From positions 32,001 through 96,000 of the forward strand of contig JAVRCV020000065.1 of NCBI GenBank assembly GCA_034530615.2: a stretch of DNA of 64,000 bases, written 5' to 3'. Below are positions 1 to 64,000 of the stretch, one piece after another. Numbering within the stretch: the first letter of the stretch is position 1; every line of letters begins with the position of its first letter. The notes under the pieces are model-generated. The model was given only the letters and a program-made list of their open reading frames with translations, had not been told where the DNA came from and searched no databases. A program made the position numbers and the translations under genes. This DNA is from Aulosira sp. ZfuVER01 (GTDB lineage: Bacteria > Cyanobacteriota > Cyanobacteriia > Cyanobacteriales > Nostocaceae).

Positions 1-3000
1 TCTGTAAGCGATCGCTTTTGATAATGCCCGTTTAAAGCATCAATTGCATTATTCAGAATATTGAGAAATGCTTGATTTAATTGTGAAGCATAGCAGGCGA
101 TGGGGGGCAATTTGGCATAATTTTTAATTACAGTAATTTCTGGATAATTGAGATTTGTAATTAACCGCGACTGTAACAGCATTAACGTACTATCTATACC
201 CTCATGGATATCTACAGACTTAATATCAGCTTCATCGAGTCGAGAGAAGTTTCGTAAACTAAGCACAATATTACGAATACGGTTAGCTCCCACTTTCATA
301 GAATCTAAAATTTTATGTAAATCTTCTACCAGAAATTCTAAGTCTATATCTTCTTGCGTTTGCTGAATTAACGGTGTCGCTTGAGGATATTCTTGCTGAT
401 AAACATTAATCAGTTGTAATATAGATGCAATATAGTTATTAGTAGGTTCGATATTGGCGTAAATAAAATTAATCGGATTATTAATTTCATGAGCAACCCC
501 AGCCACTAATTGCCCCAAGCTAGACATTTTTTCAGATTGTATAAGTTTAGCTTGTGTAACTTTTAGTTCACGTAAAGTTTGTTTCAACCGAATATTTTTT
601 GCATTTAATGCTTGGGTTCTTGCAGCTACTTTATCTTCTAAATTTGCATAAAGCTGGGCATTTTCTAAAGAAATTGCTGCTTGGGAAGAGAGAAGTTTGA
701 GGATTTGTAACCTATCAGGGGCAAAAGCATTAACTATCAAATCATTTTCTAAATAAAGAATACCTATTAGCTTTCCTTGATTAACGATAGGAGTAGATAA
801 TATAGATTTTGGTTGATATTTAATGATATATGGATCGGCAGAAAAATTCGTGTTTTTTATAGCGTCATGAATTAATAAATATTCTTTAGTATGAGCTACA
901 TAATTAATTAAACTAACTGGTACTTCCTGAGTTTGGGTAATAGGAATAGATAGTAGTTCACATGACTGATGATTTTGGTATTGCGCTACAAGGTTAAAAT
1001 TCCCATTTTCTTGGAGAATCAACGCAGCTTTGTTACCTCCGACATTTTCTAACATTACCTGCATCAGAATTTGGATTAACTTATCTATCTGAATTTCTGA
1101 GCCAATAGCTAGGGATGCTTTAGTAACAGTTTCCAAATCCAATATTGCTGTCACACCAGTACTAGTGGAGTCAACAATTGCATTAGTAATTAAAGCATTG
1201 CTATCGCTACTATTAACACTAACTTGTTTCTGATTGAGAATTGGTAAAAGTAACTGGTGATAGGATTTTGCTAAATCCTCAACTTTGACATTAGCGCCCC
1301 AACGGCTGTAACAGTAGTAAGCATCAATTAGATAGGTTTGGGCAATTTTTTCTTTACCAGCAGCCAAGTAAAATTTAGCAGCAAGTTCATTAGCTATTGC
1401 TTCTTCATGAATAAATTCATTTACCTTAGCGCCTTGAATGGCTCGATCATAAAGTTCCATAGCTTGCCAATTATGGTCTAAAATTCTTGCCTTCTCTGCT
1501 TCTACTAAATCGTACTTGTGTTGATAGTTCATTGGTGCATGAAATGCCCAATGATGCATTTGTTTCTGATTCACTAAAACTTGTTGCAGATATTGCTCTT
1601 GCTCAATACTAGGCTGGTTATTATATTCAGCTAGTAGCGCTAGAGAATAATAAAAATTGTGTTGGCTAACAGAAACTTGTCCAGCAACAGAATTTACATA
1701 TTGTTTGCCTAAACGTGCACTTTCAACTGCACTAATTGATTGGTTAAATAAATAAAATAATATGGTTTTTGCTAAAAATACACAAAAAAGTGAATTATAA
1801 TTATTTGTTTCTATAAATAACTGTAATAGTTCCGATTCATTAAAGAAAACACCATTTAATTCATGTTTATTGGCTGTTGGTTCTAGCAGATTAGATATAA
1901 ATTGCAACCAAATTTTTTGCAAATCGACAGTCCACTGCTGTTTAAGCTTGTGCATCAAGATCCTAGATGCTGCTAATTGCTGAGATACAGATGCCAAATT
2001 TTCTCCAGCAAACAACATGTGTAAGTAATGATTTGAAGAACAATAACCTACATATTCTATATCTCCATTTTCCAATCCAGATTGCACACCTTCTACTAAG
2101 GGGTCTATAGTTGTTCGTAGATGCTGTTTCCAAAATTTAATATTTGCATTCCATACCAGGAATAATCTACATTTAAGTTCTTTAGCATTCAACTTATCCA
2201 ATAAACTCAAAGCTACTTCGCCATAGCGATATCCAGCATCAATTTCTGATAACATACCGCATAGTAGCAAGCCATACAAAACATATCCATAAGTAGAAGC
2301 TGATGAGTTTCCATGCCTTATAGACAGATGTATCATTGTAAATACAATTGATGGCAGTAATGCGGGATTCGCAAAATAAGCCGCAGAAATCATGCTAATT
2401 AATATACGCATAGCAGCAAGTTGATCGGGAGCAGTCATTTTTGGTAAGTTGATTAAATCTTCAACATCCAAATTTTGCGGAGGTGCTGACTCCAGATTTA
2501 CTTCCAGCATATCTAATAGTTTTAGACCTGTATCAATAGCTAATTGCATTTGTATTTGAGCCATATACATCTGCATTTGAGCTTCATAAGCTTTTACTTG
2601 ATCGAGTAGCCTATTTGCATTTTGCTTGACTATTTCTGCGTAGATTGCTGCTTGTTCAAAGTTGATATTTAAGTATTCTGCTTCCATTACTTCTATATAT
2701 AGATCCAATGTCAGCTGATACTGATGTTGCCAACTATCTGTTTCCAACAATCGCAAACCCATCTGCAAATATCTAATAGCAGCTTCATAAGCAGTCGCTA
2801 ATTTAGCTTTATTACCTGCAATCAGGTTGAGTTGAGCTAATTCGGCTTTTTCTAATTTACTAGTAATTAAGTCAACGCCAATATTGAGTTGATTAACTAT
2901 TTCAAATATATTGTCTTCCAGCTTTTCTAAACTCGTATTTTTTAAAAGAGTCCGCCCAATTTTAAGGTGTATTGCTTTGTTATCTGATTCTGAGATTAGA

Positions 3001-5135
3001 GAGTACGCTGCTTGTTGTACGCGATCGTGGAGGAACTTATAGTTAATGCTGACTTTTTGGTCTAAATCATGAACTTCTATTTCTGAGCGAAAACTGGCTT
3101 CAGATTGCTCATCTGTATACAATTTATAAATTTCATCTGTGGGTAAAATTAACCCTTCCTGCAAAACTTGCCATAAATTAGCTCCTATTTCATAATGAGA
3201 TTGTTCGGAAATTAGGGATAAGAGATTTAAATCAAATTTATTTCCAATACAAGCAGCTATTTTTAATGTTTCTAAAGTTAATCTAGGCAACTTTTCTAAG
3301 AGACTAACTAAAAGCTGAACAACATCATCACTTTGGTATAAGATTTCTGCTTCTTTAAGATTATATTGCCAATATCCTGCTTGAAAATCAAAATTAATTA
3401 TTTCATTATTATGCAATGATTTTAATAATTGATTGCTAAAAAAAGGATTGCCTTGGGTTTTGTTAAAGACAAACCTTGTTAAAGGAGCCACTATTGAATC
3501 TGGACATCCTAAAGTATCTCCTATCAAATGACTGATATGAATTTGATCTAAAGGTTTTAAAATAATTTGATTGACTATAGCTTGAGTTTTATAAATCACA
3601 TCTAAGGTCATAAGTAAGGGATGCCCAGAAGTAACTTCATTATCTCTATAAGCACCAATGAGTAACAGATATATAGAATCTGTCTCACTCATTAATAATT
3701 GAATTAATTTTAATGATGCAGAGTCTGCCCATTGCAAATCATCTAAAAAAATGACTAGGGGATGTTCTTTAGTTGCTACTACTTGAATGAATTTACTAAA
3801 TAGCAAATTAAAGCGATTTTGCCCAGCAGTTCCTGTGAGTTCAGGAATTGCTGGTTGTTGACCAACTATCAATTCCAATTCAGGAATTACATCAATTACG
3901 ATCCCTGCTTGTTCTCCTAATGCTGATAAAATATGCTTTTTCCACTCTTGCAATTGATCTGTGCTTGCAGTAAGTAATTGCCCTATAAAACTACGAAAAG
4001 CTTGTACGAATGCAGAAAAAGGAAGATTGCGCTGAAATTGGTCGAATTTACCAGCAATAAAATAACCGTTTTGTCTAATAATTGGTTTATGAACTTCATT
4101 AACAATAGAGGTTTTACCAATACCAGAGAACCCAGCGATTAACATCAATTCTACATTCCCTAAACTAACTCGTTCAAAGGCATTTAATAAAGTGCTAACC
4201 TCGGTTTCTCTGCCATAAAGTTTTTCGGGGATGAGGAAGCGATCGCTTATATCTTTTGCTCCCAATTTCAAGTCTGTAATTTCACCCTGACTTAACAACA
4301 TTTGCTGACAGATTTCTAAATCATGTTGGAGTCCTCTAGCTGTTTGATAACGCTCCTCAGGAGACTTTGCCATTAACTTCAGAATTATGTTGACAATAGT
4401 CTGAGGAATATTGATATTAAGTATTATTGGATTAATAGGTTCCTGTGCAAGATGGCAATGTACTAACTCAACAGGACTCGTGCTATTAAAAGGTAACTGT
4501 CCTGTCAGTAATTCATAAAAAGTCACGCCAAGAGAATAAAAGTCTGTACGGTAGTCTATACCGCGATTCATTCTGCCAGTTTGCTCTGGAGATATATAAG
4601 CCAGAGTTCCTTCTAAAACATTTGGGCTTTTAATCTCAGTATTTTCCTTAGGTAAGATAGAAGAAATACTAAAATCTATCAATTTAACTTGCTTAGTTTC
4701 TGGATTAATTAAAATATTTTTTGGTTTAATATCTTTATGAATAATTTTATTTTTATAGAGGCACTCTAAGGCAGACGCAATTGCAATAGCAATTGGGAGA
4801 AACTCATTTATATATAGAGGTTGAGAGTTCACATATTGACTGAGAGCAATACCACCAAAATCTTCTAATATCAAGGCATAACTATTGCCGTAGGTTTCTA
4901 GCCCATAGCATTTAATAATATTTGGATGGTCGATATAGCTGGATATAGTATACTGATTTTTTAATAAAATTAAGTCTTTGAGTTGCGGATAAGTTGTATT
5001 CAAAACTTTAATAGCAACTGGTTTTTGCGACTGTATTTGGTTAGCACGATAGACGATACTTCTAGCACTAATATGCAGTGTATTGCTAATTTTATAACCA
5101 GCAAGCGTGTTAATTTGTCCAGGTGTCTCAATCAT
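1..5135 (-). CDS. Ser/Thr kinase + AAA ATPase + GAF + histidine kinase hybrid (HstK-type), 3' end beyond window start
   Basis: Spot-translated by hand from ATG at 5135 (MIETPGQINTLAGYKIS...). Motifs: IIHKDIKPKNIL, KLIDFSISS, EGTLAYISPEQTGRMNRGIDYRTDFYSLG, Walker A AGFSGIGKT, VIFLDDLQWAD, GAF GILYLEND, H-box GQLVAGVAHEINNP, N-box ILNNAIDAL. Same frame at base 3. Absent from the ORF track, consistent with no stop inside the window. Confidence 0.92.
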   Translation of the reverse strand, partial: MIETPGQINTLAGYKISNTLHISARSIVYRANQIQSQKPVAIKVLNTTYPQLKDLILLKNQYTISSYIDHPNIIKCYGLETYGNSYALILEDFGGIALSQYVNSQPLYINEFLPIAIAIASALECLYKNKIIHKDIKPKNILINPETKQVKLIDFSISSILPKENTEIKSPNVLEGTLAYISPEQTGRMNRGIDYRTDFYSLGVTFYELLTGQLPFNSTSPVELVHCHLAQEPINPIILNINIPQTIVNIILKLMAKSPEERYQTARGLQHDLEICQQMLLSQGEITDLKLGAKDISDRFLIPEKLYGRETEVSTLLNAFERVSLGNVELMLIAGFSGIGKTSIVNEVHKPIIRQNGYFIAGKFDQFQRNLPFSAFVQAFRSFIGQLLTASTDQLQEWKKHILSALGEQAGIVIDVIPELELIVGQQPAIPELTGTAGQNRFNLLFSKFIQVVATKEHPLVIFLDDLQWADSASLKLIQLLMSETDSIYLLLIGAYRDNEVTSGHPLLMTLDVIYKTQAIVNQIILKPLDQIHISHLIGDTLGCPDSIVAPLTRFVFNKTQGNPFFSNQLLKSLHNNEIINFDFQAGYWQYNLKEAEILYQSDDVVQLLVSLLEKLPRLTLETLKIAACIGNKFDLNLLSLISEQSHYEIGANLWQVLQEGLILPTDEIYKLYTDEQSEASFRSEIEVHDLDQKVSINYKFLHDRVQQAAYSLISESDNKAIHLKIGRTLLKNTSLEKLEDNIFEIVNQLNIGVDLITSKLEKAELAQLNLIAGNKAKLATAYEAAIRYLQMGLRLLETDSWQHQYQLTLDLYIEVMEAEYLNINFEQAAIYAEIVKQNANRLLDQVKAYEAQMQMYMAQIQMQLAIDTGLKLLDMLEVNLESAPPQNLDVEDLINLPKMTAPDQLAAMRILISMISAAYFANPALLPSIVFTMIHLSIRHGNSSASTYGYVLYGLLLCGMLSEIDAGYRYGEVALSLLDKLNAKELKCRLFLVWNANIKFWKQHLRTTIDPLVEGVQSGLENGDIEYVGYCSSNHYLHMLFAGENLASVSQQLAASRILMHKLKQQWTVDLQKIWLQFISNLLEPTANKHELNGVFFNESELLQLFIETNNYNSLFCVFLAKTILFYLFNQSISAVESARLGKQYVNSVAGQVSVSQHNFYYSLALLAEYNNQPSIEQEQYLQQVLVNQKQMHHWAFHAPMNYQHKYDLVEAEKARILDHNWQAMELYDRAIQGAKVNEFIHEEAIANELAAKFYLAAGKEKIAQTYLIDAYYCYSRWGANVKVEDLAKSYHQLLLPILNQKQVSVNSSDSNALITNAIVDSTSTGVTAILDLETVTKASLAIGSEIQIDKLIQILMQVMLENVGGNKAALILQENGNFNLVAQYQNHQSCELLSIPITQTQEVPVSLINYVAHTKEYLLIHDAIKNTNFSADPYIIKYQPKSILSTPIVNQGKLIGILYLENDLIVNAFAPDRLQILKLLSSQAAISLENAQLYANLEDKVAARTQALNAKNIRLKQTLRELKVTQAKLIQSEKMSSLGQLVAGVAHEINNPINFIYANIEPTNNYIASILQLINVYQQEYPQATPLIQQTQEDIDLEFLVEDLHKILDSMKVGANRIRNIVLSLRNFSRLDEADIKSVDIHEGIDSTLMLLQSRLITNLNYPEITVIKNYAKLPPIACYASQLNQAFLNILNNAIDALNGHYQKRSLT

Positions 5136-5480
5136 AAGACTACTTAACTAAGTTTCTGAGGAGCTACTGAGTATAGTGTTCCCTAGAAAATTCTCAGTTA
5201 AACATTTATAAAGGCAATTAGCAGAATTCTCCTATAAATTATCCTCAACAAACTGCCTGGAAAAAGTTGCTCGATTCTATAGTGATTGTATATTTGAGAT
5301 ATAGAAAGTTTTGATGTATCAAAAAAATGTGATTAATATCACTTTTTCATAAAACAAAAATTGATTTATATAGAAGATTTAATGATGAGTAGAAAATAAA
5401 CTGGGAGATATAGCACTTATAGCTTGTATATAATCTGTGCCAATCTCCCATAACTTTTATTAAGTTTAATAGATGAGTAT

Positions 5481-5834
5481 CTAACCAAATGTTGTACCGT
5501 TCCAACCCCACATCGCGCCTTTAGCATCTGCAAACTCTATATAAATGCGATTTTTAGGTACACCTAGCGATTGGTTAATTTGTTGACAAAAATCTTGACT
5601 CATACTGCTGGTTTGGTCAGGTTTCATTGTGCCAATGCTTTTAATTTCAATGTAACAAACCGGGTCTGTAGTACCAGCAAAAGTCATTGGAACTTCTGGC
5701 TCAAAAGCTGTCATTACATAGGATTCTGGTTTACTTAAATGCTTCGCTAACTTAGCTGATAGGCTTTTCAGCATTGCCTCAACTTCAGCTTTTTCTGGGG
5801 CAGATACAGAAGTTTGTACTTTAATTAATGGCAT
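5481..5834 (-). CDS. MIF/phenylpyruvate tautomerase family protein
   Basis: Start trimmed to MPLIKVQT, giving the catalytic N-terminal Pro. KPESYVM, FAGTTDP, RIYIEF and WGWNGTTF motifs present. Confidence 0.9.
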   Translation of the reverse strand: MPLIKVQTSVSAPEKAEVEAMLKSLSAKLAKHLSKPESYVMTAFEPEVPMTFAGTTDPVCYIEIKSIGTMKPDQTSSMSQDFCQQINQSLGVPKNRIYIEFADAKGAMWGWNGTTFG

Positions 5835-5919
5835 AGTAAATAATTCAAAATTCAAAATTGTCAACTTGGATGATGGCAATTATCTTAATTAGTTTATCGA
5901 ACCACAGAGCCACAGAGGA

Positions 5920-5964
5920 GGGCAGTTGCGTGGGCGGGTTTCCCGACTTGAGCAAACTGCCCGT
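5920..5964. repeat. Small dispersed palindromic repeat (SDR-like)
   Basis: GGGCAGTTGC-GTGGGCGGGTTTCCCGACTTGA-GCAAACTGCCC hairpin, related to the element at 41920-41961. Confidence 0.7.
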
Positions 5965-6022
5965 AACACAAAGATGAGAGGAAGGTGGAGGGTACAGAAG
6001 GAATAAGCAGAACAACGAATGA

Positions 6023-6829
6023 CTAATGGCTAGAGCGAAATAGATGATGATGTTCGGGATGATATAGGCGCGATCGCGCTGTTGTTGGCGAGAGTGCTGG
6101 GCTGATAATGTAAAGTGTGGTGCGTATTAGCTGTTCTTGATGGGTACAAGCTGCCATCTCTTCCAGGGGAACAACCCGAATCTTTTCATCAGGCCAGCCT
6201 ACACGAAAACAAATCGCTACTGGGGTTGCGGCTGGATAATGTTCTAGCAGCTTGGCTTGGGCTTCTTCAACATGACGCGCACTCAAATATAAGCAAAGAC
6301 TAGCCTGATGGGCGGCGAGAGTTGCTAGTTCTTCTCTAGCGGGAACTGATGTACGTCCGCTAATGCGCGTCAAAATGATAGTTTGCACTAAATTAGGGAC
6401 AGTTAATTCGACTTGAAGTTTAGCGGCGGCGGCTTGAAAGGCGCTAATCCCTGGAATGACTTCAAAGGGAATTTCTGCTTCTTTTAAAAGCTGCATTTGT
6501 TCGTGGATAGCGCTGTAGAGGCTAGGATCGCCTGAATGTAGACGGACGACAGATTTATGCGATCGCACTCGTTCTGTCATCAGCGGTACAATCTCTTCTA
6601 AAGTCTTATTCGCAGTCCGAATAATTTCTGCATCTGGACGACAAAGATCTAAAATCTGTTCTGGTATTAAGGAATCAGCAAATAAAATTACATCCCCAAC
6701 AGCTAGTAGTTTTTGTGCTTTGACCGTTAATAAATCTGGATCTCCGGGGCCTGCCCCTACAATGTAAACCTTTGGTTCTAGTGGATGTAAGGTTTTTGAG
6801 GAACATATTTTATCAGTAAATTCACTCAT
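6023..6829 (-). CDS. cobM: precorrin-4 C11-methyltransferase
   Basis: VYIVGAGPGDPDLLTVKA, RLHSGDPSLYSAIHEQ, ELTVPNLVQTIILTR motifs. Confidence 0.93.
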   Translation of the reverse strand: MSEFTDKICSSKTLHPLEPKVYIVGAGPGDPDLLTVKAQKLLAVGDVILFADSLIPEQILDLCRPDAEIIRTANKTLEEIVPLMTERVRSHKSVVRLHSGDPSLYSAIHEQMQLLKEAEIPFEVIPGISAFQAAAAKLQVELTVPNLVQTIILTRISGRTSVPAREELATLAAHQASLCLYLSARHVEEAQAKLLEHYPAATPVAICFRVGWPDEKIRVVPLEEMAACTHQEQLIRTTLYIISPALSPTTARSRLYHPEHHHLFRSSH

Positions 6830-6996
6830 AGAGATCGTCTAAGTCAATTCTTCAAAAAAAATTTTTGATAAATTTTCAGTGTCTTTCCGGATAGACTCTA
6901 TTTCCCTAGTAGAGAGTAATGGTAGATGCACCCTGGTTAAGCCCTGGAGAACACTCTGGGGCATTTTTTATTTTTGGGGTATTTGGTCATTTGTCC

Positions 6997-7056
6997 GTAG
7001 GGGCGGGTTTTGTGAAATATTCAGTAATGAAAGATGTGAGTTAAACCCGCCCCTAC
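6997..7056. repeat. GTAG-type REP-like inverted repeat
   Basis: 14-bp perfect arms GTAGGGGCGGGTTT / AAACCCGCCCCTAC immediately downstream of lgt. Confidence 0.75.
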
Positions 7057-7061
7057 AAGAG

Positions 7062-7970
7062 TCAAGATTTTTTCCCTGTCTTCCCTGTCTCCCTCATCCC
7101 CTCTATCGCTCCATTACTCCTAGAGGTGGAAACGACATCTGGCAAAGGACGTTGAGCTAAGTAAAGCCAAGCTAACCCAGCTAATCCCAAAAGAATTCCG
7201 ATTAAACTCACGACTTGAGCCATCCTCAACGGCCCTAGCATGAGGCTATCAGTACGAAAACCTTCAATCCACACACGTCCAAGGCTGTAAGCTGCCAAAT
7301 AAGTGAGAAATAGCGTACCTATCTTTAAGCGTGGTTTTCCTTGTAAACTCCGAACAAACAGCGTTATCAGCAAAGCAAACACCATTAAATCCCACAAAGA
7401 TTCGTAGAGGAAAGTGGGATGGAAGTACTCAAAATTAGCTAACTCTGGGGGACGACGATCCGCCGGGATATACAACTTCCACGGTAAATTGGTAGGGTCG
7501 CCAAAAGCTTCCGAGTTGAAAAAATTTCCCCAACGTCCGATCGCTTGCCCTAAAATCAGCGAAGGCGCTACTAAATCTGCTAGTTGCCAAAAAGAAATTT
7601 GCTTGAGTTTGGCAAATATTAACGCCGCCACAAGGCCACCTAGAATTGCTCCGTGAATTGCAATCCCCCCTTGCCAAATAGCGATAATTCGCTCTGGGTG
7701 CTGGGCATATTCTGGCCATTGAAACAAAACGTAATATAGCCTGGCTGCCGGAATTGCCCCAATCACCAGCCAAATTGACAAATCGCTAAGTAAGTCCGGG
7801 TTAACGTTACGACGCTTTGCCAAGTACTGGGAAAGGCTGACACCAATTAACACTGCTGAGGCGATTAATAAGCCATACCAGCGAATAGTTATTGGCCCTA
7901 TTCTCCAGAGAATCGGACCTGGAGAAGTAAATTGAAATGCCAAAGGCAAAGTGGAAAGATCCAGTGCCAT
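7062..7970 (-). CDS. lgt: prolipoprotein diacylglyceryl transferase
   Basis: [26 protein letters not shown] and HPTFLYES motifs; multi-TM. Confidence 0.96.
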
Positions 7971-8284
7971 GCAAAAATACCTAGATAACTAAATTATTAA
8001 TCAGCGTTAGCAGCTTCCCATCATAGGACAAGAAGCAAGGAGCTTTGAGTATATAAACAATTAGAGCAGGTTTTGCTTTGAGGTAAAAACTTGTCAAATT
8101 TGTAGTAAGCACTTAAGCGCTGAAAAATCTCCTGACTACAGTCACGACTATAAATATACGGAGTTGAGAACGATTACTTAGTATCGTTAATTTCTTTAAC
8201 AAAAATAGTATTTGCCTAAGATTTGATGGCTTTATCAGCAGGTTTAGATATAATCACCTACATAACTTTGATGTATCGAAGATT

Positions 8285-8836
8285 GTGATTGCTATTTACC
8301 CTGGTAGCTTTGACCCCATTACTTTGGGACATCTGGACATCATTCAGCGCGCTAGTCGGCTGTTTGAGCAGGTGATTGTGGCTGTATTGCGGAACCCTAA
8401 CAAAACTCCACTTTTTAGCGTGCAGCAACGGCTAGAGCAAATTCGTGTATCTACACGACATCTGACAAATGTCGAAGCAGATAGCTTTGATGGTTTGACA
8501 GTCAACTACGCCCAAATGCGGCAAGCACAAGTGTTATTGCGGGGTTTGCGAGCAGTTTCAGACTTTGAAATCGAGCTTCAGATGGCTCATACTAATAAAA
8601 CTCTTTCCACTCAGATAGAGACGGTTTTTCTAGCCACCTCCAATGAGTATAGTTTTTTAAGTAGTAGTGTGGTAAAAGAGATTGCAAGGTTTGGTGGCTC
8701 TATCGATCATCTCGTTCCTGCGCACGTTGCCCTAGAAATATACCAATGCTACAACCACAACTCTCCAATGTTGAACCCAATCACAACGGAAACAATCACC
8801 CCCCTCAAGAGTATCCCGAAGGATCGGGAAGCGTAG
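8285..8836 (+). CDS. coaD: pantetheine-phosphate adenylyltransferase
   Basis: [32 protein letters not shown] motifs; GTG start. Confidence 0.96.
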
Positions 8837-9414
8837 ACATTCAGGAGGAATTCAATCGCCTAGAGGAAATTATTCTGAATGGGCTGAAAATTCCGCTGAC
8901 TGGACGCACGCTAGTTGATGATGAAAAGCTGCTAGAACAGCTTGATTTTATCAGGGTTTCTTTACCGTCAGTTTTTGAAGAAGCAGCATCGATCCTCGAT
9001 CAAAAAGAGGAAATTCTGCTGGAAGCCGAAGAGTATGGCCAGCAAGTTGTTGAAGCGGCTCAAGCTAAACGTGCCCAAATCCTAGCTGAAAGCGATGTTA
9101 TTAAACAGGCAGAACGCGAAGCTGAACAGCTAAGACGACAAGTACAACAAGAATGCGATGCCATGATGCAAGAAACTCTTGCAGAAATTGAGCAAAAGCG
9201 CCGTGCTTGTATGCAAGAGTTAGAAGAAATGCGACAAACTGCGATCGCTCAAGCTCAAGAAATTGAAAATGGTGCCGATCAATATGCTGATAATGTCCTA
9301 GAAGGTATTGAGCAGGATCTTAAAGATATGTTGCGAATTATCACCAACGGAAGACAAGAACTCCGAGCAGATATGCCCCCGCAACGCAATTCTTCATCAT
9401 CCAAGAAAAGATAA
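8746..9414 (+). CDS. DivIVA-like coiled-coil cell division protein (Cdv3-like)
   Basis: Long coiled coil with [19 protein letters not shown]. Lies directly after and overlapping coaD, the usual cyanobacterial position. Confidence 0.75.
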
Positions 9415-9655
9415 ACATGATTCTAAATTTACCTATTTAGACGTATGAAGAAATAGAAAGGAGATTTGATAAAAAATTCAACATTAGATAATGTCAACAC
9501 AGAAAAAAACTTTGGCTACTGATTAGCCACAAATAAACTGTGTGATAGCTTACTATGTTCCTAAATTTTAAAAAATACTTTCTTTAAAAAAACAAATTTA
9601 AAGCCTATTTTGGAAATAAAGCAGAGGTAATTGCAATTCAAGTTTAACATTTCAA

Positions 9656-9688
9656 AGATTCCCGGCTTCTTGAAGAAGTCGGGAATCT
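9656..9688. repeat. Palindromic intergenic repeat
   Basis: AGATTCCCGGCTTCTTGAAGAAGTCGGGAATCT near-perfect hairpin. Confidence 0.6.
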
Positions 9689-9766
9689 AACAACGTAACT
9701 AAACCCATATAATAAAACCAAACCTAGCAATATATAAATTGATTAAATGCTGAGGAATAATATAAT

Positions 9767-10108
9767 ATGTCCATCTTAAATGTATTATTTTTGCTGCAAG
9801 TTAATTTTGGTTTTAATACAGCCAGCTTGCTAGGAATACTATATATAATTTTCGGTATATCTTACATGATTTTTATGGTATTTTTGCTATTTAGACGTGC
9901 TAGTAGGCTTAATAGCATAGCTTTTGTTATTTATCTTGTTCAAGCACTCTTAATACCAAGTGTCATGTTGCTTTGTGGGTTTATTTTTGTTTTTCAGGGC
10001 TGGCGATTAGATCCAATCCTACAATTTGCTCAATTTTTATTAACTATATTAATTATTTACTTCAGTGCTAAAGATATTCTCATCAATGAAGTTTACAGAA
10101 ATAGGTAA
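9767..10108 (+). CDS. Ycf66 N-terminal-like small membrane protein
   Basis: QVNFGFNTASLLGI and FQGWRLDPILQFAQFLL motifs; three hydrophobic segments. Confidence 0.75.
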   Translation: MSILNVLFLLQVNFGFNTASLLGILYIIFGISYMIFMVFLLFRRASRLNSIAFVIYLVQALLIPSVMLLCGFIFVFQGWRLDPILQFAQFLLTILIIYFSAKDILINEVYRNR

Positions 10109-10144
10109 CATAGCCAAGTTTTGATTGTAATCTCTAATAGACAA

Positions 10145-10271
10145 AATTACAGAGTTTGCGTCAACCGAATTTTGGGAGCAATCAGGCTAAAACTTATATG
10201 CAGCAGTAAATCCAGCTACAATTTTACACTTTCCCTTTTGAACACATACCGACTGACGCAATTCTGTAGTT
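10145..10271. mobile_element. MITE-like element with imperfect terminal inverted repeats
   Basis: AATTACAGAGTTTGCGTCA at the left end and TGACGCAATTCTGTAGTT at the right end; ~127 bp, non-coding, between convergent genes. Confidence 0.5.
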
Positions 10272-10273
10272 AA

Positions 10274-11620
10274 TTACAACGTATATGTAAACTCATCTAC
10301 TAACATTCCCGGAACTAGACTACCTCCGAGTTGGCGGCTTTCATAGGTTCCGACTTCGGGGATAAATTCTTGAAAATTGGTCAAATCTACTAAATTGTCT
10401 CCCCAGAAGCGATAGAGGCTTTCATCGAAACGTAAGTTTTCAATAGGGGCGATAATCTCTCCTTTCTCTACCCAAAAACAAGCATAACGGGTCATACCTG
10501 TAATTCTACCTGTGGGGCGATCGCTCCAGTTCAAGTAATGCAAGTTCGATACATACAAACCTGTATCTAAACTTGGCAAAATATGCTCGAATGCCAAATT
10601 TCCTGGGCTGATTTCTGGCGCACGTAAAGTTTCTGAGCTATTAGCAGCATTAGCAGGTTTTTGATATTCTTTAGCAGTCCGAGAGTTGACTAAGGTATTT
10701 ATTAAAAATCCTTTTTCGATTATAGGTAACTCTGGTGCTGCCATTTCTCCCCAGCCATTAAATCGGGGCACCAACCCTAGCTGAAAATTTTCTTTTAAAC
10801 TAAACTCTGGGGAAAGTAGTTTTTCGTGACGAGATAGTGTAGCCAATGCACTGTTCCCTTGTTGTAAATCCGCTTCACTTACAGCACCCCAAGAAAGCAT
10901 CATTACTAAATCGGCAACTGCGGCGGGTGCAAAATAAGTTTTGTATTTTCCTCTGGGCAATTCTTTAGGAGCAACTGCAAGTAATTCTAATTGTTTTTTA
11001 TCTTCGTTAATCCTTTTTATATAAGCAAATTCATCCCAATTACTACCTGCAAAAGTTCCTTTAACTGCTTGTCCTGATGGTCTAAATAGAGAATAGTCTA
11101 AGGTAAATGTGTCTGTAGAAAACCAATGTTTTTGTCCTTGAGAATCGCCGTACCCTTTAATTACAACTCCCCCAGCATATATTCCCGTAAAATCTAATTC
11201 TGGAACTAGTTCTAGTATTGTCGGAACTACATCTTCGCTTGCCAATAATTTACCAGAATGTACTTCTCTACTCGTATTATTTCCTGATGGCAAAACTAAA
11301 TATGGATCGATAGGTAAAAATCGCAGTTCTCCCCGCAAATCTTGTAAAGCTTTGTATGCTACTTGCCAATCAATATCCCAATTGCCAGTAAAGGGAAACT
11401 GCCGAAAACTACTGCGCTGATCTTCCATTAAAGTCAGTTCAATCCAACCATCAGCGACATAACCAGTTTGTCGCACTTTAGCGTGATTAAAACGTGTAAA
11501 TTGACTCCGTTCACTACTAAGTTTGACAGTGAATTCTTCAGTTACAGTTTTTTTGATGAGTAGAGTTTCAATTAGTTGATTAAAGCTGACTTCTAAAGCA
11601 GATAACTCGTCAATTTTCAT
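10274..11620 (-). CDS. TldD/PmbA family protein (TldE/PmbA-like subunit)
   Basis: TRFNHAKVRQ, YLNWSDRPTGRITGMTR, APIENLRFDES; no HExxxH. Start trimmed to MKIDELS because the upstream sequence is STRR repeat. Confidence 0.85.
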   Translation of the reverse strand: MKIDELSALEVSFNQLIETLLIKKTVTEEFTVKLSSERSQFTRFNHAKVRQTGYVADGWIELTLMEDQRSSFRQFPFTGNWDIDWQVAYKALQDLRGELRFLPIDPYLVLPSGNNTSREVHSGKLLASEDVVPTILELVPELDFTGIYAGGVVIKGYGDSQGQKHWFSTDTFTLDYSLFRPSGQAVKGTFAGSNWDEFAYIKRINEDKKQLELLAVAPKELPRGKYKTYFAPAAVADLVMMLSWGAVSEADLQQGNSALATLSRHEKLLSPEFSLKENFQLGLVPRFNGWGEMAAPELPIIEKGFLINTLVNSRTAKEYQKPANAANSSETLRAPEISPGNLAFEHILPSLDTGLYVSNLHYLNWSDRPTGRITGMTRYACFWVEKGEIIAPIENLRFDESLYRFWGDNLVDLTNFQEFIPEVGTYESRQLGGSLVPGMLVDEFTYTL

Positions 11621-11701
11621 GGGCATTATGTGGTCAGGACAAGATGGACAAAGGAAGGAGGAGAAGGGAGAAATAACAAAGGACAAATGACAAATGACTA
11701 T

Positions 11702-13141
11702 TCAACTACCCCCACCAAAGACTTCGACGTTAGCAAATAGACAAACTGGTGAACCATGTCCTACCCAAATTGCCTGATTTGGTTCGCCTTTACCGCAGAA
11801 AGGAGTACCGTAAATTTGCCAATTAGAAGCATCACCTACTTTGATTAAGCTTTGCCAAAATTCTGGAGTTGTGGCGCGATAGTTGGAGTTACGCAGGGTT
11901 TTGGTGAGTTTGCCGTTTTCAATCAATTTGCCATACTCACAACCAAACTGAAATTTATAACGGCGATCGTCTATTGACCAAGAACGGTTAGATTCCATGT
12001 AAACTCCATGTTCGATACCACCGATAATTTCGTCAAAGCTGGCGTTTCCTGGCTCTAAATTCAAGTTTGCCATGCGATCAATCGCGGGGCGATTCCAAGA
12101 GGAAGCACGGGCACAGGCTACACCTGCTACACCTGCTCTCGCTTGGCTTTCGAGACTACCCAAACCTCTTTGAAGTACGCCTTCTTTGATGACATACTCT
12201 CGTGTGGCTACAGCACCAGTATCATCAAAGCCATAGCTGGCAAATTCACCAGGTACAGTGGGGTCGAAGGTAATGTTCATCAGTGGCGAGCCGTAGACTA
12301 AGTTACCAAAATCACTTTTGTTCACAAAGCTACCGCCAGCGTAGTTACGCTCATCTCCTAAAATTCGGTCAATTTCTAAAGGATGACCTACACTTTCATG
12401 AATTTGCAGCATCATTTGATCTGGTGCTAACACTAAATTAGTGCGTGTATTCGGGCACTCTTCTGCTGTCAATAGTTCGACTGCTTGCTCACCAACTTGT
12501 TGCACCCGATGCCATAAGCCTTCTTGTTTTAATAATTCCAGTCCACCTTGGTAACAGTTGGCGTGCCAGCCGTTGTTAGTACGTTGCTGGACGATCGCAC
12601 CATCTTGGGCAGTAGCTCCGTAATGTGCGCCCACAGAGAGAAACTTTTGGTACACTTGGGAGCCATTACTACTGGCAAACCATGTTTCTTTTTCGCTGCT
12701 GGTAAAGCTAGCTGTGGTTTGCACAATTTTGTCGCTAACTTTCAGTGTTTGACAAATCCGAACCAGCAAATCGTTAATTTCCCCAGGAGTGAGAGCATCT
12801 AATGGTTCTAAAAATGGTGAGTTATATTCACCCACAACTTTCGGGCGCTCAGTTTCACGGAAATCATATATCCGCCATTCGCTAGCTACAAGTGCCTGTT
12901 TATAGGCTATTTCCGCAGCGGCTTGTAAGCTAGCAAGTTCTAGAGAATTGGTAGCAGCATAACCCAAACTGCCATTTACCAAGACTTCTAACATTGCCCC
13001 CATTGTGGAGTATTTGCCATTAGTTTGAGGTAAGCCATCACGAACATGACGGTTAGCGGCTGTTTCTTTAACAGCTCTAATCCCAACCCAATCAGCGGGA
13101 ATATTAAGATGAGCGATCGCTCTTGTTAATTCAGACCACAT
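11702..13141 (-). CDS. TldD/PmbA family metalloprotease (TldD-like subunit)
   Basis: IHESVGHPLEIDR (HExxxH), RMANLNLEPG, SWSIDD, CGKGEP motifs. Confidence 0.9.
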   Translation of the reverse strand: MWSELTRAIAHLNIPADWVGIRAVKETAANRHVRDGLPQTNGKYSTMGAMLEVLVNGSLGYAATNSLELASLQAAAEIAYKQALVASEWRIYDFRETERPKVVGEYNSPFLEPLDALTPGEINDLLVRICQTLKVSDKIVQTTASFTSSEKETWFASSNGSQVYQKFLSVGAHYGATAQDGAIVQQRTNNGWHANCYQGGLELLKQEGLWHRVQQVGEQAVELLTAEECPNTRTNLVLAPDQMMLQIHESVGHPLEIDRILGDERNYAGGSFVNKSDFGNLVYGSPLMNITFDPTVPGEFASYGFDDTGAVATREYVIKEGVLQRGLGSLESQARAGVAGVACARASSWNRPAIDRMANLNLEPGNASFDEIIGGIEHGVYMESNRSWSIDDRRYKFQFGCEYGKLIENGKLTKTLRNSNYRATTPEFWQSLIKVGDASNWQIYGTPFCGKGEPNQAIWVGHGSPVCLFANVEVFGGGS

Positions 13142-13230
13142 AATATAAATTCAAAATGAAGATAATTATTGTTGACGATTCTATTGCGTTGCGATCGCTT
13201 GGCTACAGCTTGTTACCAAAAGTTTATTGT

Positions 13231-13656
13231 TTATGCTGTCCAATCTTCTATTCGCAGGTTGGGAACTTGAGAAAAATCTTGATAATTACATGTGACCATA
13301 ATGCTATTTGTAGACAGAGCAATCGCAGCAATACGAAGGTCTTTTTGCAGCCTTTTCTTATTGAGTTTTGGGTGTTGTTTCAACAGGCTTTCGTCAGAAG
13401 CATTTGCTGTGGCATCAAAGTTTAATATGACGACGCTCTTAAAATAATCTGTTGTTTCCCAAAGTTTTGTATAGACTATAACCAAATTTTCAGCTTGAGA
13501 TGGATCGTTAAGCTTACCCATCCACCCGTTGAAAATTTCCTGAACTGTAATAATTGTGATAGCTACAGACGATGTTTGAGAAACTTTTGTAATAACTTTG
13601 TGATTACCTTCAAGGAACAGGGACACATGATCTGTATCGAGTATCCATCTGCTCAT
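13231..13656 (-). CDS. PIN-domain (VapC-type) toxin
   Basis: ILDTDHVS, TVQE, DLRIAAIAL, VTCNYQDF; 4-bp overlap with the upstream small gene. Confidence 0.85.
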   Translation of the reverse strand: MSRWILDTDHVSLFLEGNHKVITKVSQTSSVAITIITVQEIFNGWMGKLNDPSQAENLVIVYTKLWETTDYFKSVVILNFDATANASDESLLKQHPKLNKKRLQKDLRIAAIALSTNSIMVTCNYQDFSQVPNLRIEDWTA

Positions 13657-13988
13657 ACATCATTTGCTGAAGATTCTTGTTCGGTTTCTTGTCTTTGTGC
13701 TCTCATGTCCTCAGCAATTTCTACAAATAGAGGATTGTCCTTAAACATTCCTGCAAATTTCATCCAAGGATGGGGATTTGAAGACAGTTCCATTTGCAAA
13801 GAAACAATTTCTGCTTTAGCTAAACGTTCTGCCAGAAGTTGACGTATTCCATCCAATGCTTGCTGGCGGGTGTCAGATGTAATTCGACATTCAGGAATTT
13901 CTAGTACGATCGCAGTCTCTTTGCCAGTTGTATCTTGTTCTAAAAGAATATTAAAGTCTAAGATGTTTGCTGATTGGGAAGACATCAT
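13653..13988 (-). CDS. putative antitoxin, HicB-like N-terminus
   Basis: 111 aa; VLEIPECRITSDTRQQALDGIRQLL then HPWMKFAGMFKDNPLF; translationally coupled to the PIN gene. Confidence 0.7.
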   Translation of the reverse strand: MMSSQSANILDFNILLEQDTTGKETAIVLEIPECRITSDTRQQALDGIRQLLAERLAKAEIVSLQMELSSNPHPWMKFAGMFKDNPLFVEIAEDMRAQRQETEQESSANDV

Positions 13989-14016
13989 TTTTTTATCCTA
14001 TTGTTTGCTTGAATTG

Positions 14017-15498
14017 TTAACTCCTGTGCCAACGAGTGCCATCCTTACTATCAATTAAGGTAATACCTTTAGCTTGTAGTTCATTTCGGATGCGATCGCC
14101 TTCGGCAAAATTCTTCGCTTTTCTGGCTGCTTGGCGTTGTTGAATTAAATCTTCAATTTCTGCATCGCTTAAACCATCACTCGCAGGAGTTTCAGTTTCT
14201 ACTTTCGCTTCTAAACCTAAGACTCCAGCCAACGTTACAAGTGTTTGCCACTGTTGAAGTAATTCATCTGCTGGGGTTTCCGTTTTGCCTTCATGCACGA
14301 TAATATTTCCCTCACGACGCAGTTCTTTGGCTAATTCAAAAATCACTGCTAACCCACCAGGGAAATTAAAGTCATCATTCACAGCTTCTTGGAAACGTTC
14401 TATATAGGAGTTAGAAATTTCTTTTCCATTCCCCGCGTCTTTTTGTCCCCGCGTCTCCGCGTCCTTTAATTTCCAACCAAGTTGTTCCCCATATTCATAG
14501 CCAAAAAGCAATCCTTCTTTGAGGGTATGCCAGCCGTTGGTGGCAGCAGCGATCGCTTCATCGGTAAAATCGATAGGCTTGCGATATTGGGCTTGCAGTA
14601 CAAACAACCGCACCGCCATTGGTTCCACGCCTCGATCTAATAAGTCGCGGATGGTGGTAAAGTTACCCAAAGACTTAGACATTTTCTCGCCATCCACCTT
14701 CACCATGCCGTTGTGCAGCCAGTAGCGAGATAAAGGTTTGCCTGTCACCGCTTCAGATTGGGCAATTTCGTTTTCGTGATGCGGAAAAATTAAGTCAGCA
14801 CCGCCAGCATGAATGTCTATGGTATCGCCCAAGCGATCGCGCACCATTGCTGAACATTCTATATGCCACCCTGGACGGCCTTCACCCCAAGGTGATTCCC
14901 AAGCAGGTTCACCTGGTTTTGCTGCTTTCCACAAAGCAAAGTCAAAGGGATCTTTTTTCTTTTGATATTCTGGATCTTCTATATTAACGCGATCGCTAGC
15001 ACCCGCTTGCATATCGTCTAACTTCCGCCCAGACAGCTTACCATACTCAGAAAACTGCCGTACTGCATAGTAAACATCACCATCGGCGGGGTAAGCGTAA
15101 CCTTTATTTTCTAAATCGTGAATTAGCCGTTGAATGCCATTCATCGTGTGGGTAGCACGGGGATACTCATCAGCTTCTTTGATTCCCAGCCTGCCCATAT
15201 CCTCAAAGTAAGCTTTAATGAAGCGATCGGCAACAGCTTCCATTGATGATTGTTCTTGCCTTGCTCGATTTAGAATCTTGTCATCAATATCGGTAAAATT
15301 CTGGATATAGCGCACTTCATAGCCGATAAACTGGAGGTATCGCCGCACTACATCCCAAACAATACAAGCTCTGGCATGACCCAAATGACAGTAGTCGTAT
15401 ACCGTCACGCCGCAGTAATACATCTTAACTTTGCCTGGTTCTACTGTTTCAAAGGGTTCCTGGCGACGGGTGAGGGTATTGTAAAGAGTTAGGGTCAT
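14017..15498 (-). CDS. cysS: cysteine--tRNA ligase
   Basis: [37 protein letters not shown]; start MTLTLYNTL. Confidence 0.97.
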
Positions 15499-15746
15499 AA
15501 GCAATTGAAAATTCAAAATTCAAGATTCAGAATGGTACAACCTACTTGTGGTAAACATCTTGACTACCTATCTATAATGCAGAGTCAAGCAACTACAGCT
15601 AAGATAAGTAATTTTGAAATAGATAGATACGTAATAATAGGGTAAAGCACCTGGGATGAGAGTCCAGCATCCCTATCCTAGTGTTTTCTGGACTCTCTGC
15701 GCTACACTCCTACTTCTTGAATTTAATTTGTTTTGATTAGAGCGCT

Positions 15747-16865
15747 ATGCAATCAGCAGTTACTTCTGAATCTCAAGCAATGGATGCGCCAAAACAAGGT
15801 ATACCTGTAACAATCATTACAGGATTCCTCGGTAGTGGTAAGACAACATTACTTAATCATATCCTGACGAATCAGCAGGGATTAAAAACTGCTGTTTTAG
15901 TCAATGAATTTGGTGAAATTGGCATCGATAACGAATTAATTGTTTCCACCGATGAAAACATGGTGGAACTAAATAATGGTTGTATTTGTTGCACTATTAA
16001 TAGTGATTTAGTTGATGCCGTTTACAAAGTTTTAGAACGTGAAGAAAAGTTAGATTATTTAGTTGTAGAAACAACTGGACTAGCAGATCCATTGCCAGTA
16101 GCTCTAACATTTCTCGGTACAGAATTGCGGGATTTAACTCGTTTGGATTCGATTATTACCGTAGTAGACGCGGCGAATTACAGCCTAGATTTATTTAATT
16201 CTCAGGCAGCATATAGTCAGATTGCCTATGGTGATGTCATTATTTTGAATAAAGCAGATTTAGTTGATGAAGCTGCTTTAAATGAATTAGAACGAAAAGT
16301 TTCGGAAGTTAAAGAAGGAGCGAGAATTCTTCGCACCACACGTTCAGACGTACCACTTCCCTTAATTCTGAGTGTTGGTTTATTTGAGTCTGATAAGTAT
16401 TTTGATAACGTGTCAGACGAACACGAGCATCATCACCACGCTCATGAGCATCATGACCACGACCACGATCATTCTAACTGCGGTCACGATCATCACGACC
16501 ATGACCATGACCATGAGCATCATCACCATCATTCCGACCACTTAGAAAATGATGGTTTTACCTCATTGTCTTTCCAAAGCGACAAGCCTTTTTCTATTAG
16601 GAAGTTTCAATATTTCTTAGATAACCAGCTACCCACTGATGTATTTCGGGCAAAGGGTATTATGTGGTTTGAAGAAAGCCCCAAACGTCATATTTTCCAC
16701 TTGTGTGGCAAACGCTTCACAATGGATGATGATGAGTGGAAAGGTCAACCGAAAAATCAGCTAGTCTTGATTGGTCAACATTTAGATAGCGAAACATTGC
16801 TCAGTCAGCTAGAAAATTGCCTTTGTCTTCCTTCAGTGAGTCGAGGTAAAGGCTTTGGCAAATAG
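15747..16865 (+). CDS. CobW/COG0523 GTPase metallochaperone with His-rich insert
   Basis: GFLGSGKTT, NEFGEIGID, GCICC, ETTGLADP, NKAD; His/Asp-rich tract; CobW_C FRAKG. Confidence 0.92.
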   Translation: MQSAVTSESQAMDAPKQGIPVTIITGFLGSGKTTLLNHILTNQQGLKTAVLVNEFGEIGIDNELIVSTDENMVELNNGCICCTINSDLVDAVYKVLEREEKLDYLVVETTGLADPLPVALTFLGTELRDLTRLDSIITVVDAANYSLDLFNSQAAYSQIAYGDVIILNKADLVDEAALNELERKVSEVKEGARILRTTRSDVPLPLILSVGLFESDKYFDNVSDEHEHHHHAHEHHDHDHDHSNCGHDHHDHDHDHEHHHHHSDHLENDGFTSLSFQSDKPFSIRKFQYFLDNQLPTDVFRAKGIMWFEESPKRHIFHLCGKRFTMDDDEWKGQPKNQLVLIGQHLDSETLLSQLENCLCLPSVSRGKGFGK

Positions 16866-16895
16866 TTTTTAGTTATTTGTCAATACAAACGCCTG

Positions 16896-16925
16896 GTTAG
16901 GGGTTTAGCAATGCTAAACCCTTAC
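16896..16925 (+). terminator. hairpin after the CobW gene (REP-like/terminator)
   Basis: GGGTTTAGC-AAT-GCTAAACCC stem; similar to 45989-46017. Confidence 0.5.
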
Positions 16926-16950
16926 GAAAAATCCATATAGCAATCCGTAG

Positions 16951-17263
16951 AGGAATAAATGCGTAGGCACGAATTGCTTGCCGCTAGGAATCGCTCTAAT
17001 GCATTAACAATACAAGCCGATGTAATGGCATAACATACTGGTGCATTAACATTGCAAAATGTTGTGTTTAGTGGATTTAACCCGATTAAAAACAGTTGTA
17101 ATGTTGATGAATCTAACGATCGCCTGTTTTGTGGTGAGAGTGCGATGTCTTGACAAGCCACTGCGCGTCTACACAATTCCTTCCACAGCAGAATTTCAGC
17201 AAGGAATAAATGCGATCGCTCTAATGCATTAACGTAACACGCCTATGTGTTGACATAATAGAC
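16951..17263. repeat. imperfect direct repeat pair with short elements inserted into HIP1
   Basis: AGGAATAAATGCG[26 nt]ATCGCTCTAATGCATTAAC at 16951 versus uninterrupted AGGAATAAATGCGATCGCTCTAATGCATTAAC at 17202. A second insert lies at 17147-17171. Confidence 0.75.
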
Positions 17264-17306
17264 CGATCGCCTGCTTTGTGGTAAAAATCTATCAGCTTGC
17301 CAGTAA

Positions 17307-20012
17307 CTATTTTATGCTTGGTACTTCATCCTTAACCTGTTCAAATTTAAATCCACTAACTGGGAGTCCGCCTTTAGTTGGAACTACTCTGACAACAAGA
17401 GGTTCTTTTTGGCTATCACCATTCCGATCAAACTGGAGTGGATATCCTGAAGTTTCGCTCGATGGAAGATTAACAGATCTGAGTTTTTCTAAAACAGTTG
17501 GACGAGTGGGATTGTTTGATGATATGTTTTTAATAGCTGCAATAAAAGCCTGAGTCGCATCATAAGCTGTAGCTGTGCGCCAGCTTATTTGCCCTCCCCA
17601 TGTTTTTCTAGCGTTATCTGCAAATTCTTTTGAATTCTGCTCTTCTGCAAACCAATTTACAGATATCACCAAACCTTCAAAAGCTGATTTCAAAGTGTCC
17701 TGATTATACAAAGTGCCTCCTCCTAACAGAGGCAATTTTTTGCTGATCTGAGCACGGGCAATTGCAAGTGCCACAGAAGTTAACTTTGTATCCGGAAACA
17801 AAACAATTGCATCTGCTTTATCTTCATTTTGAATTTTTAAAATTTCAGCAGATGTATCCAGTGAAGCATCACTCAAATCCTGAGTACGGATAACTTCTGC
17901 GTTCTTATTCTTAAACAGGTTTTCAAACTGTTCTTTTACGTCCTTACTATAAACATCATCAGGATTGTAGAAAATAACTACTCTTTTATAGCCATTCTTG
18001 ATAGCATAATCTGCTAACTTTCCCATCTCTACTTTGGTAGACAGTACTGTTCTAAAGAATACTTTGCCCTTTAACAAAGTACTTGCGCTACCTGGAGATA
18101 GCATTGCTATACCAGCCTTTTCATACTCAGGTAATGCAGCTTGACTGCTTGTACTAGTATAATGTCCAATAACCCCTATAATATTTTGGTTTTTAATTAA
18201 CTCTCTAGCAACTTTTATAGCTTGAGTTTGGTCATTGCTATCATTAGCAATTACTATATTTAAAAGTCGCTTATTCTCTTTACTTCGTAACTCATTAAAA
18301 TCATCTTGTGCCTGTGCAACTCCTCGCAAGAGTTCTTGAGAGATCCCAGATGCTCTATTAGTATCTGGTAAAACAACTGCCAGCGTAATTGGGTTGCCTT
18401 GTTGATATGCTCTAGCATTGTTGTAATAAATTCGCAACTCTGGATCGTAAGGAAAGGCTTGTCTAGCTTTTTTAAAATACTCAACAGCTTGGGTATAATC
18501 TTTGTTTTCAAAAGCTTTAAAAGCCTGAGTGCGACTTGGATTTTCACTTCCACCAAACAAAGTATGCTCACCTTCACTAAGGAATGGCAATCCTGGCTGT
18601 TGCTGTTGTGGTTGTTCCGTTATTAACGTTTGAGGGTCTGACTTATTATTAACAACCGGAGGTTTTTCTCGTGATTGCCAGTATAACCACCCAAGAAGCA
18701 ATGAAATTAGTAGCACTGGAGCAAGTGCTGAGACAATACGCTGCTGCTTTCGTGTTACTAATTCTTGGCTAGCATATAAAAATTGATAATCTTCAACAAG
18801 CAACTGTTTATTTTCTGCCCATGCTTGAGCTTGTCGTAATTTTTGCCCTTGCAAGAGATGCGATTTATTCTGACGACTAGACTCTAGCCATGCTGCTAAT
18901 TCCTTTGCATAAGGTCGCAAATTCGCTAACTCCTGATTTACCCAGTTGTTGTCAAAAACAGACTCATAAATACAGTTAGAAACTCTTAACTTACCATTTT
19001 GCTTAACTACCAATCCCGACAGGCGCAATTCTATTTGCCCCGGACTGTTATCTTCTTCAATTTCTCTTTTTCGTAAAATTTGTTCATATAATTCAAGCAA
19101 CAGATCCGCAGGTTGCTTGTTGCTGAAAATCCGATCGCGTATTGTTCTCAAATGCTCAGGATCATCCTGAGATTGCCAATTTTGGATAATCCGCGATTGC
19201 ACTAATTCCTCTACAGACAATCCTTGCTTATCATCTAAAATAAATTGACAAAGCTTTTGGGTAAGAAAAGGTTGTCCACCAGTCCATTCCAAAACCTCTC
19301 GTAGCTTTTCTTGAGGATTACTAACTTTACCGACTAATCCCGTAGCTAAAGGCTCCGCTTCATCTAAATCAAAACCTTTGAGTTCAATGGCTTGGCCAAT
19401 ATTAAAAGGTGTGCGCTGTTTATCTTGAATCAAATCAGAGGGAGTTGCTACTCCTAAAAGACAAAATGTCAGGCGTTTATATTCTGGTTTATCAGCACGT
19501 TGGTTATAGCAAGCTCGAATCAAAGCAAAAAAATCCTCAGTTGAAAAACTTAGGCTGAGAACGCTATCAATTTCATCTACAAAAATGATAATTTTTTTAT
19601 GAATAGAGGTTAGCATCTCCTCTTCAATAAACTTGCCTAATCGCTGCAATGAAGGCAGTAATCTTTGCGCTTTCCACCATCGGTCTAAATCAAAATTCTC
19701 ATTTAGTTTTAAACTCTTAACCAGCTCGTCAATCACACCTGCATACCATTGATCAGGAGTAACATTATGAGTTCCGATCAAAGTAAGATCAATACCAGCA
19801 CAAGCAATTCCCTCTTCCTGCAACTTTTGCATGGTTTTTACCCGCAAACTTGATTTACCCATCTGCCGCGAGTTTAGGACATAACAGAATTCCCCTGCCT
19901 TCAACTTGTTGTATAAGTCGTCATCTGCCTGCCGCATGACGTAGGTAGGAGAATCAGGAAGTAAAGTACCCCCAACTTGATATTCATAGTTTGGGTTAGG
20001 CGCTGGATTCAT
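17307..20012 (-). CDS. AAA_35 NTPase - TM helix - TPR-like - periplasmic (LivK/branched-chain amino acid type) ligand-binding protein
   Basis: [18 protein letters not shown], Walker [10 protein letters not shown], Walker [53 protein letters not shown]-terminal [30 protein letters not shown]. Confidence 0.85.
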
Positions 20013-20112
20013 GAGTTATTACCAATGCGGTTGCACAATAATCATTTTCAGGCTTTCCTTTCTGGTTGCAAAGAGGAACTGGGGTAAATTTCTGGGAAAT
20101 TTGAAATCATAA

Positions 20113-21681
20113 CTACAACCCGAAGCGATCGCAAAAATACAGGCGATACAAATCACACAAGGGCAGAACATCATTGCCTGTGTATTTCACCAATCTCATA
20201 TTGCGTAACTTAAATGCTTTATCAACGCCTATTCTAACTGGCCTATTGGCAGCGACTACTTGCTTCATAGCTCTCATAAGTTCTGGATTATCCTGCAAAA
20301 TTGACCAATGGCGCAGCAGGTGGTCGCCGTATAAACCTTCTTGAGTGGGAGCAATTTCCAATAGTTCTTTCAACGTCAGTTCGCGTTGCGCTATTTTATC
20401 CAGTGCCTCTTTTACCAGCCAAGGATGTCCACCAACCATCGCCATAAGTTGAGCAACTTGCTCTGCATTCCAAGGAAGTTGGAGGCGCTGGGCTAAATTC
20501 TGCACCTGTAGCTGATTTAACTCTGGTATTTCAATACCCTTCCCCACGTTGAATGGCGATTTATGTGTATCTATAGGGATGAAATCTTCTTTGGAGTAAG
20601 CAATAACTAACCGTAACCTTTGCCAATTAGTATTATCTCTGCCCTTCTCATACCAAGAGCGTAGTAAGGGAAGAAAGTCACGAGCAATTTGATGAGAGAA
20701 AATTACATCAACGTTATCCAATCCTAAAACCAGGGGACTATTGATTGCTGGCAACAAATATTGTTCAAAGTAGTTTGTACAGTCTTTGTTCGCACTCAGT
20801 GTACCTTTCCAATTCTCAGCCAGCTTATCTGGTATATTCAATTCCTCGGCTATGCTGCTACAAACCCACTTTAAGAAATGTTTCAGCGTACTGAACACTC
20901 TTGTTTCTGGCTCTTGAAAGTCCAAACGTACTGCTTGATAGCCTTGCTGAGTCTTCCCATAATTTAGAATCTGATACATTAAGTAGGTTTTGCCCCATTG
21001 CAAAGGCGCTCTCAACCGAATTAATGCCCCAGGCCTCTTTACCTCCCTGTAGCAATCAGCATAAAAAGCCGTATCGAAAAACGGAAATTCTACATCTGAT
21101 GCTGTTTCTAGGTGTAACAAACCCTCTAAATCCGACCAATTTTCTAGCACCGTAGCCAGGGGTAAAGCTAATGCGCCTTCTGTATTGTCATAAGCGGCAA
21201 TTATGCCAATAACTCGTTGTGTCGCCGCATTAAATACAGGCGAACCACTATACCCACCTTGCACCTGTTGCGAATTCGCCTTAACTCGCAGCCGCAACAT
21301 TGGTAAGCTTCTAAATTTAGACTGGGGATTCATATCGGTAATCGTGCCATCAATTGAAGCCCCTTGGGGAAAATCCGATCGCCCATAGCCAATAGACAAA
21401 AATCGATCCATCGGCTGAAAATTAACAGCTAGGGGTACCGAAGCACCTTGATAACCAGGTAACTGCAAAATGGCAAAATCATCACAGGTGCGATCGCCTA
21501 AATAAACCAAATCCACCCTTTGCCCATTGACTCGCACGTTTTCCCAACCGCCAGTCGCTTCAACTACATGGGCGCAGGTAAGTAAGTGTCCTTGTGATGA
21601 TATGAAAAAGCCTGTACCCCGAATGCTATTTTCCGGAGTGGCGATCGCCACGGTACAAGCTTTAACTAAGTCCCAACTCAT
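20113..21681 (-). CDS. trypsin-like serine protease fused to AAA_35 NTPase
   Basis: GTGFFI, LTCAHVV (His), DDFAIL (Asp), GGYSGSPV (Ser). C-terminal RAPLQWGKT, LVLGLDNVD, SPFNVG, MVGGHPWLV. Confidence 0.87.
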   Translation of the reverse strand: MSWDLVKACTVAIATPENSIRGTGFFISSQGHLLTCAHVVEATGGWENVRVNGQRVDLVYLGDRTCDDFAILQLPGYQGASVPLAVNFQPMDRFLSIGYGRSDFPQGASIDGTITDMNPQSKFRSLPMLRLRVKANSQQVQGGYSGSPVFNAATQRVIGIIAAYDNTEGALALPLATVLENWSDLEGLLHLETASDVEFPFFDTAFYADCYREVKRPGALIRLRAPLQWGKTYLMYQILNYGKTQQGYQAVRLDFQEPETRVFSTLKHFLKWVCSSIAEELNIPDKLAENWKGTLSANKDCTNYFEQYLLPAINSPLVLGLDNVDVIFSHQIARDFLPLLRSWYEKGRDNTNWQRLRLVIAYSKEDFIPIDTHKSPFNVGKGIEIPELNQLQVQNLAQRLQLPWNAEQVAQLMAMVGGHPWLVKEALDKIAQRELTLKELLEIAPTQEGLYGDHLLRHWSILQDNPELMRAMKQVVAANRPVRIGVDKAFKLRNMRLVKYTGNDVLPLCDLYRLYFCDRFGL

Positions 21682-21690
21682 GACAATTTA

Positions 21691-22035
21691 TTAATTGTTT
21701 TCTTTTGCTGCCAGGTTCCACGTTATTTTCACCTTAAGTGATGCTTGACCACTAGACTCCACTACATAAACTGAGCCTTTGGTAGTAAAATTCACCCCAA
21801 ACTCAACTTCTCCGCTTACGGGTTGTGATTCTTTCTGTAATATTTGAAATGCCTTTGTAATTGGGCGACACCCGCGAACAATTAAATCTTTAACCGCATC
21901 GAAGCTACCCTCTACTTTTTCCATCGGCAACTCACCAGGAGCAGCTACATGGCCTACAGATTCTTCTGGTATCTCTACTGCTACTAAAATTGTGCCGCCA
22001 TCTTCTGTATTGAGTTCTAAAAGTTTACGAGCCAT
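21691..22035 (-). CDS. Trypco1 (trypsin co-occurring, CU044_2847-like) small protein
   Basis: 114 aa; EDGGTILVAVE ... EVEFGVNFTTKG ... ASLKVKITW pattern; ends 9 bp upstream of the trypsin gene. Confidence 0.75.
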   Translation of the reverse strand: MARKLLELNTEDGGTILVAVEIPEESVGHVAAPGELPMEKVEGSFDAVKDLIVRGCRPITKAFQILQKESQPVSGEVEFGVNFTTKGSVYVVESSGQASLKVKITWNLAAKENN

Positions 22036-22194
22036 GATTCAATTAGCTAGTGATTATTTGTAAAAATTTCCCAACTTGTTTATTTAAATAATTTTTCTTC
22101 TTAGGGCAGTCTCCTTCAGTCGCAACCCAAAGGAAATAATACCAATTAAAGTAGCTCTAAGAACATTTACTTTTACCGTATACTAGGTCGCTAC

Positions 22195-23340
22195 ATGAAT
22201 TCGCAAACTTCTCGCTCTGACAAAATTTTGGTTGTAGATGATTCTCCAGATAACGTGTTTTTAATCAAAACAATTTTGGAGGAAGAAGGCTACACAATAA
22301 GCACGGCAGAAAATGGTGTTTCGGCTTTAGCACAACTAGAAGCATCTCCTTGTGACTTGGTGTTGCTGGATCTGATGATGCCAGGAATGGATGGTTACGA
22401 AGTTACTAAGCGTATCCGTGATAATGCTTCGATGCAGCAATATATCCCAATACTGCTGATTACTGCTCACGATGCGCCGAATGTTGCGAAAGGATTAGAT
22501 TTAGGCGCTGATGATTTTATCCGCAAGCCGGTAACGGTAGATGAATTGCTGGCGCGAGTGCGATCGCTCTTAAGGTTAAAACACAGTATTGATGAACGTG
22601 ATGAAATTGCTCGTCAGCGTGAAGATTTCGTCTCCCGCCTCACCCATGACTTACGCACTCCCCTAGTAGCCGCAGATCGCGTACTGATGCTGTTTCAGCA
22701 AGGTGCTTTGGGAGCGTTGTCTCCGCAAATACAGGAGGTGATTGCGATCATGGCACGTAGCAATACTAACCTGCTGGCGATGGTCAATACCTTATTGGAA
22801 GTCTACCGCTTTGAAGCTGGGCGCAAAACCTTGGCGTTTCAACCAGTGAATCTCCGCCAACTACTAGATGAAGTGGTAGGAGAATTGATGCCTTTAGCTG
22901 AAGCAAAATCACTGTCAATGAATTTGGTAGTTGCAGATGAAACAACCATTAGTAACACAATGGGCGATCGCTTAGAATTACATCGCTTATTTACTAACCT
23001 TATCGGTAATGCGATCAAATTTACTGACTCTGGCTCAGTAAATATCCGCCTTGCTTCTGCACTTGCAAGTGGCAAAAGTCATGAATCTCCTACTTCGGAA
23101 AATTCCACTTTCAGTGACTACATTATCATTGAAGTAGAAGACACAGGACCAGGTATTTCCATTGCAGAACAAGCCACTTTATTTCAACGATTTCGCCAAG
23201 GAAGTCACAAGAGTTCCGGTAGTGGACTAGGACTGTATCTTTCCCGTCGAATTGTTGAAGCTCATGAAGGTACAATTCGAGTAAAATCTGAGTTTGGTAA
23301 AGGTAGTGTGTTCATTGTTATGCTACCTGTTAAATCGTAA
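22195..23340 (+). CDS. hybrid response regulator-histidine kinase (REC-HisKA-HATPase)
   Basis: ILVVDD, LLDLMMPGMDG, LTHDLRTPL, NLIGNAIKFT, DTGPGI, GSGLGL. Confidence 0.92.
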   Translation: MNSQTSRSDKILVVDDSPDNVFLIKTILEEEGYTISTAENGVSALAQLEASPCDLVLLDLMMPGMDGYEVTKRIRDNASMQQYIPILLITAHDAPNVAKGLDLGADDFIRKPVTVDELLARVRSLLRLKHSIDERDEIARQREDFVSRLTHDLRTPLVAADRVLMLFQQGALGALSPQIQEVIAIMARSNTNLLAMVNTLLEVYRFEAGRKTLAFQPVNLRQLLDEVVGELMPLAEAKSLSMNLVVADETTISNTMGDRLELHRLFTNLIGNAIKFTDSGSVNIRLASALASGKSHESPTSENSTFSDYIIIEVEDTGPGISIAEQATLFQRFRQGSHKSSGSGLGLYLSRRIVEAHEGTIRVKSEFGKGSVFIVMLPVKS

Positions 23341-23475
23341 TAAAATGATGATTTATGCTGCTTAAATTGATGACAATTTAGCTCTAATTGGAATTCAACT
23401 TTGTCTCAAGTTAAAAGTTAGAATCAGGAATTTTATCAACAAATTATTGTTATAAAATAGGCTTTTCACAAAAAT

Positions 23476-24858
23476 ATGATTACTGATTTATCAATTTCTG
23501 CTGCTGATATTATTCGCAAACAACGTGATTTTTTTCAGACTTGTAAGACGAAAGACGTTAATTTTCGGATTGCGCAACTGAAAAAGCTTAAGCAGGCAAT
23601 TCTGGATAATGAACAAGCAATTGTTCAAGCTTTAAAAGCAGATTTACATAAACCAGAATTTGAAACTTATGCTACAGAAATATTCGTCATCAAGGAAATT
23701 GATTACGCTATCAAAAATATCAAAACTTGGACAAAACCAAAAAAAGCTCCAGTTACCATTGACTTTTTTCAATACTCAGCCAAAATTTATCCAGAACCCT
23801 TAGGTGTTGTTTTAATTATTGGGGCTTGGAACTATCCATTTAACTTAGTTATCTCACCATTAATCGGTGCGATCGCCGCAGGAAATTGTACCATTCTCAA
23901 ACCTTCAGAACTTGCTCCTCATACCTCTAGGTTGCTAGCTGAGATAATTGCTAAATATTTTGAGCCAGCATATATTGCTCTGGTAGAAGGTGGTGTAGAA
24001 ACTAGCCAAAAGCTACTCGCAGAAAAGTTTGACTATATCTTTTTTACTGGTGGTACAAGTGTCGGGAAAATTGTTATGGAAGCGGCGGCAAAACACCTCA
24101 CCCCAGTTACATTAGAATTGGGTGGTAAAAGTCCTTGTATTGTAGACAGCGAAATTAATTTAGAACATACTGTCAGGCGAATTACCTGGGGCAAGTTTAT
24201 TAATGCAGGACAAACTTGTATTGCTCCTGACTATATTTTAGTTGATAAGAAAATCAAAACAAATTTAGTAGATGGACTTAAGAAATGTATTAAAGAATTT
24301 TATGGCGATCGCCCTGCTAGTAGTCCTGATTATGCCAGAATTATCTCTCAAAAACATTTTGATAGATTAGCCAACCTCCTCAACAACGGTGAAGTAATCA
24401 TTGGTGGCGAAACTAACCCTCAAGAGCGTTATATTGCTCCTACCGTTATTGATAACGTCTCCTTAGATGCTCCAATCATGCAAGAGGAAATTTTTGGGCC
24501 GATTCTGCCAATCATTGAATATTCTGACATCACAGAAGCGATCGCCTTAATTAACTCTCGACCAAAACCCCTAGCTTTATACTTATTTACTCAAAATAAA
24601 AACCTGCAAACGCAAGTTTTGCAGGAAACTTCATCTGGTGGAGTTTGTATCAACGACACAGTGATGCATTGTGGTGTGCTATCTTTACCATTTGGCGGTG
24701 TCGGTGATAGTGGTATTGGTAGCTATCACGGAAAAGCCAGTTTTGATACCTTTTCTCACAGCAAAAGTGTGTTACAAAACTCCTTTTTATTCGACTTAAA
24801 ATGGCGTTACGCTCCCTATCAAGGGAAATTAGCTTTTCTCAGACGACTTATTGGTTAA
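23476..24858 (+). CDS. aldehyde dehydrogenase (class 3-like)
   Basis: IIGAWNYP, FFTGG, LELGGKSP, GQTCIAPDY, EEIFGP, LPFGGVG. Confidence 0.93.
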   Translation: MITDLSISAADIIRKQRDFFQTCKTKDVNFRIAQLKKLKQAILDNEQAIVQALKADLHKPEFETYATEIFVIKEIDYAIKNIKTWTKPKKAPVTIDFFQYSAKIYPEPLGVVLIIGAWNYPFNLVISPLIGAIAAGNCTILKPSELAPHTSRLLAEIIAKYFEPAYIALVEGGVETSQKLLAEKFDYIFFTGGTSVGKIVMEAAAKHLTPVTLELGGKSPCIVDSEINLEHTVRRITWGKFINAGQTCIAPDYILVDKKIKTNLVDGLKKCIKEFYGDRPASSPDYARIISQKHFDRLANLLNNGEVIIGGETNPQERYIAPTVIDNVSLDAPIMQEEIFGPILPIIEYSDITEAIALINSRPKPLALYLFTQNKNLQTQVLQETSSGGVCINDTVMHCGVLSLPFGGVGDSGIGSYHGKASFDTFSHSKSVLQNSFLFDLKWRYAPYQGKLAFLRRLIG

Positions 24859-24935
24859 TAGCCAGTGTCTTTACAGGCTTTGTATCTATAGCCCTAGGCT
24901 TATAACCTAAGAGCCATAAGCTTAAACCTGTTTAT

Positions 24936-24972
24936 TAATTACGAATTACGAATTACGAATTAATAATTAATT
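24936..24972. repeat. STRR heptamer tandem (AATTACG)n
   Basis: AATTACG repeated three times plus degenerate copies between convergent genes. Confidence 0.7.
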
Positions 24973-24973
24973 G

Positions 24974-25567
24974 TCAGTAGCTATAACGTTCTTCCGCCCA
25001 AGGTTCACCACGGCGATGGTAGCCATTACGCTCCCAAAAACCAAGTTCTTCACGCTTGAGAAACTCTAAACCATTAATCCATTTGGCACTTTTCCAAGCA
25101 TAGAGATGGGGAACCACTAGCCGCATCGGTCCACCATGTTCTGCTGGTAAAGGCTCACCAAATAGTTGAAAGGCAAAGAAGTTTTCTTCGCGCAGAAAGT
25201 CTTCCATTGAGATATTGGTAGTGTAGCCACCATAGCAGTGTTCCATAATATGAACTGCTTCTGGATCTACTTCAATCAAACTCATGAAGTCTGCTACTTT
25301 TATCCCAGTCCACTTAACATCAAGCTTAGACCAGCGCGTTACACAGTGAAAATCTGCTGTGAATTCAGATTGAGGTAATGCCATAAAATCTGACCACGTA
25401 AAAGTAGCAGGTTTTGCTGAACCCCAAACCCGAAATTCCCATTCTTCTGTGCTAATTTGCGGAGTTGCACCATAAGTTAAGACTGGGAAGCCTTTAGCTA
25501 GGTGTTGTCCGGGAGGGACGCGCTCGCTTTCTTCCTTCTCTGGTTTCTGAAAAAATTTTCCTAACAT
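24974..25567 (-). CDS. sulfite oxidase-like molybdopterin-binding oxidoreductase
   Basis: RVPPGQ, DFHCVTRWS, EHGGPMRLVVPHLYAWKSAKW, GFWERNGYH. Confidence 0.9.
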   Translation of the reverse strand: MLGKFFQKPEKEESERVPPGQHLAKGFPVLTYGATPQISTEEWEFRVWGSAKPATFTWSDFMALPQSEFTADFHCVTRWSKLDVKWTGIKVADFMSLIEVDPEAVHIMEHCYGGYTTNISMEDFLREENFFAFQLFGEPLPAEHGGPMRLVVPHLYAWKSAKWINGLEFLKREELGFWERNGYHRRGEPWAEERYSY

Positions 25568-25839
25568 ACTTGTAGAAAAATTAGTTTTTTCAAGTAATTT
25601 GTTCTCTTGAGATGATTATCTGAGGATTTGAGCATCTGCGCTACCCTGACAAGGACACATAATCCCAATTGCGCCGAATACTAAACATCAAAAAATTACC
25701 ACAGATACTTTACTGTTTATAAATTATTGGAGCATCGGTCACGGGTAATAGTTATTTGGGTGTTCCCAATTACCTATTGCCAATTTTTTATCAACCAGAT
25801 GAGCTTTTGTAGACTACTGATTAGTCATAATGCCATCAG

Positions 25840-25887
25840 AAAAGCAACGATAAAGCGCTTACATAAAAGCGCTGTTCGTGCTTTTCA
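25840..25887 (-). terminator. hairpin downstream of rpmF
   Basis: GAAAAGCA..AGCGCTT / AAGCGCT..TGCTTTTC imperfect inverted repeat. Confidence 0.45.
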
Positions 25888-25898
25888 TGACTAGGGAA

Positions 25899-26075
25899 TT
25901 ATGATTCTTCTGCTTCCTCTTCTTCAGCAGTTGGGTAGACAAATGTAGAGCGTCCAGTCAAAATCGACTTGCCTAGGGAAAGAGCTTTTTGAGCTTCAAC
26001 AGCAGCTTTATGTCTCCAGGTGGCTCGGCGTTTATCTCTTTTAGACTTAGATGTTTTCTTCTTAGGAACAGCCAT
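25899..26075 (-). CDS. rpmF: 50S ribosomal protein L32
   Basis: [20 protein letters not shown]...ALSLGKS; start trimmed to ATG 26075. Confidence 0.95.
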
Positions 26076-26264
26076 GATAGCGGATATCGCAATTCTTGAC
26101 AACCTTTTTATTCTAAGCCATCTATTGACACTGGCAACAAGAACTCAGTTAGGAATTGAGACAAGGAGATAACAAGAAATTGTGAACCAAGAAGATGCAA
26201 ACAAGGGTAGACTCTGAGAATTCTTATTCCCTGTGCCTGCGTCTTCCTGCATCTTCTTCAATGG

Positions 26265-26858
26265 CTATTTGCTAGTGTCTGGTTGCGGTGGGGGCGGTAC
26301 GGTATTTTGTCCGGGATTGGGAGATACAGAATTTTGTGGTGGATTGGGAGGTACAGAATTCTCTGCTGGACTGGGAGGTACAGGATTTTGTCCGGGATTA
26401 GGTGTTGCAAGATTTTGTTCAAAAAACAGTAACGCTCGCGCTGTTTTAAAGTAAGTTGCCCAACGCTGAGGATCGGGACGAGTCCGCCATTGCGGGCGAG
26501 TAACGTCTAAAGCCAAAACTGGTGCGATCGCTCCCAGGCTTTGTACGGATACAATTACTGAAACATCTGTCACCAAAATATCTTGATCGAAGCTCCGTTG
26601 AGCAGCTGCTCTGGCTGCCGCTTCTGCCCTTCTGAGTAAGGTTTCGTAATTTTCCTCCGGTAGGCGGTCAATAGCCAGGTCAACTCTAGCGGTGTAAGCT
26701 CTTACAATCTGGGGAGCGATCGCTTCACACGCAAACCACACAGGAACAGCAGAAAAAAGCAAAACTGCTATCGGAACTATCCGGATTTTTCTGGCAAATT
26801 GGCTAATAACTGAAAAGGGAATGATCGATGATGGTTGATGAGCAACTCTTCTACTCAT
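26265..26858 (-). CDS. conserved cyanobacterial hypothetical protein with Pro-rich repeat tail
   Basis: N-terminal hydrophobic segment, LLRRAEAAARAAAQRSFDQD core, C-terminal 9-aa P/N/Q repeats. Confidence 0.75.
   Translation of the reverse strand: MSRRVAHQPSSIIPFSVISQFARKIRIVPIAVLLFSAVPVWFACEAIAPQIVRAYTARVDLAIDRLPEENYETLLRRAEAAARAAAQRSFDQDILVTDVSVIVSVQSLGAIAPVLALDVTRPQWRTRPDPQRWATYFKTARALLFFEQNLATPNPGQNPVPPSPAENSVPPNPPQNSVSPNPGQNTVPPPPQPDTSK
26305..26412. repeat. 27-bp tandem repeat x4 (coding)
   Basis: Units TTTTGTCCGGGATTGGGAGATACAGAA / TTTTGTGGTGGATTGGGAGGTACAGAA / TTCTCTGCTGGACTGGGAGGTACAGGA / TTTTGTCCGGGATTAGGTGTTGCAAGA. Confidence 0.85.
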
Positions 26859-27055
26859 GACCTTGTAGCTCCTTACTGAACAATCTTTAATTTAAATTGC
26901 GTGAAAGTATTTTCCGACTAAACTATGTAATAAAAATTACATACTATCTTCAGTCAGATGGGAATCTCCTAGACTATAAGACATAGGTTAACTTTGTTTT
27001 TTCAGCAAAGCCAACCACAATTTTAGGCAAGCAAATAATAAGCGACAAAGAGGGG

Positions 27056-29035
27056 ATGGCAAATCACTGGGCAATTACTATTGGCATCAATCAATATCAT
27101 TTATTTCAACCTTTAAGTTGCGCTCAAGCCGATGCCGAGGCGCTCCAAGACTTTTTGGCTACAGAGGCAGGTTTTATACCCCAACACTGTCTGCTGATGA
27201 CAGACACTTCGCCGCCGCTTAGAGACAAATCCACCTATCCTACAAGGGAAAATATCCTGCTGTTATTAGAGGATTTGGCAGCTTCATATTGGCAACCGCA
27301 TGACCATGTATGGTTGTTCTTTAGCGGTTATGGCATCAACTACAAAGGACAAGATTATTTAATGCCAGTGGAGGGAAACCCCGATCTCGTGCAGGAGACT
27401 GGCATAGAACTGCGATCGCTAATGCAGAGTCTGCAACTGACTGGGCTGAATGTATTCCTACTGCTGGATATCAACCGGGCTTTCGGTACTCAAGCAGATG
27501 CCCCCGTTGGACAAGAAACGCTGGAACTTGCTCAAGAACTACAACTAGCAACAATTCTTTCTTGCCAACCAGAGCAATTCTCCCACGAAAGCCGCGAACT
27601 AGGCCACGGATTCTTTACAGCAGCGTTGTTAGAAGCTTTGCGTTCTGGTCGTGGCAGTAACTTGGTAGATTTAGAACGCTACCTGAGCAATCTCACCCCA
27701 CAATTGTGTCAACATCATTGGCGACCGACACAAAACCCGATCGCGGTTATTCCATCTCAGCAGCAGAATATCTTGCCGCCATTGAGAACCAACAGTATAC
27801 CAACTAAAAGCGAAGTAGAATCCGTTATTTTTCCCGAAGAATCTTTTGCGGTTGCACGTGCAGCACCTTCCCTAGCCGCAAATTCCGCCAAAACTTCACA
27901 TAATTTGCCAAGAACGGCGACACCTAGAGAATTCCAAGGAGTAGAAACTACTGTTAGCCCCAAAGCCAAGCGTACAGCAGTCAGCGAGAAATTGGAGCGC
28001 CAACCAGCCCAAGGCTTAACTGGTAATGTAGTCTCTCAGGCGCTTCTTAACCCAGATCGGCATTTCAAACAGCAACCCCAGATGCTCCCACCTCCTCAAG
28101 AGGTGAATGCTGGGGAACGATCTATTCCTGATTCTTCACCACCTTTCATTTCCCAAGCACCTGTAACTCAGACAAAGACTCCATTGTGGAAACAGTTTTT
28201 ATGGTGGATGGGAGGCAGCTTATTAATATTAGGTTTAGTCGCAGTAGTCTTTCTTCGCAATCAGACACAATTTAGATCTGCTGAAGTATCTAAAACATCA
28301 CCTAATACTGCTACTAATGAGACAAAAGACCTCAAGAATTTACCAAATGCTCGCTCTGTCTCCAACTCCTCTGTACCAACTCAACCCAGCAAACCATCAA
28401 ACTCGCCACCACCCGTCAATTCCCAATCACAAAAGCGGAATAAAGCAGTTTTAGATCTGGCGAAAATGTCCCTGAGGGAAACTCAGGCTAGCGATCTCAG
28501 CTTGGCGATCGCCACGGCTCGCAAAATTCAAGCAGGTGAGCCGCTTTACGAACAAGCGCAAGAGGATATAAAAATCTGGAGTCGGATGATTTTAGATTTG
28601 GCAGAAGGTCGTGCCCAGCAAAGACAGTATGCCAGTGCAGTGGCGGCGGCGCAATTAATTACCAAAGACGAACCACTTTATCCCAAAGCACAAGCTCTGA
28701 TTAACCAATGGCGATTAGAAGCCAAGCAGTATGTTACTAACAAAACTCTTTTAGATGCGGCTAATGCTTTAATTAAGCCAGGACAGGCATCTACATATAA
28801 TCGTGCGATCGAAGTTGCCAAGAAAGTTCCACCAGGTCAACCAGGCTTCGATACAGCACAAAAATCAATTAATAAATGGAGTGACAAAATTTTGGATATA
28901 GCGAAAAATCGCGCTGTCCAAGGGGAACTCAATACAGCAATTGAAACTGCGGCTTTAGTGCCAGAGATGACATCTGCTTATGAAGATGCGCAAGAAGCCA
29001 TCCAAAAATGGCAGGTAAGGCGGATTAAAAATTAG
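27056..29035 (+). CDS. caspase-family (peptidase C14) pseudo-orthocaspase with TM and C-terminal helical repeats
   Basis: WAITIGINQY; FFSGYG (His to Tyr); LLDINR (Cys to Asn); HGFFTAALLEAL; TM FLWWMGGSLLILGLVAVVFL. Confidence 0.85.
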   Translation: MANHWAITIGINQYHLFQPLSCAQADAEALQDFLATEAGFIPQHCLLMTDTSPPLRDKSTYPTRENILLLLEDLAASYWQPHDHVWLFFSGYGINYKGQDYLMPVEGNPDLVQETGIELRSLMQSLQLTGLNVFLLLDINRAFGTQADAPVGQETLELAQELQLATILSCQPEQFSHESRELGHGFFTAALLEALRSGRGSNLVDLERYLSNLTPQLCQHHWRPTQNPIAVIPSQQQNILPPLRTNSIPTKSEVESVIFPEESFAVARAAPSLAANSAKTSHNLPRTATPREFQGVETTVSPKAKRTAVSEKLERQPAQGLTGNVVSQALLNPDRHFKQQPQMLPPPQEVNAGERSIPDSSPPFISQAPVTQTKTPLWKQFLWWMGGSLLILGLVAVVFLRNQTQFRSAEVSKTSPNTATNETKDLKNLPNARSVSNSSVPTQPSKPSNSPPPVNSQSQKRNKAVLDLAKMSLRETQASDLSLAIATARKIQAGEPLYEQAQEDIKIWSRMILDLAEGRAQQRQYASAVAAAQLITKDEPLYPKAQALINQWRLEAKQYVTNKTLLDAANALIKPGQASTYNRAIEVAKKVPPGQPGFDTAQKSINKWSDKILDIAKNRAVQGELNTAIETAALVPEMTSAYEDAQEAIQKWQVRRIKN

Positions 29036-29045
29036 TCCAAAGCCC

Positions 29046-29088
29046 AGAGTCCAGAATCAATGGCAATTTGCTTGAAATTCTGGACTCT
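29046..29088. terminator. bidirectional terminator-like hairpin
   Basis: AGAGTCCAGAAT / ATTCTGGACTCT 12-bp arms between convergent genes. Confidence 0.6.
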
Positions 29089-29148
29089 TGATTTAATGAC
29101 TCAAAATTGAGAAATAATAACTCGGAACTTGCAACTTAGCACTCTGTA

Positions 29149-29526
29149 TTAACAGTACTGGGAAACATCCTCTCCACATTCATCAGCTAGATAGCATAAC
29201 GCCCGGAAACGTAAGCCCACTACTTCTTCATATAAAGGATTAAGCTTACACATTGGCGGAATGTGGAATAAAGTCTTGCCAAATAATTTGACATCACGCT
29301 CAAAAGGACACTGAGAAGGAATTAGTTTACACAAGCGGTGAGCTAATTCGCGATCGCGGACTTGAATACTGTCTACTTTTTGTCGTAGGGGTTGGAGAAT
29401 ATCACAGTAAGACTTAGCAACAGAACGTGGCAGCTGGGTTAGGTGGGTGTTAGTAGCTTCTGCTTGATTGATTGATACCCAGCTTGCCAGAAAAATTCTT
29501 TTTGTGGTATTATCGGATACCTTCAT
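29149..29526 (-). CDS. Mo-dependent nitrogenase C-terminal-like (Mo-nitro_C) domain protein
   Basis: LCKLIPSQCPFERD...HIPPMCKLNPLYEEVVGLRFRALCYLADECGED signature. Confidence 0.85.
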   Translation of the reverse strand: MKVSDNTTKRIFLASWVSINQAEATNTHLTQLPRSVAKSYCDILQPLRQKVDSIQVRDRELAHRLCKLIPSQCPFERDVKLFGKTLFHIPPMCKLNPLYEEVVGLRFRALCYLADECGEDVSQYC

Positions 29527-30276
29527 GGTTACTCCTCTATTTTCTTGAGGGTATTCACCTTAACGATGAACATATACATAGTGGCTACGACCGTTCCCGG
29601 AAAAATCTTGTTCTGACTTGATGCAATCTGATGTTATCCGTAGCCGATTTTGTCAGAACTCATTTATAACTACGTCAAGTTAAACGCAATTTCCCTGTAA
29701 TTGGGAGTGTAGTCTTCCGATCTTGTTCATAACTTGACATAGTTAAAATTTTAGTGAAGACATCTACCTTTGGGTGGGTTTTTTGGTAATTGTTACAAAA
29801 CTTAATTATATAACTGAGTACTATTACTAACCGTTACATCCTATACAGATGGGACCGCTTATGCCTGATACTATTGCGCTTTCATCTGGCACCCATTGAA
29901 CGGACTCAGGGATACGGACAATAATGTATAGCAAGATTTTTAGATACCTGGTATGAGATAGACAGCAGGTATCTATCATATCTAGCAGTCCCTCTCAATA
30001 AAAAAGTAAGAAGTTTCTTTAATTATTCCTTGTTGTCTGACTTGTCCCTTGAAAGAATTTGTTCCTCAGTCCCTCTTAGCCTTCTCACAGGTATAGGTTT
30101 TTGATAAACAGGTGAGTTAGGATTTTCGTTTGAAAGCAAGAATCAGCTTTCTCTTCCTTGTTCTGTTTCCAGCGTTGTTGTAAAAACCTACACTTTTCAG
30201 ATATTCCCCTCCACCTCTGACTTGTAGCTGTAATGGAAATAATGGGTATAAGGAATTACTACTCAATCACTAGGTA

Positions 30277-31479
30277 ATGCGAGTGAATGTCGTTCAATTT
30301 GCAATCTATGGCGTATTAGGGCTGAGTTACCTGGGGTTGGCATTGGGCTATATTCCTGGTTTACGCATGAACCGTGCCACCATTGCCCTAGTGGGATCTG
30401 CCTTTTTAATTGCTTTGGGCGCTGTAAATTTACAGGAGGCTTGGCAGGCAATTGATGCCAACACCATCATATTTTTACTGAGCATGATGGTAGTTAATGC
30501 TAACCTATCCTATGCAGGGTTTTTTGTGCGATCGCTAGCAATACTTTTGAGTCTTACCCGCAGTCCGCTAGGTTTGTTAATTGCTTTAACCTTTAGTAGT
30601 GGTATCCTCTCTGCCGTATTTCTCAACGACACCGTAGCGCTAATTTTTACACCGCTGACATTGAGCCTAACTCAAGCATTGCGTTTAAAGCCCATACCTT
30701 ATTTACTAGCGATCGCAGGTGCAACTAATATTGGTTCTGTTTGCACTCTCAGCGGTAATCCCCAAAATATATTAATTGGTTCTTTCTCAAGCATTCCCTA
30801 CCTAGATTTTCTGCACGCACTCGCCCCAGTAGCCTTGATTGGTTTAGTAATTCAGATAGGATTGCTTTGGTTACTTTATCCAGATGTACGTTCCATCCAA
30901 CCTTGTCAGCCATTAGCAGGTGGAAAACATCGCATTTTCAAACCTTTATTTCATAAAACATTAGTCATCACCATAGGATTACTTATCGCCTTTGCTGTTG
31001 GCTTACCTCTAGCGGAGTCTGCTTTAATGGCTGCTAGTTTGTTGTTGATTACGCGGCGACTGAAACCAGAGCGCATTCTCCAAAGAATAGATTGGAATCT
31101 GCTAGTAATGTTTTCGGGATTATTTATTCTGACTAAAGTCACAGAAAAATTAAATTTATTGCAGCTATTTACTCATGCAGTCAACACTTCTGCAAGTTTT
31201 TTGAGCGTAACTGTTGTCTTATCTAATTTAATTTCAAATGTTCCGGCTGTACTTTTATTGCACCCTCTAATTCCCAAGGATGATACACAATATTGGCTAT
31301 TACTAGCAGCCGGATCTACATTGGCAGGTAATCTAACTTTGTTTGGTTCAGTTGCTAACTTAATAGTCGTAGAAGCCACTGCAAATTTAGGCTATAAGCT
31401 CACTTTCTGGGAGCATCTACGCTTTGGAGTACCACTAACATTGTGTACTTTAATTTTAACTTATCTGTGGATTCACTAG
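30277..31479 (+). CDS. anion transporter (ArsB/NhaD/SLC13-like permease)
   Basis: Multi-TM; LSAVFLNDT, ATNIGS..TLSGNPQNILI, SNLISNVPA, TLAGNLTLFGSVANLIV. Confidence 0.88.
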   Translation: MRVNVVQFAIYGVLGLSYLGLALGYIPGLRMNRATIALVGSAFLIALGAVNLQEAWQAIDANTIIFLLSMMVVNANLSYAGFFVRSLAILLSLTRSPLGLLIALTFSSGILSAVFLNDTVALIFTPLTLSLTQALRLKPIPYLLAIAGATNIGSVCTLSGNPQNILIGSFSSIPYLDFLHALAPVALIGLVIQIGLLWLLYPDVRSIQPCQPLAGGKHRIFKPLFHKTLVITIGLLIAFAVGLPLAESALMAASLLLITRRLKPERILQRIDWNLLVMFSGLFILTKVTEKLNLLQLFTHAVNTSASFLSVTVVLSNLISNVPAVLLLHPLIPKDDTQYWLLLAAGSTLAGNLTLFGSVANLIVVEATANLGYKLTFWEHLRFGVPLTLCTLILTYLWIH

Positions 31480-31759
31480 GCAATAGAAAATTATTCAACT
31501 ATTAAGAAGTGTCAGAACACAGGCTTAATATGCCTCATATCATAATCATATTAGACAGCTACTTTACGTCTACAAGATATCTAAGTTAATCTAGTGAGGA
31601 TTGCGCTATGTATCACATAATCTCAGTGTATATAAATTACTCTGCTTTAGAGCCTTTTAGCTGTATGTAATAGATTCAGCCGAAATTCAACGTATCTTAC
31701 TGGGATTGTAGCTCTACATAGTAGAGAGACAAGTTACTCATTTGTAGAGGCTATAAAAT

Positions 31760-32656
31760 ATGAGTTTTTGGGATCTCGAAATTGATGCTGAATTAGAACA
31801 ATTGAAAAAAGAGCTAAGAAAACGCCACCTTCATAATGATTGTTCTTCTGGAGAGATGGATAGTGTTCTTGAAAAACTAAATAATCTGGTAGGTATGCAG
31901 AATGTTAAAGATGAAATCAATACTCTAATAAACTTTCTGAAAATTCAGAAACTACGCCAGGAAAAAAAACTTGCTACTGTTTCGGTTACACTTCACTCCG
32001 TGTTTTGTGGACCTCCTGGAACTGGAAAAACAACAGTAGCTCGTCTAATGGGCGAAATCTACAAAGAACTGGGGATACTTTCTAAAGGTCATCTGGTCGA
32101 AACTGATCGATCTGGATTAGTAGCAGGTTATATTGGGCAAACTGCTATTAAAGTTGATGCAATTATTGAATCAGCATTAGACGGCGTGCTGTTTATTGAT
32201 GAAGCCTATGCATTAAAGCCAGAAAATTCACGCAATGATTTCGGACAAGAAGCTATAGATACTCTTTTGAAAAGAATGGAGGATTATAGAGACAGGCTAG
32301 TAGTGATAGTGGCTGGTTATAATGAAGAAATGTCTAGATTTATAGATGCTAATCCTGGATTGCAGTCAAGATTTAACAAATATTTTTATTTTGAAGATTA
32401 TCAGCCTAACGACTTACTAAACATTTTTGAAAACATTTGTGAGCAACATCATTTCCATCTTACTGAGCAATCACAAAAAGCATTACTGCATAAATTAAAT
32501 GATTTATATGTAAGCCGAGATAAAAAGTTTGGTAATGGAAGGCTTGTGAGAAATATATTTGAAAAAACTATTGAGAAGCAAGCAAACAGACTTGTCACAA
32601 TTCCTGGAGTCAGCAAGGAAATGATGATGCAAATTATGCCCGAAGATATAGCTTGA
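31760..32656 (+). CDS. stand-alone AAA+ ATPase, SpoVK/CbbX family
   Basis: GPPGTGKTT, LVAGYIGQTA, LFIDEAY, NPGLQSRF, GNGRLVRN. Confidence 0.88.
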   Translation: MSFWDLEIDAELEQLKKELRKRHLHNDCSSGEMDSVLEKLNNLVGMQNVKDEINTLINFLKIQKLRQEKKLATVSVTLHSVFCGPPGTGKTTVARLMGEIYKELGILSKGHLVETDRSGLVAGYIGQTAIKVDAIIESALDGVLFIDEAYALKPENSRNDFGQEAIDTLLKRMEDYRDRLVVIVAGYNEEMSRFIDANPGLQSRFNKYFYFEDYQPNDLLNIFENICEQHHFHLTEQSQKALLHKLNDLYVSRDKKFGNGRLVRNIFEKTIEKQANRLVTIPGVSKEMMMQIMPEDIA

Positions 32657-32820
32657 ACATAATAGGCTTGTCAGACAGATTTTTCTCTGCTGTGGCTTAT
32701 TTCCTAATAATAAAAGTCTAGGAACAATTAAGCGAGTGAGTGCATCTTTTCTCATGCCAAAACGCAAAGACACTCAGAATAAACTTTGCGTCTTTGCGTG
32801 AGATTGTAATTCTAAATTCT

Positions 32821-34593
32821 TTACGATGCTACCTGAGCAGCAGTCCTAGGCCGCCGTCTTCTACCATCGCTGACTTTTACAGGTGGCTCATCAGGAATCT
32901 GCATTAACAATGTCACAGTAGGTTGACATTGCAGTTCCCGACGGATAGAGCGTTGCAATTCTCTTTCTAACATTCCTTGCAATCCACCCCAATCTACCTC
33001 GAATTGCTCACCTTCACGCGGTTGGGCAAATTCTAACCAGCGAACGCTCAATATTTCTTCAATTCGCTGTTGTACCCATTTTTGGAGGAGCGATCGCTCT
33101 ATACTTGTGACTACACCCCGCAGGTGAATTTCTGGCTTGGCTAATAATTTCCCACTCCAATCAATGGCGGCGGCGATGGTAACAATACCTTCGGAAGCCA
33201 TGCGTTGGCGTTCTTGCAGTACTTTGGCACTAACCATACCAGAACTAGTTGTATCCACCAGTTCAATGCCAGATGGCACTTTACCAGCAACGCGGATGGC
33301 ATCTTCTGTCAATTCCACGATATCGCCATTCTGGATAATAATCATGTTTTCTGGAGGAATGCCCATACTCTGCGCTGTTTGGGCGTGCTTCACCAGCATT
33401 CGATGCTCGCCGTGAAAGGGCACAAAAAACTTTGGTCGAGTTAAGGCAATCATCAGTTTTTGGTCTTCTTGACAACCGTGACCAGAAACGTGAATTCCTT
33501 TATCTCGACCATAGACTACGTTTGCCCCTTGGAGCATCAATTTATCTATCGTATTAACAACCGCGATCGTATTGCCAGGAATCGGGTTAGCGGAGAAGAC
33601 TACTGTATCTCCTTGACGAATTTTAATGTGGGGGTGTTCTTTGTTAGCAATTCTTGTCATTGCTGCCATCGTCTCACCCTGAGAACCAGTTGTGAGAATC
33701 AGCACGTTCTCATCTGGTAAACTGCGAACAGTGTGCAACGGTTGCAGAAGATGATCTGGACACTTGATGTAACCTAGATTGCGAGCATGGGCAATCAAAT
33801 TTAGCATCGAACGCCCGACAACTGTCACTGTGCGGTTGTGCTTCTGCGCCAAATCCAAAATCATGTTGATGCGATGGACGCTAGAAGCAAAAGTAGTGAC
33901 AAATAATCTCCCGGTAGCTTGAGAAAATACTCGATCGAGATTGGGATACACGGAACGTTCAGAAGGGGTGAATCCTGGTACTTCTGAGTTAGTTGAATCA
34001 CTCAACAAACAAAGCACGCCTTTTTCACCGTGTTCTGCTAACCGTTGTAAGTCAAATCTTTCACCATCCACTGGGGTGTGGTCAATTTTAAAGTCTCCTG
34101 TATGGATGACTATACCTAGGGGTGTATGAATAGCAACGGTAAAGCTATCAGCAATGGAGTGGGTATTGCGAATGTATTCAACAAAGAAGGATTTGCCAAT
34201 TCTGACTACATCCCGAGGAAGAACCGATCTTAATTCTGTGCGATCGCGTACTCCTGCTTCTTCTAATTTACCCTCTAGCATCGCCATTGCTAGTCTCGGT
34301 CCATAAATTACGGGTATGTCAAATTGCTTGAGGTGAAATGCAATCCCGCCGATATGGTCTTCATGACCGTGGGTGACAATCATCCCTTTAATTTTATGGC
34401 GATTTTCCCGTAGATATGTGGTATCTGGCAGGACAATATTTACACCATGCATTGCCTCAGTAGGAAAGGCTAAACCTGCATCTAATAAGATAATTTCATC
34501 GTCATACTCGAAAACACAAGTATTTTTACCAATTTCATGTAAACCGCCCAAAGGAATAATTTTGAGGGCGGAGTTAGCTTCGTTTTTAGCCAT
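32821..34593 (-). CDS. rnj: ribonuclease J
   Basis: PLGGLHEIGKN, THGHEDHIG, HTGDFK, HVSGH; lies downstream of dapA. Confidence 0.95.
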   Translation of the reverse strand: MAKNEANSALKIIPLGGLHEIGKNTCVFEYDDEIILLDAGLAFPTEAMHGVNIVLPDTTYLRENRHKIKGMIVTHGHEDHIGGIAFHLKQFDIPVIYGPRLAMAMLEGKLEEAGVRDRTELRSVLPRDVVRIGKSFFVEYIRNTHSIADSFTVAIHTPLGIVIHTGDFKIDHTPVDGERFDLQRLAEHGEKGVLCLLSDSTNSEVPGFTPSERSVYPNLDRVFSQATGRLFVTTFASSVHRINMILDLAQKHNRTVTVVGRSMLNLIAHARNLGYIKCPDHLLQPLHTVRSLPDENVLILTTGSQGETMAAMTRIANKEHPHIKIRQGDTVVFSANPIPGNTIAVVNTIDKLMLQGANVVYGRDKGIHVSGHGCQEDQKLMIALTRPKFFVPFHGEHRMLVKHAQTAQSMGIPPENMIIIQNGDIVELTEDAIRVAGKVPSGIELVDTTSSGMVSAKVLQERQRMASEGIVTIAAAIDWSGKLLAKPEIHLRGVVTSIERSLLQKWVQQRIEEILSVRWLEFAQPREGEQFEVDWGGLQGMLERELQRSIRRELQCQPTVTLLMQIPDEPPVKVSDGRRRRPRTAAQVAS

Positions 34594-34880
34594 TTGCTCC
34601 TTGAATTGTTGTTTGTGGTTAATTTAAGTTAAAAAGTTAGCCTCTTGTATCAAAGACAACATTAGCTGTCTTATAAAGTCCTTCCCAAAGCAGCTTGTTT
34701 AAATCAGAATCTTCTATTGTTTGTTCAATAAAAATGGATTTTACGCTGAAGGATTCATAGTATAACTATTCAGTCGTAGCACAGGAGTTTCAAGTGCAAC
34801 CTGGTAAAAATTATGTATTTTCCTTATTTATTATGTATCTTTGGAAACTCATAACTTGCTAGTAATCAACAAGTTGGTAC

Positions 34881-35765
34881 TTAGATTAAATTAAGTTCTT
34901 TTAGCACCACCTCTAACTTATGACTGACTTCTGGATCGGCTTCGCATAGTGGCGGACGAGTTGAACCTACCTCCCAACCTTGAAGTTTTAGTGCTTTTTT
35001 AACTGGAATGGGATTTGTAGTTAAAAATAAAGCTTTAAACAGCGGAAAAAGTTGAAGATGAATTTGAGTCGCGACTTGGGTTTTACCCGCATTAAAAGCT
35101 TGGATCATCTGCTGTAGTTGATTTCCTACCAGATGAGAAGCTACGCTTACCACACCCTTTGCTCCGATCGCTAACAAAGGCAGGGTTAAAGAATCATCTC
35201 CAGCGTAAATCTGAAATTCTTGTGGTGTCAAGCGGCGAATTTCACTTGCCTGATCTAAACTTCCACTAGCTTCTTTTATCCCAACAATATTATTAATCTC
35301 CGCTAACCGGGCAACTGTTTCGGAACTGAGGTTTTGACCGGTACGACCAGGAATGTTGTACAACAACACAGGTAGGTCGGGACAGGCTTGTGCTACCGCC
35401 TGAAAGTGCTGGTAAAGTCCTGCTTGTGGCGGTTTATTGTAATAAGGAACAACTTGTAAAGATCCATGTACTCCTATTTTAGCTGCCTTTTGGGTGGCGG
35501 CGATCGCTTCTTTTGTGGAGTTGGAACCACACCCTGCTATCACCTTGGCTTTTCCAGCTACAGCCTGCAACACCTCAACAAACAACTGGTATTCCTCCTC
35601 CCAAGTCAAGGTAGGGGATTCCCCTGTTGTACCACACACTACTAATGTATCTGTACCGTTGTTAGCTAGATGTGCTGCTAGTTCTGCCGCTACATCATAG
35701 TTGACACTACCGTCTTCTTTAAACGGCGTAATCATAGCGGTTAAAACTCTGCCAAAATCTCCCAC
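34881..35765 (-). CDS. dapA: 4-hydroxy-tetrahydrodipicolinate synthase
   Basis: [36 protein letters not shown]. Confidence 0.96.
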
Positions 35766-35927
35766 CCTCTTTTCACTCCTGATTACCTTTTTTGTTTTTT
35801 TGTAGCTTGGTGGTTTTCTATTTTAATAACCTATTTGCAAATTACTTTCAAGCTCTATCCGCACATTTGCTAGGATTTTTCTCTATCTTTATTGAGGCTA
35901 AATAGCCGCAATTTTATTTGCTATTTT

Positions 35928-36971
35928 TTAACTCATAGCCTTTGCCACTTCAGGCTTTAGTAGATTTTTTTCTACTAATAACTCGGCAATTTGTACTGCA
36001 TTTAAAGCTGCGCCTTTACGGATTTGGTCACCACATAACCATAGTTCCAAGCCGCACGGATGAGAAATGTCTTGACGAATTCTTCCTACTAAAACTTCAT
36101 CTTTCCCAGTAGCTTCAATTGGCATAGGAAAATAATTTGCTCTCCAATCTTCTACTAATTTCACCCCAGGAGAGTGACTCAATATTTCTCTAGCTTCATC
36201 TGGACTAAAAGGCGTCTCAAATTCTATGTTAACTGCTTCTGAGTGGGCACGGAGTACGGGAACCCGCACACAAGTGGCGGTAATTCTCATTTGCTGTGCG
36301 CCAAAAATTTTGCGAGTTTCGTTGACCATTTTCATTTCTTCCTCGCAGTATCCCCAATCGTTGAGTGGGGAATTATGGGGAAATAAATTAAATGCCAAGG
36401 GGTAAGGCAAAACTTCTGCAACTGGTGTTTTTCCTTCTAAGATGGTGCTGGCCTGAGTTTTCACTTCTGCCATTGCTTTAGCACCAGCACCACTAGCAGA
36501 TTGATAGGTTGCAATCACCAGCCGTTGGATTGGTCTGATTTTGTGTAGAGGCCATAATGCCACTGCCAGTAAAATTGTTGTGCAGTTGGGATTAGCAATA
36601 ATGCCTTGATGATGAGCCGCTGCTTGGGGATTTACCTCTGGTACTACCAAAGGCACTTCCTCGTTCATGCGAAAGGCACTGGAGTTATCAATTACGACTG
36701 CGCCTTTATCTACCGCTTTTGCTGCCCAAGTTTTGGATGTAGAACCACCTGCACTTGCTAATACTATATCTATGCCCTCAAAGGCGCGATCGCTTACTGC
36801 CTCTATTGGCAAATTTTCTCCTTTAAAAGGCAGCGTTCGCCCTACGCTCCTCTCTGATGCCAACAACTTTAAATTGGATAGCGGAAAATTCCGACTCTCC
36901 AATAATTCCAGCAACTCAGTACCAACAGCACCAGTTGCGCCCAAAATAGCTACACTATAGGATTTAGACAA
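35928..36971 (-). CDS. asd: aspartate-semialdehyde dehydrogenase
   Basis: GATGAVG, DNSSAFRM, IANPNCTT, YQSASGAG, RKGAALNAVQIAE. Confidence 0.96.
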   Translation of the reverse strand: MSKSYSVAILGATGAVGTELLELLESRNFPLSNLKLLASERSVGRTLPFKGENLPIEAVSDRAFEGIDIVLASAGGSTSKTWAAKAVDKGAVVIDNSSAFRMNEEVPLVVPEVNPQAAAHHQGIIANPNCTTILLAVALWPLHKIRPIQRLVIATYQSASGAGAKAMAEVKTQASTILEGKTPVAEVLPYPLAFNLFPHNSPLNDWGYCEEEMKMVNETRKIFGAQQMRITATCVRVPVLRAHSEAVNIEFETPFSPDEAREILSHSPGVKLVEDWRANYFPMPIEATGKDEVLVGRIRQDISHPCGLELWLCGDQIRKGAALNAVQIAELLVEKNLLKPEVAKAMS

Positions 36972-37659
36972 CCTTACTTCCTCCTTTAAGAGGTTATTTA
37001 TGATTTATTGAACCAATGCAAAACTTATTTCACTAGTTAAATTGCAGTTGTATACATTAAATAAATTTTTCTTTACTGGAAATTTCTTATTTATTACACT
37101 ATTTAAGTTTTCTTGATTTAATAAATTAATTAACTTTTCAGTTTTTCCTAATTTCCTTTGCTTTCCTGACATTCATATTTTGTTACTTTTATTTAAATTA
37201 TTGTAATTATACAACGAATTTATCAGCAGCGAAAGAATTAAAATTCTGTACTTACACATTGTTGAAGTTTCAGAGTTTGCCAGCTAATTCAACAATTTTG
37301 CCTGTTCATTTGTGCTGCAAAGATGATGGATGTACTATGATCCAAGTGAAACAAACAATCAAACAAAAGCCTGACCTATGCAGCAATGCTGTCAGTCCCA
37401 ATAAATCCAAACTGGCAATTCAAATTCCTACTTGAAGACCAGGATATCACGCTGTTAGCCCTCTGAATCATAAATCCACTTTTGTGTCTGGATATGGAGT
37501 GCGCAACCCCCATATATCAGCACATAACCTGTGGTGGTTGATTCCGGGAGCAATGATTGGGACGGGAGCATGAATGACTGTATTGTAATCGACATTTTGG
37601 AGATGCGATCGGTAAACTTATTGCGCTAAAGTGTTCAGTCTTTTGCCATTAGCAGTACA

Positions 37660-37736
37660 CTGGATAACTGCTGAAGCGCAAAGTCTGAGCGGAGGTTGCC
37701 TCCGATCAGAACTTTGTAAGAAGGGCAGTTATCCAG
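37660..37736. repeat. hairpin carrying a small dispersed element in the tig leader
   Basis: 12-bp arms CTGGATAACTGC / GCAGTTATCCAG enclose AAGCGCAAAGTCTGAGCGGAGGTTGCCTCCGATCAGAACTTTGTAAGA, which recurs at 41891-42026. Confidence 0.75.
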
Positions 37737-37861
37737 ATTTGGATTCTCATTATGCCTTGTGGGCATTTGCCATCCCAGCGAAGAGACATCAACGAACAGA
37801 AGCGATCAATCGCGTTTTGTCTGTACTCGGAGTCAAAAATACCAGAAAACAGAGACGAAGC

Positions 37862-39310
37862 ATGAAAGTCACCCAGGAAAAACTTCCCGCCAGTCAAATA
37901 GGATTGGAAATAGAGATTACGCCAGAAATTACCAAGCAAACTTACGAACAGGTAATTAAAAACCTAGCTAGTACTGCCAATATTCCTGGGTTTCGCAAAG
38001 GCAAAGTGCCTCGGCAGATATTGCTACAGCGCCTAGGCACAACTCGCATCAAAGCAGCAGCCCTGGAAGAACTAATTCAAGATGGTATCGAAAAAGCTGT
38101 CAAACAAGAAGAAATTCCAGCAATTGGGCAACCGCAGTTACGCTCTTCCTTTGATGAATTGATTAATAATTATCAACCAGGGCAACCGCTGATCTTTTCT
38201 GCTGCTGTCGATGTGGAGCCAGAAATCCAGATAGCGCAGTATACAGGTTTAGCAGCCAAAGCGGAGGAAGTCAAATATGACCCAGCTCGCGTTGATGAGG
38301 TTCTGGATAAAGAACGCCAAGAACTGGGAACTTTGATTCCGGTGGAAGGGCGTGCTGCTCAAATTGGCGATGTCGCAGTCTTAGACTTTAAAGGCGTATT
38401 GGCAAAAGCTGAAGGTGAAGACGAATCCGCAGAACCAACCCCCATTCCCGGCGGAGAAGCCAGCGATTTTCAAGTGGAATTATACGAAGATCGATTTATT
38501 CCCGGATTTGTATCTGGCATAGTCGGAATGAATCCAGGGGAAACCAAAGAAATTTCGGCTCAGTTCCCAGATCCTTATGCTAACGAAGAGTTAGCAGGCA
38601 AACCTGCTGTGTTTACAGTGACGTTGAATGAACTCAAAGAAAAAGAGTTACCTGAATTGGATGATGATTTTGCTAAGGAAGTCAGCGACTTTGACACATT
38701 AGCGGAATTGCGCGCCTCTTTAGAAGAGAAATATCAAAAAGAAGCGGAACAAAAAACCAAAGCCAATAAACAAGAAGCCTTATTGGCGGAACTGCTCAAG
38801 CAAGTAGAAGTTGACTTACCAGCCACTTTAATTGAGCAAGAAGTAGATGCGATGCTGACGCAAACAGCAATTCGGCTGTCGCAGCAGGGACTAGATGTGC
38901 GGAAATTATTTACCCAAGATATTATTCCGCAGTTACGGGCGCGATCGCGCGATGAAGCCATTGAACGCCTGAAACGCTCCCTCGCTTTGCGCGAAGTCAG
39001 TAAACGTGAATCTATCCAGGTGACAGATCAAGAAATTCAAGCTAGAGTCACAGAACTGTTACAGCAGTACTCACAAGAAGAGGTGGACGAAGATAGACTG
39101 CGTTCCGTAGTAGAAAATGAACTGTCAACCGAAAAAATCGTCGATTGGCTGTTAGAACACTCATCAGTTGAACTTGTCCCCGAAGGCTCTTTGAGTACCC
39201 CAGAAGCAACCGAAACTTTAGATACAGAATCAGAGGCTGTCTCTGCATCTGTAGTAGAGGGAGAAATTGGCGAAGCTGCTACTAGCGAAGAGTCCACCAA
39301 TCCTGAGTAA
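37862..39310 (+). CDS. tig: trigger factor
   Basis: Start MKVTQEKLPASQ at 37862; IPGFRKGKVP signature; FKBP domain; lies upstream of clpP-clpX. Confidence 0.96.
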   Translation: MKVTQEKLPASQIGLEIEITPEITKQTYEQVIKNLASTANIPGFRKGKVPRQILLQRLGTTRIKAAALEELIQDGIEKAVKQEEIPAIGQPQLRSSFDELINNYQPGQPLIFSAAVDVEPEIQIAQYTGLAAKAEEVKYDPARVDEVLDKERQELGTLIPVEGRAAQIGDVAVLDFKGVLAKAEGEDESAEPTPIPGGEASDFQVELYEDRFIPGFVSGIVGMNPGETKEISAQFPDPYANEELAGKPAVFTVTLNELKEKELPELDDDFAKEVSDFDTLAELRASLEEKYQKEAEQKTKANKQEALLAELLKQVEVDLPATLIEQEVDAMLTQTAIRLSQQGLDVRKLFTQDIIPQLRARSRDEAIERLKRSLALREVSKRESIQVTDQEIQARVTELLQQYSQEEVDEDRLRSVVENELSTEKIVDWLLEHSSVELVPEGSLSTPEATETLDTESEAVSASVVEGEIGEAATSEESTNPE

Positions 39311-39766
39311 GTTCCTCGTCAGGACTTTAGTATTGGATTTTTAAACGCTAAAGTCCTCACCCTCCTCTGTAGAATAGACTTCTGCCGTGCTGTACTTGTG
39401 CAACATGGCAGAAATAACAATCTACTTGCAAAAAGTGGAAAAGTCTGTAAAATAAGCTTTCTTAACCCTTGGACTTTTTGCAGTCACTTATCGGGAGCCA
39501 GTTCGTTTCGGGGTAAAAGACGGACTCAGCACTTTTTCAAGTTAACTACGCGGCTAGCTCCTTAAAACCTAAAACTTAATACAATGGTTAAGAAATTTTA
39601 AAGAAAATACCATCCCTAGTGCTGCCGTGGCTAGATACTGTGTTACACGAGAAATTTTAGATGAGGCATAATGGTTAACACATAGCTCAAATAACAATCT
39701 AAATTAGTGAAAGAGGCAGCACTTGCTGCTTTGGTCTTTGTCCCACTTAGTTGTCAAATGTTTTTT

Positions 39767-40465
39767 ATGCTTGTATCGCAGTCGGGAAATTACCCAATTA
39801 GCAGCTTAAGTCGAATAAATATTAATTCCCACTTGAGCGGCCCCAACAACATCGTACCGATGGTGGTAGAACAATCCGGTATGGGAGAAAGGGCATTCGA
39901 CATCTACTCCCGCCTACTGCGAGAGCGGATTATCTTTTTGGGAACGCCCATAGACGATGCTGTTGCCAATTCGATTGTTGCCCAATTATTGTTCCTGGAT
40001 GCCGAAGACTCAGAAAAGGACATTCAGCTATACATTAACTCTCCTGGTGGCTCGGTCTACGCAGGCATGGCAATCTATGATACAATACAACAAATCCGTC
40101 CCGATGTTGTTACCATCTGTTTTGGATTAGCCGCAAGCATGGGGGCATTTTTGTTAACAGCAGGGACTAAAGGTAAGCGCATGTCTCTACCTGACTCCCG
40201 GATTATGATTCACCAACCACTTGGGGGCGCTCAAGGGCAGGCAATTGACATTGAAATTCAAGCTAGAGAAATTCTTTACATTAAGGGTAAGTTGAATCAG
40301 TTAATGTCTGAGCATACTGGTCAACCCCTAGAAAGAATTGAAGCAGATACGGAACGCGACTTTTTCATGTCGGCAGAAGAAGCGAAAACCTACGGTTTGA
40401 TCGACCAAGTTATTTCCAGACAAAATATTCCCACACCAGGGGAAAACGTCACCATTCTGAAATAA
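39767..40465 (+). CDS. clpP: ATP-dependent Clp protease proteolytic subunit
   Basis: [38 protein letters not shown]; exact start uncertain. Confidence 0.95.
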
Positions 40466-40474
40466 GAGGCTGGT

Positions 40475-41818
40475 ATGTCTAAGTACGACTCCCATTTAAA
40501 ATGTTCGTTTTGTGGCAAGTCTCAAGAGCAGGTGCGTAAGTTGATCGCAGGGCCGGGAGTCTACATCTGCGATGAATGCGTTGACTTGTGTAATGAAATA
40601 CTAGACGAAGAGTTACTCGACACTAATGGTGCCGCAGCATCCCAACCAACACCAAAGTCCGAGCCTCCTCAGAAACGCCGTACCCGCTCTTCCAGTCTCT
40701 CCTTTAACCAAATACCCAAGCCCAGAGAGATTAAAAAGTATCTAGACGAACACGTCATTGGTCAAGACGAAGCGAAGAAAGTACTGTCAGTCGCGGTCTA
40801 CAATCACTATAAGCGTCTGGCAATAGTTCAATCTAAAGCCAGTGGTAAAGCTGGGACAGAAGATGCCGTAGAACTGCAAAAGTCCAATATTTTGTTGATT
40901 GGCCCCACTGGTTGCGGCAAAACCCTCCTGGCGCAAACGCTAGCGAAAATTTTAGATGTACCCTTCGCCGTTGCCGATGCCACAACTCTGACGGAAGCGG
41001 GTTATGTGGGCGAAGATGTGGAAAACATCTTGCTGCGGCTGTTGCAAGTGGCAGACTTGGATGTAGAGGAAGCGCAGCGGGGGATTATCTACATCGATGA
41101 AATTGACAAAATTGCTCGCAAGAGTGAAAATCCCTCAATTACACGCGATGTTTCTGGCGAAGGCGTACAGCAAGCGTTGCTGAAAATGTTGGAAGGAACG
41201 ATCGCTAACGTACCACCCCAAGGAGGACGGAAGCATCCCTATCAAGACTGTATCCAAATTGATACCAGCAATATCCTGTTTATCTGTGGTGGAGCCTTCG
41301 TTGGTTTAGAGAAGGTAGTAGATCAGAGAGTGGGTAAAAAGTCAATAGGCTTTGTGCAACCTGGAGAAGGGCAAACAAAAGAAAAACGTGCAGCAGATAC
41401 GCTTCGCTATCTAGAACCGGATGACTTAGTAAAATTTGGTATGATTCCCGAATTTATCGGGCGGATACCAATGGTAGCCGTAGTAGATCCGCTAGATGAA
41501 GAAGCTTTAATGGCAATTCTCACTCAACCACGCAGTGCTTTAGTCAAGCAGTACCAAAAACTGCTGAAGATGGACAATGTTCAATTAGACTTTAAACCAG
41601 AAGCCTTGCGAGCGATCGCTCAAGAAGCCTACCGTCGCAAAACTGGAGCTAGAGCATTACGGGGCATTGTCGAAGAACTCATGTTGGATGTGATGTATGA
41701 ATTACCATCTCGCAAGGATGTAACTCGCTGTACAGTCACGCGGGAAATGGTTGAGAAGCGTTCAACTGCTGAACTCTTAGTACATCCCTCTTCCCTACCC
41801 AAGCCAGAATCAGCATAA
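40475..41818 (+). CDS. clpX: ATP-dependent Clp protease ATP-binding subunit
   Basis: CSFC..CDEC zinc finger, [18 protein letters not shown] loop, TGARALR. Confidence 0.97.
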
Positions 41819-41820
41819 TA

Positions 41821-42041
41821 GTCAAGAGTCAAGAGTCATTAGTCATTAGTACAAAAAATAATCAATAATAAAGACAAATGACAAATGACAAAGCGCAAAG
41901 TTTAGCCACTGCGTTCCTGAGCCACCCGTGCGGGGGTTCCCCCCGTTGAGGTGAGTGGCGTGTAGCCCTGCGTCGGAAAGCAAGTGGCGTTGAGCGGAGG
42001 TTTCCTCCGAGCAGAACTTTGTAAGATAGGACAAATGACAA
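41821..42041. repeat. STRR tract with nested small dispersed elements
   Basis: (GTCAAGA)2(GTCATTA)2 and (ACAAATG)n flank the element 41891-42026, which carries a nested insert at 41902-41990. Confidence 0.8.
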
Positions 42042-42959
42042 ATGCCTTACATTAATGTTCGTGGCGTTGAGCATTACTACGAGTGGATGAAGAAACCATC
42101 TAATTCTTTGGTAAAGCCAGTGATGGTTTTCATCCACGGTTGGGCTGGCTCGGCTAGGTACTGGCAAAGTACTGCTAATGCTTTATTAGACCAATTTGAT
42201 TGTTTACTTTATGATTTGCGGGGCTTTGGGCGCTCCCGTGGCAAGCCAACCATAGTCCAAGCAAGTGAATCTGTTGCAAAATCGCAATCTCTCCAAGAAG
42301 AAGCGGCAGCAATTCAAGAATTAACTTATGAATTAGAAGAATACGCTGATGATTTGGCAGCGTTGCTAGATAAGTTGCAGCTTCAGCGTGTCTATATCAA
42401 TGCTCACTCAATGGGCGCATCCATTGCAGCGTTGTTTTTTAACCGCTATCCCCAAAAAGTCGAACGGGGAATTTTAACTTGTAGCGGTATTTTTGAGTAC
42501 GACGAAAAAGCCTTTGCCGCTTTTCATAAATTTGGTGGCTACGTAGTCAAATTTCGTCCTAAGTGGTTAGGAAAAATACCATTTGTTGACCGGATGTTTA
42601 TGGCGAGATTTCTATATCGCTCCATACCGAAATCTGAGCGTCAGGCTTTTTTACAAGATTTTTTAGAAGCTGATTATGATGCTGCTTTAGGTACAATTTT
42701 TACTTCAGTGAGTAAAGCACAATCTGAACTGATGCCCCAGGAGTTCGCCAAGCTAACTGTGCCTACATTGCTGGTAGCGGGGGAATATGACAAGATTATT
42801 CCTGCTGAAATGGGGCGTCAAGCCGCAGCCATGAATGAAAAGGTTGAGTTTGCCATGCTTCCTAAGACAGCACATTTTCCAATGTTAGAAGATGCCTCAA
42901 ATTACCTGCGGCGAGTGCGAGAGTTTTTGCAAATTCCCACAGCAGACAAGGCTGATTAA
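42042..42959 (+). CDS. alpha/beta fold hydrolase
   Basis: VFIHGWAGS, YDLRGFG, nucleophile elbow AHSMG, AHFPMLE. Confidence 0.9.
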   Translation: MPYINVRGVEHYYEWMKKPSNSLVKPVMVFIHGWAGSARYWQSTANALLDQFDCLLYDLRGFGRSRGKPTIVQASESVAKSQSLQEEAAAIQELTYELEEYADDLAALLDKLQLQRVYINAHSMGASIAALFFNRYPQKVERGILTCSGIFEYDEKAFAAFHKFGGYVVKFRPKWLGKIPFVDRMFMARFLYRSIPKSERQAFLQDFLEADYDAALGTIFTSVSKAQSELMPQEFAKLTVPTLLVAGEYDKIIPAEMGRQAAAMNEKVEFAMLPKTAHFPMLEDASNYLRRVREFLQIPTADKAD

Positions 42960-43111
42960 AGATATGAGTGCGATAAAGTATTAATAAATTTAGCACGATT
43001 TATTTTAGCAATTTCTGCTGCGGCAATTCGCATTTCCTGAACGGATTTTTCAGGCTTTTGGCGAAGTTCTGAAAATCATGTTTTTGGTGATTGAATTGGT
43101 ACTGTTTGCAT
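42956..43111 (-). pseudogene. degenerate UPF0175-like (antitoxin-type) gene
   Basis: Hand translation MQTVPIQSPKT*FSELRQKPEKSVQEMRIAAAEIAKINRAKFINTLS; RBS GAGGA upstream; internal TGA and apparent internal deletion. Confidence 0.6.
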
Positions 43112-43138
43112 AAATTTATCCTCTCAATTCCTCAATCC

Positions 43139-43912
43139 CTACTCTTTTAAAACTGCTTCTAACCAAGCTAAATTTTCTGCTGACATCGCAGGTATAGGTT
43201 CTTGAGTATAGTCAATTACTAAATCATAGTTACCTTCATCATAGAGTTCACTAATTAATGTTTGTATATCTAGTAATGGCTCTGTATCGCCTTCACGTAA
43301 AGGTAAAGGAAAAGAAGGTATCGGATTTGGTAAATTAAATGGGTATAAATCAGCTTTAGGACGTTTGCAGGCGCGGCTGACTAAAATTCTATAGTCAGTT
43401 TGCAGGTTATTTTGTAGTTGCTGTATTGGCTTACCATCTCGCAGCAAATCAATTTCAACTAAATTTGTATAACTTCCTAAAACCTGTAACCGCTTTTTTT
43501 TATATGCATTTCTTCCTTCTCCCGGACGTTTATTTTTTGGAGAGAGGATTTCAATTGTAGTTACGACTTCTTGTGTCGCTACATCTCGCACTTCTAAGTA
43601 GGTCTCTTTGACAGTTTCCGGCATAATCAGATCGACTGTCACAGCTTCAACTGATGAGGAGGCAACAGCGATAGTAGCTGGTGCTGGTGATAATTCTTTG
43701 TGGGTACTCTGCACCGCGACATCAGCAACACCCACTAGTAGCGAATCTTCATCAATTGTTTGATATACTCGCTTTTCAATGGCAACTTTATATTTAGGGC
43801 GCAATTGAGGATTCAATTTCCGGAAAATAGCCGCTATGAGCAGATTGTGAATTTCTGACCAAAATAGCGGATTTTCTAAATACGGGTTCATCCCCGGAAA
43901 TGGTGAAGCCAT
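43139..43912 (-). CDS. DUF4058 family protein (PD-(D/E)xK-like)
   Basis: MASPFPGMNPYLE, IEILSPKNK, LVEIDLLR motifs. Confidence 0.85.
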   Translation of the reverse strand: MASPFPGMNPYLENPLFWSEIHNLLIAAIFRKLNPQLRPKYKVAIEKRVYQTIDEDSLLVGVADVAVQSTHKELSPAPATIAVASSSVEAVTVDLIMPETVKETYLEVRDVATQEVVTTIEILSPKNKRPGEGRNAYKKKRLQVLGSYTNLVEIDLLRDGKPIQQLQNNLQTDYRILVSRACKRPKADLYPFNLPNPIPSFPLPLREGDTEPLLDIQTLISELYDEGNYDLVIDYTQEPIPAMSAENLAWLEAVLKE

Positions 43913-44049
43913 CGCCACACTTCCAAATAGTTAATAATTTAATTCTCACAACCGCTGCGGTCATAGCGATCGCTTTCCCGATCGATCTCTCCTCTCTGCG
44001 ACTCTGCGTGAGACACAACCACAAAGTCACAAAGACACAGAGATGGAAA

Positions 44050-45033
44050 TTAACCCAAACCCAATTCTCGTTTCAATAAATTAATCGACTTAGTACCAAT
44101 ATAATTATCAACCTTAATCAATTTGGGTGGACGAATAATATCTTCAGATGCGGCTTGCACTGCGGCTTGTACTGCGGCATAACTTGCTTGATCGCTGATG
44201 ATAACTTCAGCCCGCTTGACGATCGCCTGAAGTTTATAAGCGTCTTTTGGTTGGGTAGTCATTACCAGAAGTTCATCTCCCCGTAAACCATGAAGAATGA
44301 CTTCGGCGGCGCGAGCTATTCCCGAACTCAGGCTAACTATGCCCACACAGTTCTCTTTAGGCAAGGTTTTCAGTAGATTGAGTTCTTTGGAATAGTCGTA
44401 GATATCTAAAGGAATCACCCGTACAGCTTTTGGGGCGGCAATTTCTTCGACATCTCCAATAAAATAGCGACTAGTCACGACTGTGGCAGAGGAAGTTTTA
44501 TCTAGTACCGCCGTTAATTCTTCCATTGGTACTAACTGTATTGGTATATGCAGCGCTTTTTCTAATTCATATACCATCAACTCGCCTGCACCAATATCGT
44601 AAGAAGGAACTGCCACTAGTACCTGAGCACTGCAACGCAAGCGCCAATCCATTTCCGCTAAAAATAGCTCTCTCGCCTCCGATAGCGAACAGCCTTGAGA
44701 AAGTAGCTCATCAAGTGCTTGCTGCACAATTTTATCGGCATCGGGATGTTGCTTGAGAGTTGGTGATTGCAGCTTGCTACCACCTTCATGTCCTTGAGCG
44801 CGTACATAAATTCCTGAACCAGCTAGGCTTTCGACAAATCCGTCTTCTTCTAGCTGACGGTAAACCTTGCTGATTGTATTGCGGTGTAAACCTGTTTGCA
44901 TTGCCAGCGCCCGTGTACTCGGCAATTTGTACCCAGGTGGATATTGCCGGGAAGCGATCGCAAACCGGATTTGATTAAACAGCTGGGTTGATGCGGGAAT
45001 TTCACTGTCTGGTTGAATGCGGAATTGAATCAT
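44050..45033 (-). CDS. plmA: GntR-family transcriptional regulator PlmA
   Basis: MIQFRIQPDSEIPASTQLFNQI...LPSTRALAMQTGLHRNTISKVY; C-terminus LLKRELG. Confidence 0.85.
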   Translation of the reverse strand: MIQFRIQPDSEIPASTQLFNQIRFAIASRQYPPGYKLPSTRALAMQTGLHRNTISKVYRQLEEDGFVESLAGSGIYVRAQGHEGGSKLQSPTLKQHPDADKIVQQALDELLSQGCSLSEARELFLAEMDWRLRCSAQVLVAVPSYDIGAGELMVYELEKALHIPIQLVPMEELTAVLDKTSSATVVTSRYFIGDVEEIAAPKAVRVIPLDIYDYSKELNLLKTLPKENCVGIVSLSSGIARAAEVILHGLRGDELLVMTTQPKDAYKLQAIVKRAEVIISDQASYAAVQAAVQAASEDIIRPPKLIKVDNYIGTKSINLLKRELGLG

Positions 45034-45232
45034 CACCAAACCTCCTAGGTGCTAGTAGCGGCATGTGACCAGCTGCATCTGCTACTTGTTAAATATTTTA
45101 TTTATACATTGAATTTCTCTAGAGGAAATTTCTAGTGTACTGACTTTTGTTAATTGATAATCTGATGGCAGAAAGCTTTGAGATACTGGCATAGTTATAT
45201 CAAACAATCACGCAACCCTGGTAAAAATTATT

Positions 45233-45973
45233 ATGACAGAGCGAGCAATCGATACCAAAACGGTTCAAATTTCGCAAGATAATTTTTCAATATTAGCTTA
45301 CTTAGCACAACCACAAGAATCAGGCTCTTACCCTGCAATTGTGGTGTTGCAGGAGATTTTTGGTGTCAACGCTCATATTCGAGATGTCACAGAACGGATC
45401 GCTCGGTTGGGGTATGTAGCGATCGCCCTGGCACTTTTTCAACGCCAAGCACCGGGCTTTGAAACTGGCTACACTCCAGAAGATATCGAAATTGGCAGAG
45501 GCTATGCTATGCAAACTAAAGCTTCAGAATTATTGGGCGATATTCAAGCTGCGATCGATTACCTGAAAACCCTCCCCAATGTCAAAAAAGATAGCTTCGG
45601 CTGTATCGGCTTCTGCTTTGGTGGTCATGTAGCATATCTTGCTGCCACCCTACCAGATATCAAAGCTACTGCTTCCTTCTATGGTGCGGGAATTACTACC
45701 CGTACACCAGGGGGTGGAGACCCCACTGTTACTAGAACTAGCGAGATTAAAGGTACGCTTTACGCCTTATTTGGCATGGAAGATGCCAGCATTCCCGTTG
45801 AACAAGTAAATGAAATTGAAGCAGCGTTAGAAAAATACAAAATTCCGCACCGTGTCTTTCGCTACGATGGAGCTGACCACGGATTTTTCTGCGATCGTCG
45901 CGCCAGCTATAATCCTACAGTTGCCGCCGATGCTTGGGAGCAGGTGAAACAACTCTTTGGTCAACTGGCCTAA
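45233..45973 (+). CDS. dienelactone hydrolase family protein
   Basis: QEIFGVN, GFCFGG, ADHGFFCD. Confidence 0.92.
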   Translation: MTERAIDTKTVQISQDNFSILAYLAQPQESGSYPAIVVLQEIFGVNAHIRDVTERIARLGYVAIALALFQRQAPGFETGYTPEDIEIGRGYAMQTKASELLGDIQAAIDYLKTLPNVKKDSFGCIGFCFGGHVAYLAATLPDIKATASFYGAGITTRTPGGGDPTVTRTSEIKGTLYALFGMEDASIPVEQVNEIEAALEKYKIPHRVFRYDGADHGFFCDRRASYNPTVAADAWEQVKQLFGQLA

Positions 45974-45988
45974 AAACCTACGCCGTCA

Positions 45989-46017
45989 GTAGGGATTTAG
46001 TATTGCTAAAACCCTAC
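45989..46017. repeat. GTAG-type REP-like hairpin
   Basis: GTAGGGATTTAG-TATTG-CTAAAACCCTAC. Confidence 0.5.
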
Positions 46018-46049
46018 AACTGACTACTAATAATTTATCTTCAAACGTC

Positions 46050-46952
46050 ATGAATTCCGAATCGAAACGTTCTCAAACAGCCAATTCGCCATTTACAATG
46101 GACGATTTTGCCAAAGCGCTGGAAAAACACGACTACCAGTTTCAAAAAGGACAGGTAGTGCATGGTAAAGTGTTTCAACTTGACCATGATGGGGCTTATG
46201 TTGATATTGGTGGCAAATCGTCGGCTTTTATTCCCCGTGATGAGGCTTCTTTGAGAGCAGTTACCGATTTGTCTGAGGTGCTACCACTGCAAGAGGAACT
46301 AGAGTTTTTAATTATCCGGGAGCAGGATGCAGAAGGTCAAGTAACCCTTTCTCGCAAACAATTAGAAATTCAGCATATCTGGGAACGGCTGGCAGAAATG
46401 CAAGAAAATTCCCAAACTGTACCAGTGCGGGTTACAGGGGTAAATAAAGGTGGTGTCACCGTTGAACTGCAATCTTTGCGGGGATTTATTCCGCGATCGC
46501 ACTTGATTGAGCGTGATAATTTAGAAGCACTCAAAGGTCAAACTCTCACTGTCGGCTTTTTGGAAGTAGACCGCAATAACAAAAAGCTGATCCTTTCCCA
46601 GCGTTTAGCAACTCGTTCGAGTAACTTTAGCTTGTTAGAACTAGGTCAATTAGTGGAAGGTAAAGTCACTGGCATTAAACCTTTTGGTGTATTTGTAGAT
46701 GTAGATGGGATGAGTGCTTTACTTCACATCAAGCAAGTCAGCCAAAAATTTATTGAGTCTCTGGATAAAGTCTTTCAAATTGGTCAGCCGATTAAAGCTG
46801 TGATTATTGACTTAGATGAAGGTAAAGGCCGCGTTGCACTTTCCACCAGAGTTTTAGAAAATTTCCCCGGTGAAGTTTTAGAGAATATGGATGAAGTCAT
46901 GGCTTCTGCGGAGGCTCGTGCTAATCGCGCTAGTCAAAAATCTGCGGAATAG
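46050..46952 (+). CDS. S1 RNA-binding domain protein (ribosomal protein S1 homolog B-like)
   Basis: Three S1 repeats (VDIGGKSSAFIP, LRGFIPRSH, GIKPFGVFVD). Confidence 0.88.
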   Translation: MNSESKRSQTANSPFTMDDFAKALEKHDYQFQKGQVVHGKVFQLDHDGAYVDIGGKSSAFIPRDEASLRAVTDLSEVLPLQEELEFLIIREQDAEGQVTLSRKQLEIQHIWERLAEMQENSQTVPVRVTGVNKGGVTVELQSLRGFIPRSHLIERDNLEALKGQTLTVGFLEVDRNNKKLILSQRLATRSSNFSLLELGQLVEGKVTGIKPFGVFVDVDGMSALLHIKQVSQKFIESLDKVFQIGQPIKAVIIDLDEGKGRVALSTRVLENFPGEVLENMDEVMASAEARANRASQKSAE

Positions 46953-46976
46953 CGGCTTTCATTGATTGCACTCATG

Positions 46977-47019
46977 AGACGCTTTCCTTACTAATCTCTT
47001 TTGCGGTAAGAAAGCGTCT
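46977..47019. terminator. terminator-like hairpin between convergent genes
   Basis: AGACGCTTTC / GAAAGCGTCT arms followed by TT. Confidence 0.6.
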
Positions 47020-47066
47020 TTGTATTAACGCACTATAAATGGCAATAGCATAGACATAGCACCATA

Positions 47067-47630
47067 CTAACTACCCATTTTTAACCAACCAAAAACTTGT
47101 TCGACAGTTAGTGCAAGTTCAATTTCTGGTAAGACTGGTAAAGAATCTTTTCCCTGGAGCAGTAATGGCTGTTGCTCTGGTAAAAATACTAAAATACTGA
47201 AGTCATCAGGGTCAAGAAACCATCCCAAGCGGCTACCATACTTCAGACAGTGCAGAATATTACCAATTACTTTATTAGGTTTTTGTTCTGGAGAGAGAAT
47301 TTCAATTGTCCAGTCTGGGGGAAGTTCAAAGTTATCAGGAACTTCTTCATCAACGGTGAATGGTATGCGAATCCACTGAAATACAGCCACATCGGGTACG
47401 ATGGAGCGTGAGCCAAAGCTACACCGTAATTCCGGAAACGCATAGGCAATTTTGCGATCCTCTGCAACTTGATTGACCGCAGCGCAGAGTTTACCTTGCA
47501 AGCGGCTGTGTCTCCCTTTGGGCATTGGCTTTTGAACGATCTCACCGTTAATATATTCGCTAGCAGGCTTGGTTTCTGGGATCTGAAGAAATTCTTCTAG
47601 AGTAAGGGGTTGGGCAGTTGTGGCGCTCAT
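47067..47630 (-). CDS. Uma2 family (PD-(D/E)xK) endonuclease-like protein
   Basis: LTLEEFLQIPETKPASEYING, SIVPDVAV, PDWTIEILSP. Confidence 0.9.
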   Translation of the reverse strand: MSATTAQPLTLEEFLQIPETKPASEYINGEIVQKPMPKGRHSRLQGKLCAAVNQVAEDRKIAYAFPELRCSFGSRSIVPDVAVFQWIRIPFTVDEEVPDNFELPPDWTIEILSPEQKPNKVIGNILHCLKYGSRLGWFLDPDDFSILVFLPEQQPLLLQGKDSLPVLPEIELALTVEQVFGWLKMGS

Positions 47631-47912
47631 AGCTCCAAAAATCCTGCGTGACGAGATGTATTTTTAGTCTAGCAACCCGAAGGCAAGCCACTTGATTGGA
47701 GAGCGATCGCATTTTTGATGAAAATAGAAAGGGCTATGCCTATGGTGGGCTGCACCTAAGCACTTCATGCTACTTTTCCGATATTTTTTACGGTTGATTT
47801 AGCCAAAATTGGATCGATATCTTGGCTTTTGCCGTGATTGCATCGGGTGACAATACCATTGCGTCACTGTAAATATTTTTGTTCAACTACTTATGCAAAA
47901 ACTCTCAGTGTT

Positions 47913-48401
47913 TTAGCTACTCAAAAGTAATCTTTCTTGGTGATAGCTATTTCGGAGTTCCTCTAACTTTTCTGGATTAAAAGCAAATTGAATTAACTCA
48001 ACTAGTTGTTCCCAACTATGTAATATATCTTCGGAGTGAGCTTGCCAGAATTCATTGGCGAAAAATTCCGCCCACCATTGGGGTGCTTGCTTATTTTGCT
48101 GAGGTTCATTTTGCTTACGCCAGCGTCTACGCCATTTCACAAAGTCTGATTTATTAGGCGGCTCTACACCCAGAATTGGCGGAAAATCAGCATAGCTGAC
48201 AAACTTACTCACGCCTTTAGCGTGGACATAAACCATGTAACGCCAGCATTCGACTGTATATATATCTTCAAAATTGATTTGGCATATTAAGCAAATTGCC
48301 TCTTCTGTGACAAATCGCGCTAGTGGGTGAACAATTGCTGATTTGTGAACTATTTTCGATTCACGGATGACAAGCGCTTTTGGCTTGAGTGATGATAACA
48401 T
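47913..48401 (-). CDS. hypothetical protein
   Basis: 162-aa ATG-started ORF, divergent from an HTH gene; no recognisable motif. Confidence 0.65.
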   Translation of the reverse strand: MLSSLKPKALVIRESKIVHKSAIVHPLARFVTEEAICLICQINFEDIYTVECWRYMVYVHAKGVSKFVSYADFPPILGVEPPNKSDFVKWRRRWRKQNEPQQNKQAPQWWAEFFANEFWQAHSEDILHSWEQLVELIQFAFNPEKLEELRNSYHQERLLLSS

Positions 48402-48600
48402 AAAGTTAAATTTCTGTTTAAAAGGAATGCCTTCCGTTTAAATGGAATGCTTACCGTTGAAAGAGACCACATCTCCTTTAACGGGATATGTGTAAAAAAA
48501 ACAAATGCAGTCGCCCTTTAGTTTTCCAGGCCAGAGGGCGATTGTTATTATTAGAATATAATAATTAAACGACTCATATAAGTCATTTGTCAAGCAAATT

Positions 48601-48813
48601 ATGGGAATGGTTAGGCTCAAGATTCGAGAATTTGCTGCTGAGAAGGGCTGGACGCTGAAAGAGGTATCTGACCGTTCTGGTGTAGTTTATAGTACTCTCA
48701 GAACCTATGCGCGATCGCCTGGGCTAGCAACTGTAGATTTTACCGCAATTCAGAAGTTAGCACGAACTTTTGATGTGATGATTGAGGAATTGGTGGAAGT
48801 CGTGCAGGAATAA
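48601..48813 (+). CDS. XRE/Cro-type helix-turn-helix regulator
   Basis: 70 aa: GWTLKEVSDRSGVVYSTLRTY...IQKLARTFDVMIEELV. Confidence 0.85.
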   Translation: MGMVRLKIREFAAEKGWTLKEVSDRSGVVYSTLRTYARSPGLATVDFTAIQKLARTFDVMIEELVEVVQE

Positions 48814-48830
48814 TCTATGTTTGTATGAGT

Positions 48831-48865
48831 GCGATGTCTAACTACAAGACGCGAAGCGTCCACGC
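48831..48865. repeat. short element inserted in a HIP1 site
   Basis: GCGAT[27 nt GTCTAACTACAAGACGCGAAGCGTCCA]CGC. Confidence 0.65.
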
Positions 48866-48871
48866 TTTATA

Positions 48872-49321
48872 TTAAGGCAACGGTGGAACCGCAAAGTCAT
48901 TAAAAGAGCAAACATCGTAAGAAGAATTGGCTAATGCCCTTACCAGCTTACCGTCAAGAGTGAGCAAAGTAGCGCTTACCTGTTGCGAAAGTGCAACATA
49001 AGAAGCATCGTAGGCGGAGATTCCATAAGTTAAGGCAATAGTAACCGCATCTACCATCAAGTCCGCTGTAGAGACAACATGTAATTGTAAACTCTTGAGA
49101 GTAGCTAAATCTGCTGTAACTTTGGCTGTAGGATAAAGACCAGCACGGATGTATTTCCACAAAACGTTAGCACTTTCAATGTAAAACAAATCAGGAACAA
49201 AGAATTGATTTTGAGAATTGGCAACGTGAGACAACAGTTGATCAACTTTAGAAGATATTGGATCTGGGACAAAGTGCTTGATACACACACTGACATCTAA
49301 GACACATCTAAGAGTAGTCAT
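48872..49321 (-). CDS. PIN-domain (VapC-type) toxin
   Basis: VLDVSV, FYIESANVLW, SAYDASYVAL, LLTLDGKL; 4-bp overlap with the upstream gene. Confidence 0.88.
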   Translation of the reverse strand: MTTLRCVLDVSVCIKHFVPDPISSKVDQLLSHVANSQNQFFVPDLFYIESANVLWKYIRAGLYPTAKVTADLATLKSLQLHVVSTADLMVDAVTIALTYGISAYDASYVALSQQVSATLLTLDGKLVRALANSSYDVCSFNDFAVPPLP

Positions 49322-49584
49322 CTATCCCGGTCTTCTCGAAGCATAACAGTACTATCAGGCCATTCGATATCTTTAGGAAGCTTTTCACGACGCAGACGAC
49401 TTTCCTCTAAAAGCTTGAGTACATTCTTTCGCCTTTCGTCTTCCGTTTCCTGTGTCTTTGTTTCCAAGGCATTCTGCAATATTGTAATAACTTGAGCATC
49501 AACTGAGCTATTTTCAGCCTTAGCTAACTCTTGCAGTCGTTCGTATAATTCATCAGGTATATTTAGCGGATGAAGGGTAGCCAT
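49318..49584 (-). CDS. FitA/Arc-like ribbon-helix-helix antitoxin
   Basis: MATLHPLNIPDELYERLQELAKAENSSVDAQV...DSTVMLREDRDR; coupled to the PIN gene. Confidence 0.82.
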   Translation of the reverse strand: MATLHPLNIPDELYERLQELAKAENSSVDAQVITILQNALETKTQETEDERRKNVLKLLEESRLRREKLPKDIEWPDSTVMLREDRDR

Positions 49585-49698
49585 ATCTTGACCTCCCAAA
49601 AGAATTTATTGGTAATGGTAGCACGATACAAGCAAGGATAAGAAAGGAGAATAAAAGGCAATGGTTAGCAATAAGATAAGCCGCTTCTCAGCTTGCTA

Positions 49699-50730
49699 CT
49701 AAACATCCAAACTCAACGATGTTTCTATTAATGAAAATTGTTGTTTTTTTGGCTGCGTATCTTTTTTCTCTGGTAATAGCCCAGCAGCATACAGGATTGC
49801 AATTATAGACAACACTACCATTAGCACATATAAAATTATATTACTTGTAGATTCACCAGTTATTGGATATGGGTTTACAGGTGGTACTATCACTTGAGTA
49901 ATTGATGAATTAGATGCTGTTGAAAGTATATCTAAATCTCTTAGGATTTCTTCAACTGATTGATATCTTACCTGAGATTCGTAGCGAACCATTTTAGTCA
50001 AAATACTTGCTAACCAATCACTAACGTTTGCTTTATCTCGCCAGATAACCTCTCCTAAATTATCTATTGGCAAGGATTGGGGTTCTAAACCTGTGAGTGC
50101 TTCAATTACTGTCATTCCTAATGCATAAATATCACTGTTGGGTAGAGAATGTCCTCGCATTTGCTCTACTGGAGCATAACCCTGCGTATAAATTTGAGTT
50201 CCCGGTTGTTGTAGTCTAGTATTTTGAGCAATACCTTCTTTGACTGCACCAAAGTCAATTAGAAACAAATCATCATCCTTACTTAAAATGATATTATCTG
50301 GTTTGATATCACGATGGATAACATCATTTATATGTAAAAACGCAAGAATATTTATTAATTTATCTAATATTTTTATAACTTCAGGCTCTTCTAGCTTTTG
50401 CCGATATTTTATTTCTTGACTTAAAGTATTTCCCTGAATATATTGTTGAATAAAGTAAAACTCTTGATTTTCTTCCAGATATTCAAAAAACTTAGGAATA
50501 TGTGGATATCCATTTAACTTGTGGAGAACTGTTGCTTCGCGTTGGAATAGTTCTTGAGCTTTAGTAACCTCACTTTGATTATTACTAGAGAAAGTAAAAT
50601 GCTTAACTGCATACTGAACTCCAGACTGAAACAAGTCATTCGCTAGATAAGTTCTGCTAAAACCACCTTCCCCAAGCAATGCAACAATCTCGTAACGTCC
50701 GCTGATAATTTTTGATAGCCCTGTATTCAT
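49699..50730 (-). CDS. membrane-anchored Hanks-type Ser/Thr protein kinase
   Basis: LGEGGFS, AVK, IHRDIKPDN, IDFG, GYAPVEQ, SDIYALG; C-terminal TM IILYVLMVVLSIIAILYAAGLL and short tail. Start trimmed to MNTGLSK. Confidence 0.9.
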   Translation of the reverse strand: MNTGLSKIISGRYEIVALLGEGGFSRTYLANDLFQSGVQYAVKHFTFSSNNQSEVTKAQELFQREATVLHKLNGYPHIPKFFEYLEENQEFYFIQQYIQGNTLSQEIKYRQKLEEPEVIKILDKLINILAFLHINDVIHRDIKPDNIILSKDDDLFLIDFGAVKEGIAQNTRLQQPGTQIYTQGYAPVEQMRGHSLPNSDIYALGMTVIEALTGLEPQSLPIDNLGEVIWRDKANVSDWLASILTKMVRYESQVRYQSVEEILRDLDILSTASNSSITQVIVPPVNPYPITGESTSNIILYVLMVVLSIIAILYAAGLLPEKKDTQPKKQQFSLIETSLSLDV

Positions 50731-50924
50731 GTGACACCACCGTAGCAGAGATTGTCCCAAGCAATCTTTGTCAATTAGTAACCTAGGCTGAACTGAGAAG
50801 ATAATTGACTAATTGTATTTAACGTATTTTATACTACAACAAACATGGTATAGTTAATTTTACATACTTAGAAGTTTTATTACATATTTCTCATCTATTA
50901 ATAAATTTTTGAAGTTACCAAATT

Positions 50925-52337
50925 ATGAAACAACTTTCACTTCGTTATGGTGTATTTATAATTTGCTTTGCCTTATTCTTACTTTATTTAATTACACCAT
51001 CATTTATACCTTGGTTTCCTTTTTTAATAGTTCTAGCCTTTGTGGGATTAACTGTAAAATCTACTATTGACGGTATTAGGCTAAAGAAGGCTTTACTTCA
51101 ACAAATAGATATAATAGAGCAAAAAATTCAGACTGAACTTATTCAGAAAGTTAAAGGTATTAGTAAAAATCAATATGAGAAAATTAATAAAATAGCTTTA
51201 ATAGAAAAAAGATGTAGTGAAAATCAAGAATTAAAAATTTGGGAAAGACATAAGCGCTCTTATCAATTACTTCCCAACTCCCTGTTAGCTCTTGGCTTAC
51301 TGGGGACGTTCTTAGGTATTACAATGAATTTATTCTTAATAAGTAGAAATACTGGTGGTGAACTGCAATTACAAAAAGCCTTACCAGATATTATTGGTTC
51401 AATGGCGATCGCATTCGTCAGTAGCCTGGCTGCATTAGCGGGAAGTGTGTTTCTAACAAAGTTTCACCCTACTTATGATTTAGATTTAGAGAAGGATAAA
51501 CTGCTAATTTCGTTAGAAGATTACCTTGATAATGATTTTTTCCTCTCTCAGAACCAGCCAACTGTGGCAGAAAAAATTGATGTTCTGATCAAGTCTATAG
51601 ACAACTATTCTAAAAGCTTAAACACTTTTATTACAACTCTACCGAAAAATACTCAAGATTTTCAAAATGCTGTAACAGCAGCTTCTAATATATTAAATAC
51701 ATCTGCTAATAATTTTCAGGCTGTAGCAAATCAGTCTTCGCAGTCGATGCAGACAGGCGCTAATGTTTTAAGCAATGCTACTAACAACTTAGTCAGATTA
51801 ACAACAACTTTCTCTGATATCACATCTTCTCTGCGTGACTCGACAAAATCTTTCGACAAAGCGATAGATAAATTAGAAGACTATGCAGATAATCTGCAAG
51901 ATATTGGTAAGGCTTTGGTTAATAACTCTTCACAAATCCAGAGCTTAATTCAAAACAATCAACAAAACTTGAATCAAGTGAGCGATCGCCTGGTGCAAAA
52001 TGCTAATACACTGTCAGCAACTAGCCAATCTTTCAATAATCATGTATCGCAGCTAACAACATCTTTAAGTCAGCACACAGGACAAGTTGGCAACCACAAT
52101 AATAGATTGCAGAGTTTAGCTGGAGTCATTGAAAATACTACACAGTCTTCTAATACAAATATATCTCAAGTAGTATCAGTGTTAAATCAAAATGCGTCGC
52201 TAGTAAGCAACCAAATTAATCAATTACAAAATATAGCAGAGAACATTGATCGGAATGCTCAAACAATGAAGCAAATTCAGACTAATTTTTCTGATTTATT
52301 AAATGCATTAGTACAATTACAAAAAACTGGAGGATAG
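50925..52337 (+). CDS. ZorA-like MotA/TolQ/ExbB channel protein with long helical tail
   Basis: N-terminal hydrophobic segments; LPNSLLALGLLGTFLGITMNL and IIGSMAIAFVSSLAALAGSV TMs; ~290-aa N/Q/S/T-rich coiled-coil-like tail. Confidence 0.75.
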   Translation: MKQLSLRYGVFIICFALFLLYLITPSFIPWFPFLIVLAFVGLTVKSTIDGIRLKKALLQQIDIIEQKIQTELIQKVKGISKNQYEKINKIALIEKRCSENQELKIWERHKRSYQLLPNSLLALGLLGTFLGITMNLFLISRNTGGELQLQKALPDIIGSMAIAFVSSLAALAGSVFLTKFHPTYDLDLEKDKLLISLEDYLDNDFFLSQNQPTVAEKIDVLIKSIDNYSKSLNTFITTLPKNTQDFQNAVTAASNILNTSANNFQAVANQSSQSMQTGANVLSNATNNLVRLTTTFSDITSSLRDSTKSFDKAIDKLEDYADNLQDIGKALVNNSSQIQSLIQNNQQNLNQVSDRLVQNANTLSATSQSFNNHVSQLTTSLSQHTGQVGNHNNRLQSLAGVIENTTQSSNTNISQVVSVLNQNASLVSNQINQLQNIAENIDRNAQTMKQIQTNFSDLLNALVQLQKTGG

Positions 52338-52358
52338 CCTCAATGGAGAAATCGCAAG

Positions 52359-53081
52359 ATGCGTAGAAGAACAAGAAGTTTACCGATGAATGATACTTTT
52401 AGCATCTGGACTTCTTTTACAGACTTAATGTCTAATGCTTTTATGATTATTACCTTGCTTTTATTATTAGTAATAGCTAGAAATTCCAAAAGTAATAATT
52501 CTCAGATATCAACTGGTGTAGATGATAAACCAACAATCATTGAATTGCCAGCAGAAAAATATAATTTTGATTCAGGTAGTGCAGTTTTACCGAATAATTT
52601 GAAAAATGATATTAGTCAGAATGGTAAAAATGGCATAATTTTAAAAGAAATTGAAAATAATATAAATAAAATTGAAAGTAGTAATAAAAAAGTTGATGTT
52701 ATAGAAGTTATTGGACATACCGACGGTGAAGAGGTTGGTTATTTAAAGTGTAGTAATCAAAGGGGTGGTAATTTAGATACAAAGCTAGAAGAAGTCGCTA
52801 CTCGTAATAAAGATGTTTCTATTCTTTGTCCAGGTTCTAATGCTGATTTAGGTTTAATGCGCGCCTTAGCAGTAGTTAAAGAACTGCAAAATGTGCAACG
52901 TCAAAAAAAATCAGGACTTTTCAAACGGCTAAAGTTTCGAGCCTATTCTGCGGCGCAACTACTTCTACCAGATGATCAAGGATTTGCGCCACCAAATAGA
53001 AGCAATAATCCCCAACGTCGGCGGATCGAAATTCGCTTCGCCCAACTGGGTCAGTATAAAACCCCAGGTAATAACCGCTAA
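52359..53081 (+). CDS. ZorB/MotB-like OmpA-domain membrane protein
   Basis: IWTSFTDLMSNAFMII TM with conserved Asp; FDSGSA, IEVIGHTD, NADLGLMRALAV, RRRIEIRF. Confidence 0.8.
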   Translation: MRRRTRSLPMNDTFSIWTSFTDLMSNAFMIITLLLLLVIARNSKSNNSQISTGVDDKPTIIELPAEKYNFDSGSAVLPNNLKNDISQNGKNGIILKEIENNINKIESSNKKVDVIEVIGHTDGEEVGYLKCSNQRGGNLDTKLEEVATRNKDVSILCPGSNADLGLMRALAVVKELQNVQRQKKSGLFKRLKFRAYSAAQLLLPDDQGFAPPNRSNNPQRRRIEIRFAQLGQYKTPGNNR

Positions 53082-53142
53082 TAATAATTAACCTTTGAAG
53101 CTACTTCAATTGGCTCCTGTAAAGTAAAAATATGAAATTATT

Positions 53143-53928
53143 TTACAACTGTTGTGATGTGTTAATAAAATATAATATTTCTTCTCGAGTGTAAGGAGGT
53201 TTACGCATATGAATCATAGCATGACAGTTAGGGCATACAGGACGTAAGTCTTTGATGGGATCAACTTCATATTCTTCTTTTATTTCTGATAGTGGCTTTA
53301 AGTGATGTATCTGTATAAAATCTTTACCGACATCACCATAAAATCTTGCAAAATTAAAGCCACAAATATAGCAACCTAAACCATGTGTAGCTAGGCATTT
53401 CTTACGTGCTTGAGAATTACGTTCATACGTATTAACCATAATTTGAGTAGTTGCACCCTCATAATATTTCTTTGGTTCAGTTACTTCTTCAGCAATCAAA
53501 AAAAGTTCTAACTTTCTTAAGTATCTAAAATTATTGAGAAACTGAGAGATATATTTTTTGGTTTTACCTTGACCGTACTTATATAAATAAAAACCCTCTT
53601 CTTTTTCTTTGATATGTAGCTTCCACTGATCACCATCAACAGTAGGGCAATCGCCCAACCAAAGTAATTCTTTAACAGGCAATACAAAAATTTTTTCGTC
53701 AGTGTCACAAATAAATAAAATAAATAAACCATCATCCTTAAACTTATCAAAATGTCCTTTGGTAATACCAAACCGAAATTCTTGCTTTGGCAAGCTCAAT
53801 TGTGAGTACCGAGGCATGACAAATTGATAATTCCATAACTTATAGATACTTCCACTTTCATGTTGATAATTCTGATCAAGCTCTCGTAAAACTTTTGTTT
53901 GATAGAATTCTGATCTTTCATTTCTCAT
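53143..53928 (-). CDS. HNH endonuclease (McrA-like C-terminus) with unknown N-terminal domain
   Basis: YEG..VNTYERNSQARKKC, CYICGFNF, IQIHHLKPLSE, DLRPVCPNCHAMIH. Confidence 0.87.
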   Translation of the reverse strand: MRNERSEFYQTKVLRELDQNYQHESGSIYKLWNYQFVMPRYSQLSLPKQEFRFGITKGHFDKFKDDGLFILFICDTDEKIFVLPVKELLWLGDCPTVDGDQWKLHIKEKEEGFYLYKYGQGKTKKYISQFLNNFRYLRKLELFLIAEEVTEPKKYYEGATTQIMVNTYERNSQARKKCLATHGLGCYICGFNFARFYGDVGKDFIQIHHLKPLSEIKEEYEVDPIKDLRPVCPNCHAMIHMRKPPYTREEILYFINTSQQL

Positions 53929-54120
53929 ACATCAAGATGTGATATTAATTTTAGCTTTTATTGCATTATTATTGCAAATATAGCTCTATATAGCTACTGC
54001 TCATCTATCGCTCATTCTTAATTAAAATGATTCTCTGTATATGAGTATTACTGTTTTATAAATGATATTATAGGCAATTTATATGAAAGAAAAGGAAGTT
54101 AGTAATCAACTGGAAACAAA

Positions 54121-54156
54121 TTATTTAACTATTGTTTCTGTCCAGTAAACATTCAC
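54121..54156 (-). pseudogene. truncated RelE/ParE-type toxin N-terminus
   Basis: GTG overlaps the upstream TGA (GTGA coupling); reads MNVYWTETIVK* and stops. Confidence 0.5.
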
Positions 54157-54344
54157 TCTGGTAGTCCAAATTTTTTCCGCACTTCTTGTACAGAAATTAC
54201 ATTACTAGCTTTGCTATCTTCAAACCCAGCTTCCACTGTTTGTCGTACATAAATTTGATACATCAAATCATCCCATGTGGAATTTTCTGGTAATCTGTCA
54301 ATTAATTTATGAGCTTCTTGTTTAATCTTGATATTTTTCATCAA
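54153..54344 (-). CDS. small antitoxin-like protein (ParE/RelE partner type)
   Basis: KQEAHKLIDRLPENSTWDDLMYQIYVRQTVEAG.EDS...ISVQEVRKKFG. Confidence 0.72.
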   Translation of the reverse strand: MMKNIKIKQEAHKLIDRLPENSTWDDLMYQIYVRQTVEAGFEDSKASNVISVQEVRKKFGLPE

Positions 54345-54473
54345 TAGTTAACCAAATACTATTCATACAGCTTTGGATATATTGTAGATGCAAAATAGAC
54401 GCGGCATTTCATCTCTACCTATCTTCTAGAAAGGAGGCTTCTGCACTTCTATTATTAACAAAAAATGATTCAA

Positions 54474-54558
54474 CGGAGAGGGGGAGATTCGAACTCCCGG
54501 AGGTTTTAGCCTCATCCGATTTCAAGTCGGACGCAATCGACCACTCTGCCACCTCTCC
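54474..54558 (-). tRNA. tRNA-Ser (anticodon TGA)
   Basis: Reverse complement GGAGAGGTGGCAGAGTGGTCGATTGCGTCCGACTTGAAATCGGATGAGGCTAAAACCTCCGGGAGTTCGAATCTCCCCCTCTCCG; long variable arm, TTCGAAT T-loop, no encoded CCA. Confidence 0.96.
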
Positions 54559-54647
54559 AGTAAACTGTCTAGCTTGTTGCTTACCTGCTAGGTAAACGCT
54601 TTCCTAAGTTAGCACAAAAGCAGACAGATAATACTATATCTCATCAT

Positions 54648-55577
54648 CTACGCAGATTGCACTACTGGACGCGATCGCTCGTAAAAAATTTCCTCTGATA
54701 CTATCTGGTAATCATTCCCTACCCAAACTAAAGAGACTTGTGACACCACACCCGCCTCTAGGGAGACTAGGGAAAAATTACGCTGCTTGTGACCGTGGGT
54801 TTCTACTATCCTGGGTACGCTAGCCGCATTCAAGTAAATTGTCCCTTCTGGGCTTTTCAGGACTGGCTTACGCAGCGTCTTCTTAGTATGTCGTAGGCTA
54901 TGGTGCATATGTCCAAATGTCACCAAAGGAATGGTTTTACCAGCGTTGAGAGCCTGGGAAATTGCTTCGCCAAAATCTGGATCGCCAAAATCGCCACCAA
55001 TGGGGAGCCAGTCTTTGCCACAAGGATCTTCTGGGCGATCGCCTAAGCCACTAGGCCCATTGTGCCCGAGAAAAATAATCGTGTCGTAGGCAGCACTTTT
55101 GACCGCAGCCATAATTCTATTTGCTGATTCTTCCAGATCCGTTACACCGTAACGTTCTTTGCAGATGTCAGCAAATCTCCATTCTGACCCGCCCCAACTA
55201 AAAGGACGACCGCCCACTACCGTTAAATTCCACTGGGGAAAATCTAGCTTGCTGTAACCAACATGGGCATCCCCCAATAAATCGAGTTGTTCCTGTACCC
55301 AGTCTTCCTTAGTGCGGTCGTAGGGACACTTTTTTCGTCCCCATTCTGTGGCAGTGTACCAGGCATCATGGTTGCCCATCACGGCTGCTTTGGGAATGTC
55401 AACAGAAGCGATCGCTCTTACCACTTCCACCGACTCATTGCCAAAATCCCCCACAAACAGGACTAAGTCCACACCCAAATGCTTGAGTGCAATACCATCT
55501 TCTTCTTCCCATTGGTCGTGAACATCGCCAACTACAGCTATTTTGAGGTTTGTTGATTGTGTTATCTCACTGGTCAT
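54648..55577 (-). CDS. devT: DevT-like (TIGR04168-type) metallophosphoesterase
   Basis: GDVHD, FVGDFGNE, GNHD, GHNGP, FGHMHH; start trimmed to MTSEIT. Confidence 0.8.
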   Translation of the reverse strand: MTSEITQSTNLKIAVVGDVHDQWEEEDGIALKHLGVDLVLFVGDFGNESVEVVRAIASVDIPKAAVMGNHDAWYTATEWGRKKCPYDRTKEDWVQEQLDLLGDAHVGYSKLDFPQWNLTVVGGRPFSWGGSEWRFADICKERYGVTDLEESANRIMAAVKSAAYDTIIFLGHNGPSGLGDRPEDPCGKDWLPIGGDFGDPDFGEAISQALNAGKTIPLVTFGHMHHSLRHTKKTLRKPVLKSPEGTIYLNAASVPRIVETHGHKQRNFSLVSLEAGVVSQVSLVWVGNDYQIVSEEIFYERSRPVVQSA

Positions 55578-55659
55578 GCCACTGTCCTTGCCGTCTACTC
55601 TTAGGATAGGCAACTCAGCAGGATTTGGACACAAATTGGCAACATCAAGCTTCTACGAT

Positions 55660-55703
55660 TTTTGGTAAAAACCACTATATTTTTTGGTAAAAACTACTAT
55701 AAT
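55660..55703 (+). promoter_or_regulatory. two tandem NrtR-type operators overlapping a TATAAT -10 box upstream of nadA
   Basis: TTTTGGTAAAAACCACTATAT (55660-55680) and TTTTGGTAAAAACTACTATAA (55682-55702), both GT-N7-AC; TATAAT at 55698-55703. Confidence 0.72.
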
Positions 55704-55747
55704 TGAATCCACAGGTCAAATACTTGCAACCCTAAGCCACCCCTACT

Positions 55748-56722
55748 GTGTTTAACACTGCACTTGCTCAACGAGAAACCACTCATCCGAGTGTACTACC
55801 ACTGGATTTATTTGCCGCTATTGAGAGTCTCAAAAAAGAACTCAACGCGGTGATTTTAGCGCATTACTATCAAGAGCCAGATATCCAGGATATTGCAGAC
55901 TTTATTGGGGATTCATTACAACTAGCAAAAGCCGCAGCTAATACCAATGCAGATGCGATCGTCTTTGCTGGTGTTCACTTCATGGCAGAGACCGCAAAGA
56001 TACTCAATCCTGACAAATTGGTATTGTTACCAGATTTAAATGCTGGCTGTTCTTTAGCAGACAGTTGTCCGGCAGAGGCGTTTGCAGCCTTTAAAGCCGC
56101 CCATCCAGATCATCTCGTGGTTTCTTATATCAACTGCTCTGCCGATATTAAAGCCATGAGCGATATTATCTGCACCAGTTCCAATGCTGTGAAGATTGTG
56201 CAGCAAATACCAAAAGACCAGCCAATTATTTTTGCCCCCGATCGCAATTTGGGGCGCTACGTCATGGAACAAACCGGACGAGATTTGGTGCTGTGGGACG
56301 GTAGCTGCATTGTGCATGAAACCTTCTCGGAAAAGAAAATTGTCCTGTTAAAAATTGCCCATCCAGAAGCGGAGGCGATCGCCCACCCAGAATGCGAAAC
56401 TAGCATCTTGCGCCACGCTAACTATATCGGCTCTACAGCAGCTTTACTCACATATTGTCAAAACAGTTCTGCACAGGAATTTATTGTAGCTACAGAGCCA
56501 GGTATCATTCACCAAATGCAAAAACTAGCTCCCCACAAGCGGTTTATTCCTGCGCCACCAATCAATAATTGTAATTGCAATGAATGTCCCTTTATGCGGT
56601 TAAATACCTTAGAAAAAGTGTATTGGGCGATGAAAAATCGTACTCCTGAAATCACCATGTCTGAGGAGATACGGTTAGCTGCTTTGCGTCCAATGCAACG
56701 GATGTTGGAAATGAGCGTTTAG
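55748..56722 (+). CDS. nadA: quinolinate synthase
   Basis: ILAHYYQ, GVHFMAE, AGCSLA, YINCSA, CIVH, AHPEC, CPFM. Confidence 0.96.
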
Positions 56723-56736
56723 GTAAGTTTGATAGT

Positions 56737-56768
56737 TTGTAGAGACGCAAAAATTCGCGTCTCTACAA
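56737..56768. terminator. GTAG-type REP/terminator hairpin after nadA
   Basis: TTGTAGAGACGC / GCGTCTCTACAA arms; a related copy lies at 61274-61299. Confidence 0.6.
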
Positions 56769-56888
56769 TTTAATCATCATTGTTTGAGTTTGCTTTATTT
56801 ACTTAGCTCAGTAAAATAGTAGTAGATTAAGTTGGTTTCTCAAAACAATATTTTTTAATCAAGTTAATCGTTAATGAGGGTAAAGTAA

Positions 56889-57305
56889 ATGATGGGCGCA
56901 GTGAGAGTGACAATCAGATTAAAAAATGCAGTTGATGAAGAATTAGTACGTCGCGGCTTACTAGCACCAAATTTACTCCGAGAATGTGAAGTTAAAGGAT
57001 TAGTAGATACAGGTGCAGTTTCTTTAGTAATTCCACTAGAGATGGTAGACCAACTGGGGGTAAGAATTTTAGGACAAAGAGTTGCGCAGTATGCAAATGG
57101 CAATCAAGAGAATATAGGTGTAACTGGCGCCATCATGATTGAATGTCAAGGACGTACAACAATTGATGAGGCGTTAGTTGTTGGTAATGAAGTATTAATT
57201 GGTCAGGTGATTTTAGAAAAATTGGATTTACTGGTGGATTGTAAAAATCAGATACTAATACCAAATCCGGCGAATCCTGATTATCCAGTAGCGATGATTA
57301 AATAA
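56889..57305 (+). CDS. clan AA (retropepsin-like) aspartic protease
   Basis: GLVDTGAVSLVIP and LIGQVILEKLDL motifs; single domain. Confidence 0.85.
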   Translation: MMGAVRVTIRLKNAVDEELVRRGLLAPNLLRECEVKGLVDTGAVSLVIPLEMVDQLGVRILGQRVAQYANGNQENIGVTGAIMIECQGRTTIDEALVVGNEVLIGQVILEKLDLLVDCKNQILIPNPANPDYPVAMIK

Positions 57306-57308
57306 AGT

Positions 57309-57674
57309 TTAATCTAGGGTTTGTAGTAACTGCTTAATTTCTGCAAGTAATACAGTCGGTTCAAAAACTCGCTCTTTGGCTATTAAACTATCATAAATAT
57401 CTTCCCAAATTTCACCGTGTTCTTCCAAATCAAGTAAAACTGCGGTTTTTTTACCCTGTTCATCGATTAAAAATTGAACTGTCAACGGCATTTCTATCTC
57501 TTCTTCCACCGCTGTCCACAGTTCGCCATGTTCTTTTAAGTCAATTAATACAGCAGTATTGTTCCCAAGAAAATTCTTCAGAAATTGGACACCGGAAATT
57601 TGTGTTTCTAAGCCGGAAACTGCTTGATCCTGATTCTCGGTTAAATCCTGAGTAGGCTGCATACTATCCTGCAA
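57309..57674 (-). CDS. hypothetical protein with duplicated antitoxin-like motif
   Basis: Two copies of VQFL....G..TAVL.DL.EHGE.W. Confidence 0.65.
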   Translation of the reverse strand: MQDSMQPTQDLTENQDQAVSGLETQISGVQFLKNFLGNNTAVLIDLKEHGELWTAVEEEIEMPLTVQFLIDEQGKKTAVLLDLEEHGEIWEDIYDSLIAKERVFEPTVLLAEIKQLLQTLD

Positions 57675-57857
57675 GTCAAAGATATTCTTAAAACCTATCG
57701 TATATCTGAAATTTGTTGCTTGATTCAGAAGAAAGCGATCGCCATTTTTTTTCTAATACTTTGTCCAGCTATAGCAATTTTCTCTGCGCTTTCTGCGCCT
57801 CTGTGGTTCGATTTTCATAGATGGGGAAATTTAATTCCCCATCTCTATATGATTCCA

Positions 57858-59063
57858 TTACTGACCCTTCTGAGCTTTTAATTTAGCCGCCTCACTAAAC
57901 TGCTTATATAGTTGAACACGGCTTTTCGCTTCTGGATAGCGGCTATGATTTGCTGGCACCTGACTCATTAAATCCGAAGCCTCTTGCCACTTAGCAGCTA
58001 AAGCCGACCATTGATCTGAAGTTGTGGCTGCTTTACCAGATACAGAACTTTGATTAGCAATCCGCACTGCGGCTGCAAATGGGTCATCCGCCAGGGTAGA
58101 AGTAGTTTTGGTTACAGGCGGTGGAGGAGATGCTTCTGGCTTGTTCGCTGCCGATTTAGAAGCTTCTGCATATTTTTTATAGAGTTGAATGCGGGTTTGA
58201 GCTTCTGGATAGCGGCTGTGGTTTGGTGATACCTTACTCATTAAATCGGAAGCTTGCTGCCATTTAGCCCCTAGTTCTAACCTCTGCTGTGAAGTTGTGG
58301 CTGTTTTACCCAATGCAGAAGCTTGATTAGCAATCCGCACTGCGGCTGCGAATGGGTCATTAGCTGTCTCTTCAATATTTTTATTAGCAGGAATTGAGGC
58401 TTGCAGTTTTACATCGGAAGATTTAAACGTTTCTGTGGAAATTGAGAGTTCCTGTTTACCATCTAACCATGTGTAAGCGCACCAAACCAGTAAAAGAAAG
58501 GGTAAGGATAAACCAGAGACTTTGAGCAGCCCGATTAGGAAGGAACGATTTGGTATATTTTTACTCAGCAGTCTATTTTGAATTTTGTTCCTATTTCTTC
58601 TTCTGAAAACTACAGCTCGCAAAGAATTAGGCTTAGGTAAGCTTACCTGAGCTAGTTCTGTCTTAGACTCTTTGAGCTTTTGAAAATCATCAATTAGTTG
58701 CTGAATAATACTCGGTTGAGGTAAGGTAATTTCCTCTGACCAAAGCAATTGATTATCGCGATCGCGGTAAATTTCCGTCAACCAAAGTAATTGTTGTTCG
58801 CGAACAATGCGACTGTTAATATTCACCCGTCGAATGTTCCGTGGTGCAATAGACTCCAGGATTTGCCTAATTTTTTGCACTATGGTAGATTGCTCTAGCT
58901 GCTCGACTGTAGGTGCCTCACAGAGAAGTTGTAGGACGCCATCAGAAAAAATCGCTCTGGTTCTAACACCAGATGCAACTAGTTTTTCGTTCAATATTTG
59001 AATGATCGCGGCAACGCTACCTTGGTGTGCTTGCCAAGCGATATCGTTTATTCGATCTGCCAT
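57858..59063 (-). CDS. conserved cyanobacterial membrane protein with duplicated C-terminal helical domain
   Basis: DIAWQAHQGSVAAIIQILN N-terminus, one TM, two DPFAAAVRIANQ...KWQ.ASDLMS.V..NHSRYPEA repeats. Start could be 59111. Confidence 0.78.
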   Translation of the reverse strand: MADRINDIAWQAHQGSVAAIIQILNEKLVASGVRTRAIFSDGVLQLLCEAPTVEQLEQSTIVQKIRQILESIAPRNIRRVNINSRIVREQQLLWLTEIYRDRDNQLLWSEEITLPQPSIIQQLIDDFQKLKESKTELAQVSLPKPNSLRAVVFRRRNRNKIQNRLLSKNIPNRSFLIGLLKVSGLSLPFLLLVWCAYTWLDGKQELSISTETFKSSDVKLQASIPANKNIEETANDPFAAAVRIANQASALGKTATTSQQRLELGAKWQQASDLMSKVSPNHSRYPEAQTRIQLYKKYAEASKSAANKPEASPPPPVTKTTSTLADDPFAAAVRIANQSSVSGKAATTSDQWSALAAKWQEASDLMSQVPANHSRYPEAKSRVQLYKQFSEAAKLKAQKGQ

Positions 59064-59556
59064 TTGTAGTTTAGTGATAAATTTGCCACCCTGATTTGTT
59101 AACGTACTCATTATATTTATATAGGCTAGTATGTTTATGCCAAACTTCGCCTCGTTTTTGATTTTATGAGTAAAGCTACAAGGTTGACACATAAAATCTT
59201 AAAAATAAGGACGAAATTCTATCTTTAGACAGAAGTCTTAATCTGCATCAGTTAGTGTAGTCCTGATTTCAGGTAATTGTCCACTTGTTTATAATGGAAC
59301 ATTACCTGTTTGATTACATGATATTTGCTGCTTATCATACAGCGAAAAATTATTTTTTGGAGCGATCGCTATTTACGTAAATATACTATATTTTATGTTG
59401 TAAGTTAAATATTCTCAGAGTCAATACTGAGGGAGCGTAAATGTTCTTTCAATCGTTTTTTCTGTCCTCCGCTCCCTGTTTTCTACCGCTATAAATAAAT
59501 TCACAAATCCAATAGGAGTAGTGAAATTCCAAGGGTGGCAAACCCACCCCTAATAA

Positions 59557-60627
59557 CTACTTACGTTCTGGATGCCCTGTCTCTTCTACTGTATGAATAC
59601 CCATCTGGTTAATAGCAGCAATCATCTGATATAAGCGTCCTAAATCGCGTTGATTGAAGTACAAAACAAGACGGGGTAATCCAATTGTTTCATCTTGACC
59701 TTCTTGCGATAATGCCTGACTTTTTTCAATTTTTCCTTTAACAAGAATATCGCTAAAGTCAGCATTGAGTTTTTCTACCTCAGCAACAGATAAATCTGTC
59801 GTCAGGCGAATCACTAACTGATCGCCTACGTAGCGGCTAGAGTGATAAACCTGGTAAAACCGCGTGATAGCATTGCAAGCTACATCTAGATTATCTGTCA
59901 CTGTGTACAGGCTGGGGTCATCGGGGCTAACAAGACCTGTTTGCACTAGTTGCCGATCGATGTATGCACTCCAAGACCGCCAATAATCGCCACCAGGACG
60001 ATCGATTAAAACTAGAGGTACTGGGCCAAATTTACCAGTCTGACTCAATGTCATGCACTCAAAAGCTTCGTCTTGAGTGCCAAAACCGCCAGGAAACAAG
60101 GCTACCGCGTCACTTTCTTTTAAGAGAAATAGTTTGCGCGTGAAAAAATATTTGAAGTGAATCAGCTTAGAATCGCCCTCAATAAAAGGGTTCGCCTGTT
60201 GCTCAAATGGCAATTGGATGTTTAAGCCAAAAGAATTTTCTCTTCCCGCACCTTCGTGACCGGCTTGCATAATCCCACCACCGCCACCTGTCATCACCAT
60301 AAATCCCAACTGAGTAACGGCGCGAGCAAACTGCATTGCTATGTAATACTCTGGTGTTTCTGGCGCTAGGCGAGCCGAACCAAAAATAGTTACTTTCCGG
60401 ACGTGTCGGTAGGCATAAAAGAGTTGAAAACCCCGTTCCATATCTGCTAGAGCAGCCGACAATATCTTCCAATCGAGACGCTCGATGTCACTATCAGCTA
60501 GACGCACTATGGTAGCAAGTGCCTGTTTGATGTATTGCTGATTTTTTAACGTCGGTAAGCGATCGATTAATTCAGCGATATCCGCTTGTAGAGACTCTAA
60601 TGTATCAAACGACGCAGATGAAGTCAT
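59557..60627 (-). CDS. LOG family (Rossmann-fold nucleotide-binding) protein
   Basis: VTIFGSAR, MTGGGGGIMQA, YFFTRK, FPGGFGTQDE. Confidence 0.9.
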   Translation of the reverse strand: MTSSASFDTLESLQADIAELIDRLPTLKNQQYIKQALATIVRLADSDIERLDWKILSAALADMERGFQLFYAYRHVRKVTIFGSARLAPETPEYYIAMQFARAVTQLGFMVMTGGGGGIMQAGHEGAGRENSFGLNIQLPFEQQANPFIEGDSKLIHFKYFFTRKLFLLKESDAVALFPGGFGTQDEAFECMTLSQTGKFGPVPLVLIDRPGGDYWRSWSAYIDRQLVQTGLVSPDDPSLYTVTDNLDVACNAITRFYQVYHSSRYVGDQLVIRLTTDLSVAEVEKLNADFSDILVKGKIEKSQALSQEGQDETIGLPRLVLYFNQRDLGRLYQMIAAINQMGIHTVEETGHPERK

Positions 60628-61373
60628 GATAACTGCTGCCACAATGGCATTATATTTTATCTAATTTTGGGGTGCTATGTATCAACTGTTGCACCGTTAG
60701 TCAGTCGCTAACAGCTTTTCTATATTGACCGACTACGCGATCGCAATAAAAAGCACCTGTGGTTAATTATCAACCAAGGCGCTAGTACCGCTACTTACTT
60801 TAAGTAAAGACGTTTTACCTCTACGCGGAATGAGAAATTACCAAAGTTCCGACCAAAGCAAACCTCTACTCAGATTGCTCTCAAAATTCAAAATTTAAAA
60901 AGCTTTTGTAGACTTGTAGCGGTGAAACAACACTGTTTTCGTAATGTCTGTGTCTGAATAACAAGAGTTTTTGTTAGTTCGTCCGCCAGACTTCTACTCT
61001 TTTGGAAAAGCCATAGGGTAGTTAGTGGTGTCGCCGCTGGTGACTGGTGTTGGTTTCTCTGCGGGCGATATTTAAAGACATTTCCCCATTCAGGTGACTG
61101 CAAACCTTTAGGGGATAGCAGAACCTGTTCGTCAGTCTTCAAAGGAAAATTCGCAGAGTTCGGGTATGAGACTTTATTTTTGCCAAGCTGTGTTAGGGAT
61201 GTCCCCAACAGATATAACAAAATTAATTTAGCAGCAGTAATCTAAAAAGATTTACCACTGTAAAAAGTTCTATTGAGACGCGAAATTTCGCGCCTCTCAA
61301 ACTTGTTTACAAATATTGACCTAAAAACTAGAACAAATGGAAAAATCAGAAGGATCTGATTAGGGATTGAGAT

Positions 61374-61697
61374 TCAAAGATATTTTTCCAATGTGTTAGC
61401 TAATGTAGTTTTAGGCACGGCACCGACGACCATATCAACCTTTTGCCCACCTTTAAAAATCATTAATGTGGGAATACTGCGGATGCCGTACTGACTGGCA
61501 ACATTAGGATTCTCATCAGTGTTGACTTTAACAACTTTTAGCTGACCTTCGTACTGAGAAGCAATTTCATCCACAACTGGAGCTACCATGCGGCAAGGAC
61601 CACACCAAGGTGCCCAAAAGTCAACTAAAACAGGTACTTCACTGTCGAGTACTTCTTGCTTAAACGTAGAATCCGTAACTTGTGCGGCTGCTGACAT
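61374..61697 (-). CDS. trxA: thioredoxin (m-type)
   Basis: [18 protein letters not shown]; guaB-Yfr1-trxA synteny. Confidence 0.96.
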
Positions 61698-61820
61698 GCC
61701 TAAAAACCTTTGCCAATTATATTTCTGAGTTTCGTGAAAATTCTACCATAGCAAAAACAGCTGCTTAGGAGTGAAGGATGTACATTTGCAAAGAACTCTA
61801 GAATTTATTTATATAAACAT

Positions 61821-61889
61821 AAGGAACCGCCCGAACATAGTCCGGGCGGAGTGTGGTGTGAGGAGTGAACGGAAACATGCGTCTCCGCT
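61821..61889 (-). ncRNA. yfr1: Yfr1 small RNA
   Basis: Reverse complement AGCGGAGACGCATGTTTCCGTTC-ACTCCTCACAC-CACACTCCGCCCGGACTATGTTCGGGCGGTTCCTT: the conserved ACUCCUCACAC motif between two hairpins, located between guaB and trxA. Confidence 0.93.
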
Positions 61890-61895
61890 ATCTCT

Positions 61896-61901
61896 ATTGT
61901 A
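61896..61901 (-). promoter_or_regulatory. putative -10 box of yfr1
   Basis: TACAAT on the minus strand, 6 nt upstream of the predicted 5' end. Confidence 0.6.
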
Positions 61902-62019
61902 GGCGACATATGTAATTTTTCCAGTAATTGTTTAAGAGCCTGGAAAAATTTCCTGAAGGATGGAAGTTGCTATTTCCTAAGGATTAGGTATTTGCTATTT
62001 GGGCATAGGACATGGGGCA

Positions 62020-62200
62020 AACAAGGAGTGTGGGAGATGTGGGAGGATGGGGAAGATGAGGAGAAGCTCAGAATATATGTGGTTCGTTTCTCTCCTGTCT
62101 CCCCTGTCTCCCCACACTTCCTCATCTTCCTCTGCTTCCCCCTGCTCCCTGCTCCCCTGCGTTTTCTCCCTTGTCTTCCTTGTCTTCCTTGTCCCCCTTC
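62020..62200. repeat. STRR-type low-complexity tandem repeats
   Basis: GGGGAGGATGGGGAAGATG, (CCCCTGTCT)n, (CCCTGCTC)n, (CTTGTCTTC)n. Confidence 0.75.
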
Positions 62201-62202
62201 CT

Positions 62203-63366
62203 TTATTTACCCATGCCTAATTGTTGAGCTTTCTGGTAGACTTTGCCTTCAGTTAGTAGAGAAGGAGCAATCACAACTTCAACTTGCTGCATCTCCTTGA
62301 TATTTTTGGCTCCTAAGGTGCCCATACTCGTCTTTAAGGCTCCTAAAAGATTATGGGTGCCATCATCTAGTCCTGCTGGGCCAATGAGTATTTGCTCTAG
62401 GCTCCCAGTGGTGGCAACGCGAATGCGGGTGCCACGAGGTAATACAGGGCTAGGAGTTGCCATGCCCCAATGATAACCACGTCCGGGAGCTTCAGCGGCT
62501 CTGGCAAAAGGAGAACCAATCATCACACCATCAGCACCGCAAGCAATGCACTTACAAATGTCACCACCAGTGATTAAACCACCATCAGCAATCACAGGAA
62601 TGTAGTTACCAGTTTCTCGATAGTAATCATCCCGTGCGGCGGCGCAATCTGCGATCGCAGTTGCTTGGGGTACGCCTACGCCCAACACACCACGGGAGGT
62701 ACAAGCAGCACCAGGGCCAATTCCTACCAATACCCCAGCAGCCCCAGCTTTTAACAGATTCAAAGTTACTTCGTAGGTTACGCAATTCCCCAAGATTACG
62801 GGAATCGGCATAGAACGGCAGAATTCTGCCAAATCTAATGGCACAACAGATTCAGGTGAGAGATGTGCAGTAGACACTACCGTAGCTTGTACAAAAAATA
62901 AATCCGCCCCAGCCTTAGCTACTACTTCGCCATATTTACTTGCGCCGGCTGGCGTAGCACTTACTGCTGCTATCCCACCTTGTTGCTTAATTTCCTGAAT
63001 ACGTTTTTCAATTAATTCTGGCTTTATTGGTTCGGCATAGAGTTCTTGCATCAGGGACACAAATTCATCTTTGCCTACAGCGGCGATCCGATCTAAAATC
63101 GGTTCTGGGTCGGCATAGCGAGTTTGGATTCCTTCTAAATTGAGGACTCCTAAGGCTCCTAACTGTGATAAACGTACAGCCATACGCACATCTACTACGC
63201 CATCCATCGCACTGGCAATGATTGGGATTTCTCGCTCAATATTGCCAATCCGCCACCTGGTATCTGCCAAACTCGGATCGAGTGTTCTGTTACCAGGTAC
63301 TAAAGCAATCTCATCAATTCCGTAAGCTCTCCGAGCCGTTTTTCCCCGCCCAAGTTGAATATCCAC
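62203..63366 (-). CDS. guaB: IMP dehydrogenase family protein (GuaB3-type)
   Basis: [44 protein letters not shown]. Confidence 0.92.
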
Positions 63367-63540
63367 GCTTAAACTTTTCTCAATTCTGTTTAAGCTAGGG
63401 TATCAAATTGTGGGTGAACTTGGTGCAATTTTTTCACAAGTAACTGTCAGAAAGTAGCTCTTAAGAGAGCCAAAAAAATTGCTACAGCAGTTACCATGTT
63501 GAAACTGACTGTTGTAAGTAACCATGCAAAATTAATTACA

Positions 63541-63616
63541 GTCATTTCGAGCGTTAGCTGAAAGCGTTCCCGTTCGGCGAAGCCGTTCTCGAAGAGTAGG
63601 GTAGCGAAGCAATTCC
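63541..63616. repeat. nested small palindromic repeats
   Basis: GTCATTTCGAGCG...AGCGAAGCAATTCC enclosing GCGTTCCCGTTCGGCGAAGCCGTTCTCGAAGAGTAGGG. Confidence 0.45.
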
Positions 63617-64000
63617 AGGTGTCATTTAATGTGGGGAGACTTAAGCGGTTATGTCTGGGGAAAAACTCACCAGGAAATCACAGATCCAGTCGTAAATGAG
63701 CGAGAAAAACAGACATATTACGGTGCTGTTGACTATCTAAAACGACAATTACTGCGGAAACCTTAGGTATAACTACAAGCTTTTCAGTATCTTCTTTGCT
63801 GATATCCAGAATTTTTCAACATAAAATCTAAATTACTGTTGAGTTGCCAAATTCTCCTCATTCTCTAACAAATTATTAGTAGTATTCAGCACAATTTGGG
63901 CTGAACCTATGAAAAAATCGCGGTCAATTGTAGTTGGGATATCGCTAGGTTGGTGGTAGTGAGGAGTCCGCAGATTAGCAGTATCAGTTACTAAGACAGC

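What the first reader, a model, noticed from the sequence alone, without database searches (positions are those of the whole stretch)
17307..22035. Trypco1 + trypsin-AAA_35 + AAA_35-TM-periplasmic receptor operon: candidate transmembrane ligand-gated protease system
Seen: three co-oriented genes (gaps 9 and 100 bp) inserted between a CobW gene and a hybrid kinase. They encode a 114-aa Trypco1-like protein, a trypsin with intact His/Asp/Ser triad fused to AAA_35, and a second AAA_35 joined by one TM helix to a TPR-like segment and a LivK-type solute-binding fold. No ABC permease or ATPase genes are nearby. Known: Trypco domains co-occur with trypsin effectors in predicted NTPase-based conflict systems of multicellular bacteria, and tandem AAA_35 pairs are common in filamentous cyanobacteria. 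Inference: an extracytoplasmic small molecule bound by the receptor drives co-oligomerisation of the two AAA_35 subunits and activates the protease, with Trypco1 as substrate or adaptor. This would be an NLR-like outside-in death/immunity or developmental switch. I know of no experimental description of this combination.
Basis: partly seen in the sequence, partly recalled or inferred. Interest (0 to 1): 0.82.

Follow-up and report, generated by a model that had tools for sequence, protein, structure and literature searches.

The report
Split STAND receptor arming a protease
Three adjacent genes of a filamentous cyanobacterium encode a membrane-anchored ATPase with an amino-acid-binding-type outer domain, a partner ATPase carrying a serine protease, and a small protein that the protease likely cuts into a predicted cell-killing pore, so a cue from outside the cytoplasm would trigger cell suicide, a wiring we found no experiment on.

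Summary
In detail: Trypco1, trypsin-AAA_35 (His38/Asp68/Ser145) and AAA_35-TM-TPR-periplasmic binding protein, gaps 9 and 100 bp. AAA_35 folds like STAND/NLR ATPases. The trio recurs (intact in 4 of 12 related loci, plus one with another protease lineage) in a slot beside a hybrid kinase that relatives fill with NACHT genes, other sensors (peptidoglycan-binding, multi-TM) or a TIR output. Corrections: CobW is a rearrangement neighbour, not an insertion flank; the protease-bearing ATPase lacks the Walker B Glu; the same receptor more often pairs with CHAT or HTH-like outputs, and the family also carries kinases and cyclases. Best reading (0.45): a split, outside-in STAND receptor activates the protease, which cleaves Trypco1 to a membrane-damaging effector. 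Pepco activation by cleavage is published, but probably for Trypco2; Trypco1 lacks that C-terminal Ile tail and instead shows a loop motif matching its protease class (predicted cut after Val30). Subunit binding, ligand and killing are untested. New variant of a known kind; interest 0.62.

The parts
21691..22035 (-). Trypco1 (PF19493), 114 aa: beta-hairpin, disordered loop, amphipathic helix, C-terminal beta strands; predicted protease substrate and death effector
   Evidence: (AF2 mean pLDDT 56, low)
21904..21969 (-). Trypco1 loop (res 23-44) with the [VI][GAS] motif; predicted cleavage after Val30 (ESVGHV|AAPG), Val27 an alternative
   Evidence: inference, not shown
20113..21681 (-). Trypsin-like serine protease (res 22-160; H38, D68, S145) fused to A-type AAA_35 STAND module (res 208-517; Walker A APLQWGKT, Walker B D322-N323 lacking the Glu, GGHP motif); no TM segment
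   Evidence: (pLDDT 92)
18951..19967 (-). B-type AAA_35 STAND module of the 901-aa protein ([14 protein letters not shown] intact)
18681..18737 (-). Single transmembrane helix, res 426-444, N-terminus in
18399..18515 (-). TPR-like segment (res 500-538), below Pfam cut-off
17412..18392 (-). LivJ/LivK-type periplasmic binding domain (res 541-867); S620, S642, Y688 conserved, Ala643 private to this copy
22195..23340 (+). Hybrid response regulator/histidine kinase, divergent; conserved anchor of the variable STAND slot, no evidence that it is part of the system
16883..17282 (.). Rearrangement junction: dispersed hairpin repeat (about 16883-16938) followed by DNA that matches the kinase-ureC slot of relatives

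Best explanation
The three genes encode a STAND-fold ATPase anchored by one membrane helix to an outer binding-protein domain, a second STAND-fold ATPase fused to an intact trypsin-like protease, and Trypco1; the two ATPases likely co-assemble when the outer domain meets an unknown periplasmic cue, which would cluster and activate the protease, and the protease is predicted to cut Trypco1 after Val30 into a membrane-damaging form that would kill the cell. Shown here: domains, triad, topology signal, fold, gene order, recurrence, swapping of inputs and outputs, loss of the Walker B Glu in the protease subunit. Inferred: hetero-oligomer; the B subunit as the ATP-hydrolysing switch and the A subunit as a hydrolysis-poor carrier; the cut site; pore formation (carried over from SsPepco, probably a Trypco2); a defensive purpose (sacrificing one cell of a filament on envelope attack by phage or predator).
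For: A-type gene directly upstream of the B-type gene in 52 of 70 scorable metagenome loci, 9 of 12 PBP loci and 10 of 10 slot loci. AF2 model of ORF2 matches archaeal STAND-type ATPases 2qen (Z 20.0, rmsd 3.9, 305 aligned), 2fna/SSO1545 (Z 18.6) and the plant NLR WRR4A (Z 17.6). The slot holds NLR-type genes: of 13 genus mates read, 7 have a NACHT gene alone, 3 have Trypco1+trypsin (on TIR-AAA_35 pairs with peptidoglycan-binding or multi-TM sensors, or on NACHT), 3 have no STAND gene. The same A/B-PBP pair carries a TIR domain with its catalytic-position Glu instead of Trypco1+trypsin in 4 Nostoc loci. The module is mosaic: Trypco1 94-95% and trypsin 87-90% identical to genus mates whose AAA is 47-52%, while the AAA is 72-85% identical to Nostoc-type alleles. 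A different Trypco1/trypsin lineage sits on the same receptor in L179. Loop motif follows protease class: [VI][GAS] in 26 of 26 trypsin-linked Trypco1 (shuffles 14.7) and [RK][GD] in 21 of 28 caspase-linked (12.1), not vice versa; held-out 20 of 23 (15.6) and 5 of 5 (2.6), p about 0.03 each. Evans 2025 (sections 4, 8, 10 read): STAND-fused trypsins cut MBL and SsPepco after Ile, and cleaved SsPepco kills E. coli.
Against: The trypsin output is a minority: none of 12 AAA_35-PBP loci from the phylum sample has it (6 CHAT, 1 HTH-like, 2 broken A fragments, 2 EAD4-A on the opposite strand, 1 no A gene), and 11 of 21 further A subunits carry Ser/Thr kinases and 1 a cyclase, so the family is a general signalling scaffold. 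18 of 70 metagenome B genes lack a directly upstream A. Trypco1 shows no profile match to the one Trypco2 tried (prob 1%) and lacks the C-terminal Ile tail, so the pore role is an extrapolation; its model is low-confidence. The loop motif was chosen after seeing the data, is short, and the protease-class label changes only once on the tree. The TIR-only alleles are one deletion that left the Trypco1 5' end, so they are not four independent swaps. 5 of 12 slot loci are broken. Ala643 may weaken ligand binding in this copy. PADLOC gives only generic protease-domain hits.
Confidence: 0.45

Rival explanations
1. Same receptor pair, but the output is non-lethal signalling: the protease processes Trypco1 or another target in a developmental or nutrient response (for example to amino acids in the periplasm shared along a filament).
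For: A-type subunits commonly carry Ser/Thr kinases, cyclases and HTH-like domains; the outer domain is an amino-acid-binding type with conserved pocket serines; Lee 2026 (PMC13581612, section 5) notes many non-defence STAND clades.
Against: Rapid turnover of the slot among NACHT, TIR and Trypco1+trypsin alleles and frequent decay fit a conflict locus; Trypco proteins are otherwise known only as conflict components (PMC7159879 passages; Evans 2025).
Confidence: 0.22
2. Death module as proposed, but the trigger is not a small ligand: the TPR-PBP region binds a foreign or damaged envelope macromolecule, or the trigger acts on the cytoplasmic STAND pair and the outer part is only a scaffold.
For: At the same slot the outer part is replaced by peptidoglycan-binding/SPOR or multi-TM Ig-like/lectin-like modules; characterised bacterial STANDs sense phage proteins via TPR (PMC13581612 abstract, section 5); Ala643 in this copy.
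Against: Pocket residues S620 (70/70), S642 (70/70), Y688 (68/70) and Thr/Ser643 (65/70) are kept across the family, as expected if a small ligand is bound.
Confidence: 0.18
3. This copy is a recently shuffled, decaying or uncoupled allele: protease-Trypco1 and the receptor are neighbours by recombination and do not work together.
For: Mosaic origin, rearranged flank, 5 of 12 related loci broken, private Ala643, non-canonical Walker motifs in the A subunit.
Against: All three frames, the triad and the B Walker motifs are intact; the same trio is intact at 70-79% identity in 4 other genomes and recurs with another protease lineage; the Asp-Asn Walker B is conserved in 24 of 100 homologues, not a private lesion.
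Confidence: 0.12

Closest known systems
Pepco-protease modules, SsPepco-SsAvs4 (Evans et al., bioRxiv 10.1101/2025.11.14.688446; outline and sections 4, 8, 10, 12 read; figures and supplements not seen)
   Same: [quoted passage not shown]
   Different: SsAvs4 is one cytoplasmic protein sensing phage portal; here sensor and protease are on two STAND genes and the sensor is outside the membrane. SsPepco's described layout (N-terminal helix, Ile97, 2-kDa tail) fits the Trypco2 proteins read here, not Trypco1, which has an N-terminal hairpin and loop site.
STAND NTPases, MNS clade, Npun2340/2341 family (name seen in PMC8195603 section 7; Leipe 2004 not read, recalled as adjacent cyanobacterial gene pairs)
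   Same: Tandem pair of related STAND-fold ATPases in filamentous cyanobacteria; nearest solved folds are archaeal ATPases 2qen and 2fna.
   Different: Identity of AAA_35 with that family is recalled, not tested; I found no description of effector/sensor modularity or a PBP sensor for it in the searched library.
nSTAND2 two-gene system (Kaur 2021, PMC8195603 sections 15, 19)
   Same: Two STAND genes, one active and one eroded that carries the variable effector; proposed hetero-toroid.
   Different: Different family (no nSTAND2 hit for these proteins at E 0.1); effectors GT4/HEPN; no membrane sensor; here Walker A Lys is kept and only the Walker B Glu is lost.
EACC1-caspase membrane systems (Kaur 2020, PMC7159879 section 33)
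   Same: Small protease-activated partner gene; some members have TM plus extracellular PBP.
   Different: Caspase and EACC1 rather than trypsin and Trypco1; PBP fused to the protease itself and read there as an effector; no STAND pair.

Membership tests
Trypco1 (PF19493) | Profile match above cut-off | tested here: met
   62.8 bits vs 24.6; NF041216
Trypco1 (PF19493) | Gene adjacent to a trypsin-like peptidase | tested here: met
   9 bp upstream of Trypsin_2 gene
SsPepco-type protease-activated pore | Conserved Ile before a cleavable C-terminal tail | tested here: not met
   Tail after the last strand is 8 aa without Ile/Val; 2 of 26 trypsin-linked Trypco1 tails hold Ile/Val, against Ile in 5 and Val in 1 of 6 actinobacterial Trypco2 read by eye
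SsPepco-type protease-activated pore | Amphipathic helix plus beta-hairpin able to form a barrel | tested here: inconclusive
   Helix moment 0.86 and alternating strands 74-83, 100-107; model pLDDT 56, no PDB match
SsPepco-type protease-activated pore | 9-10-mer barrel and cleavage-dependent toxicity | not testable with these tools
   needs biochemistry
STAND NTPase | P-loop domain followed by helical and winged-helix domains, GxP motif | tested here: met
   ORF2 model aligns over 280-305 residues to 2qen, 2fna, WRR4A; G418-H-P420. ORF3 not folded; AAA_35 hit and GGQP motif only
STAND NTPase | Intact Walker A and B | tested here: inconclusive
   B subunit intact (74 of 74 pairs); A subunit keeps GKT but has D322-N323
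STAND NTPase | Signal-induced oligomerisation | not testable with these tools
MNS Npun2340/2341 family | Sequence clade with N. punctiforme Npun2340/2341 | not tested
   reference sequences and Leipe 2004 not obtained; link recalled
nSTAND2 two-gene system | nSTAND2 domain with GT4 or HEPN effector | tested here: not met
   no such Pfam hit at E 0.1
Avs / catalogued antiphage systems | Match to a system model beyond the protease domain | tested here: not met
   PADLOC 2023 hits cover only the trypsin domain or are weak
Avs / catalogued antiphage systems | Phage-triggered toxicity or protection | not testable with these tools
   needs phage assays
HAAT ABC-transporter binding protein (LivJ/LivK) | Free or lipid-anchored binding protein with cognate permease and ATPase genes | tested here: not met
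   fused to cytoplasmic AAA_35 via TM; PRK15404 58 bits vs 477; no ABC genes among 39 window ORFs

The most novel reading that the evidence does not exclude
Cyanobacterial AAA_35 pairs are a large class of split, transmembrane NLR-like receptors: an active membrane STAND with a swappable extracytoplasmic sensor co-assembles with a pseudo-ATPase STAND carrying a swappable output, and in this allele a periplasmic small-molecule cue fires a protease that opens a Trypco1 pore by removing an N-terminal propeptide, the mirror image of the C-terminal activation shown for SsPepco.
Probability: 0.3. Interest if true: 0.88.

Novelty: new variant of a known kind. Interest (0 to 1): 0.62.

Why it matters
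The characterised bacterial STAND receptors in the papers read sense phage proteins inside the cytoplasm. An outside-in, two-subunit STAND wired to a protease-gated death effector would add extracellular sensing to bacterial innate immunity and give a concrete route to regulated cell death in filamentous cyanobacteria. B-type matches occur in 126 of 401 sampled genomes of the phylum, so the scaffold is common and unstudied in the library searched. The predicted Val30 site makes Trypco1, a widespread family whose activation appears untested, testable with a few truncations, and the protease gives a direct readout for finding the ligand of an orphan sensor family that databases annotate as ABC substrate-binding protein.

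Tried and rejected
No RNA holder was listed for the locus; no statement on expression. Trypco1 model (pLDDT 56) gave no PDB match at E<=0.001; uninformative. Profile comparison Trypco1 alignment vs one Trypco2 sequence: no match; one sequence only. Distance correlation between paired A and B domains (r 0.69) not used: linkage alone explains it. 'Insertion between CobW and kinase' rejected. 'ABC transporter binding protein' rejected. 'Four independent TIR-for-trypsin swaps' rejected: one deletion with a Trypco1 remnant. 'Walker B loss is specific to PBP receptors' not accepted: non-Glu in 17 of 19 PBP pairs vs 11 of 55 others (the 11 include 2 gapped rows and 1 broken PBP locus), but non-PBP members of the same A clades also lack it. 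PF24393 Pepco is a third, caspase-linked family; it did not hit this protein. Literature searches that found no description of this architecture; supplement searches (some files cut or not searched; bioRxiv supplements and all figures unseen, so Evans 2025 Fig. 5A may show it). Earlier-findings look-ups gave nothing on this system.
Full report
Observation. The three ORFs, their lengths and the 9- and 100-bp gaps are as described. Pfam gives Trypco1; Trypsin_2 plus AAA_35; and AAA_35 plus a sub-threshold TPR plus Peripla_BP_6. The triad H38/D68/S145 is present. ORF3 has one hydrophobic helix at 426-444; among 70 homologues (70 of the 120 listed hits, chosen for having both AAA_35 and PBP) basic residues are more numerous before than after it in 61 and never the reverse, so AAA_35 is cytoplasmic and TPR+PBP lie outside. 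The outer domain matches solved HAAT binding proteins at E 5e-15. No ABC permease or ATPase family was found among the 39 window ORFs of at least 150 aa. Named relatives are Nostoc, Anabaena, Amazonocrinis and Cyanocohniella.

The ATPases. An AlphaFold2 model of ORF2 (mean pLDDT 92, 100 of 120 hits aligned) has its AAA_35 part closest to archaeal ATPases 2qen (Z 20.0, rmsd 3.9, 305 aligned) and 2fna/SSO1545 (Z 18.6) and to the plant NLR WRR4A (Z 17.6): a STAND-type fold. AAA_35 falls into two types. The A type ends a protein with a variable N-terminal output; the B type starts a protein with a variable C-terminal sensor. An A gene lies directly upstream of the B gene in 52 of 70 scorable metagenome loci (8 of 78 had too little upstream DNA). 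This genome has three such adjacent pairs, one separated pair and one lone A gene. B keeps Walker A Lys and Walker B Glu in 74 of 74 pairs. The A subunit here reads APLQWGKT and D322-N323; Asn occurs in 24 and Glu in 65 of 100 homologues. By general knowledge of P-loop enzymes, loss of that Glu leaves binding but slows hydrolysis. Non-Glu A subunits accompany 17 of 19 PBP receptors and 11 of 55 others, but the trait follows A clades that also hold non-PBP pairs, so I do not claim a specific link.

Recurrence and the slot. A genome scan found 12 related loci, all divergent from the same hybrid kinase. Four have the intact trio (L024, L026, L028, L030); L029 has a multi-TM sensor instead; L025 has a stop in Trypco1; L027 and L033 are frameshifted or deleted; L031, L032, L034, L035 have TIR-AAA_35 without trypsin, two of them with an intact PBP partner. 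Some breaks may be assembly errors. The TIR-only alleles keep the 5' end of Trypco1, so they derive from one deletion, likely of a Trypco1 + trypsin-TIR-AAA ancestor, a form that is common among homologues. Of 14 genus mates, 13 were read (one kinase lies at a contig end): 7 carry a lone NACHT gene in the slot, 3 carry no STAND gene, and 3 carry Trypco1+trypsin, on a TIR-AAA_35 pair with a peptidoglycan-binding sensor (G012), on one with a multi-TM sensor (G009), or on NACHT (G014). Of 10 genomes of other genera, one (G019) has a transposon-interrupted version and nine showed no STAND gene beside the kinase with my queries. This copy is a mosaic: Trypco1 and trypsin are 87-95% identical to genus mates, its A domain only 47-52% to them but 72-85% to Nostoc-type alleles. 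CobW is a neighbour by rearrangement: none of 11 genus mates has the cassette after CobW, ureC lies on another contig here, and the intergenic DNA matches the kinase-ureC slot of relatives.

How general is the trypsin output. It is a minority. In a sample of 401 genomes, 126 had a B-type match (two candidates scored per genome, 150 of 225 matches listed), and 12 loci with AAA_35-PBP were fetched. Their partners were CHAT-A in 6, HTH-like-A in 1, broken A fragments in 2, EAD4-A on the opposite strand in 2, none in 1; none had trypsin ('HTH-like' is my label). Of three metagenome PBP loci, L179 has Trypco1+trypsin of another lineage and two have HTH-like A. Of 21 further A subunits, 11 carry Ser/Thr kinases, 1 a cyclase, 2 TIR, 1 CHAT. 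The TPR-PBP module is also fused to caspase, CHAT and other STAND domains. So the pair is a general input-output scaffold, and the death reading belongs to this allele, resting on Trypco1+trypsin and on its exchange with TIR and NACHT.

What Trypco1 is. Kaur 2020 named it as a trypsin neighbour (PMC7159879, passages and section 33). Evans 2025 (sections 4, 8, 10, 12) groups Trypco1 and 2 as Pepco and shows that SsPepco forms 9-10-mer barrels, is cut after Ile97 by a STAND-fused trypsin, and then kills E. coli; it names transmembrane STAND ATPases among Pepco sensors without detail in the text. I did not see the SsPepco sequence. Its described layout fits six actinobacterial Trypco2 proteins read here (N-terminal helix; Ile in 5, Val in 1 before the tail), and Lee 2026 lists Trypco2 as an Avs-associated effector (PMC13581612 section 15). 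Trypco1 is arranged differently: hairpin, disordered loop, helix, strands (low confidence), with a short tail lacking Ile. In 88 distinct cyanobacterial Trypco1 proteins, 41 lay co-oriented with a trypsin gene, 30 divergent from a caspase gene, 17 unlabelled. After dropping the unlabelled, one broken copy and those at least 70% identical, the loop held [VI][GAS] in 26 of 26 trypsin-linked (shuffled mean 14.7) and 16 of 28 caspase-linked (15.6), and [RK][GD] in 21 of 28 caspase-linked (12.1) and 3 of 26 trypsin-linked (9.4). The motifs were chosen after viewing the alignment. In a held-out set (67 found, 30 unlabelled or ambiguous, 37 labelled, 28 after dereplication) the counts were 20 of 23 (15.6) and 5 of 5 (2.6), p about 0.03 each. 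The residues match the known preferences: Ile for these trypsins (Evans 2025), basic residues for orthocaspases (PMC6426788, start of abstract in the search listing). The class label changes once on the tree, so this is a single evolutionary contrast. Three of four Streptomyces Trypco1 read by eye have Val-Gly in the loop. I predict a cut after Val30, which would expose the amphipathic helix at the new N-terminus.

The ligand. Pocket-lining S620 and S642 are invariant and Y688 is kept in 68 of 70. Position 643 aligns with the Thr of PAST motifs in solved binding proteins, which I recall as binding the alpha-amino and carboxyl groups in LivJ/LivK; it is Thr/Ser in 65 of 70 but Ala here, and Thr in the seven slot orthologues checked. 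The family likely binds an amino-acid-like molecule; this copy may be altered.

Mechanism and rivals. Most likely (0.45): cue outside, B switches and recruits A, clustered trypsins cut Trypco1, the cell's membrane fails and the filament loses one cell. Rivals: non-lethal signalling (0.22), a macromolecular or cytoplasmic trigger (0.18), an uncoupled relic (0.12). A-B binding could not be modelled and no step downstream of gene content is shown.

Novelty. Each part has precedent: Trypco-trypsin modules, a two-gene active/eroded STAND system (PMC8195603 sections 7, 15, 19 read), TM-PBP on EACC1 caspases, and the MNS Npun2340/2341 family, which I recall from Leipe 2004 (not read) as these gene pairs. 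Searches for Trypco1, AAA_35, Pepco, inactive STAND, Npun2340 and transmembrane/periplasmic STAND terms and supplement searches found no account of this architecture; figures, preprint supplements and subscription papers were not visible. The DGR preprint (10.1101/2023.09.22.558884) and PMC5760070 were seen as passages only. Verdict: new variant of a known kind, interest 0.62.

Noticed in passing
L083, L085-L087, L089, L091, L092 (slot beside the hybrid kinase in genus mates): The kinase-ureC interval is a hotspot for STAND genes: lone NACHT-NCH2 in 7 of 13 genus mates, with other small genes (HNH-like by eye) in the empty ones.
   Followed up: partly
L013, L014 (G000:C74 and C41) and L117-L178: Caspase-linked Trypco1 genes are divergent from their caspase-nSTAND1 gene in 30 of 30 labelled cases, whereas trypsin-linked ones are co-oriented in 41 of 41.
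   Followed up: partly
L324-L343; G000:C25:116168-116518: PF24393 Pepco is a third family, upstream of a caspase-like gene of about 494 aa, with GA/GG-R/K-G motifs in its N-terminal loop that look like the caspase-class site (seen by eye).
   Followed up: no
L029:9548-13075, L067:4747-8250: B-type AAA_35 fused to five TM helices with Ig-like and 3-keto-disaccharide-hydrolase-like (lectin fold) parts, an unannotated sensor type.
   Followed up: no
L070 (G033:C173): One trypsin-TIR-AAA_35 gene flanked by three B-type genes with different C-termini, one with TRADD-like N domain: several sensors may share one output.
   Followed up: no
window 27056-29035: Caspase-domain gene 5 kb away whose catalytic motif reads SGYG, likely a pseudo-orthocaspase; conserved in genus mates, apparently unrelated to the slot.
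   Followed up: no
window 13231-13988: PIN-like gene and small upstream gene, toxin-antitoxin-like by eye; no Pfam hit at useful E-value.
   Followed up: no
window 3-5135, 6920-6970, 54474-54558, 61825-61888: Low-GC Ser/Thr kinase-AAA_16-GAF-His kinase gene running off the window; NsiR1, a tRNA and Yfr1 RNA matches.
   Followed up: no

Follow-up and report, generated by a model that had tools for sequence, protein, structure and literature searches.

A cyanobacterial gene pair of predicted ZorA/ZorB lineage is inherited with its own membrane-anchored Ser/Thr kinase

Results

Gene content of the locus

The window, meaning the whole 64,000-nt stretch of DNA analysed here, comprises positions 32,001-96,000 of the forward strand of contig JAVRCV020000065.1 from Aulosira sp. 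ZfuVER01 (GCA_034530615.2). ORF analysis of the window confirmed four open reading frames at 49699..53928, with the divergent kinase, the convergent HNH gene and the 194-bp and 21-bp spacings that had been described in an earlier, sequence-only reading of this DNA. The features of the region are listed below.

48601..49584, no strand given: HTH, PIN toxin and RHH antitoxin, left side of a variable site (Pfam)
49699..50730, minus strand: Hanks-type Ser/Thr kinase, 343 aa from ATG (353 aa from an upstream TTG)
50731..50924, no strand given: divergent kinase/A spacer, 194 bp (sequence)
50925..52337, plus strand: predicted ZorA-lineage A subunit, a relative of Makarova-Koonin family "B7", 470 aa (PDB profile matches, AlphaFold model)
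52359..53081, plus strand: predicted ZorB/MotB-type B subunit, 240 aa (best PDB match ZorB 8vvn_B)
53143..53928, minus strand: McrA-like HNH endonuclease, outside the module, 261 aa (HNH E 1e-5, Pfam)
54473..54559, minus strand: tRNA-Ser(TGA), right-hand anchor of the variable cargo site (ARAGORN)

A and B are separated by 21 bp, and B and the HNH gene by 61 bp. The GC content of the block is 32-34%, compared with 41% for the genome. No co-oriented gene lies downstream of B at this locus, as had been stated, and no conserved co-oriented gene follows B in the loci of relatives. Both promoters presumably lie within the divergent spacer, which measures 95-274 bp in most relatives and contains partly conserved AT-rich blocks; promoter and terminator scans performed at chance level, the promoter scan being no better than on shuffled sequence.

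A and B resemble the Zorya motor subunits

On profile evidence A is assigned to the ZorA lineage, as had been proposed, rather than to MotAB, ExbBD or TolQR. The A profile matched ZorA in the PDB (E 1.7e-15), and a profile of the transmembrane core alone matched ZorA structures only (E 2.8e-9), with no MotAB/PomAB, ExbBD or TolQR chain out to E 10. Pfam MotA_ExbB scored 14.9 bits (cut-off 22.9), and curated ZorA HMM cut-offs were missed by far (26.2, 23.8 and 17.5 bits against cut-offs of 250, 190 and 500, respectively). Residues P117, L125, T128 and S167 of A, invariant in 46/46 sequences, align with the EcZorA motor residues P136, I144, T147 and S184 (PMC11946911, section 7). For the EcZorA Ca2+ site (E86/E89/D217/Y220), the E86/E89 region is unaligned; close to the D217/Y220 region, E198 of A is invariant and Y200 mostly conserved.

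Hydrophobic segments of A at approximately 2-49, 115-140 and 152-180 are followed by 290 residues to the C-terminus, which are predicted to be helical, in agreement with the helical tail already noted. The AlphaFold model is helical from 214 to 468 (block pLDDT 40-81), the tail has a hydrophobic periodicity of 3.5 residues, and the helical tail of A, rich in Ser/Thr, spans some 255-290 residues. In the fold search, ZorA reached Z 11.2-11.3 and TolQ/ExbB 10.3-10.6, with designed helical bundles tying as well, and no Foldseek match to the A model reached E 1e-3. MotAB/PomAB, ExbBD and TolQR share the fold class of A, which ties with TolQ/ExbB structurally, but unlike A they have no long tail. 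Elsewhere in the genome, three further genes of the MotA/ExbB family exceed the Pfam cut-off.

B is predicted to be a ZorB/MotB-type protein with a peptidoglycan-binding OmpA-type domain. As described previously, it contains a transmembrane Asp (Asp22) and an OmpA-like domain (weak match, E 4e-4, below cut-off), together with a short linker and a GHTD motif. Its top PDB match is ZorB 8vvn_B (E 7e-8), and it also weakly matches PomB (E 1e-3). D22 is conserved in 62/63 rows covering the position, and GHTD, N161 and R168 in 65/65. No long plug-linker is present in the sequence, the distance from the transmembrane helix to the first strand being 15-27 residues in 57/65 rows. A flagellar stator test using rotor FliG and the plug-linker of B as criteria (drawn from 10.1101/2024.07.22.604496) found neither: there is no plug-linker in B and no FliG in the genome (control positive in 4/14).

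The top sequence relatives of both subunits are the ZorA5B2 cores (EcZorAB 8QYD, Shewanella 8VVN and type II 8VVI; PMC11946911, PMC11890865), with which they have in common the Pro/Thr/Ser residues in A, the Asp in B, the long helical tail and an OmpA-type domain without a long plug-linker. In contrast to Zorya, a divergent transmembrane kinase stands in place of ZorC/D/E/F/G and the A tail is shorter; the N-terminal hydrophobic stretch of approximately 40 residues is modelled as two helices, giving four predicted transmembrane helices versus three in EcZorA. The absence of a canonical Zorya effector beside the pair, also part of the earlier reading, was confirmed: PADLOC ZorC-G gave no match among the scanned neighbours. 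Genome-wide, the profiles for ZorC and ZorF (PF15611 and PF11828) gave no match, but neither matched in control genomes either. The three genes form an undescribed kinase–ZorA-like–ZorB-like module outside Zorya I-III.

The HNH gene is cargo of a tRNA-Ser hotspot

The adjacent HNH nuclease had been suggested as an output of the motor, which would make the locus a Zorya II-like system in which the convergent HNH protein acts as ZorE. ZorE is an HNH nickase (PMC11890865) and the genes are adjacent, although in the Aulosira sp. ZfuVER01 genome only. However, the HNH gene is present in 0/11 syntenic relatives, the PADLOC ZorE profile gave no match to E 1, the protein is McrA-like (PADLOC mREase_IV; EcoKMcrA 6ghc, E 1.3e-5), and its closest relatives are not beside A/B, loci L199 and L200 having no A/B nearby. 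This assignment is already largely refuted and is considered very improbable. The HNH protein was rejected as module effector on the same grounds and is a McrA-like passenger, cargo of the tRNA-Ser hotspot; searching the Atlas with the N-terminal region of the protein yielded no more than leads pointing to restriction-enzyme-like folds.

The tRNA-Ser is present in 10/11 close loci, and no tRNA 3′-end repeat longer than 11 bp was found in the window. The slot is variable family-wide, with cargo including HerA/NurA/HNH/TGT, NACHT, NB-ARC, MazF, GmrSD, a reverse transcriptase of PADLOC class DRT, and HEPN. HTH/PIN/RHH genes also occupy the same site in genomes without the module; the left-side genes are not module-specific, and the PIN-RHH pair, the HTH gene and a 162-aa ORF were rejected as components. 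A 724-aa NERD-UvrD helicase that adjoins the kinase in some lineages was likewise rejected as a ZorD stand-in (present in 85/201 genomes, absent from Aulosira sp. ZfuVER01).

The kinase is the dedicated partner of A and B

The kinase (Pkinase E 1e-36) has intact catalytic motifs, one transmembrane segment at approximately 292-322, followed by a tail of some 20 residues; K43, E65, HRD139-141, N146, D159 and G161 are invariant in 22/22 linked kinases. Across 201 family genomes, the kinase orthologue was found in 28 (at least 388 bits, next 369; most genomes contain some 50-130 kinase candidates) and the kinase-type A in exactly those 28 (at least 379 bits, compared with 142 for the next separate gene); neither was found in the other 173. 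These counts overstate independence because all module carriers form one clade. Presence is variable in three genera (g176, g147 and g10), where kinase and A vary together. The kinase adjoins A in 27 of the 28 co-carrying genomes, the exception (G421) having it 0.84 Mb away. It adjoins the pair in 29/79 loci, 28 divergently and 1 convergently, and since both arrangements occur the link outlives rearrangement. In metagenomes, 8 loci were of the kinase type, with the kinase adjacent in 6/6 that had upstream DNA; a kinase orthologue was found in 0/72 other loci. The neighbourhood survey therefore bore out the kinase half of the earlier reading as a real and strong link, but not HNH co-occurrence.

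The main subgroups recovered in the kinase tree recur in the A+B tree, and the linked kinases occupy one side of a branch with support 92. At an empty site (G101) the NERD-helicase gene lies directly beside a leuB-like gene where relatives hold kinase-A-B, the three genes being gone as a block. Values of dN/dS were 0.05-0.12 for the membrane part of A, 0.07-0.25 for its tail, 0.09-0.17 for B and 0.21-0.28 for the kinase, indicating purifying selection. A and B are broken in one locus (L039), with the kinase frame intact, and B is split in another (L042). The kinase is a true, dedicated partner of A/B, and the three genes are inherited as a unit.

The top PADLOC match of the kinase is PD-T4-6 (E 7e-119). 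This label is unspecific: 8 unrelated paralogues encoded in the genome reach 268-355 bits, compared with 390, so that the match means only "cyanobacterial Hanks kinase".

Relationship to FtsZl1-vWA operons

Makarova & Koonin 2010 (PMC2875224) described operons of vWA and the tubulin-like FtsZl1 (Tubulin_2, PF13809) with family B7 and COG1360, e.g. Ava_1847-1850 and Deinococcus DR_0538-0534, listed Ser/Thr kinases as frequent neighbours, and predicted that the sister family of A/B acts in membrane remodelling. The gene order and sizes of the sister operon match those of Ava_1847-1850. In 33/60 phylum-sample loci the sister family stands last in vWA-FtsZl1-A-B operons whose sizes match, and 21/60 are stand-alone pairs with neither partner. 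Identity to the sister family is 22-27% for A and about 40-50% for B, and the two pairs fall into one alignment with invariant cores.

In contrast to that system, the kinase-linked subfamily has no adjacent vWA or FtsZl1. Neither was found in the Aulosira sp. ZfuVER01 genome (99.99% complete) by tblastn or PF13809 (PF13809 control positive in 3/14); full FtsZl1 occurs in 5/31 carrier genomes, where it has its own A/B pair. The subfamily is a separate branch (length 0.9, SH-aLRT 100) outside the Nostocales FtsZl1-operon group, so in-place derivation from a Nostocales operon is unsupported; as the A+B tree is unrooted, no order of events is claimed.

A hitch-hiking kinase beside an orphan FtsZl1-operon remnant would be in keeping with the divergent, not co-transcribed kinase gene, the relatedness of all carriers, the L039 and G421 exceptions and the stand-alone pairs. 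It is nevertheless improbable: 0/201 genomes carry the kinase orthologue or kinase-type A alone, kinase and pair stay linked in the convergent arrangement as well and amid many unrelated flanks, and the pair forms a distinct long-branch subfamily, with purifying selection acting on it.

Distribution of the module

The carriers are nitrogen-fixing filamentous cyanobacteria, including cultured heterocyst-forming strains (e.g. the named records L017, L020 and L021). The module is fixed in the genus (all 11 sampled genomes), and an order-wide sample contained it in 7/401 genomes, all of one family (f1). Outside the genus its flanks are mostly housekeeping genes, e.g. dxr, leuB, secA, ppa, ftsX, ribF and mutY-like, with 4/46 flanking proteins matching PADLOC, all through generic domains. 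No linked effector gene was found. The plasmid collection gave 6 weak partial matches only and no close relative, and the phage collection gave no match.

Restriction to one family, fixation in the genus, housekeeping neighbours and the remodelling role predicted for the sister family (PMC2875224) would suit a three-gene unit that serves heterocyst-forming cyanobacteria in routine envelope physiology or in development, such as wall-stress sensing or remodelling, instead of defence. This is a somewhat unlikely explanation, given that the module was not found in 173/201 family genomes, that it has a defence-type hotspot location in several lineages, and that the solved structures nearest to it in sequence are without exception Zorya subunits.

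Discussion

We tentatively propose, at a little under an even chance, that kinase, A and B together sense the state of the envelope: a predicted ion-driven motor of ZorAB type would pass its signal on through a membrane kinase of its own, most likely to defend the cell from phage. Because the motor is inherited with a dedicated kinase and not with Zorya nucleases, it is likely to convert damage to the envelope, probably inflicted by phage, into phosphorylation signalling. If EcZorAB is taken as a guide, the inner membrane would hold a complex of five A and two B subunits, and envelope perturbation would cause B to grip peptidoglycan. Ions could then pass Asp22, gated by Thr128/Ser167, and the A ring with its roughly 38-nm tail would turn or change shape. 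Instead of recruiting ZorC/D/E, this may cluster or activate the sensor-less kinase, which might phosphorylate the Ser/Thr-rich tail and/or host targets, leading to growth arrest or a stress response.

Phage defence is the leading guess for module function. Defence-type cargo at the hotspot, the patchy distribution (28/201) and the low GC content were counted for it. Counted against the sensor proposal as a whole were the lack of a linked effector gene, fixation in the genus, housekeeping flanks and the lack of a close plasmid or phage relative, and also the missed ZorA cut-offs, the fold tie with TolQ/ExbB and designed bundles, the unspecific PD-T4-6 match, the L039/L042 breakage and the one-clade carriers.

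Tails of kinase-type A contain 20-29% Ser+Thr compared with 13-19% in 23 others, an enrichment that represents one event since the carriers are one clade, and they have subtype-specific conserved sites, e.g. T293, S353, S367, S369 and S375; both features were counted for the sensor proposal. A Ser/Thr-rich tail in kinase-linked copies only, the lack of a downstream effector gene and a channel role once proposed for ZorAB (PMC8565338) would fit the reversed direction, in which the kinase is the switch and tail phosphorylation opens or closes the A/B ion channel, leading to depolarisation, dormancy or abortive infection. We regard this as unlikely, as no sensor domain is found in the kinase, whereas B possesses a domain for wall binding, and ZorAB is the sensor in Zorya I and II.

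If the sensor-to-kinase reading is true, ZorA-lineage motors work beyond nuclease recruitment. More speculatively, and with greater doubt than the sensor proposal itself, the module may represent immunity of the Zorya lineage in a fourth form, where a rotary envelope sensor outputs to phosphorylation instead of DNA cutting and cyanobacteria wire a plug-in ZorAB-type motor to one of two partners, a tubulin-like GTPase/vWA module or a dedicated kinase. The survey also links the cyanobacterial FtsZl1 operon, for which an explanation has long been lacking, to a motor of ZorAB type. The three-gene version, with the kinase as sole partner, would offer a direct biochemical read-out of motor activation in the form of phosphorylation, and its occurrence in cultured heterocyst-forming strains makes the module testable.

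The locus and its genome

Re-examination of the sequence bore out four ORFs, oriented and spaced (gaps of 194 bp and 21 bp) as in the sequence-only reading, which suggested that the output of a Zorya-like ZorA/ZorB motor may pass through the flanking kinase and/or an HNH nuclease:
49699-50730 (-), TM-anchored Hanks-type Ser/Thr kinase
50925-52337 (+), A, ZorA-like subunit, 470 aa
52359-53081 (+), B, ZorB/MotB-type subunit, 240 aa
53143-53928 (-), HNH gene
54153-54341 (-), 62-aa antitoxin-like ORF with no Pfam match; the toxin neighbour of two related loci, L014 and L021, is apparently absent here
54473-54559, tRNA-Ser(TGA), close to which the block ends

GC content of the block is 32-34% (GC3 0.21-0.26), against 41% for the genome. 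The 8.0 Mb genome is 99.99% complete and falls, by its named relatives, with heterocyst-forming cyanobacteria; A, B and the HNH gene are each single-copy in it, and the kinase query gave 71 tblastn matches.

The A/B pair and the ZorA/ZorB lineage

Scores against the PADLOC library were weak (ZorA E 3e-12, ZorB E 2e-7), and A scored far under the cut-off of the NCBIfam ZorA models. A 46-sequence A profile had EcZorA (8qyd, E 1.7e-15) and Shewanella ZorA (8vvn) as top matches, and a membrane-core-only profile from 32 sequences, made to exclude coiled-coil bias, matched nothing but type I and type II ZorA chains (E 2.8e-9 to 5.5e-4), with MotA, ExbB and TolQ chains all absent to E 10. Counted along the A-profile alignment, P117, L125, T128 and S167, invariant in 46/46 rows, align with EcZorA P136, I144, T147 and S184; section 7 of PMC11946911 gives these EcZorA residues the roles of kink, neighbour of the Asp and ion filter. 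The B profile (65 sequences) found ZorB 8vvn_B first (E 7e-8) and PomB next (1e-3), and the B Asp, D22, is present in 62/63 rows covering the position. These profiles agree with the ZorA/ZorB lineage of the sequence-only reading. In the AlphaFold model (pLDDT 70.9, pTM 0.42), A consists of helices throughout, and its tail spans residues 214-468. Since Foldseek placed ZorA top at no better than E 5.8e-3, and VIA Z-scores put ZorA level with TolQ/ExbB and designed bundles, the predicted fold assigns A to the stator class (classes as in the accessible part of 10.1101/2024.07.22.604496), and its placement with ZorA comes from sequence alone. There is no FliG in the genome, and three ordinary MotA/ExbB-family genes are located elsewhere in it.

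The kinase is a partner of the A/B pair

The 79 best loci from 299 B relatives include 29 with the kinase, which is divergent in 28 and convergent behind B in one (L028). A B tree of 75 rows, from which five loci with a split, short or mis-called B were excluded, contains one 29-row group with the kinase in 27 rows; of the other rows, L027 lies at a contig edge and L033 retains a 65-codon remnant of the kinase. Across 201 genomes sampled evenly from the family, with ten kinase candidates scored per genome, a linked-kinase profile gave at least 388 bits in 28 genomes (full length, short ORF) and at most 369 for all other kinases, and a profile of kinase-type A, the subtype occurring with the kinase, gave at least 379 bits in the identical 28 genomes and 142 for the next separate gene; both profiles were built from these very loci, kin are not independent, and the samples overlap, so that counts are not additive. 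The two genes are adjacent in 27 genomes, and G421 has an intact kinase at a distance of 0.84 Mb. Within three genera (g176, g147 and g10) presence varies, kinase and A together. In a FastTree tree, a branch with support 92 separates the linked kinases from 18 paralogues of the window's genome and five near neighbours from other genomes, and the main subgroups of the kinase and A+B trees agree. In metagenomes, 8 of 80 loci were kinase-type, with the kinase in 6/6 that had upstream DNA and an orthologue in 0/72 others. Genome G101 shows an empty site, where a helicase adjoins the leuB-like gene and relatives carry kinase-A-B in between. Kinase, A and B are under purifying selection. The subtype occurs in 7/401 genomes of the order, all in the same family, and in a Microcystaceae MAG (L058).

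Three loci count against strict coupling: one with A and B broken and the kinase frame intact (L039), one with B split (L042), and one with B broken and neither partner present (L051). That the kinase is a mere hitch-hiker is very improbable, and the kinase, as first proposed, is a partner of the pair. A helicase adjoining it in some lineages was rejected as a component, as its presence does not track with the kinase, and the PD-T4-6 match of the kinase is unspecific.

A sister family of the pair in vWA-FtsZl1 operons

Most other homologues close a four-gene run of a vWA-like gene (~380 aa), the Tubulin_2 (PF13809) protein FtsZl1 (~1085 aa, E 5e-110), A and B. B was matched in 62/301 genomes of a phylum sample, and its best 60 places had FtsZl1 in 33, the kinase in 6 and neither in 21. 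In the accessible part of Makarova & Koonin (PMC2875224) the same order is listed (Ava_1847 vWA, Ava_1848 FtsZl1, Ava_1849 'B7', Ava_1850 COG1360), membrane remodelling is predicted, and a Deinococcus locus has MotA-like, OmpA-like and kinase genes. Whereas that operon ends in a homologous A/B, the window's pair is without vWA or FtsZl1, and both families are absent from its genome. Full FtsZl1 was found in 5/31 kinase-type genomes, each with a separate A/B pair, one interrupted. In a concatenated, unrooted A+B tree (51 rows), a long branch (0.9, SH-aLRT 100) separates the 15 kinase-type rows from the rest, and they fall outside the Nostocales FtsZl1 group.

The operon (L044-L088, L121-L187) is widespread in cyanobacteria, with A of ~480-1030 aa and a ZorAB-like pair (L046, PADLOC E 1e-14 and 4e-8), and is frequently interrupted (L136, L157, L162, L175, L184). 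In stand-alone pairs (L055, L064, L074, L089, L090, L140, L144, L145) the A tail is short (366-400 aa) and B often contains a coiled-coil insert; several of the pairs lie right behind phoH, with kinase and FtsZl1 not nearby. At L043 and L045, B follows a DEP-domain gene with A undetected, as if lost, and at L218:65-8057 (G461:C3) a further A/B-like pair (484 and 276 aa) follows large genes of 630 and 1248 aa, both uncharacterised. A second FtsZl1 type (~915 aa) occurs without A/B in a three-gene run of 600-915-1015 aa (L191-L194), sizes that match Ava_4733-4731 in supplement 5 of PMC2875224.

The HNH gene is cargo

All 11 close relatives (B identity 86-94%) carry kinase-A-B and none carries the HNH gene, one contig stopping 440 bp past B. 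Contents of the slot from B to tRNA-Ser vary: GmrSD-HNH, an RT of PADLOC class DRT, HTH-IrrE, HEPN, NACHT, DUF6884, or empty. The HNH protein is similar to EcoKMcrA and has no ZorE match in PADLOC, and A/B was absent near the three HNH relatives found. The gene is cargo; the sequence-only reading had offered it as a possible output of the module, and a ZorE-like role, for which its position beside B would speak, is highly improbable. At L016:7923-10916, a 997-aa reverse transcriptase with a full-length PADLOC RT_UG35 match occupies this slot.

Defence or another envelope role

Across the family, the interval from the S1-domain gene/162-aa ORF/HTH to tRNA-Ser(TGA) (window 47000-54560; L312, L315-L331) is a hotspot for cargo. 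From genomes chosen as module-free at this chromosomal anchor, 20 loci were taken, of which 11 had the full interval to tRNA-Ser. Toxin-antitoxin genes were present in most of these 11, and the cargo of six was HerA/NurA/HNH/TGT, HerA, NACHT, NB-ARC or AAA/helicase. G386, which has the most similar 162-aa anchor protein (90% identity), carries HerA-NurA-HNH-TGT at the site; its run DUF6884-NurA-HNH-HerA-TGT (L315:4196-9921) is apparently unnamed.

Counted for defence were Zorya subunits as closest solved relatives by sequence, the patchy distribution and the hotspot site. Counted against it were fixation in the window's genus (11/11 genomes), mostly housekeeping flanks at 15 loci outside the genus (PADLOC matched 4/46 flanking proteins, all generic domains), no close copy of the module in plasmid and phage collections, and no effector gene linked to it. 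Neighbour labels such as leuB, nadA, secA and mutY are presumed, in part from Pfam domains. A non-defence envelope role is conceivable, if rather unlikely.

By analogy with EcZorAB, as treated in the accessible parts of PMC11946911 and PMC11890865, a 5:2 motor would anchor to peptidoglycan upon envelope disturbance, and a signal would then travel along the A tail, with the membrane kinase, itself without a sensor domain, as likely receiver. Tails of kinase-type A contain 20-29% Ser/Thr and 5-10% acidic residues, versus 13-19% and 11-15% in others (23 sequences each). Sensor-to-kinase signalling in defence is a tentative reading, at somewhat under even chances; that the pair is instead a channel controlled by the kinase is unlikely.

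Full-text searches of CC-licensed PMC and bioRxiv texts turned up no account of a kinase-linked ZorAB-type pair; subscription papers or supplements may contain one. In the accessible part of PMC8565338, ZorF/ZorG are what defines Zorya III. By inference, the module would work like ZorAB, but it falls outside Zorya.

At L220:2159-6822 (G378:C11) and L221:3506-6457 (G450:C64), a vWA-PP2C-kinase trio is immediately preceded by a divergent B homologue that has a Glu close to the start of its TM segment in place of the FTDLM motif. The trio, with domains by Pfam, resembles TerY-P, and this arrangement is a second link of this motor family to phosphorylation.
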